A stretch of DNA of 64,000 nucleotides, taken from positions 2,504,488 through 2,568,487 of the forward strand of contig OY760098.2 of the NCBI GenBank assembly GCA_963663065.2. Direction: 5' to 3'. A program made the position numbers and the translations under genes. The first letter of the stretch is position 1; each line of letters opens with the position of its first letter. Positions 1 through 64,000 of the stretch are shown piece after piece. Under the pieces are notes generated by a model. The model was not told where the DNA came from. It saw only the letters and a program-made list of their open reading frames with translations, and searched no databases. Source of the stretch: Aggregatilineales bacterium (GTDB lineage Bacteria > Chloroflexota > Anaerolineae > Aggregatilineales > Phototrophicaceae).

Positions 1-78
1 GCCGAAATGCTCTATGAGCGAGCCTACCTGCGCCTGTGCAAGCGCATCCGCGGATATATCGAAGACCAGCGCCCATGA
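1..78 (+). CDS. 3' end of an unidentified CDS entering from the left edge
   Basis: Frame 1 is open from base 1 and ends at TGA 76-78 (...CKRIRGYIEDQRP*). Too short to assign a family. Confidence 0.3.
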   Translation, partial: AEMLYERAYLRLCKRIRGYIEDQRP

Positions 79-120
79 ACTTTGCCCGACGACTCAAGCT
101 ATAGGCACAGCGGTTATTCC

Positions 121-1401
121 ATGTCAGTCAAATACAGCGAGGTTAACCCGATGAACTTTCCCATTGATGAGATTCGCGCGCTCTTTCCCTCACTGAGCCT
201 GCCCGCCGATGATGGCTCCTTGCCTATCTTCCTGGACAACCCGGCCGGCACGCAGGTTCCGCGCAGCGTGATGGAAGCGGTGACGGAGTATTATCTGACG
301 ATGAACGCCAATTCGGGCGGTCAATTCGCCACCAGCTGCCGCACCGAAGACATGGCTCAGCAGACGCGAGAAAGCATGGCGGATTTCCTCAACGCCAACA
401 GCCCCAAAGAAATCGTCATTGGTCCCAACATGACCTCGCTCAACTTTGCCCTGAGCCGCGCGCTGGCTCGCCGCCTGCAGCCGGGCGACGAAATCGTACT
501 GACGCGCCTGGATCACGATGCCAACCTCAGCCCCTGGACGCTCATTGCCCGCGACCATGATTTGCGGGTGAAATGGGTGGAGATCGACACAAGCGATTGC
601 ACGCTGGACATTGGCTCGCTGGAAGAGGCGCTGAGCGAGCGGACCAGAATCGTGGCCACCGCGCACGCTTCCAACGCCGTCGGCACCATCAACCCGGTCA
701 AGCAGATCGCCGGTATGGCGCATGCGGTTGGCGCCTGGCATGTGGTGGATGCTGTGCAAAGCGCGCCGCATATCCCGCTTGACGTTCAAGCAATTGGCTG
801 CGACTTCTTGCTCTGCTCCTCATACAAGTTTTATGGACCGCACCTCGGCATCCTGTGGGGGCGTGAGGAGCTGCTGAACAGCTTGCCCGCCTACAAGGTG
901 CGCCCAGCTAAAGATGTCGCGCCCAACCGCTGGGAGAATGGCACGCCAAGCTACGAGACCTGGAATGGGCTGCGCGCCTGCCTGGCGCATTGGCGGGGCA
1001 TCGGCGAGCGCTATGCCGAAGCTGGCTTGTCACTGTCTCCGGATAACCGGCGGAATATGAAAAGCGCCATGACTTTGGTGAATGCCTACGAATCCGCTCT
1101 GGTCACACAGCTGATCGAAGGGCTTGAGGCGATTCCTGGCCTAAGAATAGCGGGCATCGTCGACAAAGAGCGCTTTGCCTGGCGCGTCCCGACCGTGTCC
1201 ATCGCCAAAGAGGGCAAGCAGCCCGACGGGATGGCCGCCGCGCTGGCGGAGCGCAATGTCTATGTTTGGAGTGGCGATTATTATGCGCCGGAAATCATGA
1301 AGCGCCTGGAACGTCCAGAGGGCATGCTGCGCATCGGCATCGCGAAATACAATACTCGCGCCGAAATAGACCGCGTACTAAACTTGATCGAGTCTCTTTA
1401 G
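121..1401 (+). CDS. Class V aminotransferase-fold PLP enzyme, cysteine desulfurase-like
   Basis: ORF 82..1401 starts with TTG; the first ATG is at 121. Motifs FLDNPAGTQ, HASNAVGT and SSYKFYGPH (PLP-lysine context) fit the class V / cysteine desulfurase-like fold. Confidence 0.8.
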   Translation: MSVKYSEVNPMNFPIDEIRALFPSLSLPADDGSLPIFLDNPAGTQVPRSVMEAVTEYYLTMNANSGGQFATSCRTEDMAQQTRESMADFLNANSPKEIVIGPNMTSLNFALSRALARRLQPGDEIVLTRLDHDANLSPWTLIARDHDLRVKWVEIDTSDCTLDIGSLEEALSERTRIVATAHASNAVGTINPVKQIAGMAHAVGAWHVVDAVQSAPHIPLDVQAIGCDFLLCSSYKFYGPHLGILWGREELLNSLPAYKVRPAKDVAPNRWENGTPSYETWNGLRACLAHWRGIGERYAEAGLSLSPDNRRNMKSAMTLVNAYESALVTQLIEGLEAIPGLRIAGIVDKERFAWRVPTVSIAKEGKQPDGMAAALAERNVYVWSGDYYAPEIMKRLERPEGMLRIGIAKYNTRAEIDRVLNLIESL

Positions 1402-1664
1402 CCGCCCATTGCCGCCAACTGCTTCATCAGACGGCTCTTGCGCCGGGCTGCATTGCGCTTGTGCACGACGCCGCGGGTGGCCAGCTTGTCCAGGTCGCGG
1501 ACGGCTATGCGCGTCGCTTCGCGGGCTTCTTCAACTTCGCCGCTGGCGATGGCAGCCCGGGCTTTTTTGACCAGTGTGCGCGCCCGGTTGCGATAGTGCC
1601 GGTTGTGCAGGCGGCGCTTTTCATTCTGTCGGATTCGCTTGATTGCCGATTTGTGATTTGCCAT
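1398..1664 (-). CDS. rpsT: 30S ribosomal protein S20
   Basis: 88 aa starting MANHKSAIKRIRQNEKRR; basic helical protein with the typical S20 N-terminus. Its stop overlaps the convergent stop of the upstream gene. Confidence 0.95.
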   Translation of the reverse strand: MANHKSAIKRIRQNEKRRLHNRHYRNRARTLVKKARAAIASGEVEEAREATRIAVRDLDKLATRGVVHKRNAARRKSRLMKQLAAMGG

Positions 1665-1808
1665 AATCTCAGTCCTGGGGAAGCCGCGCTTCCCATCGAC
1701 CCTTTCCGAGCAACTTATGAGGCGGATCAGCCTCTTCTTTGGCAGGTTCAGTACGCCATGTTAGCAGCCAATCGCCCGCTTGTCCAGTGCCGCCTCGCCT
1801 GGGTGAGA

Positions 1809-2501
1809 TCAGTCGGCGATTTTGGGGTCGAAGGCGTCGCGCAAGCCATCGCCGATCAAGAAGAGACAGAACACCGTGATCGTTATCAACAAGCCTGGCA
1901 GCATCATCAAATGGGGCGCTCGCCGCATATAATCCAAGCCCCCGCTGAGCATATTGCCCCAGGAAGGGATGGGCGCGCGGATGCCGAAACCGATGAAGCT
2001 CAGCGATGACTCCGCCAAGACCACTCCGCCAATTGAAATGGCCAGATCAACAATCAGCAGCGAGAAGATATTGGGGACGATATGCAAGAACATCAGCCGC
2101 AAGTTGGAAGCGCCGATGGCGCGCGCGGCGATGACATATTCGCGCTCGCGGATGGAATAGGTCTCGGCGCGAACCAGGCGCGCTGTGCCCGTCCAGCCCA
2201 GTATGGCGATGATTATCACCAATGTCAGCGGCGTCGGCGAAAGCAGGGCGGTGATGAGGATGAGCAGAAACAAGCCCGGGATGGAATTCAGCGTGGTGAT
2301 CAACCAGATAATGGCGTCGTCTAGCGGTCCGCCATAGAAGCCGGCGAATGCGCCTACCGCGACTCCAATAGCCAGCGAAAGGAAAGCCGCGGCAAAAGCG
2401 ATGCCCAGCGAGACGCGGCCCCCATAGAGCAGGCGGCTTAGATGGTCGCGGCCCAGTTCATCCGTGCCCAGGACGTGACCCTGCTCTCGCTTTGAATTCA
2501 C
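1809..2501 (-). pseudogene. N-terminally truncated DppC/OppC-family ABC peptide permease remnant
   Basis: Begins with GTG directly after the TAG of the upstream gene, in the same frame. The protein starts at the LGTDELGRD loop motif, so the first TM helix and roughly 70 N-terminal residues of a normal DppC/OppC are missing. No DppA/B/D/F partners are adjacent. Confidence 0.6.
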
Positions 2502-4604
2502 CTATTGAGGAGGAGCCGGGCAACCGCCGTTATGCACCCTTATGTTTCTGACGAACCTCCAAGGCTCAGTATAGGGTGTATTCGTGCAATCGTTGTGCCA
2601 CCATCTGCGATCGTACAGATTCTCATGGCATTTGTCACCAATTACTTCGAATCTGATCTGGGTCTCAACTCCAGTCTGTCTCTTTGTATCACACGGCGTC
2701 GGCTCGGGCGAAGCAGGCGGGGGAGGCGCGGGAGTATTTGTCGGTCTCGGCGTACTCGTCGGATTCGGCTTGGCAGTCGGTTTCTGAGTCGGCGTATTGC
2801 TCGGCGTGAAGGTCGCAGTCGGCGTCGGCGTGTAAGTCGGCGTCGGCGTGGCTGTCGGCAGCACCGTCACCTGCAACTTCGCGCTCACGGGACCTTCCCC
2901 TTCGTAGTTCTTGCCATCACCCAGCGCTTGCACATAGGCATCATAAGTGAGACCGACGGTTATGTTCGTGAGCGCATAAGATGTTATTGACCCATCCAAG
3001 TCAGCTGAGTGATAGTCCCCATTTGGACCATACCAATACAAGTGGTATCTCGCGGCGCCGGTGACCGCGTCCCAAGCGACCGTCGTGCCGGAGACCAGGC
3101 GGAAGTTGCCCGGCGCGCTCAACGGTTTTGGCGCAGGTGTTGGCGTCGGCTTAAGAGTGGGCGTGTTGGTGGGCGTTGGCGTGTTTGTCGGCGTATCGGT
3201 GGGTGTTGGCGTTGGCGTGTTCGTTGGCGTGTCAGTGGGCGTCGGCGTAGGTGTATCCGTTGGCGTCGGCGTAGGTGTATAGGTAGGTGCGAAGGTCGGT
3301 GTATCAGTTGGTGTGTTCGTCGGCGTATCAGTAGGCGTGAAAGTTGGCGTTTTGGTGGGCGTTTTCGTCGGCGTGTCAGTGGGCGTGGGAGTATTCGTCG
3401 GCGTATCTGTCGGCGTTGCAGTGGGCGTGTTGGACGGCGTTGGCGTGAAGGCGGCCGTGACCGTCAATATCGCGCTCCAGGGACCCTCTTCCTCGTATTC
3501 AATGCCATCGCCCAAAGCCTGCACTTCGACAAGGTACTTCAACCCTACCGTCGTGCCCGGGATTTGGAACTGCGTGGTCGATTTGCCGACGGAGTCGTGG
3601 TTCACCTTGCCGCCCTCATGTCTCCAGCGCAAGCGGTAGCCAGTCGCATGGGGCACAGCATCCCAAGCCACCGCGCTGCCCCAAAGATGGCGAAGATTCT
3701 GCGGCTCCGCCAAGTCTTTCAAAGGCGCAGCTGTGACCGTGAATACATCGCTCCAGGGTCCTAACATTTCGTAGATTTTGCCGTCGCCCAGCGCCCGAAC
3801 TTTGAAGAGATACTTCGCGCCGGCCGTCGGGTCCGGGATGTTGTACTGGGTTGGCGATGAGCCAATGTCATGCGTTTCGATCTTGCCGCCTTCGATCTGC
3901 CATTCGACGCGGTAGCCGGTCGCCCCGGTCACAGCCGCCCAAGCGACGGCGCCAGCCCAAAGCTGGTAGAGATTTTGCGGTTTGGCCAGGTCTTTCGGCG
4001 GAAGAGGCGTCGAGGTAGGCGTAGCGGTGGCAGTGTTCGTCGGCGTTGAAGTCGGCGTGTTCGTCGGAGTCGCGGTTGGCGTATTGGATGGCGTTGGCGT
4101 GAATGCTGCCGTTATGGTCACCTTGTCTGACCATTGCCCGTGCGTCTCGTATGAAGTGCCATCGCCCAGCGCTTGGACTTCGACCTCGTAGCTGCGGCCA
4201 ACGTCGAGATCCGGGATCGTGTACTGCGCCGCCGACGCGCTCAAGGTCACGTAGCGACGGCCTCGGTTTGGCGGTCCATAACGCAGCTGATAGCCTGTCG
4301 CGCCATCGACATTGTTCCAGCCAACGGTCGTGCCCCAAAGATGGCGGAAATTGCCAGGCGCGGGCAGATTCTTGGGCGGAGCGGGACTGGCAGTGGCCGC
4401 TGGTGTATTCGTTGGAATGGATGTTGGAATCACTGTTGGGATCGCCGTTGGCGCAGAAGTAGGCGCGGTTGTGGCAGTTGGCGCTGTCGTTGGCGTTGCC
4501 GTAGCTGCCGGTACTCGAATGATCGCTTCGGGCAAGCTCCAGAGGCTGTTCGTGTATGAGCCGAAAGTATCCGCCAGAGCGCGGACTTGCACTGCGTAGG
4601 TCAC
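2502..4604 (-). CDS. Repetitive surface protein: FN3-like repeats joined by Thr/Pro linkers plus a C-terminal 4-Cys module (downstream part of an interrupted gene)
   Basis: 700 aa with no signal peptide of its own. The N-terminus is the second half of an FN3-like repeat. Four complete repeats follow (W..V.GATGY...Y.V.VQALGDG..YE..GPWS), separated by (T/S)P linkers. Confidence 0.75.
3124..3452 (-). repeat. Cryptic hexanucleotide (ACN CCN) repeat encoding the longest Thr-Pro linker
   Basis: The plus strand reads as GGN GTN periodic sequence. It translates on the minus strand to [13 protein letters not shown]... and on the plus strand to spurious GVGV ORFs. Confidence 0.8.
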
Positions 4605-4607
4605 GTT

Positions 4608-4838
4608 TTATGGCAAAGAGCTGAAATCATAGCTTGTCTGCGAAGCCGGCAGGTCTGCGGTCTGGACGTTGCTGCTTGTCGCCCACCAGCGCAGTTGATA
4701 GCCGCCGGCGTTCTCGACGGAATTCCATGATAGGATATCGTTGTTGACTTGGAGACCTGTCGGGCGGTCGAGGCGCTGCTGAGCTTGAGCGAACGAGGCG
4801 GTAAACATAGCGAGGAGAAAGACGAATGTTACACGCAT
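4608..4838 (-). CDS. Signal peptide plus first half of an FN3-like repeat (upstream part of the same interrupted gene)
   Basis: 76 aa: MRVTFVFLLAMFTASFAQA followed by RPTGLQVNNDILSWNSVENAGGYQLRWW...TSYDFSSLP. It ends at TAA 4608-4610, in frame with ORF 2502..4604. Confidence 0.6.
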   Translation of the reverse strand: MRVTFVFLLAMFTASFAQAQQRLDRPTGLQVNNDILSWNSVENAGGYQLRWWATSSNVQTADLPASQTSYDFSSLP

Positions 4839-5082
4839 AGAAGCATTCTAACTAGATAGTCCTTTGGACGCGGCTGTAACTGAAAGACGAATGCAGGCTT
4901 CAAGACAGAGAGTATAGCAATTGATCCAAAACTTCAAGCAGGTTGAGCTTGTGGGATTGCCATTGAAAATACTAGCTTCGGTATCCATTTAGCCGCAACC
5001 ACCTGCTCACGGCTTGCCCTACACGAGCGCCGCGGGATTTGCGATAATGTCGGGCGATTGCACCGGCGAGAATTCCCACAGG

Positions 5083-5778
5083 ATGGCAACCATGATCAAG
5101 CTTTCGGGCAAGCGCGTCTTTATCATCGGCATCTGTTTGGCGTTATTGGTCGCTCTTGTAGGCTGCGGCAGCCTGGAAAAACCAGTCACGCGGCAAGCCG
5201 AAGCGCCGTCGCAAGAAGCCGCGCCTGAACAAGCCAGCGTCGCCCAGCCGACTCAACAGCCCAGCGCCACCCCCACGCAGCTGCCAAGCGCCACGCCAAC
5301 AGACGAACCATCCGCCACGCCCACGGACCTGCCGACCTCAACGCCTGAGCCCACAAACCCGCCAGCCCTCTCGCCCATTGACCGCCTGGTGGCTGTGCGC
5401 AACCCCGAACGGGGCGCGGAGCTATTCGCGCTCTTCCAGGAAGCGGCCGGCAGCGGTTATTCCTGCTCGAATTGCCACCTGGTCGATAGCGAGAAAGCCA
5501 ATCTGGGTCCCGGCTTGCTCAACATCAAAGACCGCGCGCTGACTCGCGTCGATGGCATGAGCGCCGCCGAATACATCTATGAGTCCATCACCGACCCCAT
5601 AGCTTTCCTGGTCGAGGGATTTGATGCCGAACTCATGCCCAAGAACTGGTCGGATATCTACAGCGATCTGGAAATCTTCGACATCGTCGCCTACCTGCTG
5701 ACACTGGAGGGCAGGTCGGATATCGACGATCCCGATCCCATGAACAGCGATGCGGAGGCGGAAGACAGCGAGGGCTAG
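5083..5778 (+). CDS. Monoheme c-type cytochrome, predicted lipoprotein
   Basis: ATG at 5083 gives MATMIKLSGKRVFIIGICLALLVALVGCGS (lipobox-like LVGC). There is one CSNCH heme-binding motif and a Pro/Thr/Ser linker between the anchor and the heme domain. Confidence 0.8.
   Translation: MATMIKLSGKRVFIIGICLALLVALVGCGSLEKPVTRQAEAPSQEAAPEQASVAQPTQQPSATPTQLPSATPTDEPSATPTDLPTSTPEPTNPPALSPIDRLVAVRNPERGAELFALFQEAAGSGYSCSNCHLVDSEKANLGPGLLNIKDRALTRVDGMSAAEYIYESITDPIAFLVEGFDAELMPKNWSDIYSDLEIFDIVAYLLTLEGRSDIDDPDPMNSDAEAEDSEG
5260..5331 (+). repeat. 24-bp tandem repeat x3 inside the cytochrome c linker
   Basis: Encodes PSATPTQL / PSATPTDE / PSATPTDL. Confidence 0.7.
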
Positions 5779-5792
5779 GCGAGCCGCCGCTC

Positions 5793-7280
5793 TCAAGCCA
5801 GCAAATCGCTGACGGCGTCGCCCAGCATTCTATCAGCCCTAGCCAGCTTGGCCCGCGTTTCCTGCAGCCAGGCGCGATCCCCATCCAGAGTTTCGCTTTG
5901 CGCATCCAGCGTCTTGGCTGTGGCCACTGGGGCGGCCCCGCCGGGCAATGTCCGCGCTTCCACGAATGCCCGCGGATCCAGCGCCTGCTTGAACTGCGCT
6001 TCGGGCAAATCCAGGTCCAAGCCCATGCTTTCAGCCGCCACATCCCGCAGCAGCTTCGCGCTAAGGTCTTGCGGAGCCAGGTCATGCTCCTTCGCATAGC
6101 TCACCAGTGCCGAGACGACTCCATGCGCCCGACGGAAGGGCAGGTTGCAATGCCGAACCAGGGAATCCGCCAGTTCGGTCACGGTGGTGAAGCCGGCTCC
6201 TGCCCGCCGCGCCAGACGTTCGACATTGACTTGCAGGGTATCAATGACCGCGGCATAGAGCTGCAAGATGGCGTTCGCCGTTTCCAGCGCGCCGAAAAGC
6301 AGCGGGAAGATCTCGTCTTCGATGTCCTGCGTATCGCCAAAGGGGATGTTGTGGCATTGCAGGCTGATGCCCTGCGCCAGCGCCAGCATGCGGCTGATGC
6401 GCGCCCGCAGATGTTCAAGAACGACCGGATTGCGCTTCTGCGGCATGATCGAGCTGATTTGGATGAAGCTGTCGTCGATGCGGATTGCGCCGCTCTCCTG
6501 AGTCGCCCAAAAGAGCATATCTTTTGTGAAGCGCGACAGGTTGACGCCCAGACTGACACAGAAGCCCGCCACATCCGTCAGATTGTCCGATGCGCCGATG
6601 CTGTCATAAGTGCTGAGCAGGATGCTGTCAAAACCGAGCAGTTCCGCGCTCATTTGGCGATCGATGGGGAAGGCTGTGCCGGTCAAGGCGGCCGCCCCCA
6701 GCGGACTCTGATTGTTGGTATGATAAGCGAATTGAAAACGCTCTGCGTCGCGTTCCAGAGCAGCCAGAATGCCCGCCAGATAGTGTGCCATCGTAGTGGG
6801 CTGGGCGGGCTGGGTATGCGTATAGCCGGGCATCAGGGTATGCAAATGCTCGCGAGCCAGCGCCAGCAAGCTCGTTCTCAGCGCGATCAGATCATCCAGG
6901 GCAGCCAAAATCAGCGGGCGCAGCGCCAGCCGCGTCAGGGCGTAACCCAGGTCATTGCGGCTGCGCGCCAGCTGTAAATTGCCGCCATATTCCGCGCCAG
7001 CCAGTTCGATGAGCCTGCCTTCCATGGCGAAAAAGAGGTCTTCCACGCCTACCTGGCCGCTCAACGCTTCGACGGTCATCGCCTCCACCTCCGCCAGGGC
7101 ATCCAGCAGCGCCTTGGCATTCTCCCGCGTGAGTACCCCGCAGCGCTCCAGCATGACCACATGGGCGCGGTTGGCAGCCAGCATCGGATGGTAGTAATAA
7201 GTCTTGGCATCCTCAAAGAAGGGCTGCAAGACGAATTTGTCATAGAGCGCGTGCGGGAAAGATGGCGACGAGGCGGACAA
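5793..7280 (-). CDS. Fumarate-lyase superfamily enzyme, divergent argininosuccinate lyase-like
   Basis: Motifs SRNDLGYAL, PGYTHTQPAQPTT and ISSIMPQKRNPVVLE match ArgH-type signatures. The N-terminal WGGRF-type motif is absent. Its start lies 3 nt after the upstream permease stop. Confidence 0.8.
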   Translation of the reverse strand: MSASSPSFPHALYDKFVLQPFFEDAKTYYYHPMLAANRAHVVMLERCGVLTRENAKALLDALAEVEAMTVEALSGQVGVEDLFFAMEGRLIELAGAEYGGNLQLARSRNDLGYALTRLALRPLILAALDDLIALRTSLLALAREHLHTLMPGYTHTQPAQPTTMAHYLAGILAALERDAERFQFAYHTNNQSPLGAAALTGTAFPIDRQMSAELLGFDSILLSTYDSIGASDNLTDVAGFCVSLGVNLSRFTKDMLFWATQESGAIRIDDSFIQISSIMPQKRNPVVLEHLRARISRMLALAQGISLQCHNIPFGDTQDIEDEIFPLLFGALETANAILQLYAAVIDTLQVNVERLARRAGAGFTTVTELADSLVRHCNLPFRRAHGVVSALVSYAKEHDLAPQDLSAKLLRDVAAESMGLDLDLPEAQFKQALDPRAFVEARTLPGGAAPVATAKTLDAQSETLDGDRAWLQETRAKLARADRMLGDAVSDLLA

Positions 7281-7283
7281 GGC

Positions 7284-8177
7284 TCAGCCTTTCAAGCCCG
7301 TCAGCGCGATCCCTTCGATTATGTAGCGCTGGAAGATAATGACCACGATCAGCAGCGGCACCACCGATAGCGACGCGCCCGTCATGATCAGATTCCAGGG
7401 CGTATCCGCTTCCGACGAGAATTGCTGAATGCCCACCGGCAGCGTGAACATTTCGCTTTTGGTCGTGGCGATCAGGGGCCAGATGAAGGCATTCCAGTTG
7501 CCCAGGAAGTTGAAGATGCACAGCGCGCCAATGGCCGGCAGGCTGAGCGGCACCGCCACTCGCCAAAACAATCCAAATTCGCTGACGCCGTCGATGCGGC
7601 CCGCATCCAGCAATTCGTCCGGCACGCCCTGCATGAATTGGCGCATCAGGAAGATGCCCGCCGCCGTGATGACGCCCGGGAAGGCGATTCCCCAATAGGT
7701 ATCCACCCAGCTGGGACCAATCGGCGGATTCGACGACATGATGAACCAGGGGATGAGCAGCATCTCAGTCGGCACCATCAGCGAACTCAAGAACAGAATG
7801 AATATCAGCCGCTTGCCGGGGAATTCATATTTGGCGAAGACGAAGCCGGCCAGCGCGTCGAAGAATGCCACGCTCACCGTGCTGATGACGGCGACGATGA
7901 AAGAATTCTTGTACCATAGCGGCAGATTCGTCTCGTTGATCACCTCGGTGAAATTGTCCAGCGTGGGCTCTATGGGCAGGATGTTGCGCCGCAGGATCTC
8001 CGTCTCCGGCTTGAGCGATGTCGAGAGCATCCAGATGAAAGGCACGATCATCGTGAAAGCGATCAACGTCAGCAGCAGGTAGGAGAAGAGCTTATGCGCC
8101 CAGCCGCCACCGACCCGGCCAACCGCGCTGCCCCGCGCCTGGTCTTTGAAGATGTTCGAAGGCGTGATCGCTTCCAC
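7284..8177 (-). CDS. Carbohydrate ABC transporter permease (MalG/UgpE-like)
   Basis: The ORF track extends to 8816 but overlaps the upstream permease. An in-frame GTG at 8177, 8 nt after the upstream stop, gives a 297-aa protein with TM1 YLLLTLIAFTMIVPFIWML and an EAA-like loop (DAGRIDGVSEFGLFWRV). Confidence 0.8.
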   Translation of the reverse strand: MEAITPSNIFKDQARGSAVGRVGGGWAHKLFSYLLLTLIAFTMIVPFIWMLSTSLKPETEILRRNILPIEPTLDNFTEVINETNLPLWYKNSFIVAVISTVSVAFFDALAGFVFAKYEFPGKRLIFILFLSSLMVPTEMLLIPWFIMSSNPPIGPSWVDTYWGIAFPGVITAAGIFLMRQFMQGVPDELLDAGRIDGVSEFGLFWRVAVPLSLPAIGALCIFNFLGNWNAFIWPLIATTKSEMFTLPVGIQQFSSEADTPWNLIMTGASLSVVPLLIVVIIFQRYIIEGIALTGLKG

Positions 8178-8185
8178 TGGCAACC

Positions 8186-9082
8186 TCAGTTGATCCGCCG
8201 CGTCGTGAACCTGAGTTGAACGATGGTGACAATGAGAATCATGCCAAATAGCACAACGGTCATCGATGAAGCGTAACCCATATTGAAGCTCTGGAAGGCC
8301 TCGCGGTAGACGCGCAGCACCACAGTCGTCGTCGAATTGAGCGGACCGCCGCTGCCTTGTTCCGTCATGGCGATGACCGGCGCGAACATGCGCAAAAACG
8401 ATATCGTCTGCAAGACCAGCAGGTAGACGATGCTGGGGTTGAGCAGGGGGAAGGTGATGAAGCGGAAAGTGTGCCAGCGACTGGCGCCATCCACCTCGGC
8501 CGCCTCGTAATAGTGGCGCGGGATCTGCTTGATGCCCGCCAGGAAAATGATCACGGCGAAGCCCATTCCCTGCCATATCACCAGCGCCAGAATGGACGGC
8601 AAAGCTTGCTGCGGGCTGCGCAGAAAAGGCTGCTGCGGCAAAGCCAGCAATTGCAGGACGACGTTGAACAAGCCAAAGCGCGGCTGATAGAGCATGCGAA
8701 ATACCCAGGCGATGGCGATCGTCGACGTGACAAAGGGCAGAAAGAACAGAATGCGATACAACGTGCTCATGAAGCGGATTTCGTTGAGCATCAGCGCGAT
8801 CAGCAATGCCAGGCAAAGCTGAATGGGCACGCCAAGCGCGACATAACTGATGGTGTTGCTGAAGCCCGACTTGGTGGCGGATTTCTTCTTGCCAAGCTCC
8901 GTGATGACCTTTTCGTAATTTTCCAAGCCGACGTAGGGCTGCTCCTCGGCCATGGGATTGTAGTCATGCAGGCTCATCTGGAAGGCGAAGATTGTGGGGT
9001 AAATGCGGATGTAGGCGAAGAAGACGATGGGAATCGCCAGAAAGACATAAGCCCAGAAGATCTTTTTCCGCGCCAGGGTCAT
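8186..9082 (-). CDS. Carbohydrate ABC transporter permease (MalF/UgpA-like)
   Basis: 298 aa, multi-TM, with EAA loop YEAAEVDGASRWHTFRFITFP. Confidence 0.85.
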   Translation of the reverse strand: MTLARKKIFWAYVFLAIPIVFFAYIRIYPTIFAFQMSLHDYNPMAEEQPYVGLENYEKVITELGKKKSATKSGFSNTISYVALGVPIQLCLALLIALMLNEIRFMSTLYRILFFLPFVTSTIAIAWVFRMLYQPRFGLFNVVLQLLALPQQPFLRSPQQALPSILALVIWQGMGFAVIIFLAGIKQIPRHYYEAAEVDGASRWHTFRFITFPLLNPSIVYLLVLQTISFLRMFAPVIAMTEQGSGGPLNSTTTVVLRVYREAFQSFNMGYASSMTVVLFGMILIVTIVQLRFTTRRIN

Positions 9083-9186
9083 GGTGGTTGCGCCCCGCCA
9101 GCGATCAATCCACTAGCGAATCATCCAAACCGCGCCAGGCGACGCATCACCCGGCGCAGTCTGATTTCGGTTGCGATGCTGTTCGG

Positions 9187-10482
9187 CTATTCCCGATCAG
9201 CCCAGAAGCTGTCGATCAGCTCTTGTTCGGAGGCCGCCGCTTCGTCCAGGGCGTCGCAGGGATCCATGCCGCCCAGCCGGATGTTGTCGAAGGCGTCGAT
9301 CAATACCTGCCGTTGCGCGCTTTCATCGACGAAGAAGGTGGCATGCGAATACGCCAAGCCCGCCGAAAAAGCGCCCAGGATTGGGTCAGCCAGAATCGCT
9401 TCATCAGCCGCAGCGTCAGCTTGGGCTGGCAATTCGCCCACGTTGTTCACCCAGAGCGTGCCGGCCGCTGGCGTGGTGATGAACTGCAAGAACTTGACCG
9501 CGGCTTCCAGGCGAGCCGGGTCGGCATTGGCGCGGCGCGTGATGCCATGCGTCCAGTAGGAGCCGAAGGTATGCCGCTCGCCGTTTGGTCCCACAGGCAG
9601 CTCGGTAACGCCATAATTCAAGTCCGGATTGTTCCGGGCGATCGTGCCGACGCGGAAAGAGCCATCGACATGCAGCGCGCTCTCGCCATTGACGAAGGCA
9701 TTGGTCGCGCCATCCAGAATATCGTTGCTGCCCGTCACATGCTCGGTCTCGAAGGCGGCCAGCCAGCTGAAAGCCGCGCAGCCTTCTTCGCTGTTGTAGG
9801 TCACGGTGCGGCCATCATCGCTGTAGGGCGCGCCGCCATATTGCCGTATCAGCACTTCGCGGAACCAGTGATGATCCTGCGAGGCCAGGGCTGGCGCATG
9901 CCCCTGGCGGGTGATGTTGTAGACATCGCTGGCGTCGCCGTCATAGACAGTCGTGGCGAGGGCGGCTTCGACAAACTCATCCAGGTTGGCGGGCGGGCTT
10001 TCGGGATCCAAGCCGGCGTCGGCGAAGATGTCCTTGTTCCAGAATAATGCCAGCGAACGCACAGCCGTCGGAATCGCCCAGAAGCTGCCTTCAAACTTCG
10101 AGTTGGCCACCATCGGCGAGAAAGTCTCCAGCACGAAATCTTCGCTGAAGGGGTCTTCCGGCAAGGGCACGAGATAGCCCGCGTCAACAAAAGCCGGGAT
10201 CCAGCCATAGAAGAGCGTCACCACATCGGGACCGACGCCGGCCGGCGCGGAGGCCGCCAGCTCATCGCGGAAGTTGGCGTAAGGGATATCGCTGTTGTGC
10301 AGCACCTTGATGCCCGGGTTTTCTGCTTCGAACTGCTCAATCAGCATGTTCATGGCATCGACGCGCGCGCCGAAGTTGTATTGCCAATACTCGATTTCGA
10401 CCACGTCGTCCTGCGCCAGGGCGACCGCGCCAAGCGACATCACAATGACCATAACTGCCAGTATCGCGAGTATTTTGCGCAT
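9187..10482 (-). CDS. Extracellular solute-binding protein, family 1 (sugar ABC)
   Basis: 431 aa with signal peptide MRKILAILAVMVIVMSLGAVALA. Typical SBP_bac_1-like sequence with an AGGAGAG RBS upstream. Confidence 0.85.
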   Translation of the reverse strand: MRKILAILAVMVIVMSLGAVALAQDDVVEIEYWQYNFGARVDAMNMLIEQFEAENPGIKVLHNSDIPYANFRDELAASAPAGVGPDVVTLFYGWIPAFVDAGYLVPLPEDPFSEDFVLETFSPMVANSKFEGSFWAIPTAVRSLALFWNKDIFADAGLDPESPPANLDEFVEAALATTVYDGDASDVYNITRQGHAPALASQDHHWFREVLIRQYGGAPYSDDGRTVTYNSEEGCAAFSWLAAFETEHVTGSNDILDGATNAFVNGESALHVDGSFRVGTIARNNPDLNYGVTELPVGPNGERHTFGSYWTHGITRRANADPARLEAAVKFLQFITTPAAGTLWVNNVGELPAQADAAADEAILADPILGAFSAGLAYSHATFFVDESAQRQVLIDAFDNIRLGGMDPCDALDEAAASEQELIDSFWADRE

Positions 10483-10566
10483 TTCTCTCTCCTTTATTCT
10501 GCTAAAGATGCTTGACCGCCAAGACTGTAACGCATCTGCGGCGCAATGCCAAATCCCGAAGGCGCC

Positions 10567-11520
10567 TCAAAGCTCGATCTTCAACAGCCGAGCCGCGTTG
10601 CCAGCGAAGATCATCTGAATATCTTCCTCGCGGATATTGAGCTCGCGCACGTCGCGCACTTGCTGGCGCAGGTAGGGCTCCGCCAGACCGCGCGGGAAAT
10701 AACTGGAATCCGTGCCGAATATGATGCGCTCGGGCCCAATCGTCTCCATGTATTTGCGGAAGAGCTTCTTGGTGTCCCATTCGCCATCCACCCACTTCAC
10801 CCACTGGTTCGACCCCGATGTATCGATGCAGACATTGCCGCATGCCCAGCAAAGCTGCAGCGTCTCGCGGATCCAGGCGCAGCCGAAATGCGGCACAACG
10901 AATGTCACATCCGGGAAATCCTTGGCGACGTTGTGCAGCTTGAGCGGGTTGATATTCTCATGCCAAGCCACGCCGCCGCCGCTGCCCAGGATGCCAAAAT
11001 GCACCAGCACGGGGATATCCAGCTGCGCGCACATCTCCCAGACCGGGTAACCGGCTTCGTCTTCTATTGGGCGGTCCAGAGCTGGCGCCAGCAGCTTGTA
11101 GGCTCTCATGCCGTCTTCTTCGACGGCGCGCTTGAGTTCGGCCGCCGCCCCTTCGCCGAAGAGATAATTGTGGGCGAAGCCGATGAAGATATCCGGATGC
11201 CGCCGGATGATCTTTGCCAGGTTGCGGTTGCCGCCGCCGGTCACAAAACCCACCGCTCGCAAGCCATATCGATCAACCTCGGCCGCCCAGCGATCTGCCT
11301 GTTCCTCATCGCTGAAAGTATTGCGCTCCGGCGGGTCAAAGCCCCAGGTGGCTCGCCATTGCCGGTTGTAATTCATGGCCAGCTCGCGGGCGACTTTGGC
11401 GCGCTTTTCGCCAACCCGTTCGATGTATTGCTGGCGGGGGTTGGGCGCGCCTTCGATGCCGATCCCGCTTTGCGTCGGAAAATGCAAGTGAAAGTCAATC
11501 ACCTCTAGTCCGTTATACAT
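10567..11520 (-). CDS. Amidohydrolase_2-family metal-dependent hydrolase (lactonase/decarboxylase-type TIM barrel)
   Basis: 317 aa. N-terminal VIDFHLHFP metal-binding motif and later HFG / DTS motifs typical of this family. Confidence 0.75.
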   Translation of the reverse strand: MYNGLEVIDFHLHFPTQSGIGIEGAPNPRQQYIERVGEKRAKVARELAMNYNRQWRATWGFDPPERNTFSDEEQADRWAAEVDRYGLRAVGFVTGGGNRNLAKIIRRHPDIFIGFAHNYLFGEGAAAELKRAVEEDGMRAYKLLAPALDRPIEDEAGYPVWEMCAQLDIPVLVHFGILGSGGGVAWHENINPLKLHNVAKDFPDVTFVVPHFGCAWIRETLQLCWACGNVCIDTSGSNQWVKWVDGEWDTKKLFRKYMETIGPERIIFGTDSSYFPRGLAEPYLRQQVRDVRELNIREEDIQMIFAGNAARLLKIEL

Positions 11521-11641
11521 AAGCCGCCGTCCTCATCTGTCTGCCGTGTTTGATGCGAATCGCCTATGATGATAACGCAGCGACTCAACGATTCCCAATT
11601 GCTGACTGTTGGCGTTAGCTCGCTCTCGGCTCGGAGCGGTA

Positions 11642-11670
11642 TTGGACATCTGCGCTTTGCTCGCTATACT
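11642..11670 (+). promoter_or_regulatory. Sigma70-like promoter for the isomerase/oxidoreductase genes
   Basis: TTGGAC (11642-11647), 17-nt spacer, TATACT (11665-11670). The 8-bp inverted repeat GCGCTTTG / CAAAGCGC (11652-11659 / 11685-11692) brackets the -10. Confidence 0.4.
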
Positions 11671-11716
11671 TGTCCGCTATATGCCAAAGCGCAGCAAGGA
11701 TGAAAGGACAAGGATT

Positions 11717-12718
11717 ATGCCGAGACCGGTAACCCTCTTCACAGGCCAATGGGCGGACCTGCCCTTCGAGATCATTGCCGAGAAAGCCGCCAGCTTTGGC
11801 TATGATGGCTTGGAGCTGGCTTGCTGGGGCGATCATTTCGAGGTCGACAAAGCGCTGGCCAGCGATGCCTATATCCAATCGCGCATGGATGTCTTGGAAC
11901 AGCATGGCTTGGCATTCTACTCCATCAGCAATCACCTGGTGGGCCAGTGCGTCGCCGACGCCCTCATCGACGAGCGGCATCGCGCCATCCTGCCTGACCG
12001 GCTCTGGGGCGATGGCGACCCCGATGGCGTCCGTCAACGCTGCGCCCAGGAAATGATAGACACCGCCCGCGCCGCCAAAGCCTTCGGCGTCGATGTGGTC
12101 AACGGCTTCACCGGCAGCACGGTCTGGCATCTGATCTATCGCTTCCCGCCCACATCGGACGAGATGATCGAGGCCGGTTATGCCGACTTCGCCGCTTTAT
12201 GGAAGCCCATCCTGGACGCTTATGCAGCCGAGGGCGTCAAATTCGCGCTGGAAGCGCATCCAGGGGAGATTGCATACGATATCTACACGGCGGAAATGAC
12301 GCTCGCGGCTTTGGATGATCACCCGGCATTTGGCTTCAACTTCGATCCCAGCCATTTCATTCATCAGCTTTTCGATCCCGTCAAGTTCATCGACCGCTTC
12401 GCCGAGCGCATCTTCCACGTGCATATCAAAGACTCGAAAGTGACGCTGGACAATGTCAGCAGCATCCTGGGTTCGCATCTGAACTTTGGGGATGCCCGCC
12501 GCGGCTGGGATTTTGTCTCGCCCGGGCATGGCGACCTGGATATTGACGCCATGATCCGAGCTTTGAACCGCGCCGGCTACACGGGACCGCTCTCGGTGGA
12601 ATGGGAAGACAGCGGCATGGATCGCGAATTTGGCGCCACAGAAGCGGCTGAATGGGTGAAAGCCAGCGACTTCCCGGCCTCGGACCTTGCATTCGACGCC
12701 GCCTTCGCCGACGAATAG
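11717..12718 (+). CDS. Sugar phosphate isomerase/epimerase (xylose isomerase-like TIM barrel)
   Basis: ATG at 11717 follows an AAGGACAAGGA RBS. The protein starts [43 protein letters not shown], typical of AP endonuclease 2 / xylose isomerase-like TIM proteins. Confidence 0.8.
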
Positions 12719-12755
12719 CGCCTGTATTCATGTTTGGGCTAGTAATGTCTCGCCC

Positions 12756-12844
12756 GCAGACCACCAGCACCCACTCAGGGGCGGTTCATCGAATATCCCG
12801 CAAACCACCAGCAACCTTGTAGGGGCGGTTCAGTGAATCGCCCG
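12756..12844 (+). repeat. Two tandem ~44-bp units, each carrying a GGGGCGGTTCA..GAAT..CCCG palindromic (REP-like) module
   Basis: Unit 1 is 12756-12800 and unit 2 is 12800-12844, with about 35 of 45 positions identical by eye. The unit 2 core GTAGGGGCGGTTCAGTGAATCGCCCG can form a hairpin. Confidence 0.7.
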
Positions 12845-12890
12845 TTTTCTGACAGCAACTGATCCAGAACATCAACACAGGAGAACACAA

Positions 12891-14093
12891 ATGGCTGACG
12901 AAAAACAAGTGAGCAGCTCCTTCACCAGCATGGCGGCCAGCGGCCCGGCTGCCGACGCGCCCGAAATCGGCATCGGCATGATCGGCTATGCCTTCATGGG
13001 CAAGGCGCATACCAACGCCTTCAAGACGATCCCCTACATGATGTACCCGCCCGCGGCTATACCGCGTCTGGTGGGCATCGCCGGGCGCAACGAAGCGGCC
13101 GTCAAGGATGCCGCGCGGCGCTATGGCTACGAGAGCGCCTACACGGATTGGCGCGACATGCTGGAAAACGACGCCGTGGATGTGCTCGATAATGGCGGTC
13201 CCAACGATGCCCATGCCGAACCTTGCATCGCCGCCGCCCAGGCTGGCAAGCATGTCTTCTGTGAAAAGCCTTTGGCGCGCACCGCCGAAGAATCCAAAGC
13301 CATGCTGGACGCGGTGGAATCGGCCGGCGTCAAGCACATGGTGGCTTTCAACTACCGCTTCGTCCCCGCCGTGCAGCAAGCCAGGAGGCTGATTGACAGC
13401 GGCAAGCTGGGGCAGATCTATCATTGGCGGGCGGTTTACCTGCAAGAATGGGGCATGGACCGCCAGATGGAAACCAGTTGGCGCTTCCAAAAGGACATCT
13501 GCGGCAGCGGCGCGCTTGGCGATCTCGGCGCGCATATCATTGACTTGGCGCGCTTCCTGGTTGGCGAACCCAAAGCGGTCTCGGGCTTGGCGCAAACCTG
13601 GATCACCGAGCGGCCCGATGGCGCCGGCGGCATGGTGAAATCCGATGTCGATGATGGCTTCGTGGCGCTGCTGGACTTTGAAAATGGCGCGCTGGGCACT
13701 GTCGAAGCCACCCGGTTCGCCCAGGGCCGCAAGAACTTCAATTCATTCGAGATCAACGCCGAAAATGGCTCCATCCACTTCAACCTGGAGCGGCTGAACG
13801 AGCTGAATGTGTTTTGGAAGGGCGAGAATCCTGTTACGACCCAAGGCTTCCATAACGTGCTGGTCAGCGAGGCGCATCATCCCTATTGGGAGCATTGGTG
13901 GCCCCACGGTCACATGCTCGGCTGGGAGCACAGCTTCGCCCACGAATTCCATCACTTCTTCGCCGCCATCGTCAACGACAGTGATGTCGCTCCCTTGGGC
14001 GCCACCTTCGTCGATGGCTATCGCAACGCTGTCATCTGCGATGCCATCATGGAATCGGCGGCCGCGCGCCGGCATGTCGATATCCGCTACTAG
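12891..14093 (+). CDS. Gfo/Idh/MocA family NAD(P)-dependent oxidoreductase
   Basis: 400 aa. Rossmann motif IGIGMIGYAFMGKAH and EKP motif (VFCEKPLA) are typical of the family. Confidence 0.85.
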   Translation: MADEKQVSSSFTSMAASGPAADAPEIGIGMIGYAFMGKAHTNAFKTIPYMMYPPAAIPRLVGIAGRNEAAVKDAARRYGYESAYTDWRDMLENDAVDVLDNGGPNDAHAEPCIAAAQAGKHVFCEKPLARTAEESKAMLDAVESAGVKHMVAFNYRFVPAVQQARRLIDSGKLGQIYHWRAVYLQEWGMDRQMETSWRFQKDICGSGALGDLGAHIIDLARFLVGEPKAVSGLAQTWITERPDGAGGMVKSDVDDGFVALLDFENGALGTVEATRFAQGRKNFNSFEINAENGSIHFNLERLNELNVFWKGENPVTTQGFHNVLVSEAHHPYWEHWWPHGHMLGWEHSFAHEFHHFFAAIVNDSDVAPLGATFVDGYRNAVICDAIMESAAARRHVDIRY

Positions 14094-14115
14094 GCTCAGG
14101 CTTCAGCGACACCGG

Positions 14116-14142
14116 AGAGGGGGCGCTTGCCTCCTCTTTTTT
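14116..14142 (+). terminator. Intrinsic terminator after the oxidoreductase gene
   Basis: Stem AGAGGGGGC / GCCTCCTCT (9 bp including one G-T), loop GCTT, followed by a T6 run. Confidence 0.65.
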
Positions 14143-14162
14143 GTTGCCGGCTCCCTGGTCGA

Positions 14163-16508
14163 TCAGTCGATGTGGAGCGCTTTGCCATCGCTGCGCAGAT
14201 GAATCGTTCCCATTTCGTCCGTGCGGAAGAGGAGCAGGTCATCCAGTTGCTCCAGCGTATCCGGGTCAGGGTCGCCGCGGCGATTGGCGGCATCAACCTG
14301 CAGCGCCGCCACTTGGGGCTGGACCAGCTTGAGGAAACCTTCATCCAGCGCGCGAACCCCGCCATGCTGCGGGACTTGCATCACCGCCACCACTGGAGAT
14401 ATCCCCCGCGCCAGCATGTCTCGCTGACCATCGGCGCTCAAATCAGATGTCAGCATAAAGGTCGCATCCCCATAGCTGATGCGCAGTACCAGAACGACAT
14501 CGCCAAGTTTGTCGCTGATGGTAGGCTTGGCTGGCGGGTGCAGTATTTCGATTTCGACGCCGTCATCAAAATCAAAGCGCCAGCCGGCTTGAGCTTCAAT
14601 ATACTGCGCGCCGGACCGCTCCAGCCGAGACTTGAGCTCCGTGAAGACAGCGCCGCGGTTGGCTTGACCATGATAGAGCCAGGCGCCTATGTCATATCGT
14701 TCCAGCACGGCGCTTAAGGCGGCAATATCCCATTCATCCGGCTGGGTTATCACCAGGAGTTCGATTTCGCGGTCATAGTAGGGCAGGCGGTCGCCAATGG
14801 CGCTCAGGAGACGCGCAGGATAGCGCCCGCCATCGACCAGAACTTGCGCGCCGCCCGGCGTCTGAATGAGCGCGGCATTGTTATGCCCGACATCCAGAAA
14901 CCAGACATGCAAATGTCCATCGGGCCGGCTCAGCAGCATCGCCCACATCAAGACCAGCGCCGCTATGGCAAAGCCGCAACCGGCTATGACTATTCCGCTG
15001 CGGCGGACAAAAGCTTCGAGGCGATTCCAAAGCGATGGGCGAAGAGCCTGCAGCATGGCGAATCCTATCAGCAGAAGGTAGAAAATCTGAATCAGGCGTC
15101 CATCGAAATCCACGATGAGCTCCGCGTATTCCCATTGCGAGAAGGCGCGGACAACGCCTATCGTCCAGGAAAGGCAAACCAAGTCCACCCAGAATAGCAG
15201 CACGCCGATAGCTGGCGCGAATGCTGATGCCGCCACAGCTGCGAAGCCGAGCAGGAGCACTGCCGATTGCGCCGGCACGATCAACAGGTTGACCGGCAGC
15301 GCCACCAGGGAAAGGCGGCCGAAATATAAGACAATCAGCGGCAGAGTCGCCAATTGGGCCGCGAAGGAGACTATCAGCGGTTCATTGAGAAAGCTGAGCA
15401 GGGGGCGAGCGTACCGGGGCGGCAGGAGAGATTCTAGCAGCGCCCGGAAGCGGACCGAGAGCGGATCGGCGAATATGCCCAAGCCCAGTACCGCGCAGAA
15501 GCTGAGCTGAAAGCCGAGGTCGAGCAAGACATTGGGATCCAAAAACGACAATAGCAAGGTGGCAAATGCCAGCGACGCCGGCAGGAAGGTCTCGCGCCGG
15601 AGTTGATTGCCGATGACCAGCAGGCTGCTCATCAATGCCGCGCGCAGGATGCCCGGGCTGGCGCCGACGAAGAGCGAATAGATGCCGATGACCGCCACCG
15701 CGCAGATCGTGGCAGCCGACCGCCGCTCGCCCATAGCGCTGGAAAAGACGCGCAAGACCATAGCGCTGACTATGACCATGTTGAAGCCGCTTATGGCGAT
15801 GATATGCGATGCGCCAACCCGCTCGAAGGCAGCTTCCAAGTCGGGGGCGATGCCGCGTTCATCGCCAAGCAGGATGCCGGTCAGCAAACCGGCCTGCGGC
15901 TCGGGCAGGGAGTTCGCGATGAGGCGGCGTACAGCGCCTTTCAGCTCCAGCAGCGCGGCCACCACGGGAGTTCCATGCCCCTGGCTGACCAGTTCCAGCG
16001 CGGCCGGACGCATGACCGTAAAGATGCCCTGTCGTCCCAGATAATCGGCGTATGAGAAGCGATCGCCAGCGCCTGGCGGGTCAAGCGCTCCGGTGGCGCG
16101 AACCCGATCGCCATAGACGATATCCGCGTTTCGAAAGGCTTCCATCAGGACAAGCCCGCTTGAGGGCAGATGCCGGTTGTTGACGAAAATCGAGTCAACC
16201 TCCAGCCGAATCTGAATGCGATCATCTCGCTGGGACGGCTCGGCGATCACGATTCCCGTGACGGAGCCGCTATAGCCGTTGAAGGCTGCGATCTCGCTTG
16301 AGCGCGGCACCAGCGATTGTCTGGCTGCGCCGGCGACGACGAATATCAGAGCGATGATCAGATTGCGCAATGCCCTTTGTGGCAGCGCCAGCGCGAATGC
16401 AGCCGCGATCACTAGCGCAAGGGCATAAACCGAAAACCCTATCGCGGGGAGGAATCGCCCCAGGTTGATTCCCAGCGCCCAAGCCAGCGTGACGATGATC
16501 AAGCGCAT
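14163..16508 (-). CDS. comEC: DNA internalization competence protein ComEC/Rec2 with C-terminal metallo-beta-lactamase domain
   Basis: 781 aa. It has a polytopic membrane core and a C-terminal MBL-like part (HVWFLDVGHNNAALIQTPGG...VMQVPQHGG). Confidence 0.85.
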   Translation of the reverse strand: MRLIIVTLAWALGINLGRFLPAIGFSVYALALVIAAAFALALPQRALRNLIIALIFVVAGAARQSLVPRSSEIAAFNGYSGSVTGIVIAEPSQRDDRIQIRLEVDSIFVNNRHLPSSGLVLMEAFRNADIVYGDRVRATGALDPPGAGDRFSYADYLGRQGIFTVMRPAALELVSQGHGTPVVAALLELKGAVRRLIANSLPEPQAGLLTGILLGDERGIAPDLEAAFERVGASHIIAISGFNMVIVSAMVLRVFSSAMGERRSAATICAVAVIGIYSLFVGASPGILRAALMSSLLVIGNQLRRETFLPASLAFATLLLSFLDPNVLLDLGFQLSFCAVLGLGIFADPLSVRFRALLESLLPPRYARPLLSFLNEPLIVSFAAQLATLPLIVLYFGRLSLVALPVNLLIVPAQSAVLLLGFAAVAASAFAPAIGVLLFWVDLVCLSWTIGVVRAFSQWEYAELIVDFDGRLIQIFYLLLIGFAMLQALRPSLWNRLEAFVRRSGIVIAGCGFAIAALVLMWAMLLSRPDGHLHVWFLDVGHNNAALIQTPGGAQVLVDGGRYPARLLSAIGDRLPYYDREIELLVITQPDEWDIAALSAVLERYDIGAWLYHGQANRGAVFTELKSRLERSGAQYIEAQAGWRFDFDDGVEIEILHPPAKPTISDKLGDVVLVLRISYGDATFMLTSDLSADGQRDMLARGISPVVAVMQVPQHGGVRALDEGFLKLVQPQVAALQVDAANRRGDPDPDTLEQLDDLLLFRTDEMGTIHLRSDGKALHID

Positions 16509-16575
16509 CTGGCAAACAGTGAGTAACGCGCCATTAGGGCAAGGTTATAAGCGCGAAAACTTTGGCAAGCGCAAA

Positions 16576-16599
16576 CAGGCATCGCGCGACGGATGCCTG
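16576..16599 (-). terminator. Possible intrinsic terminator after the coiled-coil gene
   Basis: On the minus strand: CAGGCATC, 8-nt loop, GATGCCTG, then TTT. It lies about 29 nt after the stop at 16628. Confidence 0.35.
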
Positions 16600-16627
16600 C
16601 GTGAGCTATGGGGTGCTGGCGGGTAGC

Positions 16628-17191
16628 TTAGATGCGGCTGCCCATCGGCGCTTGCGCGGGCCGGTCGAAGCGGATCGGATCGCCATTTTCTTCGCTGGCT
16701 GGCGCGGGCATCGGCTGCCGTTCCGGCTCAACTTCCAGAGCCACCGGCTCCTGCGTCTGCATGATCTGGATGCCGTTGCGGATTTCCTCGAGAGTCTGGG
16801 CGAAACGCTGTTCAAGCTGGCTCAGCTGCGTCAAGACGTAATCATCGGCTTCCTGGGTGATCTTTTGCGCTTCAATCTTGGCCTGCTCGATCACGAATTC
16901 GGCGCGAACCTTGGCTTGCTTGACCATCTCCTGTTCGTCAATCAGGTCTTCGCTGTGCTGGCGCGCCTGCTGCACGATGCGGGCGGCTTCTTCGTTGGCT
17001 TCCGCCAGGACGCGGTCGCGCTGCTGAATCGTGCGAGCGGCTCTTTCGATTTCTTCCGGGATCGAGATGCGCATCTGGTCAATGATTTCCAGCGCCCGCT
17101 CTTCATCCACCATTGTATACTTCGTGCCGAAGAGATGCCGGCCCTCATCCACCAAATCTTCCAGGCGATCCACCAAATGTTGAATATCCAT
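16628..17191 (-). CDS. Coiled-coil protein of unknown function (ATP synthase b / DivIVA-like heptad character)
   Basis: 187 aa, rich in E/Q/A/R and largely helical, with a Pro-rich acidic tail. No enzymatic motif found. Confidence 0.6.
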   Translation of the reverse strand: MDIQHLVDRLEDLVDEGRHLFGTKYTMVDEERALEIIDQMRISIPEEIERAARTIQQRDRVLAEANEEAARIVQQARQHSEDLIDEQEMVKQAKVRAEFVIEQAKIEAQKITQEADDYVLTQLSQLEQRFAQTLEEIRNGIQIMQTQEPVALEVEPERQPMPAPASEENGDPIRFDRPAQAPMGSRI

Positions 17192-17233
17192 CTATGTCCT
17201 CCCCCCAGAGAGCCCCTGCCGTTGCTTGCGTAA

Positions 17234-17725
17234 TCACTTTGCGAATTTAGCGCGTAAGGCTTCTGAAACAATCGGCGGCGTCATTGAACTGACATCCCCG
17301 CCAAGCTGTGCGATCTCGCGAATCGTGCTTGAACTGATGTGCATATACTGCTCGTCAGCCAGCATCATGATAGTTTCCAGTTCAGGCGCAAGTTTCTTGT
17401 TTGCCATGCCCATGCGAAACTCAAACTCAAAATCGCCAAATACCCTCAAGCCGCGGATCAACGCTTCCGCGCCAATCGACTGCGCATATTTTACGGTGAG
17501 AATATCATACTGCGCCACCGAAATGGACGGATATTCCTTGAAAATCTCCCGAGCCAGAGATACGCGCTCGTCGACTTCAAACAAGAGGCGTGTCTTGTTA
17601 GGATTAGCGTATATGGCGACGACAAGCCTCTCAAAAAGCCGCGAAGCGCGCAGGGCGACATCAATGTGTCCGTAGTGAATTGGGTCGAGCGATGCCGGAT
17701 AGAGCGCAATGCCACGGCCTGCCAT
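17234..17725 (-). CDS. coaD: Phosphopantetheine adenylyltransferase
   Basis: 163 aa. N-terminal YPASLDPIHYGHIDV matches the CoaD (T/H)xGH nucleotidyltransferase motif, and ISSSTIRE lies near the C-terminus. Confidence 0.9.
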   Translation of the reverse strand: MAGRGIALYPASLDPIHYGHIDVALRASRLFERLVVAIYANPNKTRLLFEVDERVSLAREIFKEYPSISVAQYDILTVKYAQSIGAEALIRGLRVFGDFEFEFRMGMANKKLAPELETIMMLADEQYMHISSSTIREIAQLGGDVSSMTPPIVSEALRAKFAK

Positions 17726-17750
17726 TCAATTTCTCCCGCGCTACCAGCGC

Positions 17751-17780
17751 ATTGTAGTGGCAGTCAGAATTTCGCGCCAA
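17751..17780 (-). promoter_or_regulatory. Candidate promoter for coaD
   Basis: Minus strand: TTGGCG, 18-nt spacer, TACAAT, about 25 nt upstream of the coaD ATG. Confidence 0.3.
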
Positions 17781-17870
17781 TCGATAGGCAGGCAGATTTT
17801 CCACTGATTCTGGCCTCGGCTGGCTGGGGAGCGTTTGGGCGCCGGGCTGTCGTTCAGCGTTGGCGATGCT

Positions 17871-20555
17871 CTAGCTGAAATCGGCTGTTGTGGGATAGCG
17901 GCTGGCGATAAATCGCGCGAGCAGTTGGTGGGGCGGTTGTTCCAAGCTTGGGTCTTCGCTATACAGCGCGCGCGCTTCTTGCTGGGCGACCTCCACAAGG
18001 TCCGCATAGGCTGGATCAAGCAGGTCGATATCCGGTATGCCGCTCTGGCGCGTGCCCAGCAATTCGCCCGTGCCCCGCAACTGCCAATCGCGGTCCGCCA
18101 AGACGAAGCCGTCATTGCTCTCTTCCATGGCGGCCAGGCGCTTCTCGGCAATGCTCAACGCGCCCTCGCTGATATCGCCGCTTTGCATCGCGCGGATGCG
18201 GTCGATATCGATATCCTTTGCGCTGTCGGGAATCAGGAAGCAATATGACTGCTGCTCTCCGCGGCCAACCCGCCCGCGAAATTGATGCAGCTGCGCCAAG
18301 CCAAAGCGGTTCGCGCCGTCTATCACGATGATGCTGGCATTGGGCGCATCCACGCCGACTTCCGCGACCGATGTCGTCACCATGACATCGTATTTGCCGG
18401 CGGCGAAATCCGCCATGAGCGCGTCTTTTTCCGCAGCGCTCATCCGCCCATGCAGCAGGCAGACCCGAAAGCGATAAAATACCTGGCTGAGCTTTTCAAA
18501 GGCTTCGACCGCCGAGGCCGTGTCCAGCGATGCGGATTTCTCGACCAGGGGATGAATGAAGAAGGCTTGCCGCCCTTGCTCAAGCTCCTCGACGACGAAA
18601 CCGTTCAGGCGTTCGCGGGCAGCCGGGTCGATTATCCAGGTTTTGACCGGCTTGCGCCCGGCCGGCTTCTCAGAAATGATGGATAAATCCAGGTCTGCGA
18701 AATAGGTTAGCGCCAGGCTGCGCGGGAAGGGCGTGGCCGACATGACCAGGAGATGGGGATTGCCGCCTTTGCCGCGCAGATGAGAACGCTGCTCGACGCC
18801 GAAGCGCTGCTGCTCATCGATGACCGCCACAGCCAGATCAGCAAACTGCACAGGCGCCTGGATTAGCGCTTGCGTGCCCACCACGATGTCGATGCTGCCC
18901 TCAGCGATATGGCGATAGGCGCTTTCGCGCTCGCTGGCGGTCAAGGCGCTGGTCAAGAAAGCGATTTTTGGCTTTGCCTCGCCGCTTATTCGCGCGAAGG
19001 TCCGGGTTACGGCGCGGAAATTCTGTTCCGCCAGGATGCCCGTTGGCGCCATGAGCGCGGCCTGTTTGCCATTGGCATAGGCGATGAAAAGCGCGACCAG
19101 GGCGACGGCTGTCTTTCCCGAACCCACATCGCCTTGCAGCAAGCGGTTCATAGGCAGCGCGCCCGACATATCGGCGCGGATTTCTTCTACGGCGCGTTTC
19201 TGGCCACCCGTGAGCTCAAAGTCAAAGGCTTCCCGCATGAATTGGCCGATGGCTGATTCGTCGATATTCAGTTGCGGTCCGGGCGCTGCCTGCCAGACGC
19301 GGCGTTTGCCCATCAGCGCCAATTGCAGCATAAAGAGCTCATCGAAAGCCAGGCGGCGTTTGGCATGATGCTTGTGATCGTCGCCGGCGGGGAAATGCGC
19401 CTGCCTGATCGCCCAGCCCAGGTCAGCCAGGTCATTGCGCTCCAGCACGGATTCGGGCATGGGATCGGGAATGCGCTTTTCCCATTGGCTTGTTAGCGCC
19501 TGCATCGTCCGGCGCAAGAGACGGGGCCGTAATCCTTTGGTCATGCCATAGACCGGCACAATGCCCGCCTTGCGCAAGTTGTCCAGGTCAAGCTCTTCCC
19601 ATTCCGGGTTGGCCATTTGCGGCCGATCGCGGAAATAGCCCACGCGGCCTCGCAGCAGCAGCTTCATGCCCGGTCGCAGCTTGGCGGAGAGATAGGGCTG
19701 GCTGAAAAAGCGGATGGACAGAGCGGCGCTATTGTCCGTGACATCGACGACCAGGTCGGCTCGTCCGCCCGAAGCTATTATCGAGCGAGCGCTGCTCACC
19801 GTGGCGATGACAATGGCAGTCTCGCCTGGCTGCAAATCGCAAATTGGCGAGAGCCGTGTGTAATCGACATAATCGCGGGGCAAGTTGTAAATCAGGTCGC
19901 GGACAGAGCGCAGGTTCAGCTGCCCCAGCAATTCGGCGTATTTCCGCCCGATGCCTTTCACGGAGCTGGTGGCTTGGTCTAATTCTTCATGAAAAGCCAG
20001 CTGGGCATCCAGGCTCTGGTTGGCGCGCTTATGCCGAGGCGGACGATCCAGCGATGGCAGCGGGGGGATATCCAGGCTGTGGTCGCCGAGCCCGCCGGTG
20101 AAGTCTTCATCAAATGAGGCGCTGTCGTCGCCCGGGAAACGATTGCGCCCGCCAGAACGCGTTTGCCGGGCCGGTTTCCAGTGGACATGATCTCGCCGAG
20201 AGCGCGCCTGGCTCTGTTTCGCCGGCGCCTTGGAGCTGGCTTGCATCTTGGCTTGCCATTCCGCCAGCCGCTTCTGATATTCGGGCGGCGCTTTCTGGCG
20301 ATCTACCACCCGGTCGAGCAAATAATTAATAGTATCGATGCGGGTCTCAGGCGCCTTGATCTTGGGGTAATCCATCAAGGCGTCGACAATCTCGTCGATA
20401 AGAATCTGATGCTGGGGGCGGCGCGCCTGTTCACGAGCCTCTTGCTGCCAGCTCGCGGCGAAAGCGCTCAGGCCGCCAACCACAGCGCTGTCCTTTGCGC
20501 CTTGAGAGCGTTCGAGCTTCAAAATCTTTATCAGCGTTTCCAGGGCGGATGGCAT
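17871..20555 (-). CDS. recG: ATP-dependent DNA helicase RecG (long N-terminal extension)
   Basis: 894 aa. Walker A GDVGSGKT, DEQQRFGV box and the LLHGRM...TTSVAEVGVD helicase C domain are present. Confidence 0.9.
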   Translation of the reverse strand: MPSALETLIKILKLERSQGAKDSAVVGGLSAFAASWQQEAREQARRPQHQILIDEIVDALMDYPKIKAPETRIDTINYLLDRVVDRQKAPPEYQKRLAEWQAKMQASSKAPAKQSQARSRRDHVHWKPARQTRSGGRNRFPGDDSASFDEDFTGGLGDHSLDIPPLPSLDRPPRHKRANQSLDAQLAFHEELDQATSSVKGIGRKYAELLGQLNLRSVRDLIYNLPRDYVDYTRLSPICDLQPGETAIVIATVSSARSIIASGGRADLVVDVTDNSAALSIRFFSQPYLSAKLRPGMKLLLRGRVGYFRDRPQMANPEWEELDLDNLRKAGIVPVYGMTKGLRPRLLRRTMQALTSQWEKRIPDPMPESVLERNDLADLGWAIRQAHFPAGDDHKHHAKRRLAFDELFMLQLALMGKRRVWQAAPGPQLNIDESAIGQFMREAFDFELTGGQKRAVEEIRADMSGALPMNRLLQGDVGSGKTAVALVALFIAYANGKQAALMAPTGILAEQNFRAVTRTFARISGEAKPKIAFLTSALTASERESAYRHIAEGSIDIVVGTQALIQAPVQFADLAVAVIDEQQRFGVEQRSHLRGKGGNPHLLVMSATPFPRSLALTYFADLDLSIISEKPAGRKPVKTWIIDPAARERLNGFVVEELEQGRQAFFIHPLVEKSASLDTASAVEAFEKLSQVFYRFRVCLLHGRMSAAEKDALMADFAAGKYDVMVTTSVAEVGVDAPNASIIVIDGANRFGLAQLHQFRGRVGRGEQQSYCFLIPDSAKDIDIDRIRAMQSGDISEGALSIAEKRLAAMEESNDGFVLADRDWQLRGTGELLGTRQSGIPDIDLLDPAYADLVEVAQQEARALYSEDPSLEQPPHQLLARFIASRYPTTADFS

Positions 20556-20558
20556 AGC

Positions 20559-21416
20559 TTAGCGCCTCCAGTCGCGGTTGAGCGCGGCCAGGCCTATCGA
20601 GCCGGGACCGATATGCGTGCCGATTGTGGGCGTTGTTTCAATGACAAGTGTATCAGATGGCGCGATAGCCTGTATGGAGCGCAAGAAACTTTCCGCGCCG
20701 GGGCGATTGGCCACATGCAGGACCGCAAGCCTTTCCAGGGGCGCATGCTCGCGCGTTAAATCTCGCAGGCGCTGTTCCGCCCGTTTCCAGGTTCGCAGAC
20801 GCCCGATTGAACGCACCTCGCCCTCGGCCACTTCAATGACGGGTTTGATGCTCAAGATTCCGCCCAGGCTGGCCGCCAGCGCAGTGACGCGGCCGCTGCG
20901 GCGCAGGTATTCCATGGTGTCGATTACGGCATATACCCGCGTATGACGGCGAACGTTTTCGATGGCGGCCAGGATCGTCTGCGCGCCCGCGCCATTGTTT
21001 GCCAGCTCAGCCGCCGCCCAAACTTGCAAGCCGATGCCAAATGCCAGCTGCATGCTGTCCACCAGGGTGATGCGGTCTTTGGCGACGGATTCAGCCCCCA
21101 GCCGCATGGCGTTCAATGTGCCGCTCAATTTGGCAGGCACGTGAAGGGAGATGATCTCATCGAAGCCGGCGCTGAGGATGCCTTCGTAAAATAGGGCGGC
21201 GTCGCCGGGCGATGGGGCGGCTGTAGTCGGCTGGGATGTCATGCCGGGCAATTCGCGATAAAACTCCGCGCGATCAAGCTGCTGGCCATCATCGGCGATG
21301 CTGTCTCCGTCGATATTGACATAGGTAGGAATGATGTGAACGCCCAGCGCTTCCGCCAGATCGGGCGGCAAGTCGCAGACGCTGTCCGCGGCGATTGCAA
21401 TCGGCTTAGAAGTCAT
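20559..21416 (-). CDS. DegV family fatty-acid-binding protein
   Basis: The ORF track extends to 21710, but ATG at 21416 (MTSKPIAIAADSVCDLP...) overlaps the upstream degV stop by 11 nt. This gives 285 aa, a typical DegV length. Confidence 0.8.
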   Translation of the reverse strand: MTSKPIAIAADSVCDLPPDLAEALGVHIIPTYVNIDGDSIADDGQQLDRAEFYRELPGMTSQPTTAAPSPGDAALFYEGILSAGFDEIISLHVPAKLSGTLNAMRLGAESVAKDRITLVDSMQLAFGIGLQVWAAAELANNGAGAQTILAAIENVRRHTRVYAVIDTMEYLRRSGRVTALAASLGGILSIKPVIEVAEGEVRSIGRLRTWKRAEQRLRDLTREHAPLERLAVLHVANRPGAESFLRSIQAIAPSDTLVIETTPTIGTHIGPGSIGLAALNRDWRR

Positions 21417-22284
21417 AATCAAGCGGCTCGGATTCTTTCTCGAGGACGGCCACGCCGGTGGCGGCTGTGCCCAGGTACGCGGCCATGGTAGCGCTATACA
21501 TGGTGAAGGGGAAATGCTGTCCCGGGAATTCCAGCGCCAGGCGATCTTGCAAGATGCGCGTTTCTTCGCTGATATGCCACTTGTTCTGCAATACGACGGC
21601 GTCTTCCAGTTCATTGAACTCGACAAGGAACTCGACGATGCGTTCGATGATCTCACTGCTGGCTCGCGCCTTCTCGATGACGATGACCTGGCCCTCTTCC
21701 AGGCTAACAAGCGGTTTGATTTCCAGGCGCCGGCTTAAGATGGCGTGCGAGGGCTTGATGAAGCCGTTGGCGCCTAAGAAGTTGACATCCTCAATGCAGT
21801 AGACCGAGTAGATCCTGTTGACCGCTTGTCGCACGGTCTGAATAATGTCTTCGGCATTGTTATGTTCCTCAGCCGCGCGCGCCGCCACGCGTATCAGCAT
21901 GCCTTGCCCGGCGCAGAGACTGCCCGAATCAATTACGGCGATCTCGCAGCCGCTGTTCACCTGCTGGGCAGCCAAGCGGCCGTTGCGCCAGCTTTCGGAG
22001 AGTTCGCGCGACGGGTGGACCGAGATCACGGCATCGCAAAAATGCGACAAGCGGGCGAACAACTCCGCGTATTCATTTTCCGATGGCGGAATGATCCTTG
22101 GCGGAGCCTCAAGCTGGGAAATCCGCCTGAAAGCTTCTTCGGTGCTGATGTCAATATCTTCCTGAAATCGCCGGCTGCCGATCTCTATGATATTTGGCAT
22201 GATGGTCACGGGGAAATGCCGCACCAGGCGCGGGTTGGAAAAGCGCGCCCCGCTATCGGTGACGATGTGAATTCTCGTCTTCAT
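21406..22284 (-). CDS. DegV family fatty-acid-binding protein (paralog)
   Basis: 292 aa starting MKTRIHIVTDSGARF; DegV-like throughout. Confidence 0.8.
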   Translation of the reverse strand: MKTRIHIVTDSGARFSNPRLVRHFPVTIMPNIIEIGSRRFQEDIDISTEEAFRRISQLEAPPRIIPPSENEYAELFARLSHFCDAVISVHPSRELSESWRNGRLAAQQVNSGCEIAVIDSGSLCAGQGMLIRVAARAAEEHNNAEDIIQTVRQAVNRIYSVYCIEDVNFLGANGFIKPSHAILSRRLEIKPLVSLEEGQVIVIEKARASSEIIERIVEFLVEFNELEDAVVLQNKWHISEETRILQDRLALEFPGQHFPFTMYSATMAAYLGTAATGVAVLEKESEPLDYDF

Positions 22285-23888
22285 TCCACGCTCACCAGTA
22301 GCGGATACAATGCCTGGCCGCCATACAGGGCTTCAAATTCGATTTCGCTGAATGTCCTTTCGAGCGCGGCGATGACTTGGCTGGCGCAATCCATATCCAG
22401 GTCCGCGCCGCAATACAGGGTGGCCAGGTCTTTGTCGTCCAATGGCGCGAGCCGAAGCGCCTCATGCAGAGCGCTCTTGATGTCGCCGCTGGCTGCGCGA
22501 ATCTCGCCATTGATTATCGCGATATACTCGCCTGGGCGGATCTCCATTTCCGGCAGTCTGGCTGAGCGCGTGGCGATTGTGATTTGGATGGCAACGTTGC
22601 TTTGAAGCGCCCGCTCCATTGCAGCGATACAGGCATCAAAGTCGGCATCTTGGTCTCTGGCGTCGCCATAAGCCACCAGAGCGCTGATGCCTGCCTGCAT
22701 GGTTTTCGTGGGCAGGACGGTCGCGTTTCTGCTATGCCGCATGCTCGCGGCTTGCTCGGCTGCCAGCGCAATGTCCTTGTGATTGGGCAGGATGATGATG
22801 TTCCGCGCCGCCTGGCTTTCTATGGCCAGGATGAAGTCTTCAGTGGCTGGATTGCTGCCCGCGCCGCCGGTGATGATATGGCTGCAATTCAGGTCGCGGA
22901 AGATTGCCTGCATGCCGTCGCCCTCCGCCACCGCGATGATCGCCACGTCGTCCTGAAGGGGCAGCATCCGCGTTCGACTGGCGAAGTCATGCGCCTGTAT
23001 CCCCATATTCTCGACCACTACGTCGGTCAGCGCAGCGCCGGCTCTCACGGCATAGTCCAGGGGCAGGGCGGGATTCTCGACATGGACATGCACCTTGATG
23101 GCGGCGGCATCGCCAACCACGATCACGGACCAGCCCATGCGCTCCATCGCCCTCCGCGCCGCCATGATATCCAGCCCTTTGCCTAGCATCAGGAATTGCA
23201 CATCGTAGCCATATTCTTCGCGTTCCGATATTTCATGCGCCGGTCGCTGGAAATCGCTGGCAGTTGGCAGGTCCAGGACTTCCGCGCCCGCGCATTGCCG
23301 CAGCATGCCCTGCAGGAAACAGAGCAATCCCATCCCGCCCGCGTCAACCACGCCGGCTTCCCGCAAGACCGGCAGCAGATTGGGACTGTTGTTCAGCGAG
23401 ACTTGGGCCGCTTCCACCAGGCAGGCAAAGGCCTCATCCAGCTCGCCATCAGCGGGCAGGCTCTGCGCCGCTTCCCTGGCCACCGTCAGCATGGTGCCTT
23501 CCACCGGCTGGGATACAGCCGCGTAAGCCCGCTCGACCGCCTCATTGCATGCCTGCATGAAAAGCGGAAGAGTCAAGGTCTTGGCTTGCCCGAGCCCATC
23601 CGCGAAGCCAGCCAGCAGCTGCGACATGATTGTGCCGCTGTTGCCCCGCGCTCCCATTAACGCGCCATAAGCGTAACGCTGAGCGACCGCGCCAAGGGCA
23701 GCATCTTCGCTGGCCGCGATTTCCTGCCAAGCTCGCCGCAAGGTGTGATGCAGGTTCACGCCGGTATCGCCATCGGGCACGGGGTAGACATTGAGATCGT
23801 TGATCAGCGGCGCATTATTCGACACGTTTTGCAGTCCAGCGCCGAACAGGGTTTTCAGCCACTGACCGTCAAAGGGAATATGTGTCAT
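22281..23888 (-). CDS. DAK2-domain protein, YloV-like
   Basis: 535 aa. N-terminal DAK2 motifs (YPVPDGDTGVNL, GARGNSGTI) and a C-terminal YloV-type domain. The position next to degV and recG matches the Firmicutes yloV-recG neighbourhood. Confidence 0.8.
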   Translation of the reverse strand: MTHIPFDGQWLKTLFGAGLQNVSNNAPLINDLNVYPVPDGDTGVNLHHTLRRAWQEIAASEDAALGAVAQRYAYGALMGARGNSGTIMSQLLAGFADGLGQAKTLTLPLFMQACNEAVERAYAAVSQPVEGTMLTVAREAAQSLPADGELDEAFACLVEAAQVSLNNSPNLLPVLREAGVVDAGGMGLLCFLQGMLRQCAGAEVLDLPTASDFQRPAHEISEREEYGYDVQFLMLGKGLDIMAARRAMERMGWSVIVVGDAAAIKVHVHVENPALPLDYAVRAGAALTDVVVENMGIQAHDFASRTRMLPLQDDVAIIAVAEGDGMQAIFRDLNCSHIITGGAGSNPATEDFILAIESQAARNIIILPNHKDIALAAEQAASMRHSRNATVLPTKTMQAGISALVAYGDARDQDADFDACIAAMERALQSNVAIQITIATRSARLPEMEIRPGEYIAIINGEIRAASGDIKSALHEALRLAPLDDKDLATLYCGADLDMDCASQVIAALERTFSEIEFEALYGGQALYPLLVSVE

Positions 23889-24574
23889 CGGATCTCGTCA
23901 TCACAATCGCTGGCGGCCTCGCGCAGTTCGCTAATGCCCGCGGCGATGCCCCGCTCATGCCCAAAGATGCTGGCGCCGGCGATAGCCACATTGGCGCCCG
24001 CTTGGATCGCCTTCCCGATTGTCCGGCTGTTGATGCCGCCATCCACTTCGATATCGATCCGCCTGGAATGCGCATCCGCCATGGCGCGCAGCTGGCGGAT
24101 CTTGGGGAGCGTACCGGTGATGAAGCGCTGGCCGCCAAAACCGGGATTGACCGTCATCACATTGATGAGACTCGCCATGTCCAGGATTTCCGCGATGGAC
24201 TGAACGCCTGTATGCGGGTTGAGGGCGACGCCAGCTTGGCAGCCTAGTTCGGCGATCCTTGCCAGCGCGCGATGCAGATGCCGGCAGGCTTCCACATGCA
24301 CGGTGATGCTGTTGGCGCCGCTATCGGCAAAGCGCTCCAAGAAATTCTCCGGTTCTTCGATCATCAGATGCACATCCAGCGGGATTTCCGCAACCTTGGC
24401 CACCGCCTCGACCACCAGAGGACCCATGGTGATATTGGGCACAAACTGGCCATCCATGACGTCGATATGAATCAGATCGGCGCCGGCTGCCTGGGCTTCC
24501 ATAACTTGGTCGCCAAGCTGTCGGAAGTCTGCGGCCAATATCGATGGCGCGATCTTGATCCTCGCATTGGGCAT
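23885..24574 (-). CDS. rpe: Ribulose-phosphate 3-epimerase
   Basis: 229 aa. IAPSILAADF...IHIDVMDGQFVPNIT is a textbook Rpe sequence. Confidence 0.92.
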   Translation of the reverse strand: MPNARIKIAPSILAADFRQLGDQVMEAQAAGADLIHIDVMDGQFVPNITMGPLVVEAVAKVAEIPLDVHLMIEEPENFLERFADSGANSITVHVEACRHLHRALARIAELGCQAGVALNPHTGVQSIAEILDMASLINVMTVNPGFGGQRFITGTLPKIRQLRAMADAHSRRIDIEVDGGINSRTIGKAIQAGANVAIAGASIFGHERGIAAGISELREAASDCDDEIR

Positions 24575-24610
24575 TGTGGCGCTCGCAGGTCCGCGTCATT
24601 TGCGCCTCTG

Positions 24611-24639
24611 ATATTACAGCCTAAAGCCAGCCGACGCAA
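24611..24639 (-). promoter_or_regulatory. Candidate promoter for the rpe-yloV-degV-degV-recG gene string
   Basis: Minus strand: TTGCGT, 17-nt spacer, TAATAT, ending about 37 nt upstream of the rpe ATG. Confidence 0.4.
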
Positions 24640-24678
24640 TACAGCGCCAGCAGCGGCAGTGTGCCCTTTACGGTTGAA

Positions 24679-24942
24679 TCACAACTGTTCTGTCACCGAG
24701 TACACCGAGAACAAAGAGTATGTTGAGGGAAAGCAAGAACAATTTGATCGCTGCTTGTCCTCCCAAACCAGCGTCATGAGGGGCGAGAGGCGGGCTTCGT
24801 CGACGGTCAGCATCGCCACGATCTGCGCGCCCCAAGTCTGGCCCTCCAACAGAACGGGCTCCAGTTTTTCGCAGGGCTTGCCTGCCAACAAATGCGTCAT
24901 CCAATCTGTGGAGAACCTGAATCTAGCCCAATAGAATTCCAA
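24679..24942 (-). CDS. Orphan 87-codon ORF of unknown function (possibly a gene remnant)
   Basis: TTG start. The middle of the ORF has host-like GC3. The 3' third lies in an AT-shifted stretch where I counted 57 G+C in 120 nt (24661-24780). No family recognised. Confidence 0.25.
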   Translation of the reverse strand: MEFYWARFRFSTDWMTHLLAGKPCEKLEPVLLEGQTWGAQIVAMLTVDEARLSPLMTLVWEDKQRSNCSCFPSTYSLFSVYSVTEQL

Positions 24943-25004
24943 CCGAATTCGATACGCTTCTCCAGCAGCGGAAAGCTTGCATAGCGCGGCGGAGGGGACC
25001 GAAA

Positions 25005-26048
25005 TCAGGCGATGTCTTCTCTGGACACGACGGCGGTTATGAGCTGGCCGCAGCCGGCGTCGATATCGATCCCGCGGCGGACGCGCACGGTCGCGCTGAT
25101 CCCATAGCTGCGCAGAATGGCGATGAAACGGTCCAGCTTGGCAGTGGATGCCGGCTGGGCGGTGTAACGTTCAGTCGGATTCAGCGGGATGACATTGACA
25201 TGACAGAGCAAGCCAGCCAGGAGTTGCCCCAGGCGGCGCGCTTCGGCTTCGCTGTCGTTTTGGCCGGCGATGGCTGCCCATTCAAAACTGATCCGCCGAT
25301 TTGTACGCGAAACATAGTATTTGCAGGCATCCAACAATTCGGCGATATTCCAGCGGCGATTGACCGGCAGCAGCGCCGAACGGGCTGCGTCATCGGTTTT
25401 GTGCAGGCTGACCGCGAGCTGGGCCTGACTGCCCTCATCGGCGAATCGGCGAATCTGTGGCGCGAGGCCGACGGTGCTGATGGTGATATGGCGCGCGCCA
25501 ATGCCCAGCCTGTCCATCAACTGGCGAACCGCTTCCATGGTGGCTTCATAATTGTGAAAGGGCTCGCCCATGCCCATGAAGACCACATTGCTGAGGCGCT
25601 CGCCCCGAGCCGCCAGATCCCGCGCGAAGAGCATGGCTTGCTCGAAGATCTCCGCCGCCTTCAGCTGCCGCCCGAAGCCCATCTGGCCTGTGGCGCAGAA
25701 AACGCAGCCCATGGCGCAGCCGGCTTGCGAGGAAATGCAGGCTGTCTGGCGCTTGTCAGCATAGGGCATCAAGACAGACTCGATCAGCTGGCCATCGGCG
25801 AGGCGATAAAGTCGTTTCTCCGTGCCGTCGCGGCTGGTTTGTTGGGCGGCCAATTCCAGGCTGCCCAGGGTCGCTCGCGTCTTGAGTACGGCGATGGTGG
25901 CGGTGGGCAGGTTGTTCATGGAGTCAATGCTGGATACGCGCCGCTTGTAGAGCCAATCCCAGATTTGCCGGGCGCGGAAAGGCTTCTCGCCAAGCGCGCT
26001 GACGAGTTCAGCCAGTTCCTCAAATGACAAGGCATACAGGTTGATCAT
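25005..26048 (-). CDS. rlmN: 23S rRNA/tRNA (adenine-C2)-methyltransferase RlmN, radical SAM
   Basis: 347 aa. CISSQAGCAMGCVFCATGQMG contains the CxxxCxxC cluster, and the C-terminal GIDIDAGCGQL motif is present. Confidence 0.92.
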   Translation of the reverse strand: MINLYALSFEELAELVSALGEKPFRARQIWDWLYKRRVSSIDSMNNLPTATIAVLKTRATLGSLELAAQQTSRDGTEKRLYRLADGQLIESVLMPYADKRQTACISSQAGCAMGCVFCATGQMGFGRQLKAAEIFEQAMLFARDLAARGERLSNVVFMGMGEPFHNYEATMEAVRQLMDRLGIGARHITISTVGLAPQIRRFADEGSQAQLAVSLHKTDDAARSALLPVNRRWNIAELLDACKYYVSRTNRRISFEWAAIAGQNDSEAEARRLGQLLAGLLCHVNVIPLNPTERYTAQPASTAKLDRFIAILRSYGISATVRVRRGIDIDAGCGQLITAVVSREDIA

Positions 26049-26069
26049 GCGGGGGGACCAGTCAGCGCA

Positions 26070-26918
26070 TTATGTTCCGGCCAGATAGGGCAAGAAATTG
26101 AAGACGGCATGCGCGATTATGGCGGCGCTGGTGTGATAGCGGGTTCGCAGCCAGGCGAAACCCAGCGAGACGCCAAACAAGATCAAAAGCGCTGGCGTCA
26201 AAGCGTACTGCTGATGCGTCGCCGTGAAGAAGAGCGAAGACAGAAACATGCCGAAGACCGGCTGCAGCGCGCCGCGATAGAAGGTCTCTTCGGAAACGGC
26301 TGGCACGACCGCCAAAATCAGCGAAGCGGCCAGCGACCCCGAAAAGGCCTCGGAATACTGGCGGGCGGCTTTGGTCTGCCGCTCGAAGACATCCGCGGGC
26401 ACAGCCTGCTCCCAGATTGCCACAGCCGCCATCATAAGCAGCCACAAGCCAGCGCCGACAGCGACGCTGACACAGACTTCTTTGAGTGAAGGCATGCGCA
26501 GGCACAGGCGATGCAGAATCGCCGGCAGCCCTCTTCGCGTGAGCAAGCCGACGCCCAGGAAAGCCGCCGCCAAGTGGAGCGCGCCCGTCCCTAGCAACTC
26601 CGGCAAGGCGTCGCGCAGCGCCACAGCGAATTCTTCGCCTTCGCTCGGCAACAGCATATTCAGGATCGTCATGAGAAATCCCAGAATAAGCAGGAGCGCG
26701 GCGGATCGATGCACTGGCTTGTCGGGGTCAAAGGCCGGCGATTCGGCAAAGCTCAAGCGATTTACAGCAGCTGCGCAAGCTCGCCAAAGCCCGCCGATGT
26801 TCACCAGCCCTAACGTCAGGATCGCCAGAAGCGAGGAAAGACCCGGACGTTTGGTTGCCAGGTTGGCCGCGCAGATTTGCGGCAGAGTGAGTATAGCTAT
26901 CAGGAGGATTCCGGACAT
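26070..26918 (-). CDS. CPBP family intramembrane glutamic endopeptidase (CAAX protease-like)
   Basis: 282 aa, polytopic. Motif 1 is SEETFYRGALQ and motif HAVFNF lies near the C-terminus. Confidence 0.8.
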   Translation of the reverse strand: MSGILLIAILTLPQICAANLATKRPGLSSLLAILTLGLVNIGGLWRACAAAVNRLSFAESPAFDPDKPVHRSAALLLILGFLMTILNMLLPSEGEEFAVALRDALPELLGTGALHLAAAFLGVGLLTRRGLPAILHRLCLRMPSLKEVCVSVAVGAGLWLLMMAAVAIWEQAVPADVFERQTKAARQYSEAFSGSLAASLILAVVPAVSEETFYRGALQPVFGMFLSSLFFTATHQQYALTPALLILFGVSLGFAWLRTRYHTSAAIIAHAVFNFLPYLAGT

Positions 26919-26997
26919 ATTGAGTTTTGCCTGGACGATTGTATGCCAGTATAGATGAATAGGCTGCTAGACTCAACGTGCGCAACGCAGGGCAATC

Positions 26998-27342
26998 GCT
27001 TCATCTTGCAGATGAGGCACAGTCCACGTTTTTCTCCCAGACTTCGTGAGCTTTAGGGGCGATTCTGTGAATAGCCCGCATTTATTCTGCTGTTTGCATG
27101 GGCGCCACACAGTGTAGCCCCTGTTTACATTGCGAGATACAGACCCCACCCCCGGCCCCAGCCGACATCTCTAGCGCGCGTAGACACTGCGCCTCAGTCG
27201 AGCAATCCGACGAGCCAGGGAGGGGGTGTTCAACCTCCGGGCAATGTATTTTGCGTGAGCCGTCGCAAGGTGACGCGGCTGTCTGCAAAGTGCTCATTAT
27301 TCGTGGAAAACGGGCATATTGGATTTTGAGGCGATTGCCCTG
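26998..27342. mobile_element. MITE-like non-coding element, long copy (345 bp)
   Basis: 12-bp terminal inverted repeats CAGGGCAATCGC (26998-27009) and GCGATTGCCCTG (27331-27342). GCGCAACG flanks both ends (26990-26997 and 27345-27352). Internal TAGGGGCG...CCCGC and CATGGGCG...AGCCCCT modules are colinear with the copy at 31195-31389. Confidence 0.55.
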
Positions 27343-27361
27343 GGGCGCAACGGGCTGGGCG

Positions 27362-27390
27362 TTGACAGGCGCTTGACGCCGTGCTAGCAT
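27362..27390 (+). promoter_or_regulatory. Sigma70-like promoter for the tRNA-Ser pair
   Basis: TTGACA (27362-27367), 17-nt spacer, TAGCAT (27385-27390), about 29 nt upstream of the first tRNA. Confidence 0.5.
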
Positions 27391-27418
27391 AGGCTCTGCC
27401 ACGTCAGGGCTGATTGTT

Positions 27419-27505
27419 GGAGAGGTGGCCGAGTGGTTTAAGGCGATGGTCTTGAAAACCATTGTACGGTCCTCCGTACCGCAGGTTCGAATCCTGTCCT
27501 CTCCG
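27419..27505 (+). tRNA. tRNA-Ser (anticodon UGA)
   Basis: Acceptor stem GGAGAGG/CCTCTCC, anticodon loop CT-TGA-AA, long variable arm (TGTACGGTCCTCCGTACC) and T-loop GGTTCGAATCC. CCA is not fully encoded. Confidence 0.9.
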
Positions 27506-27538
27506 CCTTAGACCCTTTACAGTTGAATAGCTCTTACT

Positions 27539-27629
27539 GGAGAGGTGCCAGAGTGGTTGATTGGGGCCGCCTGCTAAGCGGTTGTACCTGTCAAGGGTAC
27601 CGCAGGTTCGAATCCTGTCCTCTCCGCCA
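27539..27629 (+). tRNA. tRNA-Ser (anticodon GCU)
   Basis: Same acceptor stem and T-arm as the first tRNA, anticodon loop CT-GCT-AA, long variable arm, and an encoded CCA. Confidence 0.9.
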
Positions 27630-27662
27630 CGGTGTATTGCAAGTTGCTCGCAAGGAGCGCAA

Positions 27663-28076
27663 TTGAGCGAAAAGATCGCCATACAAGCGACGGTCGAGGC
27701 GCCGAGGGAGCGCGTTTGGCGGCTTTGGAACGATCCAGAGCATATCACCCAGTGGAACTTCGCCACGGATGACTGGCACTGCCCCAGCGCGGAAAACGAT
27801 ATCCGGGTTGGCGGCCGGCTTCTGTGGCGCATGGAATCCATAGACGGCAGCTTCGGTTTCGACTTTGAGGGCGTCTACGACGAAGTGATTGCCGGGAGCC
27901 GCCTGGCGTTCACCATGCCAGATGGCCGCCTGGTAGAGATGACCTTTGAAGATCTGGGCGGCTCCACCAGAATTGGCACAGTCTTTGACGCCGAATCAGA
28001 ACACCCCGCCGAGATGCAGCGGGCCGGCTGGCAAGCCATCCTCAACAACTTCAAGCGCCATGCCGAATCCAGCTAA
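27663..28076 (+). CDS. SRPBCC-fold protein (AHSA1/START-like)
   Basis: The ORF track start at 27561 lies inside the tRNA. A TTG at 27663 follows an AAGGAG RBS. The protein (SEKIAIQATVEAPRERVWRLWNDPEHITQWN...) resembles the Activator-of-Hsp90-ATPase-like SRPBCC family. Confidence 0.7.
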   Translation: MSEKIAIQATVEAPRERVWRLWNDPEHITQWNFATDDWHCPSAENDIRVGGRLLWRMESIDGSFGFDFEGVYDEVIAGSRLAFTMPDGRLVEMTFEDLGGSTRIGTVFDAESEHPAEMQRAGWQAILNNFKRHAESS

Positions 28077-28106
28077 GGCTGGCCGCATATCTGATCCGCG
28101 CTCGCA

Positions 28107-29300
28107 ATGAAAATTATCGGTTTGATGTCAGGCACATCGGCGGATGGCGTTGATGTGGCGATCTGCGAGATCACTGGCGCGCCGGGCGATTTGGCTCTCA
28201 GCCTGCTGCATGGCGAAACCCGCGAATATGACAGGTCCATGCGCCAGCGGATCCTGGATTGCTGCGATCCGGAGAAGAGCGGCGTCGAGGCGATTGCCGC
28301 GCTTAATGTTGATCTGGCGCAAGTCTTCGCCGAATCCACGCTGGCAACCTTGCATAACGCTGGCATAAGCGCCCGGGACATCGACCTGGTCGGCTCGCAT
28401 GGGCAGACGCTTTGGCACAATGTCATGCCGAGCGGGCGAGTCAGCGCATCCTTGCAGATCGGCGAAGCCGCAGTCATCGCCGAGCGCCTGGGCATCACGA
28501 CCATCAGCAATTTTCGCGCTCGCGATATCGCCGCTGGCGGGCAGGGCGCGCCCTTGACCAGTTATGTCGATTGGCTGCTGCTCCGCCATCCCCGTCATTG
28601 GCGGGCGATTCAAAATATCGGCGGCATGGGCAACGTGACCTTTCTGCCGCCGCTGGCTGATGATACGGCGCTTCCAGTCGCCTTTGATACGGGACCGGGC
28701 AATGCCCTGCTCGATATCGCTGCCCACACGTTGACGGATGGCGCCTGGAAATTCGACCGCGATGGCGCGCTGGCCAGGCAGGGGCGAGTCGATGAAGAGT
28801 GGCTGGATGACCTGCTGAGCCATCCTTATTATGCGCGCGATTACCCCAAGACGACCGGGCGCGAGACCTTTGGCACAGCCGCGGCGCGCAACTTGATAGT
28901 AGAGGCGCGTGAACGCGGGCTGGCGGACGGCGAGATCATCGCCACGCTTACCGCGCTGACAGCCAGCAACATCGCCGATGCTTATCAGCGTTTCGCCCCA
29001 GCGCCAATCCAGGAAGTCATACTGGGCGGCGGCGGCCGGCGCAATCCGGTCATCGTGGGAATGCTGCGCGATCTGCTGGCTCCGGCGCATGTACTGACGC
29101 ATGAAGACATCGGCATGGACAGCGATTTCAAGGAAGCGCTGGTCTTCGCCGCGCTGGCGCATGAAAGCTGGCATGGCCGAGAGGCTGCCTTGCCCGCCTT
29201 AACCGGAGCGCGCCACCCGACCGTGCTGGGCAATATCACGCCCGGCGACAATTATGCCGAGCTCGCGCGCAAGACCTGGCAGGCTAGCCGACCCGCTTGA
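28107..29300 (+). CDS. anmK: Anhydro-N-acetylmuramic acid kinase
   Basis: 397 aa. The N-terminus MKIIGLMSGTSADGVDVAI is diagnostic. Confidence 0.9.
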   Translation: MKIIGLMSGTSADGVDVAICEITGAPGDLALSLLHGETREYDRSMRQRILDCCDPEKSGVEAIAALNVDLAQVFAESTLATLHNAGISARDIDLVGSHGQTLWHNVMPSGRVSASLQIGEAAVIAERLGITTISNFRARDIAAGGQGAPLTSYVDWLLLRHPRHWRAIQNIGGMGNVTFLPPLADDTALPVAFDTGPGNALLDIAAHTLTDGAWKFDRDGALARQGRVDEEWLDDLLSHPYYARDYPKTTGRETFGTAAARNLIVEARERGLADGEIIATLTALTASNIADAYQRFAPAPIQEVILGGGGRRNPVIVGMLRDLLAPAHVLTHEDIGMDSDFKEALVFAALAHESWHGREAALPALTGARHPTVLGNITPGDNYAELARKTWQASRPA

Positions 29301-30138
29301 GCTTGCCCGCGCGCTTGGCGTAGTTTTCAGCGGCCACGAATGCTCGCAAGCCCAAAGGCAAAGCCACCGCGCCAAGCGCCAGCAAGGGCAGGATGTATTG
29401 CGCCATATCGCTGGTGGGAGCGCCATCGAGAACCGCCGCCCGCGTGCCATCCAGAACATAAGTCACCGGCGAGACGCGAGCGATGGTTTCCATCCAATCG
29501 GGCAAGACGCTGATGGGATAATAGACGCCAGAGATCAACAGAAATGAGGCTTCGACCACGTTTGTCATCTGCGCTCCGCGTTCCGGATACAACAGGGGCA
29601 GGATGCTGGCTACTATGCCGATTGCCACCAGCGACAGGCTGCCCGCCAGGATGACCGCCGCCGCGCCGACAAGGTTGGCGTTAGACAAATCCAGTTCGAA
29701 GAATAGCGCCATGGCGATGCCGATGATCAGGGTTGAGATCATGCCGTAGGTCAAAGAATAGGCGGTCTGCCCCACGAGATGCACCCAGCGATGCACCGGC
29801 GCCATGAGCGTGTATTCGATCGTGCCTTCCCAGCGCTCCCAGGCGATGACTTCGCTGGTCAGGATGAATATGGCGGACAGATAGCGCCAGACCAGCGTGC
29901 CGATGATGAGGTACATGGTCAGATACTGGACATCGAAGCCGACGGCTTGCCCGGTCAAAGCTTCCGCGCCCTGGGCGATGAACACGACAGAAAGGCCGCT
30001 GGTCAACGAATAGAAAAACCAGACCACTTCCCAGCCCCAGTAGCGCCGGGTCAGATGCCAGTTGCGCGCCAGGAAAGCATAGGTTTGCAGAGCATTCAGC
30101 CGCGCCGCGCCGAAACCTCGCATCAGGATTTTGGGCAT
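29284..30138 (-). CDS. ABC-2 type exporter permease
   Basis: 284 aa with about 6 TM helices, immediately downstream of an ABC ATPase. Confidence 0.75.
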   Translation of the reverse strand: MPKILMRGFGAARLNALQTYAFLARNWHLTRRYWGWEVVWFFYSLTSGLSVVFIAQGAEALTGQAVGFDVQYLTMYLIIGTLVWRYLSAIFILTSEVIAWERWEGTIEYTLMAPVHRWVHLVGQTAYSLTYGMISTLIIGIAMALFFELDLSNANLVGAAAVILAGSLSLVAIGIVASILPLLYPERGAQMTNVVEASFLLISGVYYPISVLPDWMETIARVSPVTYVLDGTRAAVLDGAPTSDMAQYILPLLALGAVALPLGLRAFVAAENYAKRAGKLKRVG

Positions 30139-30150
30139 CTCGCTTCCCCG

Positions 30151-31056
30151 TTAGCTCGCTGGCTGGTCTTCGGCGATGTCTTCATCGGTCAATGGCTCGC
30201 CGGTGAGGTGAATGAAGACTTCTTCCAGGCTGGGCAGCTTGCCATTCCCGCCGATGCCGCGTTTGAGTTCGTCGGGTTTTCCCGCCGCCACCAGCTTGCC
30301 GTTGTGAATGACGGCTACGCGGTCGCACAAGAGATCGGCTTCTTCCATATCGTGCGTGGTTATCAAGATTGTCGCGTCATGCGAATCGCGCAGTTCTTCG
30401 ATGAAGGCGCGCACATCTCGCTTGGAGCGGGGATCCAAGCCCGTTGTCGGTTCATCCAGCAGCAGCAAAATCGGCGATGTCAGGAAGGCGCGGGCGATGG
30501 CGACTTTCTGCTGCATGCCGCGGCTCATCTCTTCCATGGGTTCGCTGAATGTCGAGCGCTTCAAACCCAGCCGCCCCATGATTTCATAGGCTTTGACCGT
30601 GGCTTGCGGACCGGTCACGCCATAGAGTCGCGCGCCATAGAGCAGGTTCTCCATCGGGCTGAGTTTCTTGAAAAAGGCGGCATCCACCGAAACGCGGCTG
30701 ATGAGCTGCTTGACGCCCATTTCGTCGTCCGCAATGTCGATGCCGAAGACCTTGGCGCTGCCCCGGTCGGCTTTCAGCAGTGTGGATATCAGCCGGATCA
30801 AGGTCGATTTGCCGGAGCCATTGGGTCCCAGGATGCCGAAGATTTCGCCACGAGTCACCACGAAGCTGACATGATCGACAGCGGCGATGGTCTGCTTGGC
30901 GCCGCTCTCGACGGCGGGCAGCGCGCCGGGCAAGGGCAAGCGCGTCTTTGCGCCAAACAAGCGCTTCCAAAAAGGCGGCTTTGGCAGATGAAAATACTTG
31001 GTTATGCTATCGACAGCCAGAGCCTGCTGCGGGTCTGGCAGCGCATTCGCCGCCAC
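30151..31056 (-). CDS. ABC transporter ATP-binding protein (DrrA-like)
   Basis: Walker A GPNGSGKST, signature MSRGMQQK and Walker B LLLLDEPTTGLD. Confidence 0.9.
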   Translation of the reverse strand: MAANALPDPQQALAVDSITKYFHLPKPPFWKRLFGAKTRLPLPGALPAVESGAKQTIAAVDHVSFVVTRGEIFGILGPNGSGKSTLIRLISTLLKADRGSAKVFGIDIADDEMGVKQLISRVSVDAAFFKKLSPMENLLYGARLYGVTGPQATVKAYEIMGRLGLKRSTFSEPMEEMSRGMQQKVAIARAFLTSPILLLLDEPTTGLDPRSKRDVRAFIEELRDSHDATILITTHDMEEADLLCDRVAVIHNGKLVAAGKPDELKRGIGGNGKLPSLEEVFIHLTGEPLTDEDIAEDQPAS

Positions 31057-31194
31057 AATTCACTCCTGCTTGCGTCTTCGCACTAATGGTATTAGGTTTT
31101 GCGCTGGGCGCGATTGCGCATTGTAATCTTGGCAAGCGCAATCGAACAGGTCAAAGGCTCTAGCGGGCAATCGCGACATCAGGCAAGGCGGCGG

Positions 31195-31389
31195 CAGGGC
31201 AATCGCACCAAATTGGAACGCCGTTGATATGGGACAGAATTCCCCCAAAATATGTCATCCGTAGGGGCGAGCCGGTGGCTCGTCCCGCGAATGTTCTGGT
31301 CAACACATGGGCGGGTCACCGACCAGCCCCTACGAAAACCGTCGTTTGCGCGCAGAACGGGGCATAGTGATTTTGATGCGATTGCCCTG
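31195..31389. mobile_element. MITE-like non-coding element, short copy (195 bp)
   Basis: Same 12-bp terminal inverted repeats as the long copy (31195-31206 / 31378-31389). It has the same 54-55 nt distance from the left end to TAGGGGCG and a similar ~34-nt right subterminal sequence (AACGGGGCATAGTGATTTTGATGCGATTGCCCTG). Internally it carries an inverted pair of GTAGGGGC units (31261-31288 / 31305-31333). Confidence 0.5.
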
Positions 31390-31473
31390 ATGGCTGCCGC
31401 TTTCAGCGTGGAATTCTCGCCTTGTCTGCGTTACACTTAGGCTCAGGCGGAAGTCATTCTCGGGGCGCGAGGC

Positions 31474-32022
31474 ATGAGCGACTCTTTGGCTTTAGACAGC
31501 TACCCCTTTGCGATAGGCGACTTTGATCCGGCTGTCGACACCATCACATCGGAGCTTGTCGATCCTGCGCAAAGCCCGGCTGATCGGTCGGTCGCGCGGC
31601 GCGCAAGCCTGCAGATTCTCTATGAATTGGACACCACCGATCATCCTCTGGCTGAAACTTTGGAAGCCCATTTTGCCGAACGCCCGGAAGCCTACGCCGT
31701 GCGCCAGCATATCCGCCGATTCGTGGAAGGCGTCATCGCCAAGCGCGCCACCATAGACAGCATCCTGCAAGAGTTCGCGCCGGAATGGCCCGTAGATCAA
31801 GTGGCTGTGATTGACCGCAACATTCTGCGCATCGCCATCTACGAATTCTTGTTGCAGAAGCGGCGCACGCCAGTGCCCGTCATCATCAACGAGGCGGTGC
31901 GCCTGGCGCAGATATTTGGCGCGGAGAACGCTCACAGCTTCGTGCATGGCGTCATCGGCGCGATTACCGCGGAGCTGGAGCCGCTGCTGCATCGCTCGCC
32001 AGAAGAGGCGGAGGCTCTATGA
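31474..32022 (+). CDS. nusB: Transcription antitermination factor NusB (with ~40-aa N-terminal extension)
   Basis: 182 aa. ARRASLQILYELD... and IDRNILRIAIYE...INEAVRLAQIFG match NusB. Confidence 0.85.
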   Translation: MSDSLALDSYPFAIGDFDPAVDTITSELVDPAQSPADRSVARRASLQILYELDTTDHPLAETLEAHFAERPEAYAVRQHIRRFVEGVIAKRATIDSILQEFAPEWPVDQVAVIDRNILRIAIYEFLLQKRRTPVPVIINEAVRLAQIFGAENAHSFVHGVIGAITAELEPLLHRSPEEAEAL

Positions 32023-32540
32023 ACTTCCTCGGCATCGGCGCATGGGAGCTGGTGGCCATCCTGCTCATCATGCTGGTCTTCGCGGGTCCAAAGCGCATGA
32101 TTCACTGGTCTTATGTGTTGGGCCAGCACGTCGCCAAATTCCGCAAAATCTGGTCAGAAACCGTTGACTTGGTGCAAAAGGAATTTGACGATGCCGGCGT
32201 CGGCATCCAGCTGCCCAAGGAGCCGCCGACGCGCCAGAGCCTCAATCGCTCGGTCAGCGAAGCCGTGAAGCCGATAACCAAGCCCGTGCAAGACACGCTT
32301 GGCGAAGTGCAGAAGGATCTGGATTCTGTCAAAGAAGTCAGCGATACGCTCAACCAAAAGTCAACGCCAGCCACTCCCAAGCAAGCCAAGCCGAAAGAGG
32401 CGCCCAAGACGGCTAGCCCCCCCGAGCCGGTAGCCATGGGGGCCTGGAGCGGGCTTGATCCCAATGCCGGGTCCAACGGCAGCGGGGCAAACCTGGGCAG
32501 TTGGTCGCGCCGAGCCCGGGACAAGTCGACCGCATCATGA
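32019..32540 (+). CDS. Twin-arginine translocase TatA/TatB family protein (TatB-like length)
   Basis: Starts MNFLGIGAWELVAILLIMLVFAGPKR, followed by an amphipathic helix and a long Pro/Lys-rich tail. The start overlaps the nusB stop (ATGA). Confidence 0.85.
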   Translation: MNFLGIGAWELVAILLIMLVFAGPKRMIHWSYVLGQHVAKFRKIWSETVDLVQKEFDDAGVGIQLPKEPPTRQSLNRSVSEAVKPITKPVQDTLGEVQKDLDSVKEVSDTLNQKSTPATPKQAKPKEAPKTASPPEPVAMGAWSGLDPNAGSNGSGANLGSWSRRARDKSTAS

Positions 32541-33316
32541 CCGAAGTTGCCGACATAGAGGCGCTCGAAGATGGCCATTCCCTGCGCATGGGTTTGTTCG
32601 AGCATCTCGATGAGTTGCGCCAGCGCCTGACCCGGGCGGTATTTTCTCTGGTCGCGGGCACGGTTATCGGCGTCTTTTTCACCGACCGCGTCTTGATGCT
32701 GCTGCAGGAACCCTATTGCCGCATCCCCAGCGTCAACAACTGCGAACTCATCATCCTCGACCCGACAGGCAACATCCTCATCTATTTCAAAGTGGCGCTG
32801 ATGGTGGGCGGGATATTGGCGATCCCGATGGTCACCTATCAGCTGCTCATGTTCATCCTGCCGGGTTTGACGCGTAAGGAGAAGCGCTACGTCCTGCTTT
32901 CGATTCCCGCCACGACCGCGCTCTTCATCGTGGGGGTCTTCTTCGCCTGGCGGATTCTCATGCCGCCCGCGCTCGGTTTCCTCAGCGAATTCCAGGCGCA
33001 GATCTTCGAGCCGGAATGGACGGCTGATGGCTATATCAGCTTCGTCACATCGCTGCTTTTCTGGATGGGCGTGGCTTTCCAAACGCCGCTGATCTTCTTC
33101 TTGATTTCGCTTTTGGGGCTGGTCAGCGCCCGCACCTTGGTCCGTCAGTGGCGCATCGCCATCGTTGGCGCATCCATCGCCGCCGCCTTGATCACGCCGA
33201 CAATCGATCCGGTCAACATGTTCCTGGTCATGGCGCCGCTGCTGACGCTCTATGCCTTGAGCATCGTGCTGGTCTTTTTCGGTCGCAAGCTGTCCGGCAT
33301 CGACCGCAAAGAGTGA
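32537..33316 (+). CDS. tatC: Twin-arginine translocase subunit TatC
   Basis: ATG at 32537 overlaps the upstream stop (ATGA). The protein has MGLFEHLDELRQRL and six TM helices typical of TatC. Confidence 0.9.
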   Translation: MTEVADIEALEDGHSLRMGLFEHLDELRQRLTRAVFSLVAGTVIGVFFTDRVLMLLQEPYCRIPSVNNCELIILDPTGNILIYFKVALMVGGILAIPMVTYQLLMFILPGLTRKEKRYVLLSIPATTALFIVGVFFAWRILMPPALGFLSEFQAQIFEPEWTADGYISFVTSLLFWMGVAFQTPLIFFLISLLGLVSARTLVRQWRIAIVGASIAAALITPTIDPVNMFLVMAPLLTLYALSIVLVFFGRKLSGIDRKE

Positions 33317-33408
33317 TATTCCGCTAACTTCCTTTTCCTGGCTGTGCTACACTATCGCCGCTTTGCACATAGAGGCTGAGCCGAGCCTGCGCATAACTGG
33401 AGAGGTAC

Positions 33409-35130
33409 ATGAGCATCGAAAAAGCCGGATTGATCGAGCCTTATGGTGGCGAACTGGTGGATTTGCTGACGCCGCGGCGGGCGCTGCTGGAGCGAGCGGC
33501 TTATGCCAATACGCTGCCCTCACTTCAGGTCAGCGCGCGCGTCGTCTGTGATCTTGAGCTGCTGGCGGTTGGCGCTTTTTCGCCCCTGCGCGGCTTCATG
33601 AACGCGGCTGACTTTCAGAGCGCCCTGGATTCCAAGCGGCTGGCTGATGGCAGGCTCTTCCCCATGCCGATCACGCTGCCCGTTGAGCCGCGCCAAGAGC
33701 TTGAGCCGGGCATGGACATCGCGCTGCGGGACAGCCGCAACAATATCCTGGCCATCCAAACAATCGAGGAGATCTACCCTTGGGACATGGAGGAGATGGC
33801 GCACAAGGTCTTCGGCAAATATGACCCGCGCCATCCCATCATCGCTGAGATGCACCGCTGGGGCAAAGTCAATATCGCGGGTCAACTCGAGGTTTTGCAG
33901 CTGCCGCCGCATCTGGATTTTGCGGAGTTGCGGCGGACGCCAGCCCAGACGCGCCAGGTCCTCGAAAGTTATGGGCATGACAACGTGGTGGCCTTCCAGA
34001 CGCGCAACCCCCTGCACCGCGTCCACGAAGCCTTGACCAAGCGCGCCGCAGCCAATGTCGATGGCGTGCTGCTGCTGCATCCTGTCGTGGGCATGACCCA
34101 GCCGGGCGATGTCGATCATTATACGCGCGTCCGCGTCTACAAGACCTTGATCGACAATTATTACGCGGATGACCGCAGCCTGCTCTCGCTGCTGCCGCTG
34201 GCCATGCGCATGGCGGGACCGCGCGAGGCGGTTTGGCATGCCATCATTCGGCGGAATTATGGCGCCAATCATTTCATCGTTGGCCGCGATCATGCCGGCC
34301 CGGGCGCGGATTCGCGGGGCCAGCCATTCTATGGTCCTTATGAGGCTCAGGACTTGCTGGTGGAATATGCTGATGAAATTGGCGTGCAGCCCGTGCCCTT
34401 CACCGAGATGGTCTACCTGGAAGATGAAGACCGCTATGAAGAGAGCGCCAAGCTCCCGCATGGCGCCAAAACGCGCAAGATATCGGGGACGCAGGTGCGC
34501 GAGGACTACCTGGGCAAGGGGGTTCCGCTGCCGGCTTGGTTCTCCCGCCCGGAGGTCGCGGGCATCCTCGCTGACAGTTATCCGCCGCCCCACCGCCGCG
34601 GTTTCTGCCTCTGGCTCACAGGTTTGAGCGGCTCCGGCAAGTCCACGACAGCTGAGCATATCGTCAATCTGCTGCTGGAAAAGGGCCGCAGCGCGACCCT
34701 GCTGGATGGCGATGTCGTGCGCACGCACCTCTCCAAAGGGCTGGGCTTCAGCAAAGAGGATCGCGATACGAATATCCGCCGCATCGGCTACGTGGCCAGC
34801 GAAATCGTCCGGCATGGCGGCATAGTGATCTGCGCAGCCATCAGCCCTTATCGCGCGACTCGGCAGGATGTGCGCAACCTGGTCGGCGAGGGCTTCCTGG
34901 AGATTCACATGGCGACGCCGCTCGCATACGTGGAGGCGCATGACGTCAAGGGATTGTACGCCAAGGCGCGGCGCGGCGAAATCAAGGGATTTACGGGCAT
35001 TGACGATCCCTATGAGACGCCCCTGAACCCCGAATTCATGCTGACGGCTGAAGGCAGAACTGCGGAAGACAACGCTCGGTTCATCGTGAACGAACTCATG
35101 GCGCTGGGCTTCCTGCGCGCGGATGATTGA
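33409..35130 (+). CDS. sat: Bifunctional sulfate adenylyltransferase / adenylylsulfate kinase
   Basis: 573 aa. The ATP sulfurylase part has QTRNPLHRVHE and GANHFIVGRDHAG. The C-terminal APS kinase part has LTGLSGSGKST. Confidence 0.9.
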   Translation: MSIEKAGLIEPYGGELVDLLTPRRALLERAAYANTLPSLQVSARVVCDLELLAVGAFSPLRGFMNAADFQSALDSKRLADGRLFPMPITLPVEPRQELEPGMDIALRDSRNNILAIQTIEEIYPWDMEEMAHKVFGKYDPRHPIIAEMHRWGKVNIAGQLEVLQLPPHLDFAELRRTPAQTRQVLESYGHDNVVAFQTRNPLHRVHEALTKRAAANVDGVLLLHPVVGMTQPGDVDHYTRVRVYKTLIDNYYADDRSLLSLLPLAMRMAGPREAVWHAIIRRNYGANHFIVGRDHAGPGADSRGQPFYGPYEAQDLLVEYADEIGVQPVPFTEMVYLEDEDRYEESAKLPHGAKTRKISGTQVREDYLGKGVPLPAWFSRPEVAGILADSYPPPHRRGFCLWLTGLSGSGKSTTAEHIVNLLLEKGRSATLLDGDVVRTHLSKGLGFSKEDRDTNIRRIGYVASEIVRHGGIVICAAISPYRATRQDVRNLVGEGFLEIHMATPLAYVEAHDVKGLYAKARRGEIKGFTGIDDPYETPLNPEFMLTAEGRTAEDNARFIVNELMALGFLRADD

Positions 35131-35136
35131 AGGTTC

Positions 35137-38088
35137 TCAGCCGGCACTATCAAGCAGCAGCCGCCGGAAAAGCGCTTTCTCAACTTCAACAAACAGCAGC
35201 ACGAAGATGCCCGCCGCCACGCTGATGATGATGTGGCTCAGTTCAAGCGCGCGGGTGTCGAAGAAGGTCTGGAAGAAGGGCATGTACACCACGATCAATT
35301 GCAGGACAAAGGTCGATAGCACCGCCCAAAACATCAGCGGATTGCCTTTGAAGCCGGCTCGCCAGAAAGTCGTCTGATCGCCCGCGTGGATGGCCATGAC
35401 CTGGAACATCTGCGTGAATGCCAGAACGGTGAAGGCGATAGTCCGCGGGATGCGCTCCACCTGGCTCAAGAGATGGCGCCCGGCGTTTCTGTGACCATCG
35501 CCATGCCCTTCGAGGAAACTGGCGCCCGCTTCCGCCGAGCCTAGGAAAGCCAGGCGCTCATCGGCTGTCCAGGCATCCCAAGCGGGAGGCGCGGCCTCTT
35601 CGCCAGCCAACTCGACCACAGCCGCGCGATCAAGCCTTTCCAAGCCCAGCGACGGGCTGCTGGCGTCCAGATTGATAGTTGTATAGCCCCAGGCATAACT
35701 GGCGATGGTCAGAATCGCGATGAGAATGCCGACCAGCGCGATATGCAGTCCCGCGCCCTGGGCGAAGATGCTCTCGTTGGTGGGGCGGGGCCGCCGCCGC
35801 ATGACGCCCTCTTCAGCGGGTTCAAAGCCCAGCGCGATAGCCGGCAAGCCATCGGTGACCAGGTTGATCCATAGGATCTGTATCGCCAGCAGCGGTATCG
35901 GCAAGTTGATCAGCAGCGCCACGAACATCACCAGGATTTCGCCGACGTTCGAGCTGAGCATGTATTTGATGAATTTCTTGATATTGTCATAGATAGCGCG
36001 GCCCTCTTCTATCGCCGCGACAATCGAGCGAAAGTTGTCATCCGTCAGGATCATCTCAGCCGCGCCTTTGCTGACGTCCGCGCCGGTGATGCCCATGGCC
36101 ACGCCAATATCGGCTTGCTTCAAGGCGGGCGCGTCGTTCACGCCATCGCCAGTCATCGCCACGATGTTGTCGCGCTTTTGCAGAGCCCGCACCAGCCGCA
36201 GCTTATGCGCGGGCGAGACGCGGGCGAAGCAGGCTGTCCGCTCCAGTGCCTCATCCAGGGCATCGTCCGACAGGTCATCCAGTTGGCTGCCTGTGATAGC
36301 GCTCTGCCCCGTCGCGATGATGCCCAGGTCGCGCGCGATGGCTTCCGCGGTCAAGGCATGATCGCCGGTGATCATGATCGTGCGCACGCCGGCTTCGCGG
36401 GCTCGCTCAACGGCTTCTTTGGCTTCGGGCCGGGCGGGATCCAGTATGCCTATCAAGCCAATCAACTCCAGTTCGCGCTCGATTTCCGCTGTGACCCGCG
36501 CTGGCAAATCATCCAGCGGACGCCAGGCGATGCCCAGCACGCGCAAACCATCATTGGCCATGCTGTCCACGCGCCGCTGCCATTCCACCCGCCGGTCGCC
36601 GTTCATGTCGACGGCTTCCTGAGGACCCCGCTCGCTGCTGGACCAGCCGATCAGCTGGTCGGGCGCGCCCTTGGTGATGACGACATACTTGGCATCGGGA
36701 AAGAGCCGACGGGCTGATTCGCCTTGGAGCTCATGCACAGTGGTCATGGCTTTGCGCTCGCTGCTGAAAGGCAGTTCAGCCACCCGCGGCATATCCAGTT
36801 CCAGCCCTTCACGCGTGAAGCCGGCTTTCTGAGCAGCGACCAGGAGAGCCGCCTCTGTGCTGTCGCCGACGACTTTGATTTGACCGCTGCTGTCAACAGT
36901 CTCCAGGTAGACATCAGTCGAAAGCGCCATTGCTTTTAGCATGCGCTGGGCTGCCAGATCCCGCTTAACGTCAACTTTTTCGTCCAGCGAGAACAAGCCG
37001 CCCGCGGGCCGGTAGCCTGTGCCTTCAATGCGGATCTCATCGCGCTTTGGCAGAACGAGTCTGGTGGCGGTCATCTCATTCTTGGTGAGCGTGCCGGTCT
37101 TGTCCGAGCAAATGACATTCACTGAGCCCAGGGTTTCCACGGCGGGAAGACGGCGAATCAGCACATTGCGCTTGACCATGCGGTTTGCGCCCAGTGACAA
37201 GCCGATGGTGACCAGGGCGGGCAAACCTTCTGGCACGGCAGCCACAGCCAGACTGATAGCGATCAGGAACATCTGCTCGGCTGGTATGCCCTGGATCAGA
37301 AAGCCGACGAAAAAGACGATGGCGACCACAATCAGAGCGGCAGTCGCCAGGATATGCCCAAGCTGATTCAAGCGGCGCTGCAGGGGCGTGCTGCCTTCTT
37401 CGACTTGCAGCAGCATGGTGGCGATATTGCCGATTTCCGTTTGCAAGCCGATCCTGGTCACAAGCATTTCGCCGCGGCCATAATTGACCGTCGTGCCCAT
37501 GTAAGCCATATTGAGGCGGTCGCCCAGCGGCGGCTTGCCAGTTGTCTCGATGACCGCGGTTGTCTTTTCGACTGGCAGGGATTCGCCGGTCAGCGCCGCT
37601 TCTTCGGTCTGCAAGTTGATGGATAGGATCAAACGGCCATCAGCGGGGATGCGGTCGCCTTCGCCAAGCAGGGCGATATCGCCTGGGACGAGGTCTTCCG
37701 CGCTGACTTCATGCACCTGGCCATCGCGGCGGACGCGGGCTCGCGGCACTTGCAGGCGGCTCAGGGCGGCCAAGGCTTGCTCCGCCTGATATTCCTGATA
37801 GATGCCCAGCAAGGCATTCAAGGCGACGATAGCCAAGATCACAACGACATCGGTAGCTTCGCCCAGGAGCGCGGATATGGCGGCTGCGACTATCAGCACG
37901 ATGACCATGACATCGGTGAATTGCCCGAGGATGAGCCGCGCCCAGTTGACGCCCTCGTCTCTTGGCAGGGCGTTCTTGCCATATTGGCTCTGGCGCGAAA
38001 TCGCTTCGGATTGGCTGAGGCCCTGGGCGGGATCGACCTCAAGCCGCGCAACTGCCTCATGAATGTCTTGTCGGAAGAACTCAGCCAT
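35137..38088 (-). CDS. P-type cation-transporting ATPase, P2 (Ca2+-ATPase-like)
   Basis: Motifs DKTGTLT, MITGDHALTA and TGDGVNDAPALKQADIGVAMG. ATG at 38088 follows a GAGGA RBS; the ORF track TTG at 38121 is the alternative start. Confidence 0.9.
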   Translation of the reverse strand: MAEFFRQDIHEAVARLEVDPAQGLSQSEAISRQSQYGKNALPRDEGVNWARLILGQFTDVMVIVLIVAAAISALLGEATDVVVILAIVALNALLGIYQEYQAEQALAALSRLQVPRARVRRDGQVHEVSAEDLVPGDIALLGEGDRIPADGRLILSINLQTEEAALTGESLPVEKTTAVIETTGKPPLGDRLNMAYMGTTVNYGRGEMLVTRIGLQTEIGNIATMLLQVEEGSTPLQRRLNQLGHILATAALIVVAIVFFVGFLIQGIPAEQMFLIAISLAVAAVPEGLPALVTIGLSLGANRMVKRNVLIRRLPAVETLGSVNVICSDKTGTLTKNEMTATRLVLPKRDEIRIEGTGYRPAGGLFSLDEKVDVKRDLAAQRMLKAMALSTDVYLETVDSSGQIKVVGDSTEAALLVAAQKAGFTREGLELDMPRVAELPFSSERKAMTTVHELQGESARRLFPDAKYVVITKGAPDQLIGWSSSERGPQEAVDMNGDRRVEWQRRVDSMANDGLRVLGIAWRPLDDLPARVTAEIERELELIGLIGILDPARPEAKEAVERAREAGVRTIMITGDHALTAEAIARDLGIIATGQSAITGSQLDDLSDDALDEALERTACFARVSPAHKLRLVRALQKRDNIVAMTGDGVNDAPALKQADIGVAMGITGADVSKGAAEMILTDDNFRSIVAAIEEGRAIYDNIKKFIKYMLSSNVGEILVMFVALLINLPIPLLAIQILWINLVTDGLPAIALGFEPAEEGVMRRRPRPTNESIFAQGAGLHIALVGILIAILTIASYAWGYTTINLDASSPSLGLERLDRAAVVELAGEEAAPPAWDAWTADERLAFLGSAEAGASFLEGHGDGHRNAGRHLLSQVERIPRTIAFTVLAFTQMFQVMAIHAGDQTTFWRAGFKGNPLMFWAVLSTFVLQLIVVYMPFFQTFFDTRALELSHIIISVAAGIFVLLFVEVEKALFRRLLLDSAG

Positions 38089-38281
38089 CCCGGGATCCTC
38101 GCAAGACTCCGCCGACTGCAAGGGAAAATCACATGAGCCCGGCGGATCGCCAGCGCAGATTCTATCGCAAACTGATTGCCGCTACAGTAATCCCGTTGGC
38201 TTGGGGAATCGCCCGCTTTCCTGGCGCGCCGCGGATGGCCTGCGCTGCCCGCCTGAAGAAGATACGCGTCGGTCTTTGCCA

Positions 38282-38310
38282 TTGTAAAGCGGATTGTTTC
38301 TGTCTAGTAT
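38282..38310 (+). promoter_or_regulatory. Candidate promoter for ltaE
   Basis: TTGTAA, 17-nt spacer, TAGTAT, about 33 nt upstream of the ATG at 38344. Confidence 0.3.
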
Positions 38311-38343
38311 CGCATCGCATCGGCAGGTTTGGCGGAAAAACGC

Positions 38344-39384
38344 ATGAAAACAATTGACCTGAGAAGCGACACGGTTAGCCATCCGACTGCGGAAATGCGC
38401 GCAGCCATGGCGGATGCTGAAGTCGGCGATGATGTCTACCACGATGACCCGACCGTAAACCGGCTAGAAGCGGACGCGGCTGCCATCCTGGGCAAAGAGG
38501 CGGCGGTCTTGGTCACCAGCGGCACTCAGGGCAACCTCTGCGCCCTGCTTGCCCATTGCCAGCGCGGAGACTCGATCATTCTCGGCGACACTTCGCATAT
38601 CTTCCGCTATGAGCAGGGCGGGGCGGCGCAATTCGGCGGCATCCTCCCGCATACCGTGCCCGTGCAAGCCGACGGGACCCTGCGCATGAGCGACCTGAAG
38701 GCCGCCATCAACCCGGATGACGAGCACAAACCGGCGACTCGCCTGGTGGCCTTGGAGAATACCCACAATATGGCGGGCGGCGTCGCCATTTCGGGCGCTT
38801 ATACCGATGCGGTCAGCGACTTCGCGCATAGCCATGGCTTGCTGCTGCATATTGATGGCGCGCGCATTTTTAACGCCGCGGCCGCTTTGAATGTGGATGT
38901 CCGAGACCTGGTGAATGGGGCGGATTCCGTGACTTTCTGCCTATCCAAGGGGCTCTGCGCGCCGGCTGGTTCTGTCTTGGCGGGGGGCGAGGATTTCATC
39001 CGCCGGGCAAGGCGCGCTCGCAAGGCTCTGGGGGGCGGCATGCGCCAGGCTGGCATTTTGGCTGCCGCCGGCTTGATCGCGCTGCACACAATGCGCCACC
39101 GCCTGAGCGACGACCATCACAACGCGCAGCTGCTCGCCGAAGGCTTGAGCGAGGTTCCCAGCCTGAAAATCATAAGCCAGCATACCAACTTCATATTCTT
39201 CGCGCTGGCTGAAAACGCTGGCATCAGCCTGGACGAGTTTGTCCATGCCCTGCGCCAGGATTACAATGTTCTCATGTCGCCTTACAGCGGGGATCAGGGT
39301 TTGGTTCGCCTGCGGACGCACTACTGGATCGATGAAAACGCGATTGACAAGGTCATTTCGGCGGTGAGCGCAATCCTGTCATGA
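38344..39384 (+). CDS. ltaE: Low-specificity L-threonine aldolase
   Basis: MKTIDLRSDTVSHPTAEMRAAMADAEVGDDVYHDDPTVNRLE is a typical beta-eliminating lyase / threonine aldolase N-terminus. LSKGLCAP gives the PLP-lysine context. Confidence 0.88.
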   Translation: MKTIDLRSDTVSHPTAEMRAAMADAEVGDDVYHDDPTVNRLEADAAAILGKEAAVLVTSGTQGNLCALLAHCQRGDSIILGDTSHIFRYEQGGAAQFGGILPHTVPVQADGTLRMSDLKAAINPDDEHKPATRLVALENTHNMAGGVAISGAYTDAVSDFAHSHGLLLHIDGARIFNAAAALNVDVRDLVNGADSVTFCLSKGLCAPAGSVLAGGEDFIRRARRARKALGGGMRQAGILAAAGLIALHTMRHRLSDDHHNAQLLAEGLSEVPSLKIISQHTNFIFFALAENAGISLDEFVHALRQDYNVLMSPYSGDQGLVRLRTHYWIDENAIDKVISAVSAILS

Positions 39385-40124
39385 TGCCCAAAGCGCCCTT
39401 CGAGCCTCTTAATGAATCGGACGAACCGCCGCCGCAAGAAACGGAAAGCTCTCCCTCGTCAGGCGATCCGGAACCATCCGCGGAAGCTCCCCCCAGCGCC
39501 CGCAGCTCACCCAGCCGCGGCGCAAGCGACCCGCTCTTCGGTTTTGTCATCGCCGCCGCGCTAAGCATTGGCTTGACGCCGCTTCTGCCTGATAGCGTCG
39601 AGCTGCGTTATACGCTGGCTTGGGGCGCGCTAACTGGCGTCAGCGTACTGTCCTGGCTGCTGGGCAATATGGAGCGCATCGGGCAAGAGCAGCCGGAAAA
39701 TCTCGGTTGGGGCATCCTCTACGCGGTGATGCTGGGCATTCCTTTTCTGGTATTCCTGAGCCAGCAGATCCTAGAGCCAGCCAGCGATCGGCTCTTCCCG
39801 GGCATGACCGCGGGCAGCCTGCTGGCATTTCTTGTCTTTGTCATGCCCATCGCCGAGACGCTCTTCTTCCGCGGCTTGCTGCAGAGCCAGTTGGTTTTCT
39901 GGCTGGTGGGCTTGCTGGCCACGTTTTGGAATATCGTGCTCTTCTTCCCGGTCATGTGGCAGGCGGTGACAGATTATCCGGCTGTGACCGTGGTCATTGT
40001 GATTTTGCTCTTGACGATGAATCTGCTCTACGTCTATGTGCGCCGGCGCAACGGATTGGCAGCCAGCTGGATCTGCCAAATCGTCGCCAATCTGGTTATT
40101 CTTTACATCCCCTTCATTCAGTAA
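39381..40124 (+). CDS. CPBP family intramembrane glutamic endopeptidase
   Basis: The start overlaps the ltaE stop (ATGA). An acidic Ser/Pro-rich N-terminus is followed by TM helices carrying AETLFFRGLLQ. Confidence 0.75.
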   Translation: MMPKAPFEPLNESDEPPPQETESSPSSGDPEPSAEAPPSARSSPSRGASDPLFGFVIAAALSIGLTPLLPDSVELRYTLAWGALTGVSVLSWLLGNMERIGQEQPENLGWGILYAVMLGIPFLVFLSQQILEPASDRLFPGMTAGSLLAFLVFVMPIAETLFFRGLLQSQLVFWLVGLLATFWNIVLFFPVMWQAVTDYPAVTVVIVILLLTMNLLYVYVRRRNGLAASWICQIVANLVILYIPFIQ

Positions 40125-40197
40125 GCGAAGAGCGCAAAGCGAGAAGCATCCGCTACAGTTCAGCAGCGATACATTAGCCTATCCGCGCAGGTCGACT

Positions 40198-40911
40198 TTA
40201 TTCCGCCAGGTGTTCCAGGGGATCGGGCTTGGGCATGGGCTTGACGAAGCCGGCCGCGAATATGGCCAAGACGCCAGCCAGGAAACCGCCGATATGCGCC
40301 CAATGCGCCACGTCGGTCTCGACGCCAATCCAGCCCACATGCTGCAAGACATCCACCAGCAGCCAATAACCCAGGAAGACAACCGCCGGCAGCTTGATCG
40401 TCCAGACGAAGGGGCGGAAGAAGCCCAGCATCGTCCGCACTTTGGCATTCGGCTTCAACACCAGGAATCCGCCCATAATGCCAGCGATAGCTCCACTGGC
40501 GCCGATGATCAGCCCGGTGTCGCTGACTGTGCAGACCGTCTCGCTCAGCAGCACATGCGCCAGGGTGGCCGCCGCGCCAAAGCCGAGGAAAGCCAGGACG
40601 AATTTGAGGCTGCCCAGATAACGCTCTACCAAGCCGCCGAAGATAAAGAGAAACCACATATTTCCCAGCACATGCGCCGCGCTGGCATGCAGGAAAAGGC
40701 TGCGGAAGCTATCCAAACCGCTGCTGGCCAGGGACTGCTCGCCAATCTTGCAGACTTCCAAGCCATAATCCAGCAGCGCCGCTTTGAGGAAGCCATCGCC
40801 CCGGGCATTAACCGAAAGCTCCCATAGAAAGACCAGCAAGTTGATGGCGATGATGAGGATAGTCGCTTTGGGGATGGATTTCTCGCGTCCGACAACGCTT
40901 ATGGGAAACAT
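40198..40911 (-). CDS. Rhomboid family intramembrane serine protease
   Basis: 237 aa. GASGAIAGIMGGF (catalytic Ser) and AHIGGFLAG (catalytic His). Confidence 0.85.
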   Translation of the reverse strand: MFPISVVGREKSIPKATILIIAINLLVFLWELSVNARGDGFLKAALLDYGLEVCKIGEQSLASSGLDSFRSLFLHASAAHVLGNMWFLFIFGGLVERYLGSLKFVLAFLGFGAAATLAHVLLSETVCTVSDTGLIIGASGAIAGIMGGFLVLKPNAKVRTMLGFFRPFVWTIKLPAVVFLGYWLLVDVLQHVGWIGVETDVAHWAHIGGFLAGVLAIFAAGFVKPMPKPDPLEHLAE

Positions 40912-40987
40912 GACGGTTGCCTCGTATGCCTTGTCGCTTACTACGATAGCACAGGGCTGCGGTTGCGCGCAAGTTTTCTGGCTCCGC

Positions 40988-41677
40988 CTACAAACGGGGA
41001 ATGCGCGGCGGCGGTATGAAGAAGGACAGCAAGAAGATCAGCCCCAAGCCGCTAATGAAGCCGCCGACATGGCCCCAATGCACGTTAATCCGCGGAGCGA
41101 CCGAGCCCACCTGGTAGAAGAATTGCAGGAAGAACCAATACACCAGGTAGACCCAGGCGGGCACGTTGACGTCATACTTGAAGACATTAAGGATGACGAT
41201 CTTGGACTTGATGCGGTCGGCGGGGAAGAGGAACAGGAAAGCGCCGATGATGCCAGATATCGCGCCGCTGGAGCCGACCATGTACAGCGGTTCCGCGCAG
41301 CTGCCGCTATCGAAGAGCAGATGCCCGGCATGGCCCCCGAAGCCGACCAGCAAATAGAATGCCAGAAAGCGCAAACGTCCCAGATGCTCCTCGATCCGCG
41401 AGCCGAAGACATAAAAGATGATGATATTCGAGGTCAGATGCACAAAGCTCATGTGCAGGAAGATGCTGCGCGCGCCATCAAGCAGGGTCTCCCCCAACGG
41501 CTGCGCTCGGACGGCGCAAATATCAAGCGCGTAGCTGCGGTAGACCTCTTCCAGCGGCAAGCCGCCCAGGAAGGCGAAAGACATTACGAAGGCGAAGAAA
41601 AGCACATTGGCGACCGTGATAAAGAAGGCCACATAGGGTCTATAATCTGAGGCGCCGACGATTTTGTAGGGGATCAT
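40988..41677 (-). CDS. Rhomboid family intramembrane serine protease (paralog)
   Basis: 229 aa. GSSGAISGIIGAF and GHVGGFISG. Confidence 0.85.
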   Translation of the reverse strand: MIPYKIVGASDYRPYVAFFITVANVLFFAFVMSFAFLGGLPLEEVYRSYALDICAVRAQPLGETLLDGARSIFLHMSFVHLTSNIIIFYVFGSRIEEHLGRLRFLAFYLLVGFGGHAGHLLFDSGSCAEPLYMVGSSGAISGIIGAFLFLFPADRIKSKIVILNVFKYDVNVPAWVYLVYWFFLQFFYQVGSVAPRINVHWGHVGGFISGLGLIFLLSFFIPPPRIPRL

Positions 41678-41791
41678 TTGCCCAGCCCAAGCAATTACGC
41701 GCCTTCAGATTAGCGCATGTGACGCGGCTATGGCAACATAGGGCGAATCAAACCGGTGGCGGATAAAGACGAGCCGGAAACCCGCCGGAGC

Positions 41792-42928
41792 TTATCGCTC
41801 GTCCAAGGGCGCAAACTTGAGGTCCAGCGGTCCGACGTAGTTGGCTTTGGGGCGGATCAGACGCCCGCCCATCTGCGCGATGACATGGGCTGACCAGCCG
41901 GATATCCGCGCCATGGCGAAAAGCGGCGTGAACATATCGATGTCCAAGCCCAGCGTGTAGAGCAAAATGGCGCTGTAATAATCCACATTAGGGTAGAGTT
42001 TGCGCTGCACAAAATACTCGTCCGCCCGGGCGGTCTCGGCCAGCTTGACTGCGATATCCAGCCACTTGGATTGGCCCGAACTGGCTGCCAGAGCCTCGGC
42101 ATGCCGCCGCAGGATAGCCGCGCGCGGATCATTGGATTTGTAGACGCGATGGCCGATGCCCATGATGCGCCGCTTGCCCGATTTTATGTTCTGCTGGAAC
42201 CAGCTTTCGACAGTGTCGACATCGCCGATCTCGATGAACATTTTCATGGCTTCGGAATTGGCGCCGCCATGCGCGGGTCCCTTCAATGCGCCGATGCCCG
42301 CAGTTATCGCGCTGTGCATGTCGGAGCCGGTGGCGGTGACTACGCGGGCCGCGAATGTGCTGGCGTTCATGCCATGTTCGGCAAGCAGAACCAGGTAGAC
42401 GTTCAGGGCGGCGCAGGCGGTGGCGTCCGGCTCATCGCCAGTCATCATATAGATGAAATTCTCCGCCACGCTGAGATCTTCGCGGGGGGCGATCGGCTCC
42501 TGGATTTTGGCGATGCGCATCCAGGCAGCGCAAATCGCAGTCAGCTGGCCCGTCAGTCTGAAGGCTTTGGCTTTGGCCACTTCTTTGTCCGACAAGTTTT
42601 CGGCGTCGGCGTCAAAGGCGGAGAGCATGGACGTTGCGGTGCGCAGGACAGCCATGGCTGGCGTATCCGCGGGCAGGGATTTCATCATGTCGATAACGGG
42701 GCCGGGCAAGGCAGCTCCGCCGGCGACAATGGCGCGCAGCTCTTCGTATTCGGCGCGATTGGGCAGGCGCGTATTAAAGAGCAGAAAGAGGATCTCTTCG
42801 AAGGAGGTCGTTTCCGCCAAATCTTCTATGGGGTAACCCGCGTAGACCAGCTTGCCGATGCCGCCATCAATATAGCTGGTAGTGATATCCGCGACGACCG
42901 CGCCTTCAAGCCCGCCATTGTTAGCCAT
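41792..42928 (-). CDS. gltA: Citrate synthase (or 2-methylcitrate synthase)
   Basis: ATG at 42928 follows a GAGGGGG RBS. Motifs GLEGAVVADT.., HGGAN and GHRVYKSNDPRA are present. Confidence 0.88.
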   Translation of the reverse strand: MANNGGLEGAVVADITTSYIDGGIGKLVYAGYPIEDLAETTSFEEILFLLFNTRLPNRAEYEELRAIVAGGAALPGPVIDMMKSLPADTPAMAVLRTATSMLSAFDADAENLSDKEVAKAKAFRLTGQLTAICAAWMRIAKIQEPIAPREDLSVAENFIYMMTGDEPDATACAALNVYLVLLAEHGMNASTFAARVVTATGSDMHSAITAGIGALKGPAHGGANSEAMKMFIEIGDVDTVESWFQQNIKSGKRRIMGIGHRVYKSNDPRAAILRRHAEALAASSGQSKWLDIAVKLAETARADEYFVQRKLYPNVDYYSAILLYTLGLDIDMFTPLFAMARISGWSAHVIAQMGGRLIRPKANYVGPLDLKFAPLDER

Positions 42929-43089
42929 ATCCGCTTGCCCCCTCGTGATGCCAGCGCTTAGCAATGCGCCAACTCTGCCCACAAAACAACGCGCGCTAGT
43001 ATAGCACTGGGCTGGGCGGGCTTCAAGCTGGATATGTCTGGCATGAGAGCGCGCTTGCCTGCCGCAGAATCTCAGCGAGAAACTTGCGC

Positions 43090-43118
43090 TTGCCAGAATG
43101 GCGACTTTGTGCTACCCT
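43090..43118 (+). promoter_or_regulatory. Sigma70-like promoter of the leader ORF / sulfur-carrier operon
   Basis: TTGCCA (43090-43095), 17-nt spacer, TACCCT (43113-43118). An ATG starts 8 nt after the -10, at 43126. Confidence 0.45.
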
Positions 43119-43125
43119 GTTGCGC

Positions 43126-43221
43126 ATGAATGCTGCCAAACCAAGCTATCGTTTGATGCGGGAAATCTGTTGTTGTCCGGAGGGCGCAAAATACTGCCGC
43201 CGCGGGATTTCGGCTGTCTGA
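43126..43221 (+). CDS. Candidate polycysteine leader peptide (31 aa)
   Basis: Translates as MNAAKPSYRLMREICCCPEGAKYCRRGISAV*. TGT TGT TGT lies at 43168-43176 and TGC at 43195-43197. It sits between the promoter and a terminator hairpin, upstream of a CysO-type operon. Confidence 0.45.
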   Translation: MNAAKPSYRLMREICCCPEGAKYCRRGISAV

Positions 43222-43256
43222 ATCGATTGCATGATTGCATAGAGGAATGAGACGCG

Positions 43257-43281
43257 AGCCAGCCCAAGCGGTTGGCTTTTT
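43257..43281 (+). terminator. Intrinsic terminator-like hairpin in the 5' leader (attenuator candidate)
   Basis: Stem AGCCAGCC / GGTTGGCT (8 bp, one G-T), loop CAAGC, followed by a T5 run. It ends 27 nt before the JAMM gene ATG. No plus-strand gene ends upstream of it. Confidence 0.5.
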
Positions 43282-43308
43282 CATTGAGGCAGGGCGCGAG
43301 GGAATGTT

Positions 43309-43785
43309 ATGAGCAGAATCTATATGAGCGAGGCTCAACAAACGATAATGTTCGAGCAATTGGAAGCCGCCTATCCAAACGAGGGCGCGGGTTTCCTGCT
43401 GGGCCATCTGGTCGAAGGGTATATCGCCGCAACCGACGTCGTTATCGATGAGGTAATCCCTGTCGAGAATACTGCCGAAGAACAGCATAACCGCTTCGTG
43501 GTCACCCCACAGGATTGGGCGCGTTTGGAAGATCTGGCGGACGAGCGCGGTTTGCGGCTGATCGGCTGCTATCATAGCCATCCTGATTCACCTGCTGTGC
43601 CCTCTGATTTTGATCGCGAGCATTCGCTGCCAAACTTTCTCTATGTGATCGTGTCGGTGGAGGCGGGCAAAGCGGGCGAGATGGAAGCATACGAACTGAC
43701 GCGCGAAAGAGTGATGCGCCACGCCTTGAGGGCTTTTGATGAAAGCATGTGGCAAATGATTATGAATATGCCAGCAGTGAAATAG
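43309..43785 (+). CDS. JAMM/MPN+ metalloprotease (Mec/QbsD/HcyD-like)
   Basis: 158 aa. NEGAGFLLG (Glu) and HSHPDSPAVPSDFD (the HxHx7Sx2D JAMM motif). A GAGGGAA RBS lies upstream. Confidence 0.85.
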   Translation: MSRIYMSEAQQTIMFEQLEAAYPNEGAGFLLGHLVEGYIAATDVVIDEVIPVENTAEEQHNRFVVTPQDWARLEDLADERGLRLIGCYHSHPDSPAVPSDFDREHSLPNFLYVIVSVEAGKAGEMEAYELTRERVMRHALRAFDESMWQMIMNMPAVK

Positions 43786-43803
43786 ATACCGGGAGAGAGA
43801 AAT

Positions 43804-44076
43804 ATGGCAAGCATCCGCATACCCACGCCTTTGCGGGCTTTCACCGATGGCGAGGCGAATATCGCTGTCGATGGCGCAACCGTTGGCGACGCGCTGAACA
43901 ATCTGGTCGAGCGGCATCCTGAATTGCGCGACCACCTCTTCAACGCCGACGAATTGCGCAGCTTCGTCAATATCTTCATCGGCGACGAAGATATCCGTTT
44001 CTTGCAGGGTTTGGAAACCGAGATTGCGGGCGAGGACAGCTTGCGCATCATCCCCAGCATCGCCGGCGGAAAATAA
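43804..44076 (+). CDS. MoaD/ThiS-family sulfur carrier, CysO-like, C-terminus ...AGGK
   Basis: 90 aa. SFVNIFIGDEDIRFLQGLETEIAGEDSLRIIPSIAGGK closely resembles the CysO C-terminal region as I recall it. One Lys follows the Gly-Gly. Confidence 0.85.
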   Translation: MASIRIPTPLRAFTDGEANIAVDGATVGDALNNLVERHPELRDHLFNADELRSFVNIFIGDEDIRFLQGLETEIAGEDSLRIIPSIAGGK

Positions 44077-44089
44077 GGGAGCGACGCCA

Positions 44090-45334
44090 ATGTCAACTTT
44101 GCATCCACGACTGGCAGCATTGAGCAAAGACGAGGTCAAGCGCTACAGCCGGCACGTCATCATGCCAGAAGTCGGCATGGAAGGGCAGCGCCGCTTGAAA
44201 GCCTCGTCCGTCTTGCTGATTGGCACGGGCGGTTTGGGCAGTCCGCTCGCTTTGTATCTGGCGGCCGCGGGCATCGGTCGCATTGGCTTGGTGGATTATG
44301 ATGTGGTCGATTTCACCAACTTGCAGCGCCAGGTCATCCATGGTGTCAGCACGGTCGGCCGCTCAAAACTGGATAGCGCCGCGGCGCGCATGCTCGATCT
44401 CAATCCCGATATAACAGTCGTCAAATACAATGAGCCGCTCACATCCGAGAATGCCCTGCGCATATTCAGCGAAGATTGGGATATCGTCATTGATGGCACG
44501 GACAATTTCCCCACGCGCTACCTGGTCAACGACGCCTGCGTCAAGCTGGGCATTCCCAACGTTTACGGCAGCATCTTTCGTTTCGAGGGCCAGCTCAGCG
44601 TCTTCTATGGCGAGCGGGGTCCTTGCTATCGCTGCATGTTCCCGGAGCCGCCGCCGCCTGGTCTGGTGCCAAGCTGCGCGGAAGGCGGGGTTTTGGGCAT
44701 CCTGCCGGGCACCATCGGCACCATGCAAGCCACAGAAGCCATCAAGCTGCTGCTGGGCATCGGCGACCCCATGATCGGGCGCATGATGCTCTATGACGCG
44801 CTGGAGATGAGCTTTCATACCATCAAGATTCGCAAAGATCCCCGCTGCCCGGTCTGCGGCATCGCCAAAGATGACATCACGCTAATCGATTATGAGCAGT
44901 TCTGCGGCATGCCGGCGCATGATCACAGCGAGTTCAGCGCCGTCGAGGACAGCGATGACATGCAGATTAAGACGGTCACCGTGCAGGATGTCAAGTCAGC
45001 GCTGGAGAATGGCGATGATGTGCTGGTCATTGACGTTCGCGATCCGCATGAATGGGATATCAGCGCCATTGAAGGTACGCTGCGCATCCCCAAGCCGGAT
45101 ATTCAGCTGGCGAAGAATGGCATTCAAGCGGGCCGCAAGCTCTGGGAAGAGACCGTGCTCACCGAGATCCCCAAGGACCGGACGCTCTATGTGCATTGCC
45201 GCAGTGGCAAGCGCAGCGCGGACAGCATCGCCTATTTGTCGGAAATCGGCTATGACCTGGACAAGATGTACAATGTCGAGGGTGGCATTCTGGCTTGGGC
45301 GGACGAGATTGACCCAGCGATGGCGAAGTATTAG
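44090..45334 (+). CDS. MoeB/ThiF-type adenylyltransferase fused to a rhodanese domain (MoeZ-like E1)
   Basis: ATG at 44090 follows an AAGGGAG RBS. Motifs: GTGGLGSP nucleotide loop, CYRC...CPVC zinc site, SCAEGGVLG, and C-terminal rhodanese HCRSGKRS. Confidence 0.88.
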   Translation: MSTLHPRLAALSKDEVKRYSRHVIMPEVGMEGQRRLKASSVLLIGTGGLGSPLALYLAAAGIGRIGLVDYDVVDFTNLQRQVIHGVSTVGRSKLDSAAARMLDLNPDITVVKYNEPLTSENALRIFSEDWDIVIDGTDNFPTRYLVNDACVKLGIPNVYGSIFRFEGQLSVFYGERGPCYRCMFPEPPPPGLVPSCAEGGVLGILPGTIGTMQATEAIKLLLGIGDPMIGRMMLYDALEMSFHTIKIRKDPRCPVCGIAKDDITLIDYEQFCGMPAHDHSEFSAVEDSDDMQIKTVTVQDVKSALENGDDVLVIDVRDPHEWDISAIEGTLRIPKPDIQLAKNGIQAGRKLWEETVLTEIPKDRTLYVHCRSGKRSADSIAYLSEIGYDLDKMYNVEGGILAWADEIDPAMAKY

Positions 45335-45420
45335 CGTTTCCTGCAAAATCACGGCCGCAAGAATGCGCTGAGGTTTGGCGATATTGGAACGTGTCTGCAA
45401 GAAATACGAATAGTAACGGC

Positions 45421-45441
45421 GGGTCAGCCTAAGACTGACCC
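45421..45441. terminator. Hairpin between convergent genes (possible bidirectional terminator)
   Basis: GGGTCAG, 7-nt loop, CTGACCC. There is no clear T-run on either side. Confidence 0.3.
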
Positions 45442-45486
45442 CTTCATGCGCGCTAGTTCCAAGTCTCCCGCTTCCGCAAATTAGAT

Positions 45487-46533
45487 CTACCCCGCCATCA
45501 GCTTTTGCATCAGCCCGTCCAGCGCCGCCTTGGAAGGCCGCAGTTGCTCCGCGCCCAACCGAGCCAGCGGAGTCGACACCAGCTCTTCCGTTTCGGCCAA
45601 GGTCGGGCGCGGCTCTTCATAGTAGATCAAACCAGTCGAGAAGATCTGCTCGCGCATGGAACGTTCCAGCACGTCCATAGCCATGCGCCGGTTGCGCGGG
45701 TCGTGGTCATTATCCAGCTTCTTGAGGCGGATATAACTGCCATCGTGCATTTCGACATCGATGATATCGCCCGCTTCATAATCGTCGATCTCGATCTCTT
45801 CTTTGGCATCCACATAATCCGGCGCCAGGATCTGAATCTCGTGCAGAGGGATCTCGTGATCGCGGCCGTAGGGATAACTCTTGGTCGATGTCTCGGCGTT
45901 GTTGAAGGTCACGCAGGGGCTGATAATGTCGAGCACCGCTGTGCCATTGTGGCGGACAGCCGCTTGCAGCAGAGCCTGGACCTGCTTGGCATCGCCACTG
46001 AAGCTGCGCGCCACGAAGGTTGCGCCGGCGATGACCGCTTCCAGAGCCAGATCAATCGGCGGCATGTGGTTCGTGCCATAATATTTGAGGAACTGCCCCT
46101 CATCGGCGGTGGCGGAGAATTGGCCTTTGGTCAAGCCATAGACGCCATTGTTCTCGATGATGTAGACAAAAGGCACGTTGCGGCGGATGACATGCTTGAA
46201 TTGCCCCATGCCAATGGAGCCGCTGTCGCCATCGCCGCTGACCGCGATGCAATCCAGATCGGTATTGGCCAGCAGCGCGCCGGTGACCACAGAAGGCATG
46301 CGCCCGTGCAGCGCGTTGAAGCCATGCGAGCCGCCCAGGAAATAGGCCGGCGTCTTGCTCGAGCAGCCTATGCCGCTGACTTTGATGATCTTGTGCTGCT
46401 CCAAGCCCAGTTCATAAGCCATGCTGATGAGCTGGTTCGAGATGGAATCATGCCCGCAGCCGGGGCAGAGCGTGCTGGGTTTGCCTTTGTATACGTTGCG
46501 GCTCAAGCCCAGATGATTAGTCCGTGGTGGCAT
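45487..46533 (-). CDS. korB: 2-oxoacid:ferredoxin oxidoreductase beta subunit (TPP-binding)
   Basis: 348 aa. CPGCGH near the N-terminus and GDGDSGSIGMGQF in the TPP-binding region. Confidence 0.85.
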   Translation of the reverse strand: MPPRTNHLGLSRNVYKGKPSTLCPGCGHDSISNQLISMAYELGLEQHKIIKVSGIGCSSKTPAYFLGGSHGFNALHGRMPSVVTGALLANTDLDCIAVSGDGDSGSIGMGQFKHVIRRNVPFVYIIENNGVYGLTKGQFSATADEGQFLKYYGTNHMPPIDLALEAVIAGATFVARSFSGDAKQVQALLQAAVRHNGTAVLDIISPCVTFNNAETSTKSYPYGRDHEIPLHEIQILAPDYVDAKEEIEIDDYEAGDIIDVEMHDGSYIRLKKLDNDHDPRNRRMAMDVLERSMREQIFSTGLIYYEEPRPTLAETEELVSTPLARLGAEQLRPSKAALDGLMQKLMAG

Positions 46534-46535
46534 CG

Positions 46536-48368
46536 TTAGCCCTCCTGTTCTTTCAGGTTCTCATAGATCCAAGTGGGCGTCATTGGCAAGCCATCGCCAA
46601 GCGCCAGCGACCTGACATGCGAGATATTTTCAGGATGTTCCAGGCGGATCAGCTGCGTCAGCTGGCCGTCGAAGTTGTTCTCGATGACGAAGACGCTTTT
46701 GTGGGCGTCGATGAAGTCCGAGACAGCCGGCGCCATTGGCAGAGCGCGCAGACGCAGATAATTCGTCTTGATGCCATCGTTCGCCAGCCAATCACGGGCT
46801 TCGCGGATGGCTTCGTCGTTGGTGCCAAAGCTGATGATGCCAATATCGGCGCCATCTCCGGCATCAATCACAGGCTGGGGCAGCAGAGCGCGGGCTGTAT
46901 CCATCTTGATGCGCAAGCGCGCCATATTCTCGATCCAGTCGTCGCTGCGTTCGCTGTACGCGGCGAATTCATCGTGGCCCGTGCCGCGCGTGAAATAGCC
47001 GGCGAAGCGGTGATCAGTGCCTGGCACCGTGCGATAGGGGATGCCATCGCCATCGACATCCAGATAACGCCCCCACTTGCCATGCTCGTCGATGAACTCC
47101 TGCAGGTCGGCGGCGTTGAGGACTTTGCCGCGGTTGATGGGCTGGTCGGGATACTCAAAGGGGTCGGAGAGCCAGTTGTTCATGCCCAGGTCGAGATCGC
47201 TGATGACGAAGACCGGCGTTTGAAGCTGCTCCGCGATGTCGAATGACTTCCAGCCGAACTCAAAAGCCTCCTGCAAGTTGCCGGGCATCAGGCAGATCTG
47301 TCTTCCATCGCCATGGCCCAGAAAATGCGTGAAGAGCAGGTCGCCCTGGCTGGTGCGCGTCGGCAGGCCTGTGCTGGGTCCCATGCGCGTGATATTCCAG
47401 AAGACGGCTGGGATCTCGGCGAAGTACGCCAAGCCGGCGAACTCAGCCATCAAGCTGATGCCGGGACCGCTGGTGCTGGTCAGCGAGCGCGCGCCCGCCC
47501 AGCCAGCGCCGACGACAATGCCAGCCGCCGCCAGTTCATCTTCGGCTTGCACTATGGCGATGGTGTTTTCGCCCTTGTCATTTTGGCGCAACCCGCGATA
47601 GCCAATGACGCCATCCACGAAGCTGGTCGAAGGCGTGATGGGATACCAGGCGACCACGTTGACGCCGCCGAAGACCGCGCCCAATGCGCCCGCTTCATTG
47701 CCCGTCATAATGATCTTGCCATGCGTGCCGTCCATGTTTTCGAATCGGTAGGGATCGGTCTTGACGATATTGTCGGCTGTCCAGTGATAAGCCAGCTCGA
47801 CGATGTCCTGGTTCATCCGCGCCGGTTTCTCGCGCCCTTTGAAGTTGTCCAACAGCACCTGATAGATGAGATCCAGCGAGATATCGAAGAGCTGAGCCAC
47901 CGCGCCGACGTAGGTCATATTCTCGACCAGCTTGCGAAAAGCCGAGGGCACCTTGGTCTGGCGCATCAGCTTGGTGACCGGTATCTCATAATAGGATATG
48001 TCATCGCGCTGTTTGATGACCCGGGCGATCTTGTCCGTGGTGATGCAGACGCCGCCGGCTGGCAGGTTGGAGACGTCTTCGGTGGCTGTGGCGTCGTTAT
48101 AAGCCACAACGACTTCGGTCACCGCCTTGCGCGCCGTGTAGCCGTCTTTGCTGGCGCGGATGGTATACCAGGTCGGCAAGCCCTTGATGTTGGAGGGGAA
48201 GAGATTTTTGCCATTGACCGGGATGCCCATGCGGAACAGGGACATCACCAGCACGTTGTTGGAAGTCTGGCTGCCGGAGCCATTCTTGGTGGCCACGCTA
48301 AAGGCAAAGTCGTTGATGACCGGCTCGCGCTGGCTGATTCTGGGTTGAATTTGCTCATTGATTGCCAT
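46536..48368 (-). CDS. korA: 2-oxoacid:ferredoxin oxidoreductase alpha subunit (fused gamma/alpha)
   Basis: 610 aa. KNGSGSQTSNNVL in the N-terminal gamma-like part and ITPSTS / TSGPGISLM in the alpha part. Confidence 0.85.
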   Translation of the reverse strand: MAINEQIQPRISQREPVINDFAFSVATKNGSGSQTSNNVLVMSLFRMGIPVNGKNLFPSNIKGLPTWYTIRASKDGYTARKAVTEVVVAYNDATATEDVSNLPAGGVCITTDKIARVIKQRDDISYYEIPVTKLMRQTKVPSAFRKLVENMTYVGAVAQLFDISLDLIYQVLLDNFKGREKPARMNQDIVELAYHWTADNIVKTDPYRFENMDGTHGKIIMTGNEAGALGAVFGGVNVVAWYPITPSTSFVDGVIGYRGLRQNDKGENTIAIVQAEDELAAAGIVVGAGWAGARSLTSTSGPGISLMAEFAGLAYFAEIPAVFWNITRMGPSTGLPTRTSQGDLLFTHFLGHGDGRQICLMPGNLQEAFEFGWKSFDIAEQLQTPVFVISDLDLGMNNWLSDPFEYPDQPINRGKVLNAADLQEFIDEHGKWGRYLDVDGDGIPYRTVPGTDHRFAGYFTRGTGHDEFAAYSERSDDWIENMARLRIKMDTARALLPQPVIDAGDGADIGIISFGTNDEAIREARDWLANDGIKTNYLRLRALPMAPAVSDFIDAHKSVFVIENNFDGQLTQLIRLEHPENISHVRSLALGDGLPMTPTWIYENLKEQEG

Positions 48369-48436
48369 GGGGTTCTACGCCGTACCGCGCGTACTTCTCC
48401 TTTCACAGGGGTTGAACGTGGTTTTGATAGGGGCGT

Positions 48437-49135
48437 TCATGCGCCCGCTTCCATTTCCCATGATGCGCTGTCCTTTTCGTAACGCAGCAAACTGGTGTGC
48501 TCGAGGAAAGCCTGGCGCGCGCCATCAAAGTCGCCATTGCGGATCAGGCGCAGTATCCGCGAATGATAATCCCAGACTTTGCGCAGATAGCTGTAATCCT
48601 CATAGCGATTGACGCCGACCTCTTCGTAGAGATCCCAATAGGCTTCCAGGATGCCCAGCACAAACTTGTTATCCAAATGCGTGAAGACTCGCAGGTGAAA
48701 GCGGCGATGCTCCGGGTTGGGGATATGAATAGGCCGGGAATCCAGCTTTTTATAGGCGCTATCCAGGCAATCTTGCATAAAGCGCAAATCCGCTTCGGTC
48801 AGCTGGGCGCAGGCTTCACTCCAATAGGCGGCTTCGACGTGATTGCGCAGCGACGCAAATGCCTCGAATTGTTCGCCGCAAGCCAAGGCATAAAGCGCGC
48901 TCAAACGCACGGCCGGCGTGAAGGCGTATTCTTTGATGCGCGTGCCGCGTTTGGAGCGCACCTCGACCCAGCCCATCGTCCGCGCCACCTCAAGCTGTTC
49001 GCGCACCTTGTTGGCGCTCATATCCAGATGGGCATCATCGGTCAACTCTTGAATGGAGGGCAGGCGATCGCCCGGCTGGTAGCCGCGCCGGATGATGAAG
49101 TTGAGAAAGTCGGAGCCGAGGTTGATGTCTGTCAT
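48437..49135 (-). CDS. GntR/FadR-family transcriptional regulator
   Basis: Winged-HTH sequence GDRLPSIQELTDDAHLDMSANKVREQLEVARTMGWVEVRSKRGTRI followed by an FCD-like helical C-domain. ATG at 49135 is preferred over TTG at 49156. Confidence 0.8.
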   Translation of the reverse strand: MTDINLGSDFLNFIIRRGYQPGDRLPSIQELTDDAHLDMSANKVREQLEVARTMGWVEVRSKRGTRIKEYAFTPAVRLSALYALACGEQFEAFASLRNHVEAAYWSEACAQLTEADLRFMQDCLDSAYKKLDSRPIHIPNPEHRRFHLRVFTHLDNKFVLGILEAYWDLYEEVGVNRYEDYSYLRKVWDYHSRILRLIRNGDFDGARQAFLEHTSLLRYEKDSASWEMEAGA

Positions 49136-49180
49136 TCGTAGGATGAATGCTATCAATTGACTGATGCAATCAATTCTATC

Positions 49181-49239
49181 ATTGTCTATTGCGCCTGTCC
49201 ATAGGCGACAGGGACAATTTGCGCTTTTCTTACAATTGT
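49181..49239. promoter_or_regulatory. Cluster of GT..AC half-site palindromes upstream of the GntR gene (possible operator)
   Basis: ATTGTC (49181-49186), CCTGTC/GACAGG inverted repeat (49194-49199 / 49207-49212), GACAAT (49213-49218) and the palindrome ACAATTGT (49232-49239). Confidence 0.3.
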
Positions 49240-49273
49240 GAGGACAAGCGGGGAGTATCGCCAGCGGCAGATC

Positions 49274-50440
49274 TCAGGACCGCAGGGCGCGCATCCGCTC
49301 AGCTGCCCGTTCCAGCGTTTCATCGCTCTTGCAGAAGGCGAAGCGCACATGATTCTCCGCATGATGCCGGTGCCTGGCGCTGAAGAACGCCGAGGGCGGG
49401 ATGGTGGCCACGCCGATGGTCTCGATGCAATGCCGGCAGAACTCGACATCGTTCCCATCAAAGACATCGGAAAAATCGCCCATAATGAAATAGGTGCCTT
49501 CGGGCTGGATGGCCGACATGCCAGCCGCCTCAATAACCTGCATGACCAAGTCGCGCTTATGCGAATACAGCGCCTGATATTCTTCGTAGTAGCCGCTGCC
49601 CAGCGTGAAGGCGTAAGCCACGGCCGCCTGCGTCGGATGGTTGGTGGCGAAGGTGATGAATTGATGCGAGCGCCAAACGCCGGTGATCAGTTCGGGCGGT
49701 CCATATACCCAGCCGATCTTCCAGCCGGTCATGCCAAAGGTTTTTCCCGCGCTGCCTATCGTCACCGTCCGCTCGAACATGCCTGGCAGCGATGCGATGG
49801 CCACATGCTGATGCCCCTCGAAATAAAGATGCTCATAGACCTCGTCCGATATCACAATCACATCGTGCCGGATGCAAAGCTCGGCGATCAGTTTGAGTTC
49901 TGCACGGGTGTAGACGCGGCCCGAAGGGTTGTTGGGCGTATTGAGGATGATGGCGCGGGTGCTGTCATTGAAGGCGGCGCGCAGCTCAGCTTCTTGGAAC
50001 GTCCAATTGGGCGGGTGCATGGGCACGTAGACCGGTGTGCCGCCCGCCATTTGCACGCCCGGCACATAGCTGTCGTAATAGGGTTCGATGACGATGACCT
50101 GGTCGCCGGGGTCCACCAAGCCCATGATGGCGCTGTAGACGCCTTGCGTGGCGCCGGCGGTGATGATGACGCCCCGCTCGGGATCGACATCCATGCCATA
50201 AAAGACGCCGGCGTGGCGGGCGACGCCTTCGCGCAGGGCGGGCAGGCCCGGGCTGGGCGCGTATTGGTTGGCGCTGTCGCTGCGCAAAGCGGAGACGGCC
50301 GCATCAATGATCTCTTGGGGACCATCGAAGTCGGGTTTGCCTTGACCCAGGTTGACGGCGCTGTGCTGTGCCGCCAGCTGGTTGATCTCGGTGAAGATGG
50401 TCGTGCCGAATGGCGCTACCCGTTTTGCGTATGTTGGCAT
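49274..50440 (-). CDS. Class I/II PLP aminotransferase (YbdL / kynurenine-oxoglutarate type)
   Basis: 388 aa. Motifs NLGQGKPDF, NPSGRV and SAGKTFGMTGWKIGW (PLP-Lys). Confidence 0.85.
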   Translation of the reverse strand: MPTYAKRVAPFGTTIFTEINQLAAQHSAVNLGQGKPDFDGPQEIIDAAVSALRSDSANQYAPSPGLPALREGVARHAGVFYGMDVDPERGVIITAGATQGVYSAIMGLVDPGDQVIVIEPYYDSYVPGVQMAGGTPVYVPMHPPNWTFQEAELRAAFNDSTRAIILNTPNNPSGRVYTRAELKLIAELCIRHDVIVISDEVYEHLYFEGHQHVAIASLPGMFERTVTIGSAGKTFGMTGWKIGWVYGPPELITGVWRSHQFITFATNHPTQAAVAYAFTLGSGYYEEYQALYSHKRDLVMQVIEAAGMSAIQPEGTYFIMGDFSDVFDGNDVEFCRHCIETIGVATIPPSAFFSARHRHHAENHVRFAFCKSDETLERAAERMRALRS

Positions 50441-50498
50441 GGGCTGATTCCTGCTTTCTGTCGAAATTCCCGCGCTGACTATATCACAGCCAAGCGTG

Positions 50499-51386
50499 TC
50501 AAGCGCCAGTCAAACGCTCAGACGCTAAAGCCTTGCCGCGCTGAAACCAGGGGCATTCGGCTCGGTTCTTCACAAACACAAACTGCGCCTGACGTCCTTG
50601 CGCAAGGTCGCGAAGGGCCAGCCAACGCGCTTTGTTTTTGACCGGCTGGCCGCCTTTGACCCGCCAATTCCGCTTGACCCAGCCAGCCAGCCACTCGTTC
50701 ATGCCCTTGGCCAGGTATTCCTGCGCGGTGAATATCGCTACCGATTGTCTGCTTGGCAAAGTTTTCAGAGTCTCGATGGCGGCGATGAGAACGGCTTCCG
50801 GCTCGCGCGTATCAACCAGCTTGCCGCTCAATTCCGCGCTGCGGCTGTCGTGAAGCACTATAGCTGACCAGGCGCTTGCTTTGGCTTTGCCCGAGTATTG
50901 CGTGGACAGGTAAACTTCATAGGCGGCCAGGATTGCTGGAACTGCTTCTTCGTCAGCATGGCCGCTACTTCGCGCCAGTTTTAGCTTCTCGGCGACGGCC
51001 AGCCTGTCGCAACGTTCATTGAGCTCGTCGCCCGAATGCCCGGCGACATAGCTCCAGCTGATGGCATGCTTATGCGCTTCAGCGCGAAACTCTTGCCATA
51101 GCGCTTTGTTGCGGGTTGGCTTTTTCTTGCCTGAGGCGATGTCCAGGACATAGCGCGAATCCGTCAGGAGTGTCGCCTTCGCTGGCTCGCTCAAGGTTCT
51201 CAAGCCCTCAATCACCGCGCGCAACTCCATGCGATTGTTGGTTGTTTGCTCTTCGCCGCCGCTGATCACGGATTCCTTGAGCAGTTTGCCATTTTCATCA
51301 GTCGCGCGCAATATAGCCGCCCAGCCGCCGGGCCGGTTCTCCGCGTGAATATCGCATGCGCCATCGGTGTAGATTGTGATTTGCAT
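50499..51386 (-). CDS. rnhA: Ribonuclease HI fused to a second, degenerate RNase H-like domain
   Basis: ATG at 51386. Domain 1 has IYTDGAC, TNNRMEL, LTDSRY and HSGDELNERCDRLA, i.e. the full catalytic set. Domain 2 aligns by eye (YLSTQYSG, EPEAVLIAAIE, FTAQEY, WVKRNWRVKGGQPVKN) but lacks the acidic residues. Confidence 0.8.
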   Translation of the reverse strand: MQITIYTDGACDIHAENRPGGWAAILRATDENGKLLKESVISGGEEQTTNNRMELRAVIEGLRTLSEPAKATLLTDSRYVLDIASGKKKPTRNKALWQEFRAEAHKHAISWSYVAGHSGDELNERCDRLAVAEKLKLARSSGHADEEAVPAILAAYEVYLSTQYSGKAKASAWSAIVLHDSRSAELSGKLVDTREPEAVLIAAIETLKTLPSRQSVAIFTAQEYLAKGMNEWLAGWVKRNWRVKGGQPVKNKARWLALRDLAQGRQAQFVFVKNRAECPWFQRGKALASERLTGA

Positions 51387-51460
51387 TGCATCAGCCACTT
51401 GAATTATGATTGTGTCGCAGTCTAGCACAGGCGAATCGAGAAGCGACAGGGTTGCCCGCG

Positions 51461-51895
51461 ATGGCTGAAGAGGCCGACCTGCAAAAGATGCGCTATGACG
51501 CGCTGCTCAAGATAACGAGGACGATGGGCGGGGCGGCTTTGTCCGGCGCTGTGCCGACGCCGACGCTGGAATTGGCCAAGCAATTGGGCATTTCCATCGC
51601 CGACGCCTGGATGTGCTTTGATATTTACCGCACCTATTTTGGCAAAGATCTGACCAAGCAAGACCTGGCGCGGATGTTCCAGACCACCGGCATCATCGTG
51701 CTTGGAGGAGGAATCGCCGGTTATGTGGGCATCCGCCTGGCTCAAGCCATCCTTTCGGAGATTCTTGAGCAGCTGCCTATCGCCAATTCCATCATCACCG
51801 GCATCGCATTCGGCAGTTCGACCTTCATCGTGGGCTTGGCTTGGCTGGCCATTGTTGAGCAGAATTATTTCTTGCGGGATGCCGAGCCCTCCTAA
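51461..51895 (+). CDS. Hypothetical membrane-associated protein (possibly DUF697-like)
   Basis: ATG at 51461. It has Gly/Ala-rich hydrophobic segments (GIIVLGGGIAGYVGI, ITGIAFGSSTFIVGLAWL) and no catalytic motif. Confidence 0.5.
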   Translation: MAEEADLQKMRYDALLKITRTMGGAALSGAVPTPTLELAKQLGISIADAWMCFDIYRTYFGKDLTKQDLARMFQTTGIIVLGGGIAGYVGIRLAQAILSEILEQLPIANSIITGIAFGSSTFIVGLAWLAIVEQNYFLRDAEPS

Positions 51896-53202
51896 GCGCG
51901 CTGCAAAGCCATCTGCCGCATCGTCAGCGCGCGCACCAGAGCCAGCAGCAGCAATGCCAGCAAGCCGCCGCCAGCGCTGACAAAGAGGAAGCCGCCCAGG
52001 CTGAACAGGAAGCCGGAGCTCAGCGTGCCCAGCCCGGCGAAAAAAGCCACCAGCATATCGTTGAAGCCGGCCACCCGCGTGCGATCCGCGCCGCTCAGCG
52101 CATCAGCCAGCATCGACGAACCCGCCACATAACCGAAGTTCCAGCCCAAGCCCAGCAGGAAGAGCCCGGCCACCAGATAGGGCAGCTGCGTGGAAAGAGG
52201 CGCAATGATGGTCGAGGCGATAAGAATCAGGGCGGCGACTATCATCATCGTCACCCGGCCGTAGCGGTCAATCAGGTAGCCCGTAAGCGGCGACAAGCCA
52301 AACATGCCCAGGACATGCGCGCCGATCACCAGCGAAACCTGGGCGTTGGAATGGTCAGCCAGGTGCATGTGCCAGGGCGTGATGGTCATCAAGGTGCTCA
52401 TCACCGTCTGGCTTATCAGCATCGACAGGATAGCCAGCTGCACATTGGGCAGGCGCAGCAATGCCGAGAGTTTGTGCGCGTTATCAGCCCGTTTGTCGCT
52501 CGCGCGCAATTCCGAATATTGCTCAGCCACCAGGGCCGGTTCGGGCCGCAGCAGAAAGAAGGTGATCAGAAAAGAAATCGCGTACATGAATGAGGCGACC
52601 ACCCAGGGTCCGGTCGTCAATTCGCCGGCCGCGCCGGCCCTCGGCAAGACCGACTGGATGAATTGCGTCTGCGCCAGAGCGGGACCCGCGACGATCTCCA
52701 GCGAGAGCAAACGCGCAAGCTGACTGCTGGGCTCGACAAGAGCGGGACCGAAGATCGCGCCAATCGTGCCAGCGAAGACCACGCGGCCGATCATCTGCGC
52801 GCGCTTGTCGACCGGGAACATCTCGCCGACCACGAAGCGGCTCATCTGCGAGCCCGAGCGCGCCATGCCCATGACCGCCGAACTGATCAGCAGCAGCGCG
52901 AACATGCCATTGAGCACGGCGTATGTGCCGAGAATCGCGCCCAGCAAACCCAAGCCATAAGCCGCGCACAAGCCGTTGCGGCGGCCAAAGCGCCCCATGA
53001 TCAGCCCCATGAAGTAAGCCATGAAGGAATGCGAGAAGGTGACCATGGTGGTTGGCAATCCAGCAGCCGCGTCCGACCCGCCCAGGATGCCTGCGGCGAT
53101 GGAATGCAGAGTAATGATGGAGATCTGGGCTGCCGAGAACAAACTCTGCGCCACGAAAATCGTGACCAGCAGACGATGGCTCACCCTTAGGGGATATTTC
53201 AT
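51892..53202 (-). CDS. MFS transporter
   Basis: 436 aa with about 12 TM helices and the loop motif GRFGRRNG between TM2 and TM3. Confidence 0.85.
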   Translation of the reverse strand: MKYPLRVSHRLLVTIFVAQSLFSAAQISIITLHSIAAGILGGSDAAAGLPTTMVTFSHSFMAYFMGLIMGRFGRRNGLCAAYGLGLLGAILGTYAVLNGMFALLLISSAVMGMARSGSQMSRFVVGEMFPVDKRAQMIGRVVFAGTIGAIFGPALVEPSSQLARLLSLEIVAGPALAQTQFIQSVLPRAGAAGELTTGPWVVASFMYAISFLITFFLLRPEPALVAEQYSELRASDKRADNAHKLSALLRLPNVQLAILSMLISQTVMSTLMTITPWHMHLADHSNAQVSLVIGAHVLGMFGLSPLTGYLIDRYGRVTMMIVAALILIASTIIAPLSTQLPYLVAGLFLLGLGWNFGYVAGSSMLADALSGADRTRVAGFNDMLVAFFAGLGTLSSGFLFSLGGFLFVSAGGGLLALLLLALVRALTMRQMALQRA

Positions 53203-53292
53203 GCGCGCTCCCGACCGCCGGCAACGGAATCAGATGGTTCCGCCGGGCTCATGGCTGTCGAGCAGGCAAGTTGATTGCGTTCGGACACAGCG

Positions 53293-55998
53293 TCATTCAG
53301 CCAGGAAGTTGCGCAGAACGGTATGCAGGATGCCACCATTGCGATAATAATCGACCTCGACCGGCGTATCCAGCCGAGCGATCACCGAGAATTCTTTTCG
53401 CGCGCCCGCTTCATCCGTCGCCGTGACCGTCAGCCGCTGCATCGGTTTGATATTGTCACTCACGGGGATGTCATAGCGCTCATGCCCGCTCAAGCCCAGC
53501 GACTGGTATGACTGCCCATCGGCGAATGTCAGTGGCAGCACACCCATCATGACCAGATTGCTGCGGTGGATGCGCTCGATGCTTTCGGCGATGACGGCTT
53601 TGATGCCCAGCAGCAGCGTGCCCTTGGCCGCCCAATCGCGCGATGAGCCCATGCCATAATCCTTGCCGGCCAGCACAATAAGCGGGCTGCCATCGGCTTG
53701 GTAGCGCAGCGAGGCATCATAAATCGACATTTTTTCCATTGTCGGCAGGTAAAAGGTCACGCCGCCTTCGCTGCCGGGCACGAGCAGGTTGCGCAGGCGC
53801 ACATTGGCGAAAGTGCCGCGCGTCATCACCCTGTCGTTGCCGCGTCGCGAGCCAAAGCTGTTGAAGTACTGCGGGCTGACATCGCGTTCCAGGAGGTACT
53901 GCCCGGCTGGCCCGTTGATGGCGATGGCGCCGGCCGGCGAAATATGATCTGTGGTCACAGAATCACCGCCCTTGACCATGACGCGCGCGCCCAGGATCGG
54001 CTCAATTGGCGGCGCTTCTGGCGGCAGGTCGAGGAAGAAGGGCGGTTCCTGGATATAACTGCTTTCGGCATCCCAGGCATAAACCGGCTCATCGGTGCTG
54101 GGGATAGCGTTCCATTGCGGGTTGCCATCATAGACGTTGCCGTATTGTTCCAGGTACATGCCGGCGTCCAGGCTGTCTTGCACGGTCTGGAGGATCTCTT
54201 CTTGGCTGGGCCAGATATCGCGGAGGAATACGTTTTCGCCTTCGTCGTCTCTGCCGATGGGCTCGCTGTTCAGGTCGATATCCACGGTGCCAGCCAGCGC
54301 ATAAGCCACCACCAGCGGCGGCGAAGCCAGGAAGTTGGCGCGCACGTCTGGTCCGATCCGCCCGCCGAAGTTGCGATTGCCGCTGAGCACGGAGGCCGCC
54401 ACGATATCGGCAGCGTGTATGGCTTCGCGGACAGGTTCGGGCAAGGGACCGCTGTTGCCGATGCAAGTCGTGCAGCCATAGCCAACCGTGTGGAATCCCA
54501 GCGCTTCCAGATGCGGCGTCAAACCGGCTTTATCCAGGTATTCGGTCACTACTTTGGAGCCAGGCGCCAGGCTGGTCTTGACGTAGGACTTGCGCCGCAG
54601 CCCGCGCTGATTGGCTTTCTTGGCCAGCAAGCCCGCCGCCACCATCACCGAGGGATTGCTGGTATTGGTGCATGAGGTGATGGCTGCGATGACGACGGAG
54701 CCATGCTTGAGCATTGCGCTCTCGCCATTGTTGCGCACTTCGCCCAGCGCCCCCAGCTGTTCTGGCGACAAGGCGAAACCCTGCGGACCAAGCGGCGCTG
54801 TCAAGACCTGGTTGAAGCGCGGTTTGAGTTGGCTGACCAGGATGCGGTCCTGGGGGCGCAGAGGACCTGCCACGCTGGCTTCGACCGTGCTCAGATCCAG
54901 TTCCAGGGCGTCGTTATAGGCGGGGTCGGGGCTTTCGTCGGCGCGGAAGAGCCCTTGCTCTTTGCAATACACTTCGACCATTTGGACGAGCGCTTCGTCA
55001 CGCCCCGTGCGGCGCAGGTAGCTCAGCGTTTCCTCATCCACGGGGAAGAAACCCATTGTCGCGCCATATTCCGGCGCCATATTGGCTATGGTGGCGCGGT
55101 CTGGCAGGGTCATGCTGCTCAAGCCGGGTCCATAGAATTCGACGAACTTGCCCACCACGCCTTTCTCGCGCAGCATCTGCGTAACGACCAGCACCAGATC
55201 GGTCGCGGTGGCGCCTTCGGGCAGCTGGCCCATGAGCTTGAAGCCGACCACTTCCGGCATCAGCATATAGATAGGCTGGCCCAGCATGGCCGCTTCGGCT
55301 TCTATCCCGCCGACGCCCCAGCCGAGCACGCCCAAGCCGTTGATCATGGTGGTATGGCTGTCCGTGCCCACCAGCGAATCGGGCAGAGCCACGAAGCCAT
55401 CGCCCTGGGGATCCGGAGCCAGTTGAACGACCTTGCCGAGGAATTCCAGGTTGACCTGGTGCACGATGCCGGTGGCCGGCGGCACAACCTTGAGGTTCTC
55501 AAAAGCTTTCTGGCCCCAATGCAGGAACTCGTAACGCTCGCGGTTGCGCACGAATTCCATTTCGGCATTCCGTTGGATAGCGTCTGGCGAGCCAAAGACA
55601 TCCACTTGCACGGAATGGTCGATCACCAGGTCTACCGGCGTCTTGGGATTGATCTTCTGCGGATCGCCGCCCATGCGAGCCATGGCGCTGCGCAAAGCCG
55701 CCAAATCCACCAAAGAAGGCACGCCGGTGAAATCCTGCAGGATGACCCGCGCCGGGCTGAAAGGAATCTCCACCGGCTGGGCATCGCTTGCGCCCCAGGA
55801 AGCCAGGTTGATAACGTCCTCGGGCTGGAAATGGCGCCCGTCCTGGTTGCGCAGGGCATTCTCCAGCAACACCTTGATGCTGAATGGCAATCTTTCGATG
55901 TCGCCGATCCCGGCTTGTGAGAGTTTGTTCAAGCGATAGATGCCAACTCGCAAGCCCCCGCTCGTGAAGCTGCCGCGTGTTCCGAATCTGTCATGCAT
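53293..55998 (-). CDS. acnA: Aconitate hydratase A
   Basis: 901 aa. Motifs [24 protein letters not shown] and [11 protein letters not shown] (Fe-S cysteines). Confidence 0.95.
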
Positions 55999-56223
55999 GG
56001 CGCTGTCCTTTTCTGGCTGCTGGCGCGGCGAGATGCCCGCGGATCTGTAAGCCTGCCAGCGTCTAGTCTACCAAAGAATCCCGCGCTGTGTTACCGCGAC
56101 TCGAGCGCGAGAGGCGCGAATGAAGGCAGAGAAGTTCTCACTGTGAAAGCGCCGCGCTCTCTAGTAGACTAGCCGCGATTTCCAATTGACTTGAACCGCG
56201 TAATGCAAGAGGCGCCCGCCAAA

Positions 56224-57204
56224 ATGACCAAGAGACGAAGCCGCACGCGCGAAGCCAGGCAACGCCGCCAGAAACAGCGCCGCCAGAACCGGCGACTCGC
56301 CCTGCTCATCGCGATTGTGATGGTGGCGGTGGTGGCCATCGCCGTCTTTGTTGTATCCAACCAGCCGGTCGAGGCTTATGTGGCGGAGGATCTTTCGGCG
56401 CGTTATGAGAACATTGAACGCTCATTTTCTGCCGAAGGTTACCCGAGACTGGGGGATTCGGACGCGCCAGTGAATCTGACCGAATACGCCAGCTTTGCCT
56501 GCCCGGGCTGCGAAGCTATTCACAGCGCCAGCATCGACGCCATACTGGAGCGCGTACGGGATGGGCAGGTCCGCTTTACTTATGTGCCGCTGCAGACCGG
56601 TTCCGTGCCCAACGCTGAGGGCGCTTCCCGGGCGGCGCTTTGCGCTGGCCAAGAGGACATGTTCTGGGAAATGCACGATGTGCTCTTCGATTGGCAGACG
56701 CGCTATGGCAATACGGCCTTCTCGCAGAACCGCTTGCTGGCTGGCATCGAAGCGCTGGACCTGAGCGCCGGCGCATTCACCGACTGCTTCAATTCGGCCG
56801 CCATCAACAATATCCTGGATGCCGCGCTGAACGAAGACGTTAGCACAACGCCGACCATCCGGGTGAACGGCGTCACGCTGGAAGCCGGGCAAGCCATTCC
56901 ATCGACCGAAGCCATCCTGCGCGCGATTGATGAAGCCACGCCGGCGGATTGGGGCTTGCCCGCTGAAGAGCCTGTAGACGCGGAAGCCGAAAGCGAAGCC
57001 GCCGCTCAAGCCGAAGTGGACGCGCCTGCAACCGAGACGCCGCAAGAACCTGCGCCCGCGCAAGAAGAAAGCCCGGAGCCCGCTGATGATGTGGAACCAA
57101 CTGAGAGCGAATCCCCAGCCAGCGACTCTGAAACAGCGGTAGATGAGCCGACGAGCCAGCCCGCCAACGCGCAAGAGACCTCAGCGGAAGATGCCGACGC
57201 CTAG
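56224..57204 (+). CDS. Membrane-anchored DsbA/thioredoxin-fold thiol:disulfide oxidoreductase with acidic C-terminal tail
   Basis: Arg-rich N-terminus, one TM helix and the CxxC motif FACPGCEAIH. Start is uncertain (56191 TTG, 56203 ATG or 56224 ATG). The tail is Glu/Ala/Pro-rich. Confidence 0.75.
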   Translation: MTKRRSRTREARQRRQKQRRQNRRLALLIAIVMVAVVAIAVFVVSNQPVEAYVAEDLSARYENIERSFSAEGYPRLGDSDAPVNLTEYASFACPGCEAIHSASIDAILERVRDGQVRFTYVPLQTGSVPNAEGASRAALCAGQEDMFWEMHDVLFDWQTRYGNTAFSQNRLLAGIEALDLSAGAFTDCFNSAAINNILDAALNEDVSTTPTIRVNGVTLEAGQAIPSTEAILRAIDEATPADWGLPAEEPVDAEAESEAAAQAEVDAPATETPQEPAPAQEESPEPADDVEPTESESPASDSETAVDEPTSQPANAQETSAEDADA

Positions 57205-57209
57205 CCGAG

Positions 57210-57626
57210 CTAGCGCGCCAGCATGGGACCCAGCGCCCGCCCGCCAAGCAGGTGCATGTGCAGGTGAAAGACCTCCTGCCCGCCATGCGCATTGCAATTG
57301 ACGATCAGCCTGTAGCCGCTCTCTGCGATGCCTTCGTCTTTGGCGATCCGCGCCGCGACCAGGAAGAGCCTGCCCAGAGCCGCTTCATCGGATTCGGCGA
57401 CATCGTTGGCTGTGGCGATTTCGCGTTTGGGGATGATCAGGATATGCGTCGGGGCTTGCGGCGCAATATCGCGGAATGCCAGCGCCAGCTCGTCTTCATA
57501 GACAATATCGGCGGGAATCTCTTTGGAGATGATTTTGGAAAATATCGTGCTCACGCGCTTGCCCCCATTTGCCTTGACCCTTTTGAATGCGTGAATGGCT
57601 TCGCTCGCGGAATAAGCCCGGCTCAC
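57210..57626 (-). CDS. HIT family (histidine triad) nucleotide-binding protein
   Basis: HLHMHLLGG triad. The GTG at 57626 overlaps the fabG stop (GTGA). An alternative GTG at 57554 would give a more typical 114-aa protein. Confidence 0.8.
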
Positions 57627-58369
57627 ATCACCATGCCGCCATCCACCACCAGCGTCTGCCCGGTGATGTACGCGGCATCGGGCGACGCCAGGAAAGCCAC
57701 TGCCTTGGCGATATCGGCTGGCTCGCCCATGCGTCCCAGCGGGATGGCTGCGATTGCGCTGTCTTTCAGCTCCGCGGACAGGTCTGCGGTCATGTCAGTA
57801 TTCACGAAGCCCGGCGCCAGGGCATTAACGCGGATGCCGCGCGGCGCCACTTCCTTCGCCAGCGACTTGGTCAGCCCGATTATGCCGGCTTTGCTGGCTG
57901 CGTAATTGGTCTGCCCGCCATTGCCAGCGATGCCGACGACGCTGGTGATATTGATGATGCTGCCCGCGCGTTTGCGCATCATGAGCCGAGCCGCTTCCTT
58001 GCAGCAGAGCCAGCAGCTGCGCAGGTTGGTGGCTTGCACGATATCGAAGTCAGCCGGTTTCATCATCATGATAACGTTGTCGCGGGTGATGCCGGCGTTG
58101 TTGATCAGGATGTCCAGCTTGCCATGCTGCGAACGGATGCTCTTGAAAAGCGCGCTCACCTGGTCCGCATCGCAGACATCGGCTTTAAGGGCGATAGCGG
58201 ATCCGCCGATGGCTTCAATGGCCGCAACTGTGGCTTCCGCCGCCTGGGCATTGCTGAGATAGTTTACGATTACGTGCGCGCCCTCCGCCGCCAATTCCAG
58301 GCAGATAGCTCTTCCGATGCCGCGGCTGCCGCCGGTGACCAAAGCCGTCTGCTTCTCAAATCGAGTCAT
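57623..58369 (-). CDS. fabG: 3-oxoacyl-ACP reductase-like SDR
   Basis: ATG at 58369 follows a GGAAAGGGGG RBS. Motifs [12 protein letters not shown] and YAASKAG are present. Confidence 0.8.
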
Positions 58370-58459
58370 GAAGCCCCCTTTCCTCACAGGCTCTATTATG
58401 CGCTTGAATCCGCCGGCTATCCAGATGATCTCGGCGGGGATTAGTCTCTAGAATGTTCA

Positions 58460-60052
58460 TCAGCCCGAGCCGCCAACCCAAGCGAGCAACTTGACTTGGC
58501 CACGCAGGTCGCTGGTGATGCTGCTTGCGCCGAAGCCGTTGGCGCTGGCCACATAAATGTCATTGCGCCCGTCCACGCGCGGATTGACGCCGGCGAAAGC
58601 GATAAATTGCCCATCTGGCGAGTAGCGCGGATCGCACATGGTCGGTGGCGGATTGGCGCTGGCCACAGTGCGCAGACGTCTGTCGCGGACGCGAACGCCA
58701 TAGGGACAGTGCCCGCCGGCGCCGCCTATGGCTATGCGAGAGCCATCGGGCGACCAGGCAGCTGAAAGACTGTAACGCGGGAAATCCAGGTCAGCGTCAG
58801 CGCCCAGCACTGTGTTATCCGCGCTGAGCAGCAGAAGGCGATTCTCGCTGTCCGTGATTTGCGCGAGCGTGGCATGGCCGCTTGGGGACCAGCTTTCGGA
58901 TAGATAGCTGGCGCCATCCGGGCTTTCAGGCGGGCGGATCTCACGCGTATCCCCTGTGCTGATATCGGCTCGCCAGATGCGCCGCTGGGGATTGAGCAGG
59001 TCAAACGGGTCGCCTGTGGCCAAAGCCAGCAGTGTCGCGTTGATCCAGTAGGGCGCTTCGGTCACCGGCAAGTCTGCGATGAGCGATACGCTGCCGCTGG
59101 AGACCTCATAGAGATAAACCTGTCCGCTGCTGGGCGTCTGCTGGCTGAGGGCGTCGCAGAAATCTCGCTCGCCAGGCTGCCAGCTTGGGCATTGAGCGCG
59201 GTCGGATACAAAGGCGATATACGCGCCATCCGGCGACCAGCTGGGCCAAAAGTCGAAACTGCCATGATCGGTGATATTCACGCGGCCCGAGCCATCTTTG
59301 GCATAGAGAAAGATGTCCATGTCATAGCCGGTGGCCAGAGCGAGAGCCAGCTGTTCCCCATCGGGCGACCAGGCCGGCGGCATATAGCTGCCTCGCTGCA
59401 CCAGAGGATTGCCGCCCGCCAAAACCCGCGCGCCGAAGCCGGTGGCCAGGTCGAGGATGTATAAGCCGTCCTCGCGCGGATCGCCATTGGACTGCGCATA
59501 AGCCAGGGCATTGCCCGGTTTGGCAAGGAAGATCTCGAGGGGCCCCGTCGATTGCAATTCCAGCACGGGAATGCGGCTGCGCGCGCTGTATGGCGAGGCG
59601 AAGTAGACTGTCTGCACGCCGGTGAAAGGTTGGGCGGTGGCTATATTGGCGATGGAATCTTGCCGGTTGACGCTGAGGAAGGCGATCATTTGATTGGCGA
59701 TGCCATCCTTGATTTCGGCCGGCAATTCGGAGACATCCCAATTGTCAAAGACATAGCCGCTGGCGGGCCAAGGAGTAATGGAAGGCGTCGGCGTTGGACT
59801 GGGCGACGGCGTTATGGTTGGCGTATTGCTGGCGGTTGGGCTGGGGCTCGGGCTTGGTGTTGCAGTAGGCGTGCTGGATGCGGTCGGGCTGGGCGTCTGG
59901 CTGGGTCTTGGCGTTTCGCTTGGCCTGGCGGTTGGAGTCGGCTGGCTGAGCGCGCTGCATGCGGACAGGGCGACAAGCATCATGCAGGCGAGGCAGGTTT
60001 GCTTCAGCGCAGAGACAGCGAGGCGGGGAGTTCTCATTTGCTCGCTCCGCAT
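58460..60052 (-). CDS. Secreted TolB-like beta-propeller protein (PD40/WD40-like repeats) with Ser/Thr/Pro linker
   Basis: Signal/anchor segment, then a PTPSxTP linker, then repeated W(S/A)PDG motifs ([42 protein letters not shown]). Confidence 0.8.
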
Positions 60053-60062
60053 CTCCGTTGCT

Positions 60063-62651
60063 TTACTCGGCCGGGTCGGCTTGGGCGGTCATTTCAGGCT
60101 GTGGCGTTTCGGCATCCAGATCCCGCTGTCGCTTGGAGGGCGGCGGCTGCAGGACCAGTTCCCATACCTCCCGCATATCATCAACGAAACATACGGCGAC
60201 ATCCCGCATGACCGCTTTGGGCAGCTCGCGCAGATCTTTAGTGTTGTCGCTGGGCAGGATGATGCGCGGAAGGCCGCGGCGTCGCGCAGCCAGCACTTTC
60301 TCCACCACGCCGCCAACGGGCAGAATGGCTCCCCGCAGGGTGATCTCGCCGGTCATGGCGCAATCGGCGGCTACCGCGCGTTCAGTGAAAGCCGAGAGCA
60401 GCGCTGCCGCCAGGGTGATGCCGGCTGAAGGCCCGTCTTTGGGCACAGCGCCTTCGGGCATGTGAATATGAATGTCGTAATTCTCAAAGTCCTCCGCTGG
60501 CAGCCCGAATTCATGCGCGCGCGACCTCAGGTAGCTCAAGGCGATATGCGCGGATTCCTGCAGGATATCGCCAAGCTGACCGGTGAGCATGAGATTGCCC
60601 TTGCCAGGCGCAAGCGTCGCCTCGACAGTTTGGATCTCGCCGCCATTCGGTGTCCAGACCAAGCCGCTGACTATGCCGACGGCATCCTGGCGATTGACCT
60701 TCGCGCCCAGTAGTTGGGGAGGCCCAAGCAGCTTTTCGACGACCGTCGGACTGATGCGGCGGGGGATTCTGCGTTCGGCCGCGGCTTGCCGGGCGACCTT
60801 GCGGCAGACATTGGCGATTTCGCGTTCCAGGTTGCGCACGCCGCTCTCATACGTATAGTGCCGGATGATATGAATCAAGGCTGGCGTCGTGAACTGAATG
60901 CGCGCTGATGCGATGCCATTGGCTTCGATCTGCTTGGGAATCAGAAAGCGCCGGGCGATCTGCAGTTTCTGCTCTTCGGAATAGCCTTTGAACTCGATGA
61001 CTTCCAGGCGGTCTTCCAACGCTTCCGGAATCGAGTAGAGATCATTGGCGGTGGTGATGAATGTCACCTTGGATAGGTCGTAAGGCACTTCCAGATAATG
61101 GTCGACGAAGTTGCGATTCTGCTCCGGATCGAGGACTTCCAGCATGGCTGAAGCTGGGTCGCCGCGAAAATCGGAGCTCATTTTGTCGATTTCGTCGAGC
61201 ATAAAGACAGGATTGATGGTCTCCGCCCGTTCCATCTGCTGCAGGATGCGCCCTGGCATGGAGCCGATATAGGTGCGGCGGTGCCCGCGGATCTCGGCTT
61301 CATCGCGTACGCCACCCAGGCTGATGCGCAGGAATTTGCAGCCGAGCGCGTCGGCTATGCTCTTGCCCAGGGATGTCTTGCCCACGCCGGGCGGACCGAC
61401 GAAGCAGAGAATCGGGCTTTTCATCTTGTCGCGAGCCAGCTTGCGCACGGCGATATGCTCAAGGATGCGCGCCTTGACTTTCTTCAAGCCATAATGCGCC
61501 CGCTCCAGGATGTCTTCGGCATGCGTCAAATCCAGATTTTCATCGCTGAGCGCATGCCAGGGCAGGGTCAGCAAACGATCCAGGTAAGTGTGTATCACGC
61601 CGGATTCAGGCGACATGGGCGGGATGGCGCCCAGGCGCGATATTTCTTTCAGGGCTTTGACATGGACTTCGGCGGGCAATTCCGCGCTGTGAATCTTGGC
61701 TTTGAGTTCATTGATTTCCTGGCTGAAGACATCGCCATCGCCCAATTCCTGCTGGATGACGCGGACCTGCTCGCGCAAGTACATTTCGCGCTGGTTGGCG
61801 GCGATTTCGTCTTGCAGCCGCGTATGCACCTCGTCATGCAGTTCGCTATCGCGCAGGCCCGCGCTGAGGGTGCCAGCCAGCCTTCTCAGGCGCTCGGCGA
61901 CATTCTCAAGCTCCAGCAAGCGCTGCAACTCATCGGGCGGCAGGGGCAGAATGGCCGCCAGCGAATCACAGAGCAGGCCAGGTTCCTTGAGCGCGAGAAT
62001 ATGCTTGATGACGCCATCGGACATGGCTTCGTTGTATTGGCTGCTGTGTTTGAATAGCTCGACGAGGTCCAAAGCCAGCGCATCCAGCTCGGCGCTGTCT
62101 TCGCGCGTTTCCAGCATGGGGCGCGCGGTTGCGATTGGGAAGGGGCGGCCCGGGCTGATGGCGACAATCTGCACGCGGCGGCGTCCCTGTGCCAACAGGG
62201 TTCGCGATTTCTCCATGAGATCGGCGAACCTGCCCGGCGCAATCTCCGTGCCGACGGCATGAAAGCGATCAATGAGCGCATCAGCATCGCTTGCCGGGCG
62301 CAGTTGGCAGGCGATCAAGGTCTGGTCGCGCGAATTGGCGGCCGCGGCCGCATCCAGAGCGGCTTCGTCGCGCAGTGGAATCAAGCTCAAGACCTGCGGA
62401 AAGACCACCTGGTCGCGCAAGGGCAGCAGCGGCAATTGCAGCAATCCGCCCTCAGCGGGTTTGGCGTTGGCGATGCGTTTCAAGCGCAGCGCAAGCTGAT
62501 TTGACACGGCGACACCTCGGCTGGGAATCCGCTCCCATCGCGAATTGACATAGTGTAATCCAGTTGCGGCGCCGATGTAAATGCCAACCGTGGTTGCCGC
62601 CAGCAACAGCAGCCCGAGGAAATCTGAGCGGGCAGTTTCCGCAAGCGCCAT
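60063..62651 (-). CDS. lon: ATP-dependent Lon protease (LonA architecture), possibly with an N-terminal membrane anchor
   Basis: N-domain [13 protein letters not shown], Walker [10 protein letters not shown] and protease motif [12 protein letters not shown]. Start is uncertain (ATG 62651, TTG 62678, or further downstream). Confidence 0.9.
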
Positions 62652-62719
62652 TCGCGGACAGATAGTGTAAAATGGCAAGGGTTGTTTCAGAAACGCTGCT
62701 CGCCGGGGGAAGCCGTCTT

Positions 62720-64000
62720 ATGCAAGGTCGCCGCGCGCTCATCTCGATAGCCGCCCTTACTGGCGCGATTGTCCTGATCATCCTGGGGACTCTGCTGCTG
62801 CGGCCGCCACTGCCATTGATTGTCGCCGCCGGCTTTGATCGCCCGGCTATCAGCCCCAATGCGGATGGCGAAGACGATATCGCAGTCTTCAGCTACCGGC
62901 TCTCGCGCCCAGCCAGCATCAGCCTCGCCTTGACGAGCGAAGCAGGCGCGACATTCACTTTCCGGCGCGACCAGCCCCGCAATGATGACGAGTTCAGCGT
63001 GCTCTTCAGCGGCGTTGTGGATGGATTCCTGCATGAGGGCGAGCAGGTAAACGGCATGGTCGAGCGGCGGCTCATCCCCAATGGCGAATACAGTTGGCTT
63101 CTCGAGGCGACTTCTGAGACCGGCGAGGCCATGAGCCTAACTGGCGGTCTGCGCGTGGAAGCGGGCGATAGTCCCTTGCCGATCATGTCGGAGTTTCGGG
63201 TGGCGCCGGCCGTCTTCTCGCCGAACCAAGACGGCGTGGCCGACCGAGTAAGCATCAATGTCTACCTGGCGAAAGATGTTGAGCGGCTGGATGTATTCTT
63301 GCTGGCGGAAGATGGCGCTCGCATTCCCATCTCGGCGCGCGTCGAAGAGCGGCAATATGGCGAGGCGGGGCGGCACCGCTTCGATTATGAGGGTGGAATA
63401 GACCTGGGCGTCGATCCGCCAGCCGACGGGACATACCAGGTTGTGGCCCTGGCGCAGGACAAGGTGGGCCAGCGAGTGCGCATCGAGAGCCAGCTCACGA
63501 TAGAGCAGGGCGGCAAACCCTACGCCGAGATCAAGACGCAAGCCGTTGGCATGGAAGTGGCATTTGAGGTCCAGGAATTTGATATGCGATTTGCTTCGAC
63601 CGCCGATTCGCTCGGCGATCTCTTGCCGCTGCCGGAGGATTCGGCGGCTTTTGCGCCTTCACAGCAGATCACGTTGCCGCTGGGGCAGATGCTGGTCTTC
63701 CGGCTGACGGTGGACAACTATGGCGATGTGCCAATCCGCACAAGCGGTCCGCCGCCGGGCACGGTCTACCAGCAGCATCAGTTGGCTGGCAGCCTGGGCG
63801 CTTTCGACGAATCCGGCGTCTGGCGCGTCGGCATACAGTGCGAGACGTCGATGGTCAGCTTTCCCTATCGCTGGGCGATCGCGGCGGATGACGCGCTCCT
63901 CAAGGTCTTTGACGAAGCCAGCGGAAATAGTTACAGCTACCTTCCTCCAAACACGCGAGCGGTGGTTTGGGGTGGCATCCAGTTCAGCGAAACCCTGGCG
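62720..64000 (+). CDS. Membrane-anchored protein with FlgD-Ig-like modules (5' part; continues past the window edge)
   Basis: Absent from the ORF track because no stop is reached. My translation from ATG 62720 is open to base 64000. It gives MQGRRALISIAALTGAIVLIILGTLLL (a TM helix), then ISPNADGEDDIAVFSYRL and FSPNQDGVADRVSINVYL motifs. Confidence 0.65.
   Translation, partial: MQGRRALISIAALTGAIVLIILGTLLLRPPLPLIVAAGFDRPAISPNADGEDDIAVFSYRLSRPASISLALTSEAGATFTFRRDQPRNDDEFSVLFSGVVDGFLHEGEQVNGMVERRLIPNGEYSWLLEATSETGEAMSLTGGLRVEAGDSPLPIMSEFRVAPAVFSPNQDGVADRVSINVYLAKDVERLDVFLLAEDGARIPISARVEERQYGEAGRHRFDYEGGIDLGVDPPADGTYQVVALAQDKVGQRVRIESQLTIEQGGKPYAEIKTQAVGMEVAFEVQEFDMRFASTADSLGDLLPLPEDSAAFAPSQQITLPLGQMLVFRLTVDNYGDVPIRTSGPPPGTVYQQHQLAGSLGAFDESGVWRVGIQCETSMVSFPYRWAIAADDALLKVFDEASGNSYSYLPPNTRAVVWGGIQFSETLA

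Follow-up and report, generated by a model that had tools for sequence, protein, structure and literature searches.

In this Chloroflexota genome, an operon encoding a JAMM-type protease, a sulfur-carrier protein and a MoeZ-like enzyme is preceded by a short open reading frame (sORF) with a run of cysteine codons and by an intrinsic terminator, and the order, the spacing and the Cys codons of these elements are conserved across 15 loci. Judged from the sequence comparisons, the arrangement probably works as a transcription attenuator of the ribosome-mediated, leader-peptide kind, with charged tRNA-Cys as its signal and the JAMM/sulfur-carrier/MoeZ-like operon as its target, and such an element would very probably let the cell turn the operon on at cysteine shortage. 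A preliminary description of this DNA had already read the region as a candidate cysteine-sensing attenuator, and the comparative data lend support to that reading. From the same data we infer where transcription starts, that the sORF is translated, that an antiterminator forms and that the operon responds to cysteine. Mechanisms of this class are known from the trp type, the polycysteine sORFs of mycobacteria and the uORFC-8-2 motif of cysS, and the class is new in this phylum and for this operon.

The features of the locus are listed below with their positions in the window, that is, the whole 64-kb stretch of DNA that was analysed. All coordinates of the preliminary description were re-read against the sequence and match to the base.

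41792-42982, minus strand: citrate synthase gene, the divergent neighbour (Pfam).
43090-43095, plus strand: -35 box TTGCCA (sequence; TTGnnn lies 17 nt, or 16 nt in locus L004, 5' of the -10 box in 13 related loci with a readable promoter).
43110-43118, plus strand: extended -10 box TGcTACCCT (10 related loci share the consensus TRTGnTAnnCT).
43126-43221, plus strand: leader sORF of 31 codons, MNAAKPSYRLMREICCCPEGAKYCRRGISAV (sequence; sORFs at the same position in 14 other loci).
43168-43176, plus strand: putative regulatory Cys codons UGU UGU UGU, codons 15-17 (peptide columns at least 90% conserved; frame-specific TGY).
43204-43221, plus strand: predicted antiterminator 5' strand (region 2), with GGG at 43204-43206, GGCU at 43212-43215 and GUCU at 43216-43219, including the stop codon (masked-ribosome folds).
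43225-43240, plus strand: predicted apical hairpin of the antiterminator stem, a tandem GATTGCAT, UGCA/UGCA (folds).
43250-43265, plus strand: predicted antiterminator 3' strand (region 3), with AGAC at 43250-43253, AGCC at 43257-43260 and CCC at 43263-43265, overlapping the terminator 5' arm (folds).
43256-43281, plus strand: intrinsic terminator, stem 43256-43264/43270-43278, loop CAAGC, T5 to 43281 (terminator scan, folds and RNAalifold).
43298-43303, plus strand: Shine-Dalgarno (SD)-like GAGGGA, which would serve the JAMM gene (sequence).
43309-43785, plus strand: JAMM/MPN+ metalloprotease gene (Mec/HcyD-like), the first structural gene (Pfam Prok-JAB, 2.2e-21).
43804-44076, plus strand: gene for a ThiS/MoaD-fold sulfur-carrier protein, whose product ends in ...AGGK (Pfam ThiS; translation).
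44090-45334, plus strand: gene for a ThiF-type adenylyltransferase with a C-terminal rhodanese domain (MoeZ/MoeB-like; Pfam; ATG start at 44090).

The -10 hexamer TACCCT (43113-43118), with its TG at 43110-43111, is separated from TTGCCA by a 17-nt spacer, exactly the promoter proposed earlier, and Pfam also identified the neighbours named there, namely the divergent citrate synthase, the JAMM gene and the sulfur-carrier operon. A generic sigma-70 scan made no promoter call at 43090-43118, because TACCCT matches TATAAT at only three of six positions. By E. coli rules, this -10 box is weak. Only 7 nt lie between the -10 box and the ATG at 43126, and therefore the leader mRNA is probably leaderless. 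The same geometry (TTGnnn, 17 nt, TGnTAnnCT, 7 nt, ATG) was found in 11 of 13 readable promoters, where it leaves no room for an SD sequence and implies a leaderless mRNA, so that the spacing from which a possible leaderless transcript had been suggested is a conserved one.

Cysteine occupies four of the 31 leader codons, that is, the three consecutive TGT codons and the TGC at 43195-43197 that had been noticed at the outset, and the frame ends with TGA at 43219-43221. The Cys content of the genes in the window is 0.96%, and UGU, the rare Cys codon, makes up 21% of their Cys codons, compared with 64% in the leaders. Six-frame translation of the 64-kb window contains 12 CCC runs, which corresponds to about 0.03 expected on the sense strand of the 326-nt gap between the citrate synthase and JAMM genes. 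The architecture of a -10 box, 6-8 nt, an ATG or GTG sORF and a terminator occurs once in the window, at this locus, and no other leaderless sORF-terminator unit or promoter-proximal Cys-run sORF was detected within the 64 kb. When ten of the sORFs, this leader included, were looked up among 15 billion predicted proteins, none was present, which indicates that gene callers miss such sORFs. The argument that we regard as decisive against a chance origin is the conservation in related genomes.

The comparison set consists of 15 distinct element-bearing loci, including this one, from Aggregatilineales/Phototrophicaceae-type Chloroflexota; these loci share phylogeny, and counts over them are not independent. 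A short Cys-rich ORF lies at the equivalent position in the 14 further loci, with JAMM proteins only about 54-84% identical. At least two adjacent Cys codons are present in 12 of the 15 elements, and the other three carry 2-5 Cys as C-x-C or mixed clusters; among the loci, the clusters take the forms CC, CCC, CCCC, CCCCC and C-x-C-x-C. The sORFs range from 12 to 36 aa with 2 to 6 Cys, only the Cys columns of the peptide alignment reach 90% conservation, and a C-terminal R-x-G-x-x-A-V recurs. In-frame TGY accounts for 61 of 441 codons (13.8%), compared with 16 and 16 in the other two frames (3.6%), UGU and UGC swap between loci, and the frame from the promoter-adjacent ATG is uninterrupted in every element-bearing lineage. 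Orthologous loci thus retain the Cys-run sORF while its other codons drift, which was the check suggested by the preliminary description. The spacing is also maintained, with 33-34 nt from the stop codon to the terminator arm in 11 of 15 loci and 28-33 nt from the terminator end to the JAMM ATG in 13 of 15.

Several loci depart from this pattern. The stop codon of L161, L169 and L001 is located 59-64 nt 5' of the terminator, and in L161 the GGCUGUCUGA nucleotides downstream of the early stop are nonetheless unchanged, so the constraint there would act on the RNA and not on the peptide. The leader is wholly absent from L003 and L166. In L172, the JAMM gene is followed by genes for homocysteine synthase MetY and MetX, and the leader is MPCMMCMCMQGC, a Met/Cys mix; tblastn among the fetched DNA revealed no further JAMM loci linked to MetY/MetX. 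A covariance model (R1) built from 13 leaders gave L001 as its sole new match (55 bits). Weak matches of this model in L055 and L062 were rejected as spurious, since they lie in the cysM 3' end and the JAMM 5' end. A wider screen for Cys-rich sORFs in front of about 160 distant JAMM loci likewise gave artefacts only, which were alternative frames of an upstream cysM-like gene in Roseiflexaceae and Chloroflexales. Metagenome contigs scanned with the JAMM protein contained distant homologues only (at most 42% identity) and were uninformative on the leader.

The terminator described earlier (8-bp stem, CAAGC loop, T5) was confirmed and is itself conserved. Its arms are AGCCAGCC (43257-43264) and GGTTGGCT (43270-43277), the T5 ends 27 nt 5' of the JAMM ATG (43309), and a terminator scan also found the hairpin with nine pairs (43256-43278), which is present as a single copy in the window. 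Across the 15 loci, its pairing holds in 95% of cells, compared with 31-61% in slid controls, and two pairs have compensatory changes on both sides; the covariation score was matched by 3 of 500 shuffles. The RNAalifold consensus recovers the terminator and nothing else, and the z-score of the whole-leader fold is +0.81, so the leader overall is not unusually stable. No plus-strand gene ends upstream of the terminator in the Pfam-annotated neighbourhood, which bears out the earlier statement on this point.

Based on these elements, the following mechanism can be proposed. Transcription would start at or beside the A of the ATG at 43126, giving a leaderless mRNA on which the 31-codon leader would be translated. 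With ample Cys-tRNA, the ribosome would reach the stop codon at 43219-43221 and sit on the segment GGG...GGCUGUCUGA formed by the last sORF codons, so that the terminator 5' arm would be left free, the hairpin (43256-43278) and the U-tract would form, and transcription would stop before the JAMM gene. When Cys-tRNA is scarce, the ribosome would stall on UGU UGU UGU (43168-43176), about 30 nt 5' of the last-codon segment. The freed segment GGG...GGCUGUCUGA could then pair with AGAC/AGCC/CCC (43250-43265), forming a long antiterminator hairpin that would sequester both the bottom and the top of the terminator 5' arm and allow RNA polymerase to enter the operon.

The two ribosome positions were examined in predicted folds. 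With the ribosome placed on the Cys run in truncated transcripts, the sORF 3' end pairs with the terminator 5' arm in all 15 loci, and with the ribosome placed on the stop codon this pairing is lost in the loci whose stop lies 26-34 nt before the arm. In-register antiterminator pairing is found in 73.8% of cells, compared with 24-45% when slid, and the segments fold better than their own shuffle mean in 14 of 15 loci (mean z about -0.95). Locus L172 differs from the others in its terminator sequence, and its sORF 3' end has changed accordingly and pairs with that terminator; one antiterminator pair is A-U versus C-G between L002 and L004, and the region 2 nucleotides are conserved even with the earlier-ending reading frame of L161. 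The preliminary description had placed an antiterminator at the sORF end, and this segment can indeed pair with the terminator 5' arm, but the GGCUG:CAGCC register given there, although possible, was not chosen by the folds. The likelier register in these models joins GGCU (43212-43215) to the first AGCC (43257-43260), GGG (43204-43206) to CCC (43263-43265) and GUCU to AGAC. The tandem GATTGCAT at 43225-43240, also mentioned there, is present and would simply be the apical hairpin of the antiterminator stem, and other loci have different hairpin sequences at this position. No column-wise covariation was detected in the antiterminator across the 15 loci, whose sequences are nearly invariant there, and the duplex that region 2 forms with the terminator 5' arm is energetically no more favourable than those of dinucleotide shuffles (mean z -0.4). 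The equilibrium folds favour the terminator over the antiterminator conformer by about 7 kcal/mol, so that readthrough would depend on kinetic trapping. The distant stop of L161, L169 and L001 prevents a terminating ribosome from masking region 2, and a different, 1:2 pairing logic would be needed in these loci.

These properties of the antiterminator leave some room for a Cys sORF that regulates the operon without competition between terminator and antiterminator, which we consider unlikely. Stalling would then act on JAMM translation initiation (by SD masking, as in mycobacteria), on Rho access or on mRNA stability, and the hairpin would be a constitutive partial terminator or a stabiliser. 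The only experimentally dissected polycysteine leaderless sORF acts translationally (10.1101/834739), and the lack of covariation in the antiterminator, its lower thermodynamic stability relative to the terminator and the misfit of the three early-stop loci with stop-codon masking point in the same direction. However, the predicted folds show no pairing of the JAMM SD region with either the Cys tract or the sORF. In addition, the distances of 28-33 nt from the canonical U-tract terminator to the JAMM ATG (13/15) and of 33-34 nt from the stop codon to the terminator (11/15) are fixed, which would be difficult to account for without a coupling between ribosome position and hairpin formation.

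It seems quite improbable that the sORF encodes a functional Cys-rich micropeptide (e.g. metal- or sulfur-binding, or a sulfur-carrier substrate), either co-transcribed with the operon or separated from it by the terminator. Such a peptide would account for the in-frame conservation, the Cys clusters, the recurrent C-terminal R-x-G-x-x-A-V and the adjoining sulfur-transfer enzymes, but outside the Cys columns the peptide is unconserved, and it differs between loci in length (12-36 aa) and in Cys number (2-6). Moreover, the early stops remove the C-terminal motif in L161 and L169 and the nucleotides of L161 are still conserved, which suggests that the motif reflects RNA pairing; the preference for the rare UGU codon and the switch of the L172 leader to a Met/Cys mix, in keeping with its Met operon, also argue against a micropeptide. 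We regard it as highly improbable that the terminator is controlled by the leader as untranslated RNA, for example as a new riboswitch or through a bound protein, with the ORF being incidental. A terminator in the 5' leader is typical of riboswitches too, and conserved nucleotides are found within 43200-43221, but the Rfam cmscan that had been recommended as a check gave no known riboswitch, T-box or other leader family for 42000-44500 even at E<=10. The region between stop codon and terminator is variable in sequence and has no conserved loops or junctions, the TGY enrichment is frame-specific, the UGU/UGC variation is synonymous and the frame from the promoter-adjacent ATG is unbroken. The sole cmscan hit, a snoRNA inside the JAMM gene, was spurious.

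As a probable leader-peptide attenuator, the element shares a short leader ORF rich in the relevant codons with the trp, his, leu, thr and ilv attenuators of Proteobacteria and ilvB1 of M. tuberculosis (PMC13236596). In both, the first structural gene is preceded by a rho-independent terminator; the terminating ribosome would likewise cover a segment able to pair with the terminator 5' arm, and trp has a stop-to-arm distance close to the 33-34 nt seen here. Compared with these classical attenuators, the element would use Cys codons on an apparently leaderless mRNA with no SD for the leader peptide, its predicted antiterminator shows no column-wise covariation, and it belongs to Chloroflexota and precedes JAMM/ThiS-like/MoeZ-like sulfur-carrier genes. 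Polycysteine leaders of mycobacteria, explicitly without terminators, were predicted by Seliverstov et al. 2005 (PMC1262725), and polycysteine leaderless sORFs of M. smegmatis were shown to be cysteine-responsive (Canestrari et al. 2020, 10.1101/834739). The precedent invoked in the preliminary description is thus valid for cysteine response, but its mechanism is translational SD masking without a terminator: in Ms5788A, the Cys tract at the sORF 3' end base-pairs with the downstream SD (10.1101/834739). The mycobacterial sORFs and the present one are unannotated and leaderless (predicted here), contain at least two consecutive Cys codons, form the first cistron upstream of genes for sulfur/cysteine metabolism (presumably so here) and are proposed to sense tRNA-Cys charging by ribosome pausing. 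Unlike in Ms5788A, the Cys run here is in the middle of the ORF (codons 11-21) with a conserved intrinsic terminator 3' of it, and pairing of the Cys tract with the downstream SD is absent from the MFE and centroid folds. The phylum differs and the peptides are short and unalignable, and we assume an independent origin. Brewer et al. 2021 (PMC8632094) predicted that the uORFC-8-2 motif, which lies upstream of cysS in Rhodobacterales, is a ribosome-mediated attenuator with Cys-tRNA as its signal. It resembles the arrangement here in its uORF with tandem Cys codons near positions 14-15 and in the stem and U-run that come next and are read as an intrinsic terminator, but it precedes a cysteinyl-tRNA synthetase gene in alpha-proteobacteria, is not described as leaderless, carries its Cys codons inside the first of two stems and is not homologous in sequence. 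With a JAMM protease gene downstream, a Chloroflexota host and no Rfam match, the present element falls outside that motif.

The attenuator reading, if correct, has several implications. Known cysteine leader cases are either translational (mycobacteria) or predictions (the cysS uORF). To the best of our knowledge, cysteine alone among the common amino acids lacks an experimentally demonstrated leader-peptide attenuator of the classical, terminator-based kind, and RNA-level regulation in Chloroflexota is almost unexplored. The element would extend leader-peptide attenuation and functional leaderless translation to Chloroflexota, and it offers a clean, conserved test case with natural variants, including Cys runs of 2-5, early stops, a natural deletion and a Met/Cys version. 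More tentatively, and we hold this to be doubtful, Aggregatilineales-type Chloroflexota may run a sulfur-amino-acid 'ribulon' of leaderless leader peptides and intrinsic terminators, with the peptide composition tuned to the operon product. A pure Cys leader would then serve the JAMM/CysO-like/MoeZ-like operon and an alternating Met/Cys leader (MPCMMCMCMQGC) the JAMM-MetY-MetX operon of L172. Such a system would include the first leader-peptide attenuator reading Met codons, and, outside Actinobacteria, it would be the first case amenable to experiment in which leaderless translation is coupled to terminator control.

Protein-thiocarboxylate pathways to Cys or Met are represented by Mec-CysO-CysM with MoeZ in M. 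tuberculosis and by HcyS-HcyD-HcyF-MetY in Wolinella. The gene set of the operon (JAMM protease, ThiS-fold carrier and ThiF/rhodanese activator) is presumably that of these pathways, but it differs from both in that neither cysM nor metY is found in the operon or elsewhere in the 64-kb window, and its end product is therefore deduced from the leader peptide and the relatives, in which the JAMM gene is linked to cysM-like genes or to metY/metX. On the regulatory side, the leader would be evidence that these bacteria use the JAMM/ThiS-like/MoeZ-like operon for the supply of cysteine (sulfur amino acids). Candidate pathways served by the operon are cysteine, methionine or another thiocarboxylate use. 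The ThiF-rhodanese product matches the NCBIfam MoeB/MoeZ models with scores below the equivalog cut-offs, and the carrier has one residue after its GG, which makes a JAMM-type trimming step plausible.

In the gap between the divergent citrate synthase gene and the JAMM gene, the window carries a compact leader unit, whose elements were read directly from the sequence.

43090-43095, plus strand: -35 box TTGCCA
43110-43111, plus strand: TG of an extended -10
43113-43118, plus strand: -10 box TACCCT, 17 nt from the -35 box
43126-43221, plus strand: leader sORF MNAAKPSYRLMREICCCPEGAKYCRRGISAV, 31 codons, ATG at 43126, 7 nt past the -10 box
43168-43176, plus strand: UGU UGU UGU of the sORF
43195-43197, plus strand: fourth Cys codon of the sORF
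43219-43221, plus strand: UGA stop of the sORF
43257-43281, plus strand: hairpin AGCCAGCC, loop CAAGC, GGUUGGCU and T5, ending 27 nt before the JAMM ATG

The promoter, sORF, Cys codons, stop and hairpin of the preliminary description match the sequence exactly, and the hairpin was also detected by a terminator scan. A generic promoter scan left the leader promoter of the window uncalled because its -10 box is weak by E. coli rules. Within the 64-kb window, the terminator hairpin occurs as a single copy, and so does the whole unit (-10 box, 6-8 nt, ATG or GTG sORF, terminator). The six-frame translation of the window holds 12 CCC runs, from which about 0.03 are expected in the sense strand of the gap; this rarity points away from chance, but it is not decisive by itself.

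Using the JAMM protein, whose best genome matches are 54-70% identical and which assigns the window to Aggregatilineales/Phototrophicaceae-type Chloroflexota, further loci were gathered by protein search and from the DNA of matching contigs; a metagenome scan with the same protein gave distant homologues only. The element is present in 15 distinct loci (the window and 14 others) and absent from one further sequence, recovered twice (L003 and L166), and most loci share the order rhomboid, citrate synthase, divergent gap, JAMM, ThiS and ThiF-rhodanese. All 15 element-bearing loci have a short ORF at the same position.

Leader peptides of the 14 related loci, by locus handle
L161: MNSYILSYRVMRRICCRGESD
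L169: MLRNEASQAVMRQSCCCRDGD
L171: MLVDAQQAIWQKCCCPCNDDEAYGRVGIEAV
L163: MTLNLQLEVLNQPCCCLSSDEVAPARVGNEVV
L162: MMLSDANLAIKSSDYFCTCIGGMATSRVGNRAK
L170: MVDLRAIMAIESVRCRCTCSDSREICRVGSCAS
L165: MFATGAIQADCCSCTCTVGTVFCRMGICAD
L167: MNTLRGNVRAIMLCCCCCNGGGARLVITAF
L168: MKTVIASVRAMMLVCCCCGGGCARPGRTAF
L002: MVDRQSFPVASPALSKCACLCCCATATRCLGAYAV
L004: MDFRQSVAAARQAGTPCACLCCCSRATHRLGERAV
L005: ...TSCCCMCLANDAIDRIGSCAV
L001: MKRANCCRSRAF
L172: MNDVNRFPTLNPEAMPCMMCMCMQGCFDSQGGRTRG

At least two adjacent Cys codons are found in 12 of the 15 leaders, and C-x-C or mixed Cys clusters take their place in L162, L170 and L172. Conservation of at least 90% is confined to the Cys columns of the peptide alignment (consensus x14-CCC-x7-RxGxxAx), so that the Cys run is kept while the other codons drift, which is what the preliminary description had proposed to look for in relatives; codons with a regulatory role in a leader peptide are expected to behave in this way. 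Cys codons number 61 of 441 in frame versus 16 in each of the other frames, and UGU and UGC are exchanged among leaders of different loci. This pattern, with conservation in Cys columns only and frame-specific Cys codons, is not what a conserved protein or a chance ORF would show. Cys makes up 0.96% of codons in the window's own genes, where UGU is the minor Cys codon (21% of 157 Cys codons in 34 long ORFs; genome GC, 60%), and UGU accounts for 39 of the 61 Cys codons (64%) across the 15 leaders. None of 10 leader peptides looked up was found among about 15 billion predicted proteins, and the sORFs are therefore unannotated.

The terminator is conserved together with its spacing. The hairpin AGCCAGCC-CAAGC-GGUUGGCU is almost identical between loci, with variants in L002, L004, L005, L167/168 and L170 and an unrelated sequence in L172. 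In alignment A1 (13 sequences), 95% of cells pair in the terminator versus 31-61% for slid controls, two pairs have changes on both sides, and the covariation score was equalled by 3 of 500 shuffles; the RNAalifold consensus is the terminator hairpin. The distance from the sORF stop to the terminator 5' arm is 33-34 nt in 11 of 15 loci, and that from the end of the 3' arm to the JAMM ATG is 28-33 nt in 13 of 15. These fixed distances suggest that ribosome position is coupled to hairpin formation.

Transcripts of the 15 loci ended before the terminator 3' arm were folded with the bases under the ribosome masked. For a ribosome placed on the Cys run, one long irregular hairpin was predicted in 15/15 loci; in it, the final codons of the sORF are paired with a segment ending in the terminator 5' arm. 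The pairs predicted for the window are GGG (43204-06) with CCC (43263-65), GGCU (43212-15) with AGCC (43257-60) and GUCU (43216-19) with AGAC (43250-53); the apical hairpin consists of the tandem GATTGCAT, and the whole stem has -18.6 kcal/mol. A ribosome at the stop codon would cover the antiterminator 5' strand and leave the terminator 5' arm free. Pairing of this region would also explain the conserved peptide motif R-x-G-x-x-A-V and nucleotides GGCUGUCUGA. In this register 73.8% of cells pair versus 24-45% when slid, the segment folds better than the mean of its own shuffles in 14 of 15 loci (mean z about -0.95), and one pair is A-U versus C-G between L002 and L004. In L172, a different terminator arm, GCGCCACCC, is predicted to pair with the sORF 3' end, GGGCGGGCG, in the same architecture. 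The antiterminator showed no column-wise covariation because its columns hardly vary, and its duplex energy was no better than that of shuffles. At equilibrium, the terminator conformer is favoured by about 7 kcal/mol; therefore, the antiterminator would need to win kinetically, as in trp. We consider the chances of this specific pairing to be about even.

In L161, L169 and L001, 59-64 nt separate the sORF stop from the terminator. An in-frame stop 4-5 codons past the Cys run, 63-64 nt before the terminator, was seen in L161 (1686-1751) and L169 (2529-2594); the early stop of L161 puts the conserved codons outside the ORF and leaves the downstream GGCUGUCUGA nucleotides unchanged. Simple stop-codon masking does not account for the L161 and L169 variants. 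In all three loci with a distant stop, the segment after the Cys run would instead have to pair with the antiterminator 5' strand (43204-43221 in the window), in the manner of the trp 1:2 helix. The sequence without the element, from a sponge-associated Chloroflexi MAG (L003:2840-3000, L166:2819-3000), retains the promoter (TAGGCT, 7 nt, ATG) in a gap of only 182 nt without Cys sORF or terminator, and represents a natural loss of the leader. Its promoter-adjacent ATG opens a Cys-free ORF that overlaps the start of JAMM in another frame.

The arrangement TTGnnn, 17 nt (TG included), TAnnCT, exactly 7 nt and ATG is found in 11 of 13 readable promoters; the distance from -10 to ATG is 6 nt in L004 and 8 nt in L172, and L001 is exceptional with a 31-nt 5' UTR. 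An ATG 7 nt past the -10 hexamer lies at the expected transcription start and leaves no room for a Shine-Dalgarno sequence, so leaderless translation of the sORF is the natural reading of this promoter geometry. In a 2011 survey, leaderless genes were predicted in a minority of the Chloroflexi genomes, at only about 5% of genes (PMC3160421).

Taken together, the conserved Cys codons, terminator and spacing support the cysteine-sensing attenuator put forward in the preliminary description, and the window element is probably a cysteine-responsive leader-peptide attenuator. It would belong to the same mechanism class as classical leader-peptide attenuators. Cys leader peptides without terminators have been predicted in Actinobacteria (PMC1262725), and uORFC-8-2, a motif predicted 5' of cysS in Rhodobacterales, has a terminator as well as tandem Cys codons at about positions 14-15 (PMC8632094). 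The poly-Cys leaderless sORFs dissected experimentally in mycobacteria work by SD unmasking, i.e. translational control (10.1101/834739), and the window element would share their leaderless start. Its terminator logic would be that of trp-type attenuators. The same sORF could act by translational or Rho-based control, a lesser possibility that is disfavoured by the conserved terminator and spacing. Peptide drift beyond the Cys columns, variants with early stops and the change to Met/Cys in L172 make a functional micropeptide unlikely. A non-translated, riboswitch-like leader is unlikely, since the Cys-codon signal is frame-specific and the leader has zero Rfam family matches even at E<=10, a check that the preliminary description had proposed. 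The attenuator reading thus concerns an element presumably evolved independently within a known mechanism class, and the mechanism itself is not new. Neither the leaderless start of the mycobacterial type nor the terminator logic of the trp type is known to have been reported for a leader in Chloroflexota or ahead of such an operon, and our literature search found no paper combining cysO with an sORF. To a specialist, the element would be a useful case for testing, not an unexpected one.

By Pfam, the gap is flanked 5' by the divergent citrate synthase and 3' by Prok-JAB (JAMM), a ThiS-family protein and a ThiF+rhodanese protein (start ATG 44090), in this order. The nearest NCBIfam models are MoeB/MoeZ for the third protein, mostly under equivalog cut-offs, SAMP1/MoaD for the carrier and desampylase for the JAMM protein. 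Sets of a JAMM protein, a ThiS-fold carrier and a ThiF/rhodanese protein serve homocysteine synthesis in Wolinella (HcyS/D/F-MetY) and cysteine synthesis in M. tuberculosis (Mec-CysO-CysM with MoeZ). The ThiS-like carrier (43804-44076) ends in ...AGGK, one residue past Gly-Gly, and would therefore need C-terminal trimming before adenylation, presumably by the co-encoded JAMM protease. Neither cysM nor metY was found in the 64-kb window, and we therefore infer the cysteine role of its operon from the leader and the relatives. In Chloroflexales and Roseiflexaceae, the JAMM gene lies immediately 3' of a cysM/cysK-like PLP enzyme gene (L042, L045, L055, L062 and L063, some 300 nt ahead of the JAMM match), which supports a cysteine-biosynthetic role for the JAMM family in Chloroflexota. 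Cys-rich sORFs in these five loci were rejected as alternative frames of the cysM/cysK-like gene. Three contigs from soil metagenomes (L118:227, L137:2013, L159:14) share a recurring short ORF with Cys (...STCRPPCWCRASMMLRYKIR), 240-330 nt 5' of distant JAMM genes; it may be another reading frame of a conserved gene lying upstream.

In the more distant relative L172, homocysteine synthase MetY and MetX, both above curated family cut-offs, are encoded 3' of JAMM.

2771-2881: L172 sORF, promoter-adjacent
about 2908-2940: L172 terminator, unrelated sequence, 5' arm pairing with the sORF 3' end
3001-3429: L172 JAMM
3800-5137: L172 MetY
5247-6416: L172 MetX

Its leader MNDVNRFPTLNPEAMPCMMCMCMQGCFDSQGGRTRG, a single example, alternates Met and Cys codons and may be a dual Met/Cys sensor, and a wider leaderless sulfur-amino-acid regulon may exist in the clade. 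On the other side of the gap, the citrate-synthase promoter region (window 42993-43026, minus strand; TTGAAG, 17 nt, TATACT with TG; plus-strand GCGCGCTAGTATAGCAC) is near-invariant over L001-L004 and L161-L171, where the flanking proteins are far more diverged, and it may be more than a promoter, e.g. a regulator site.
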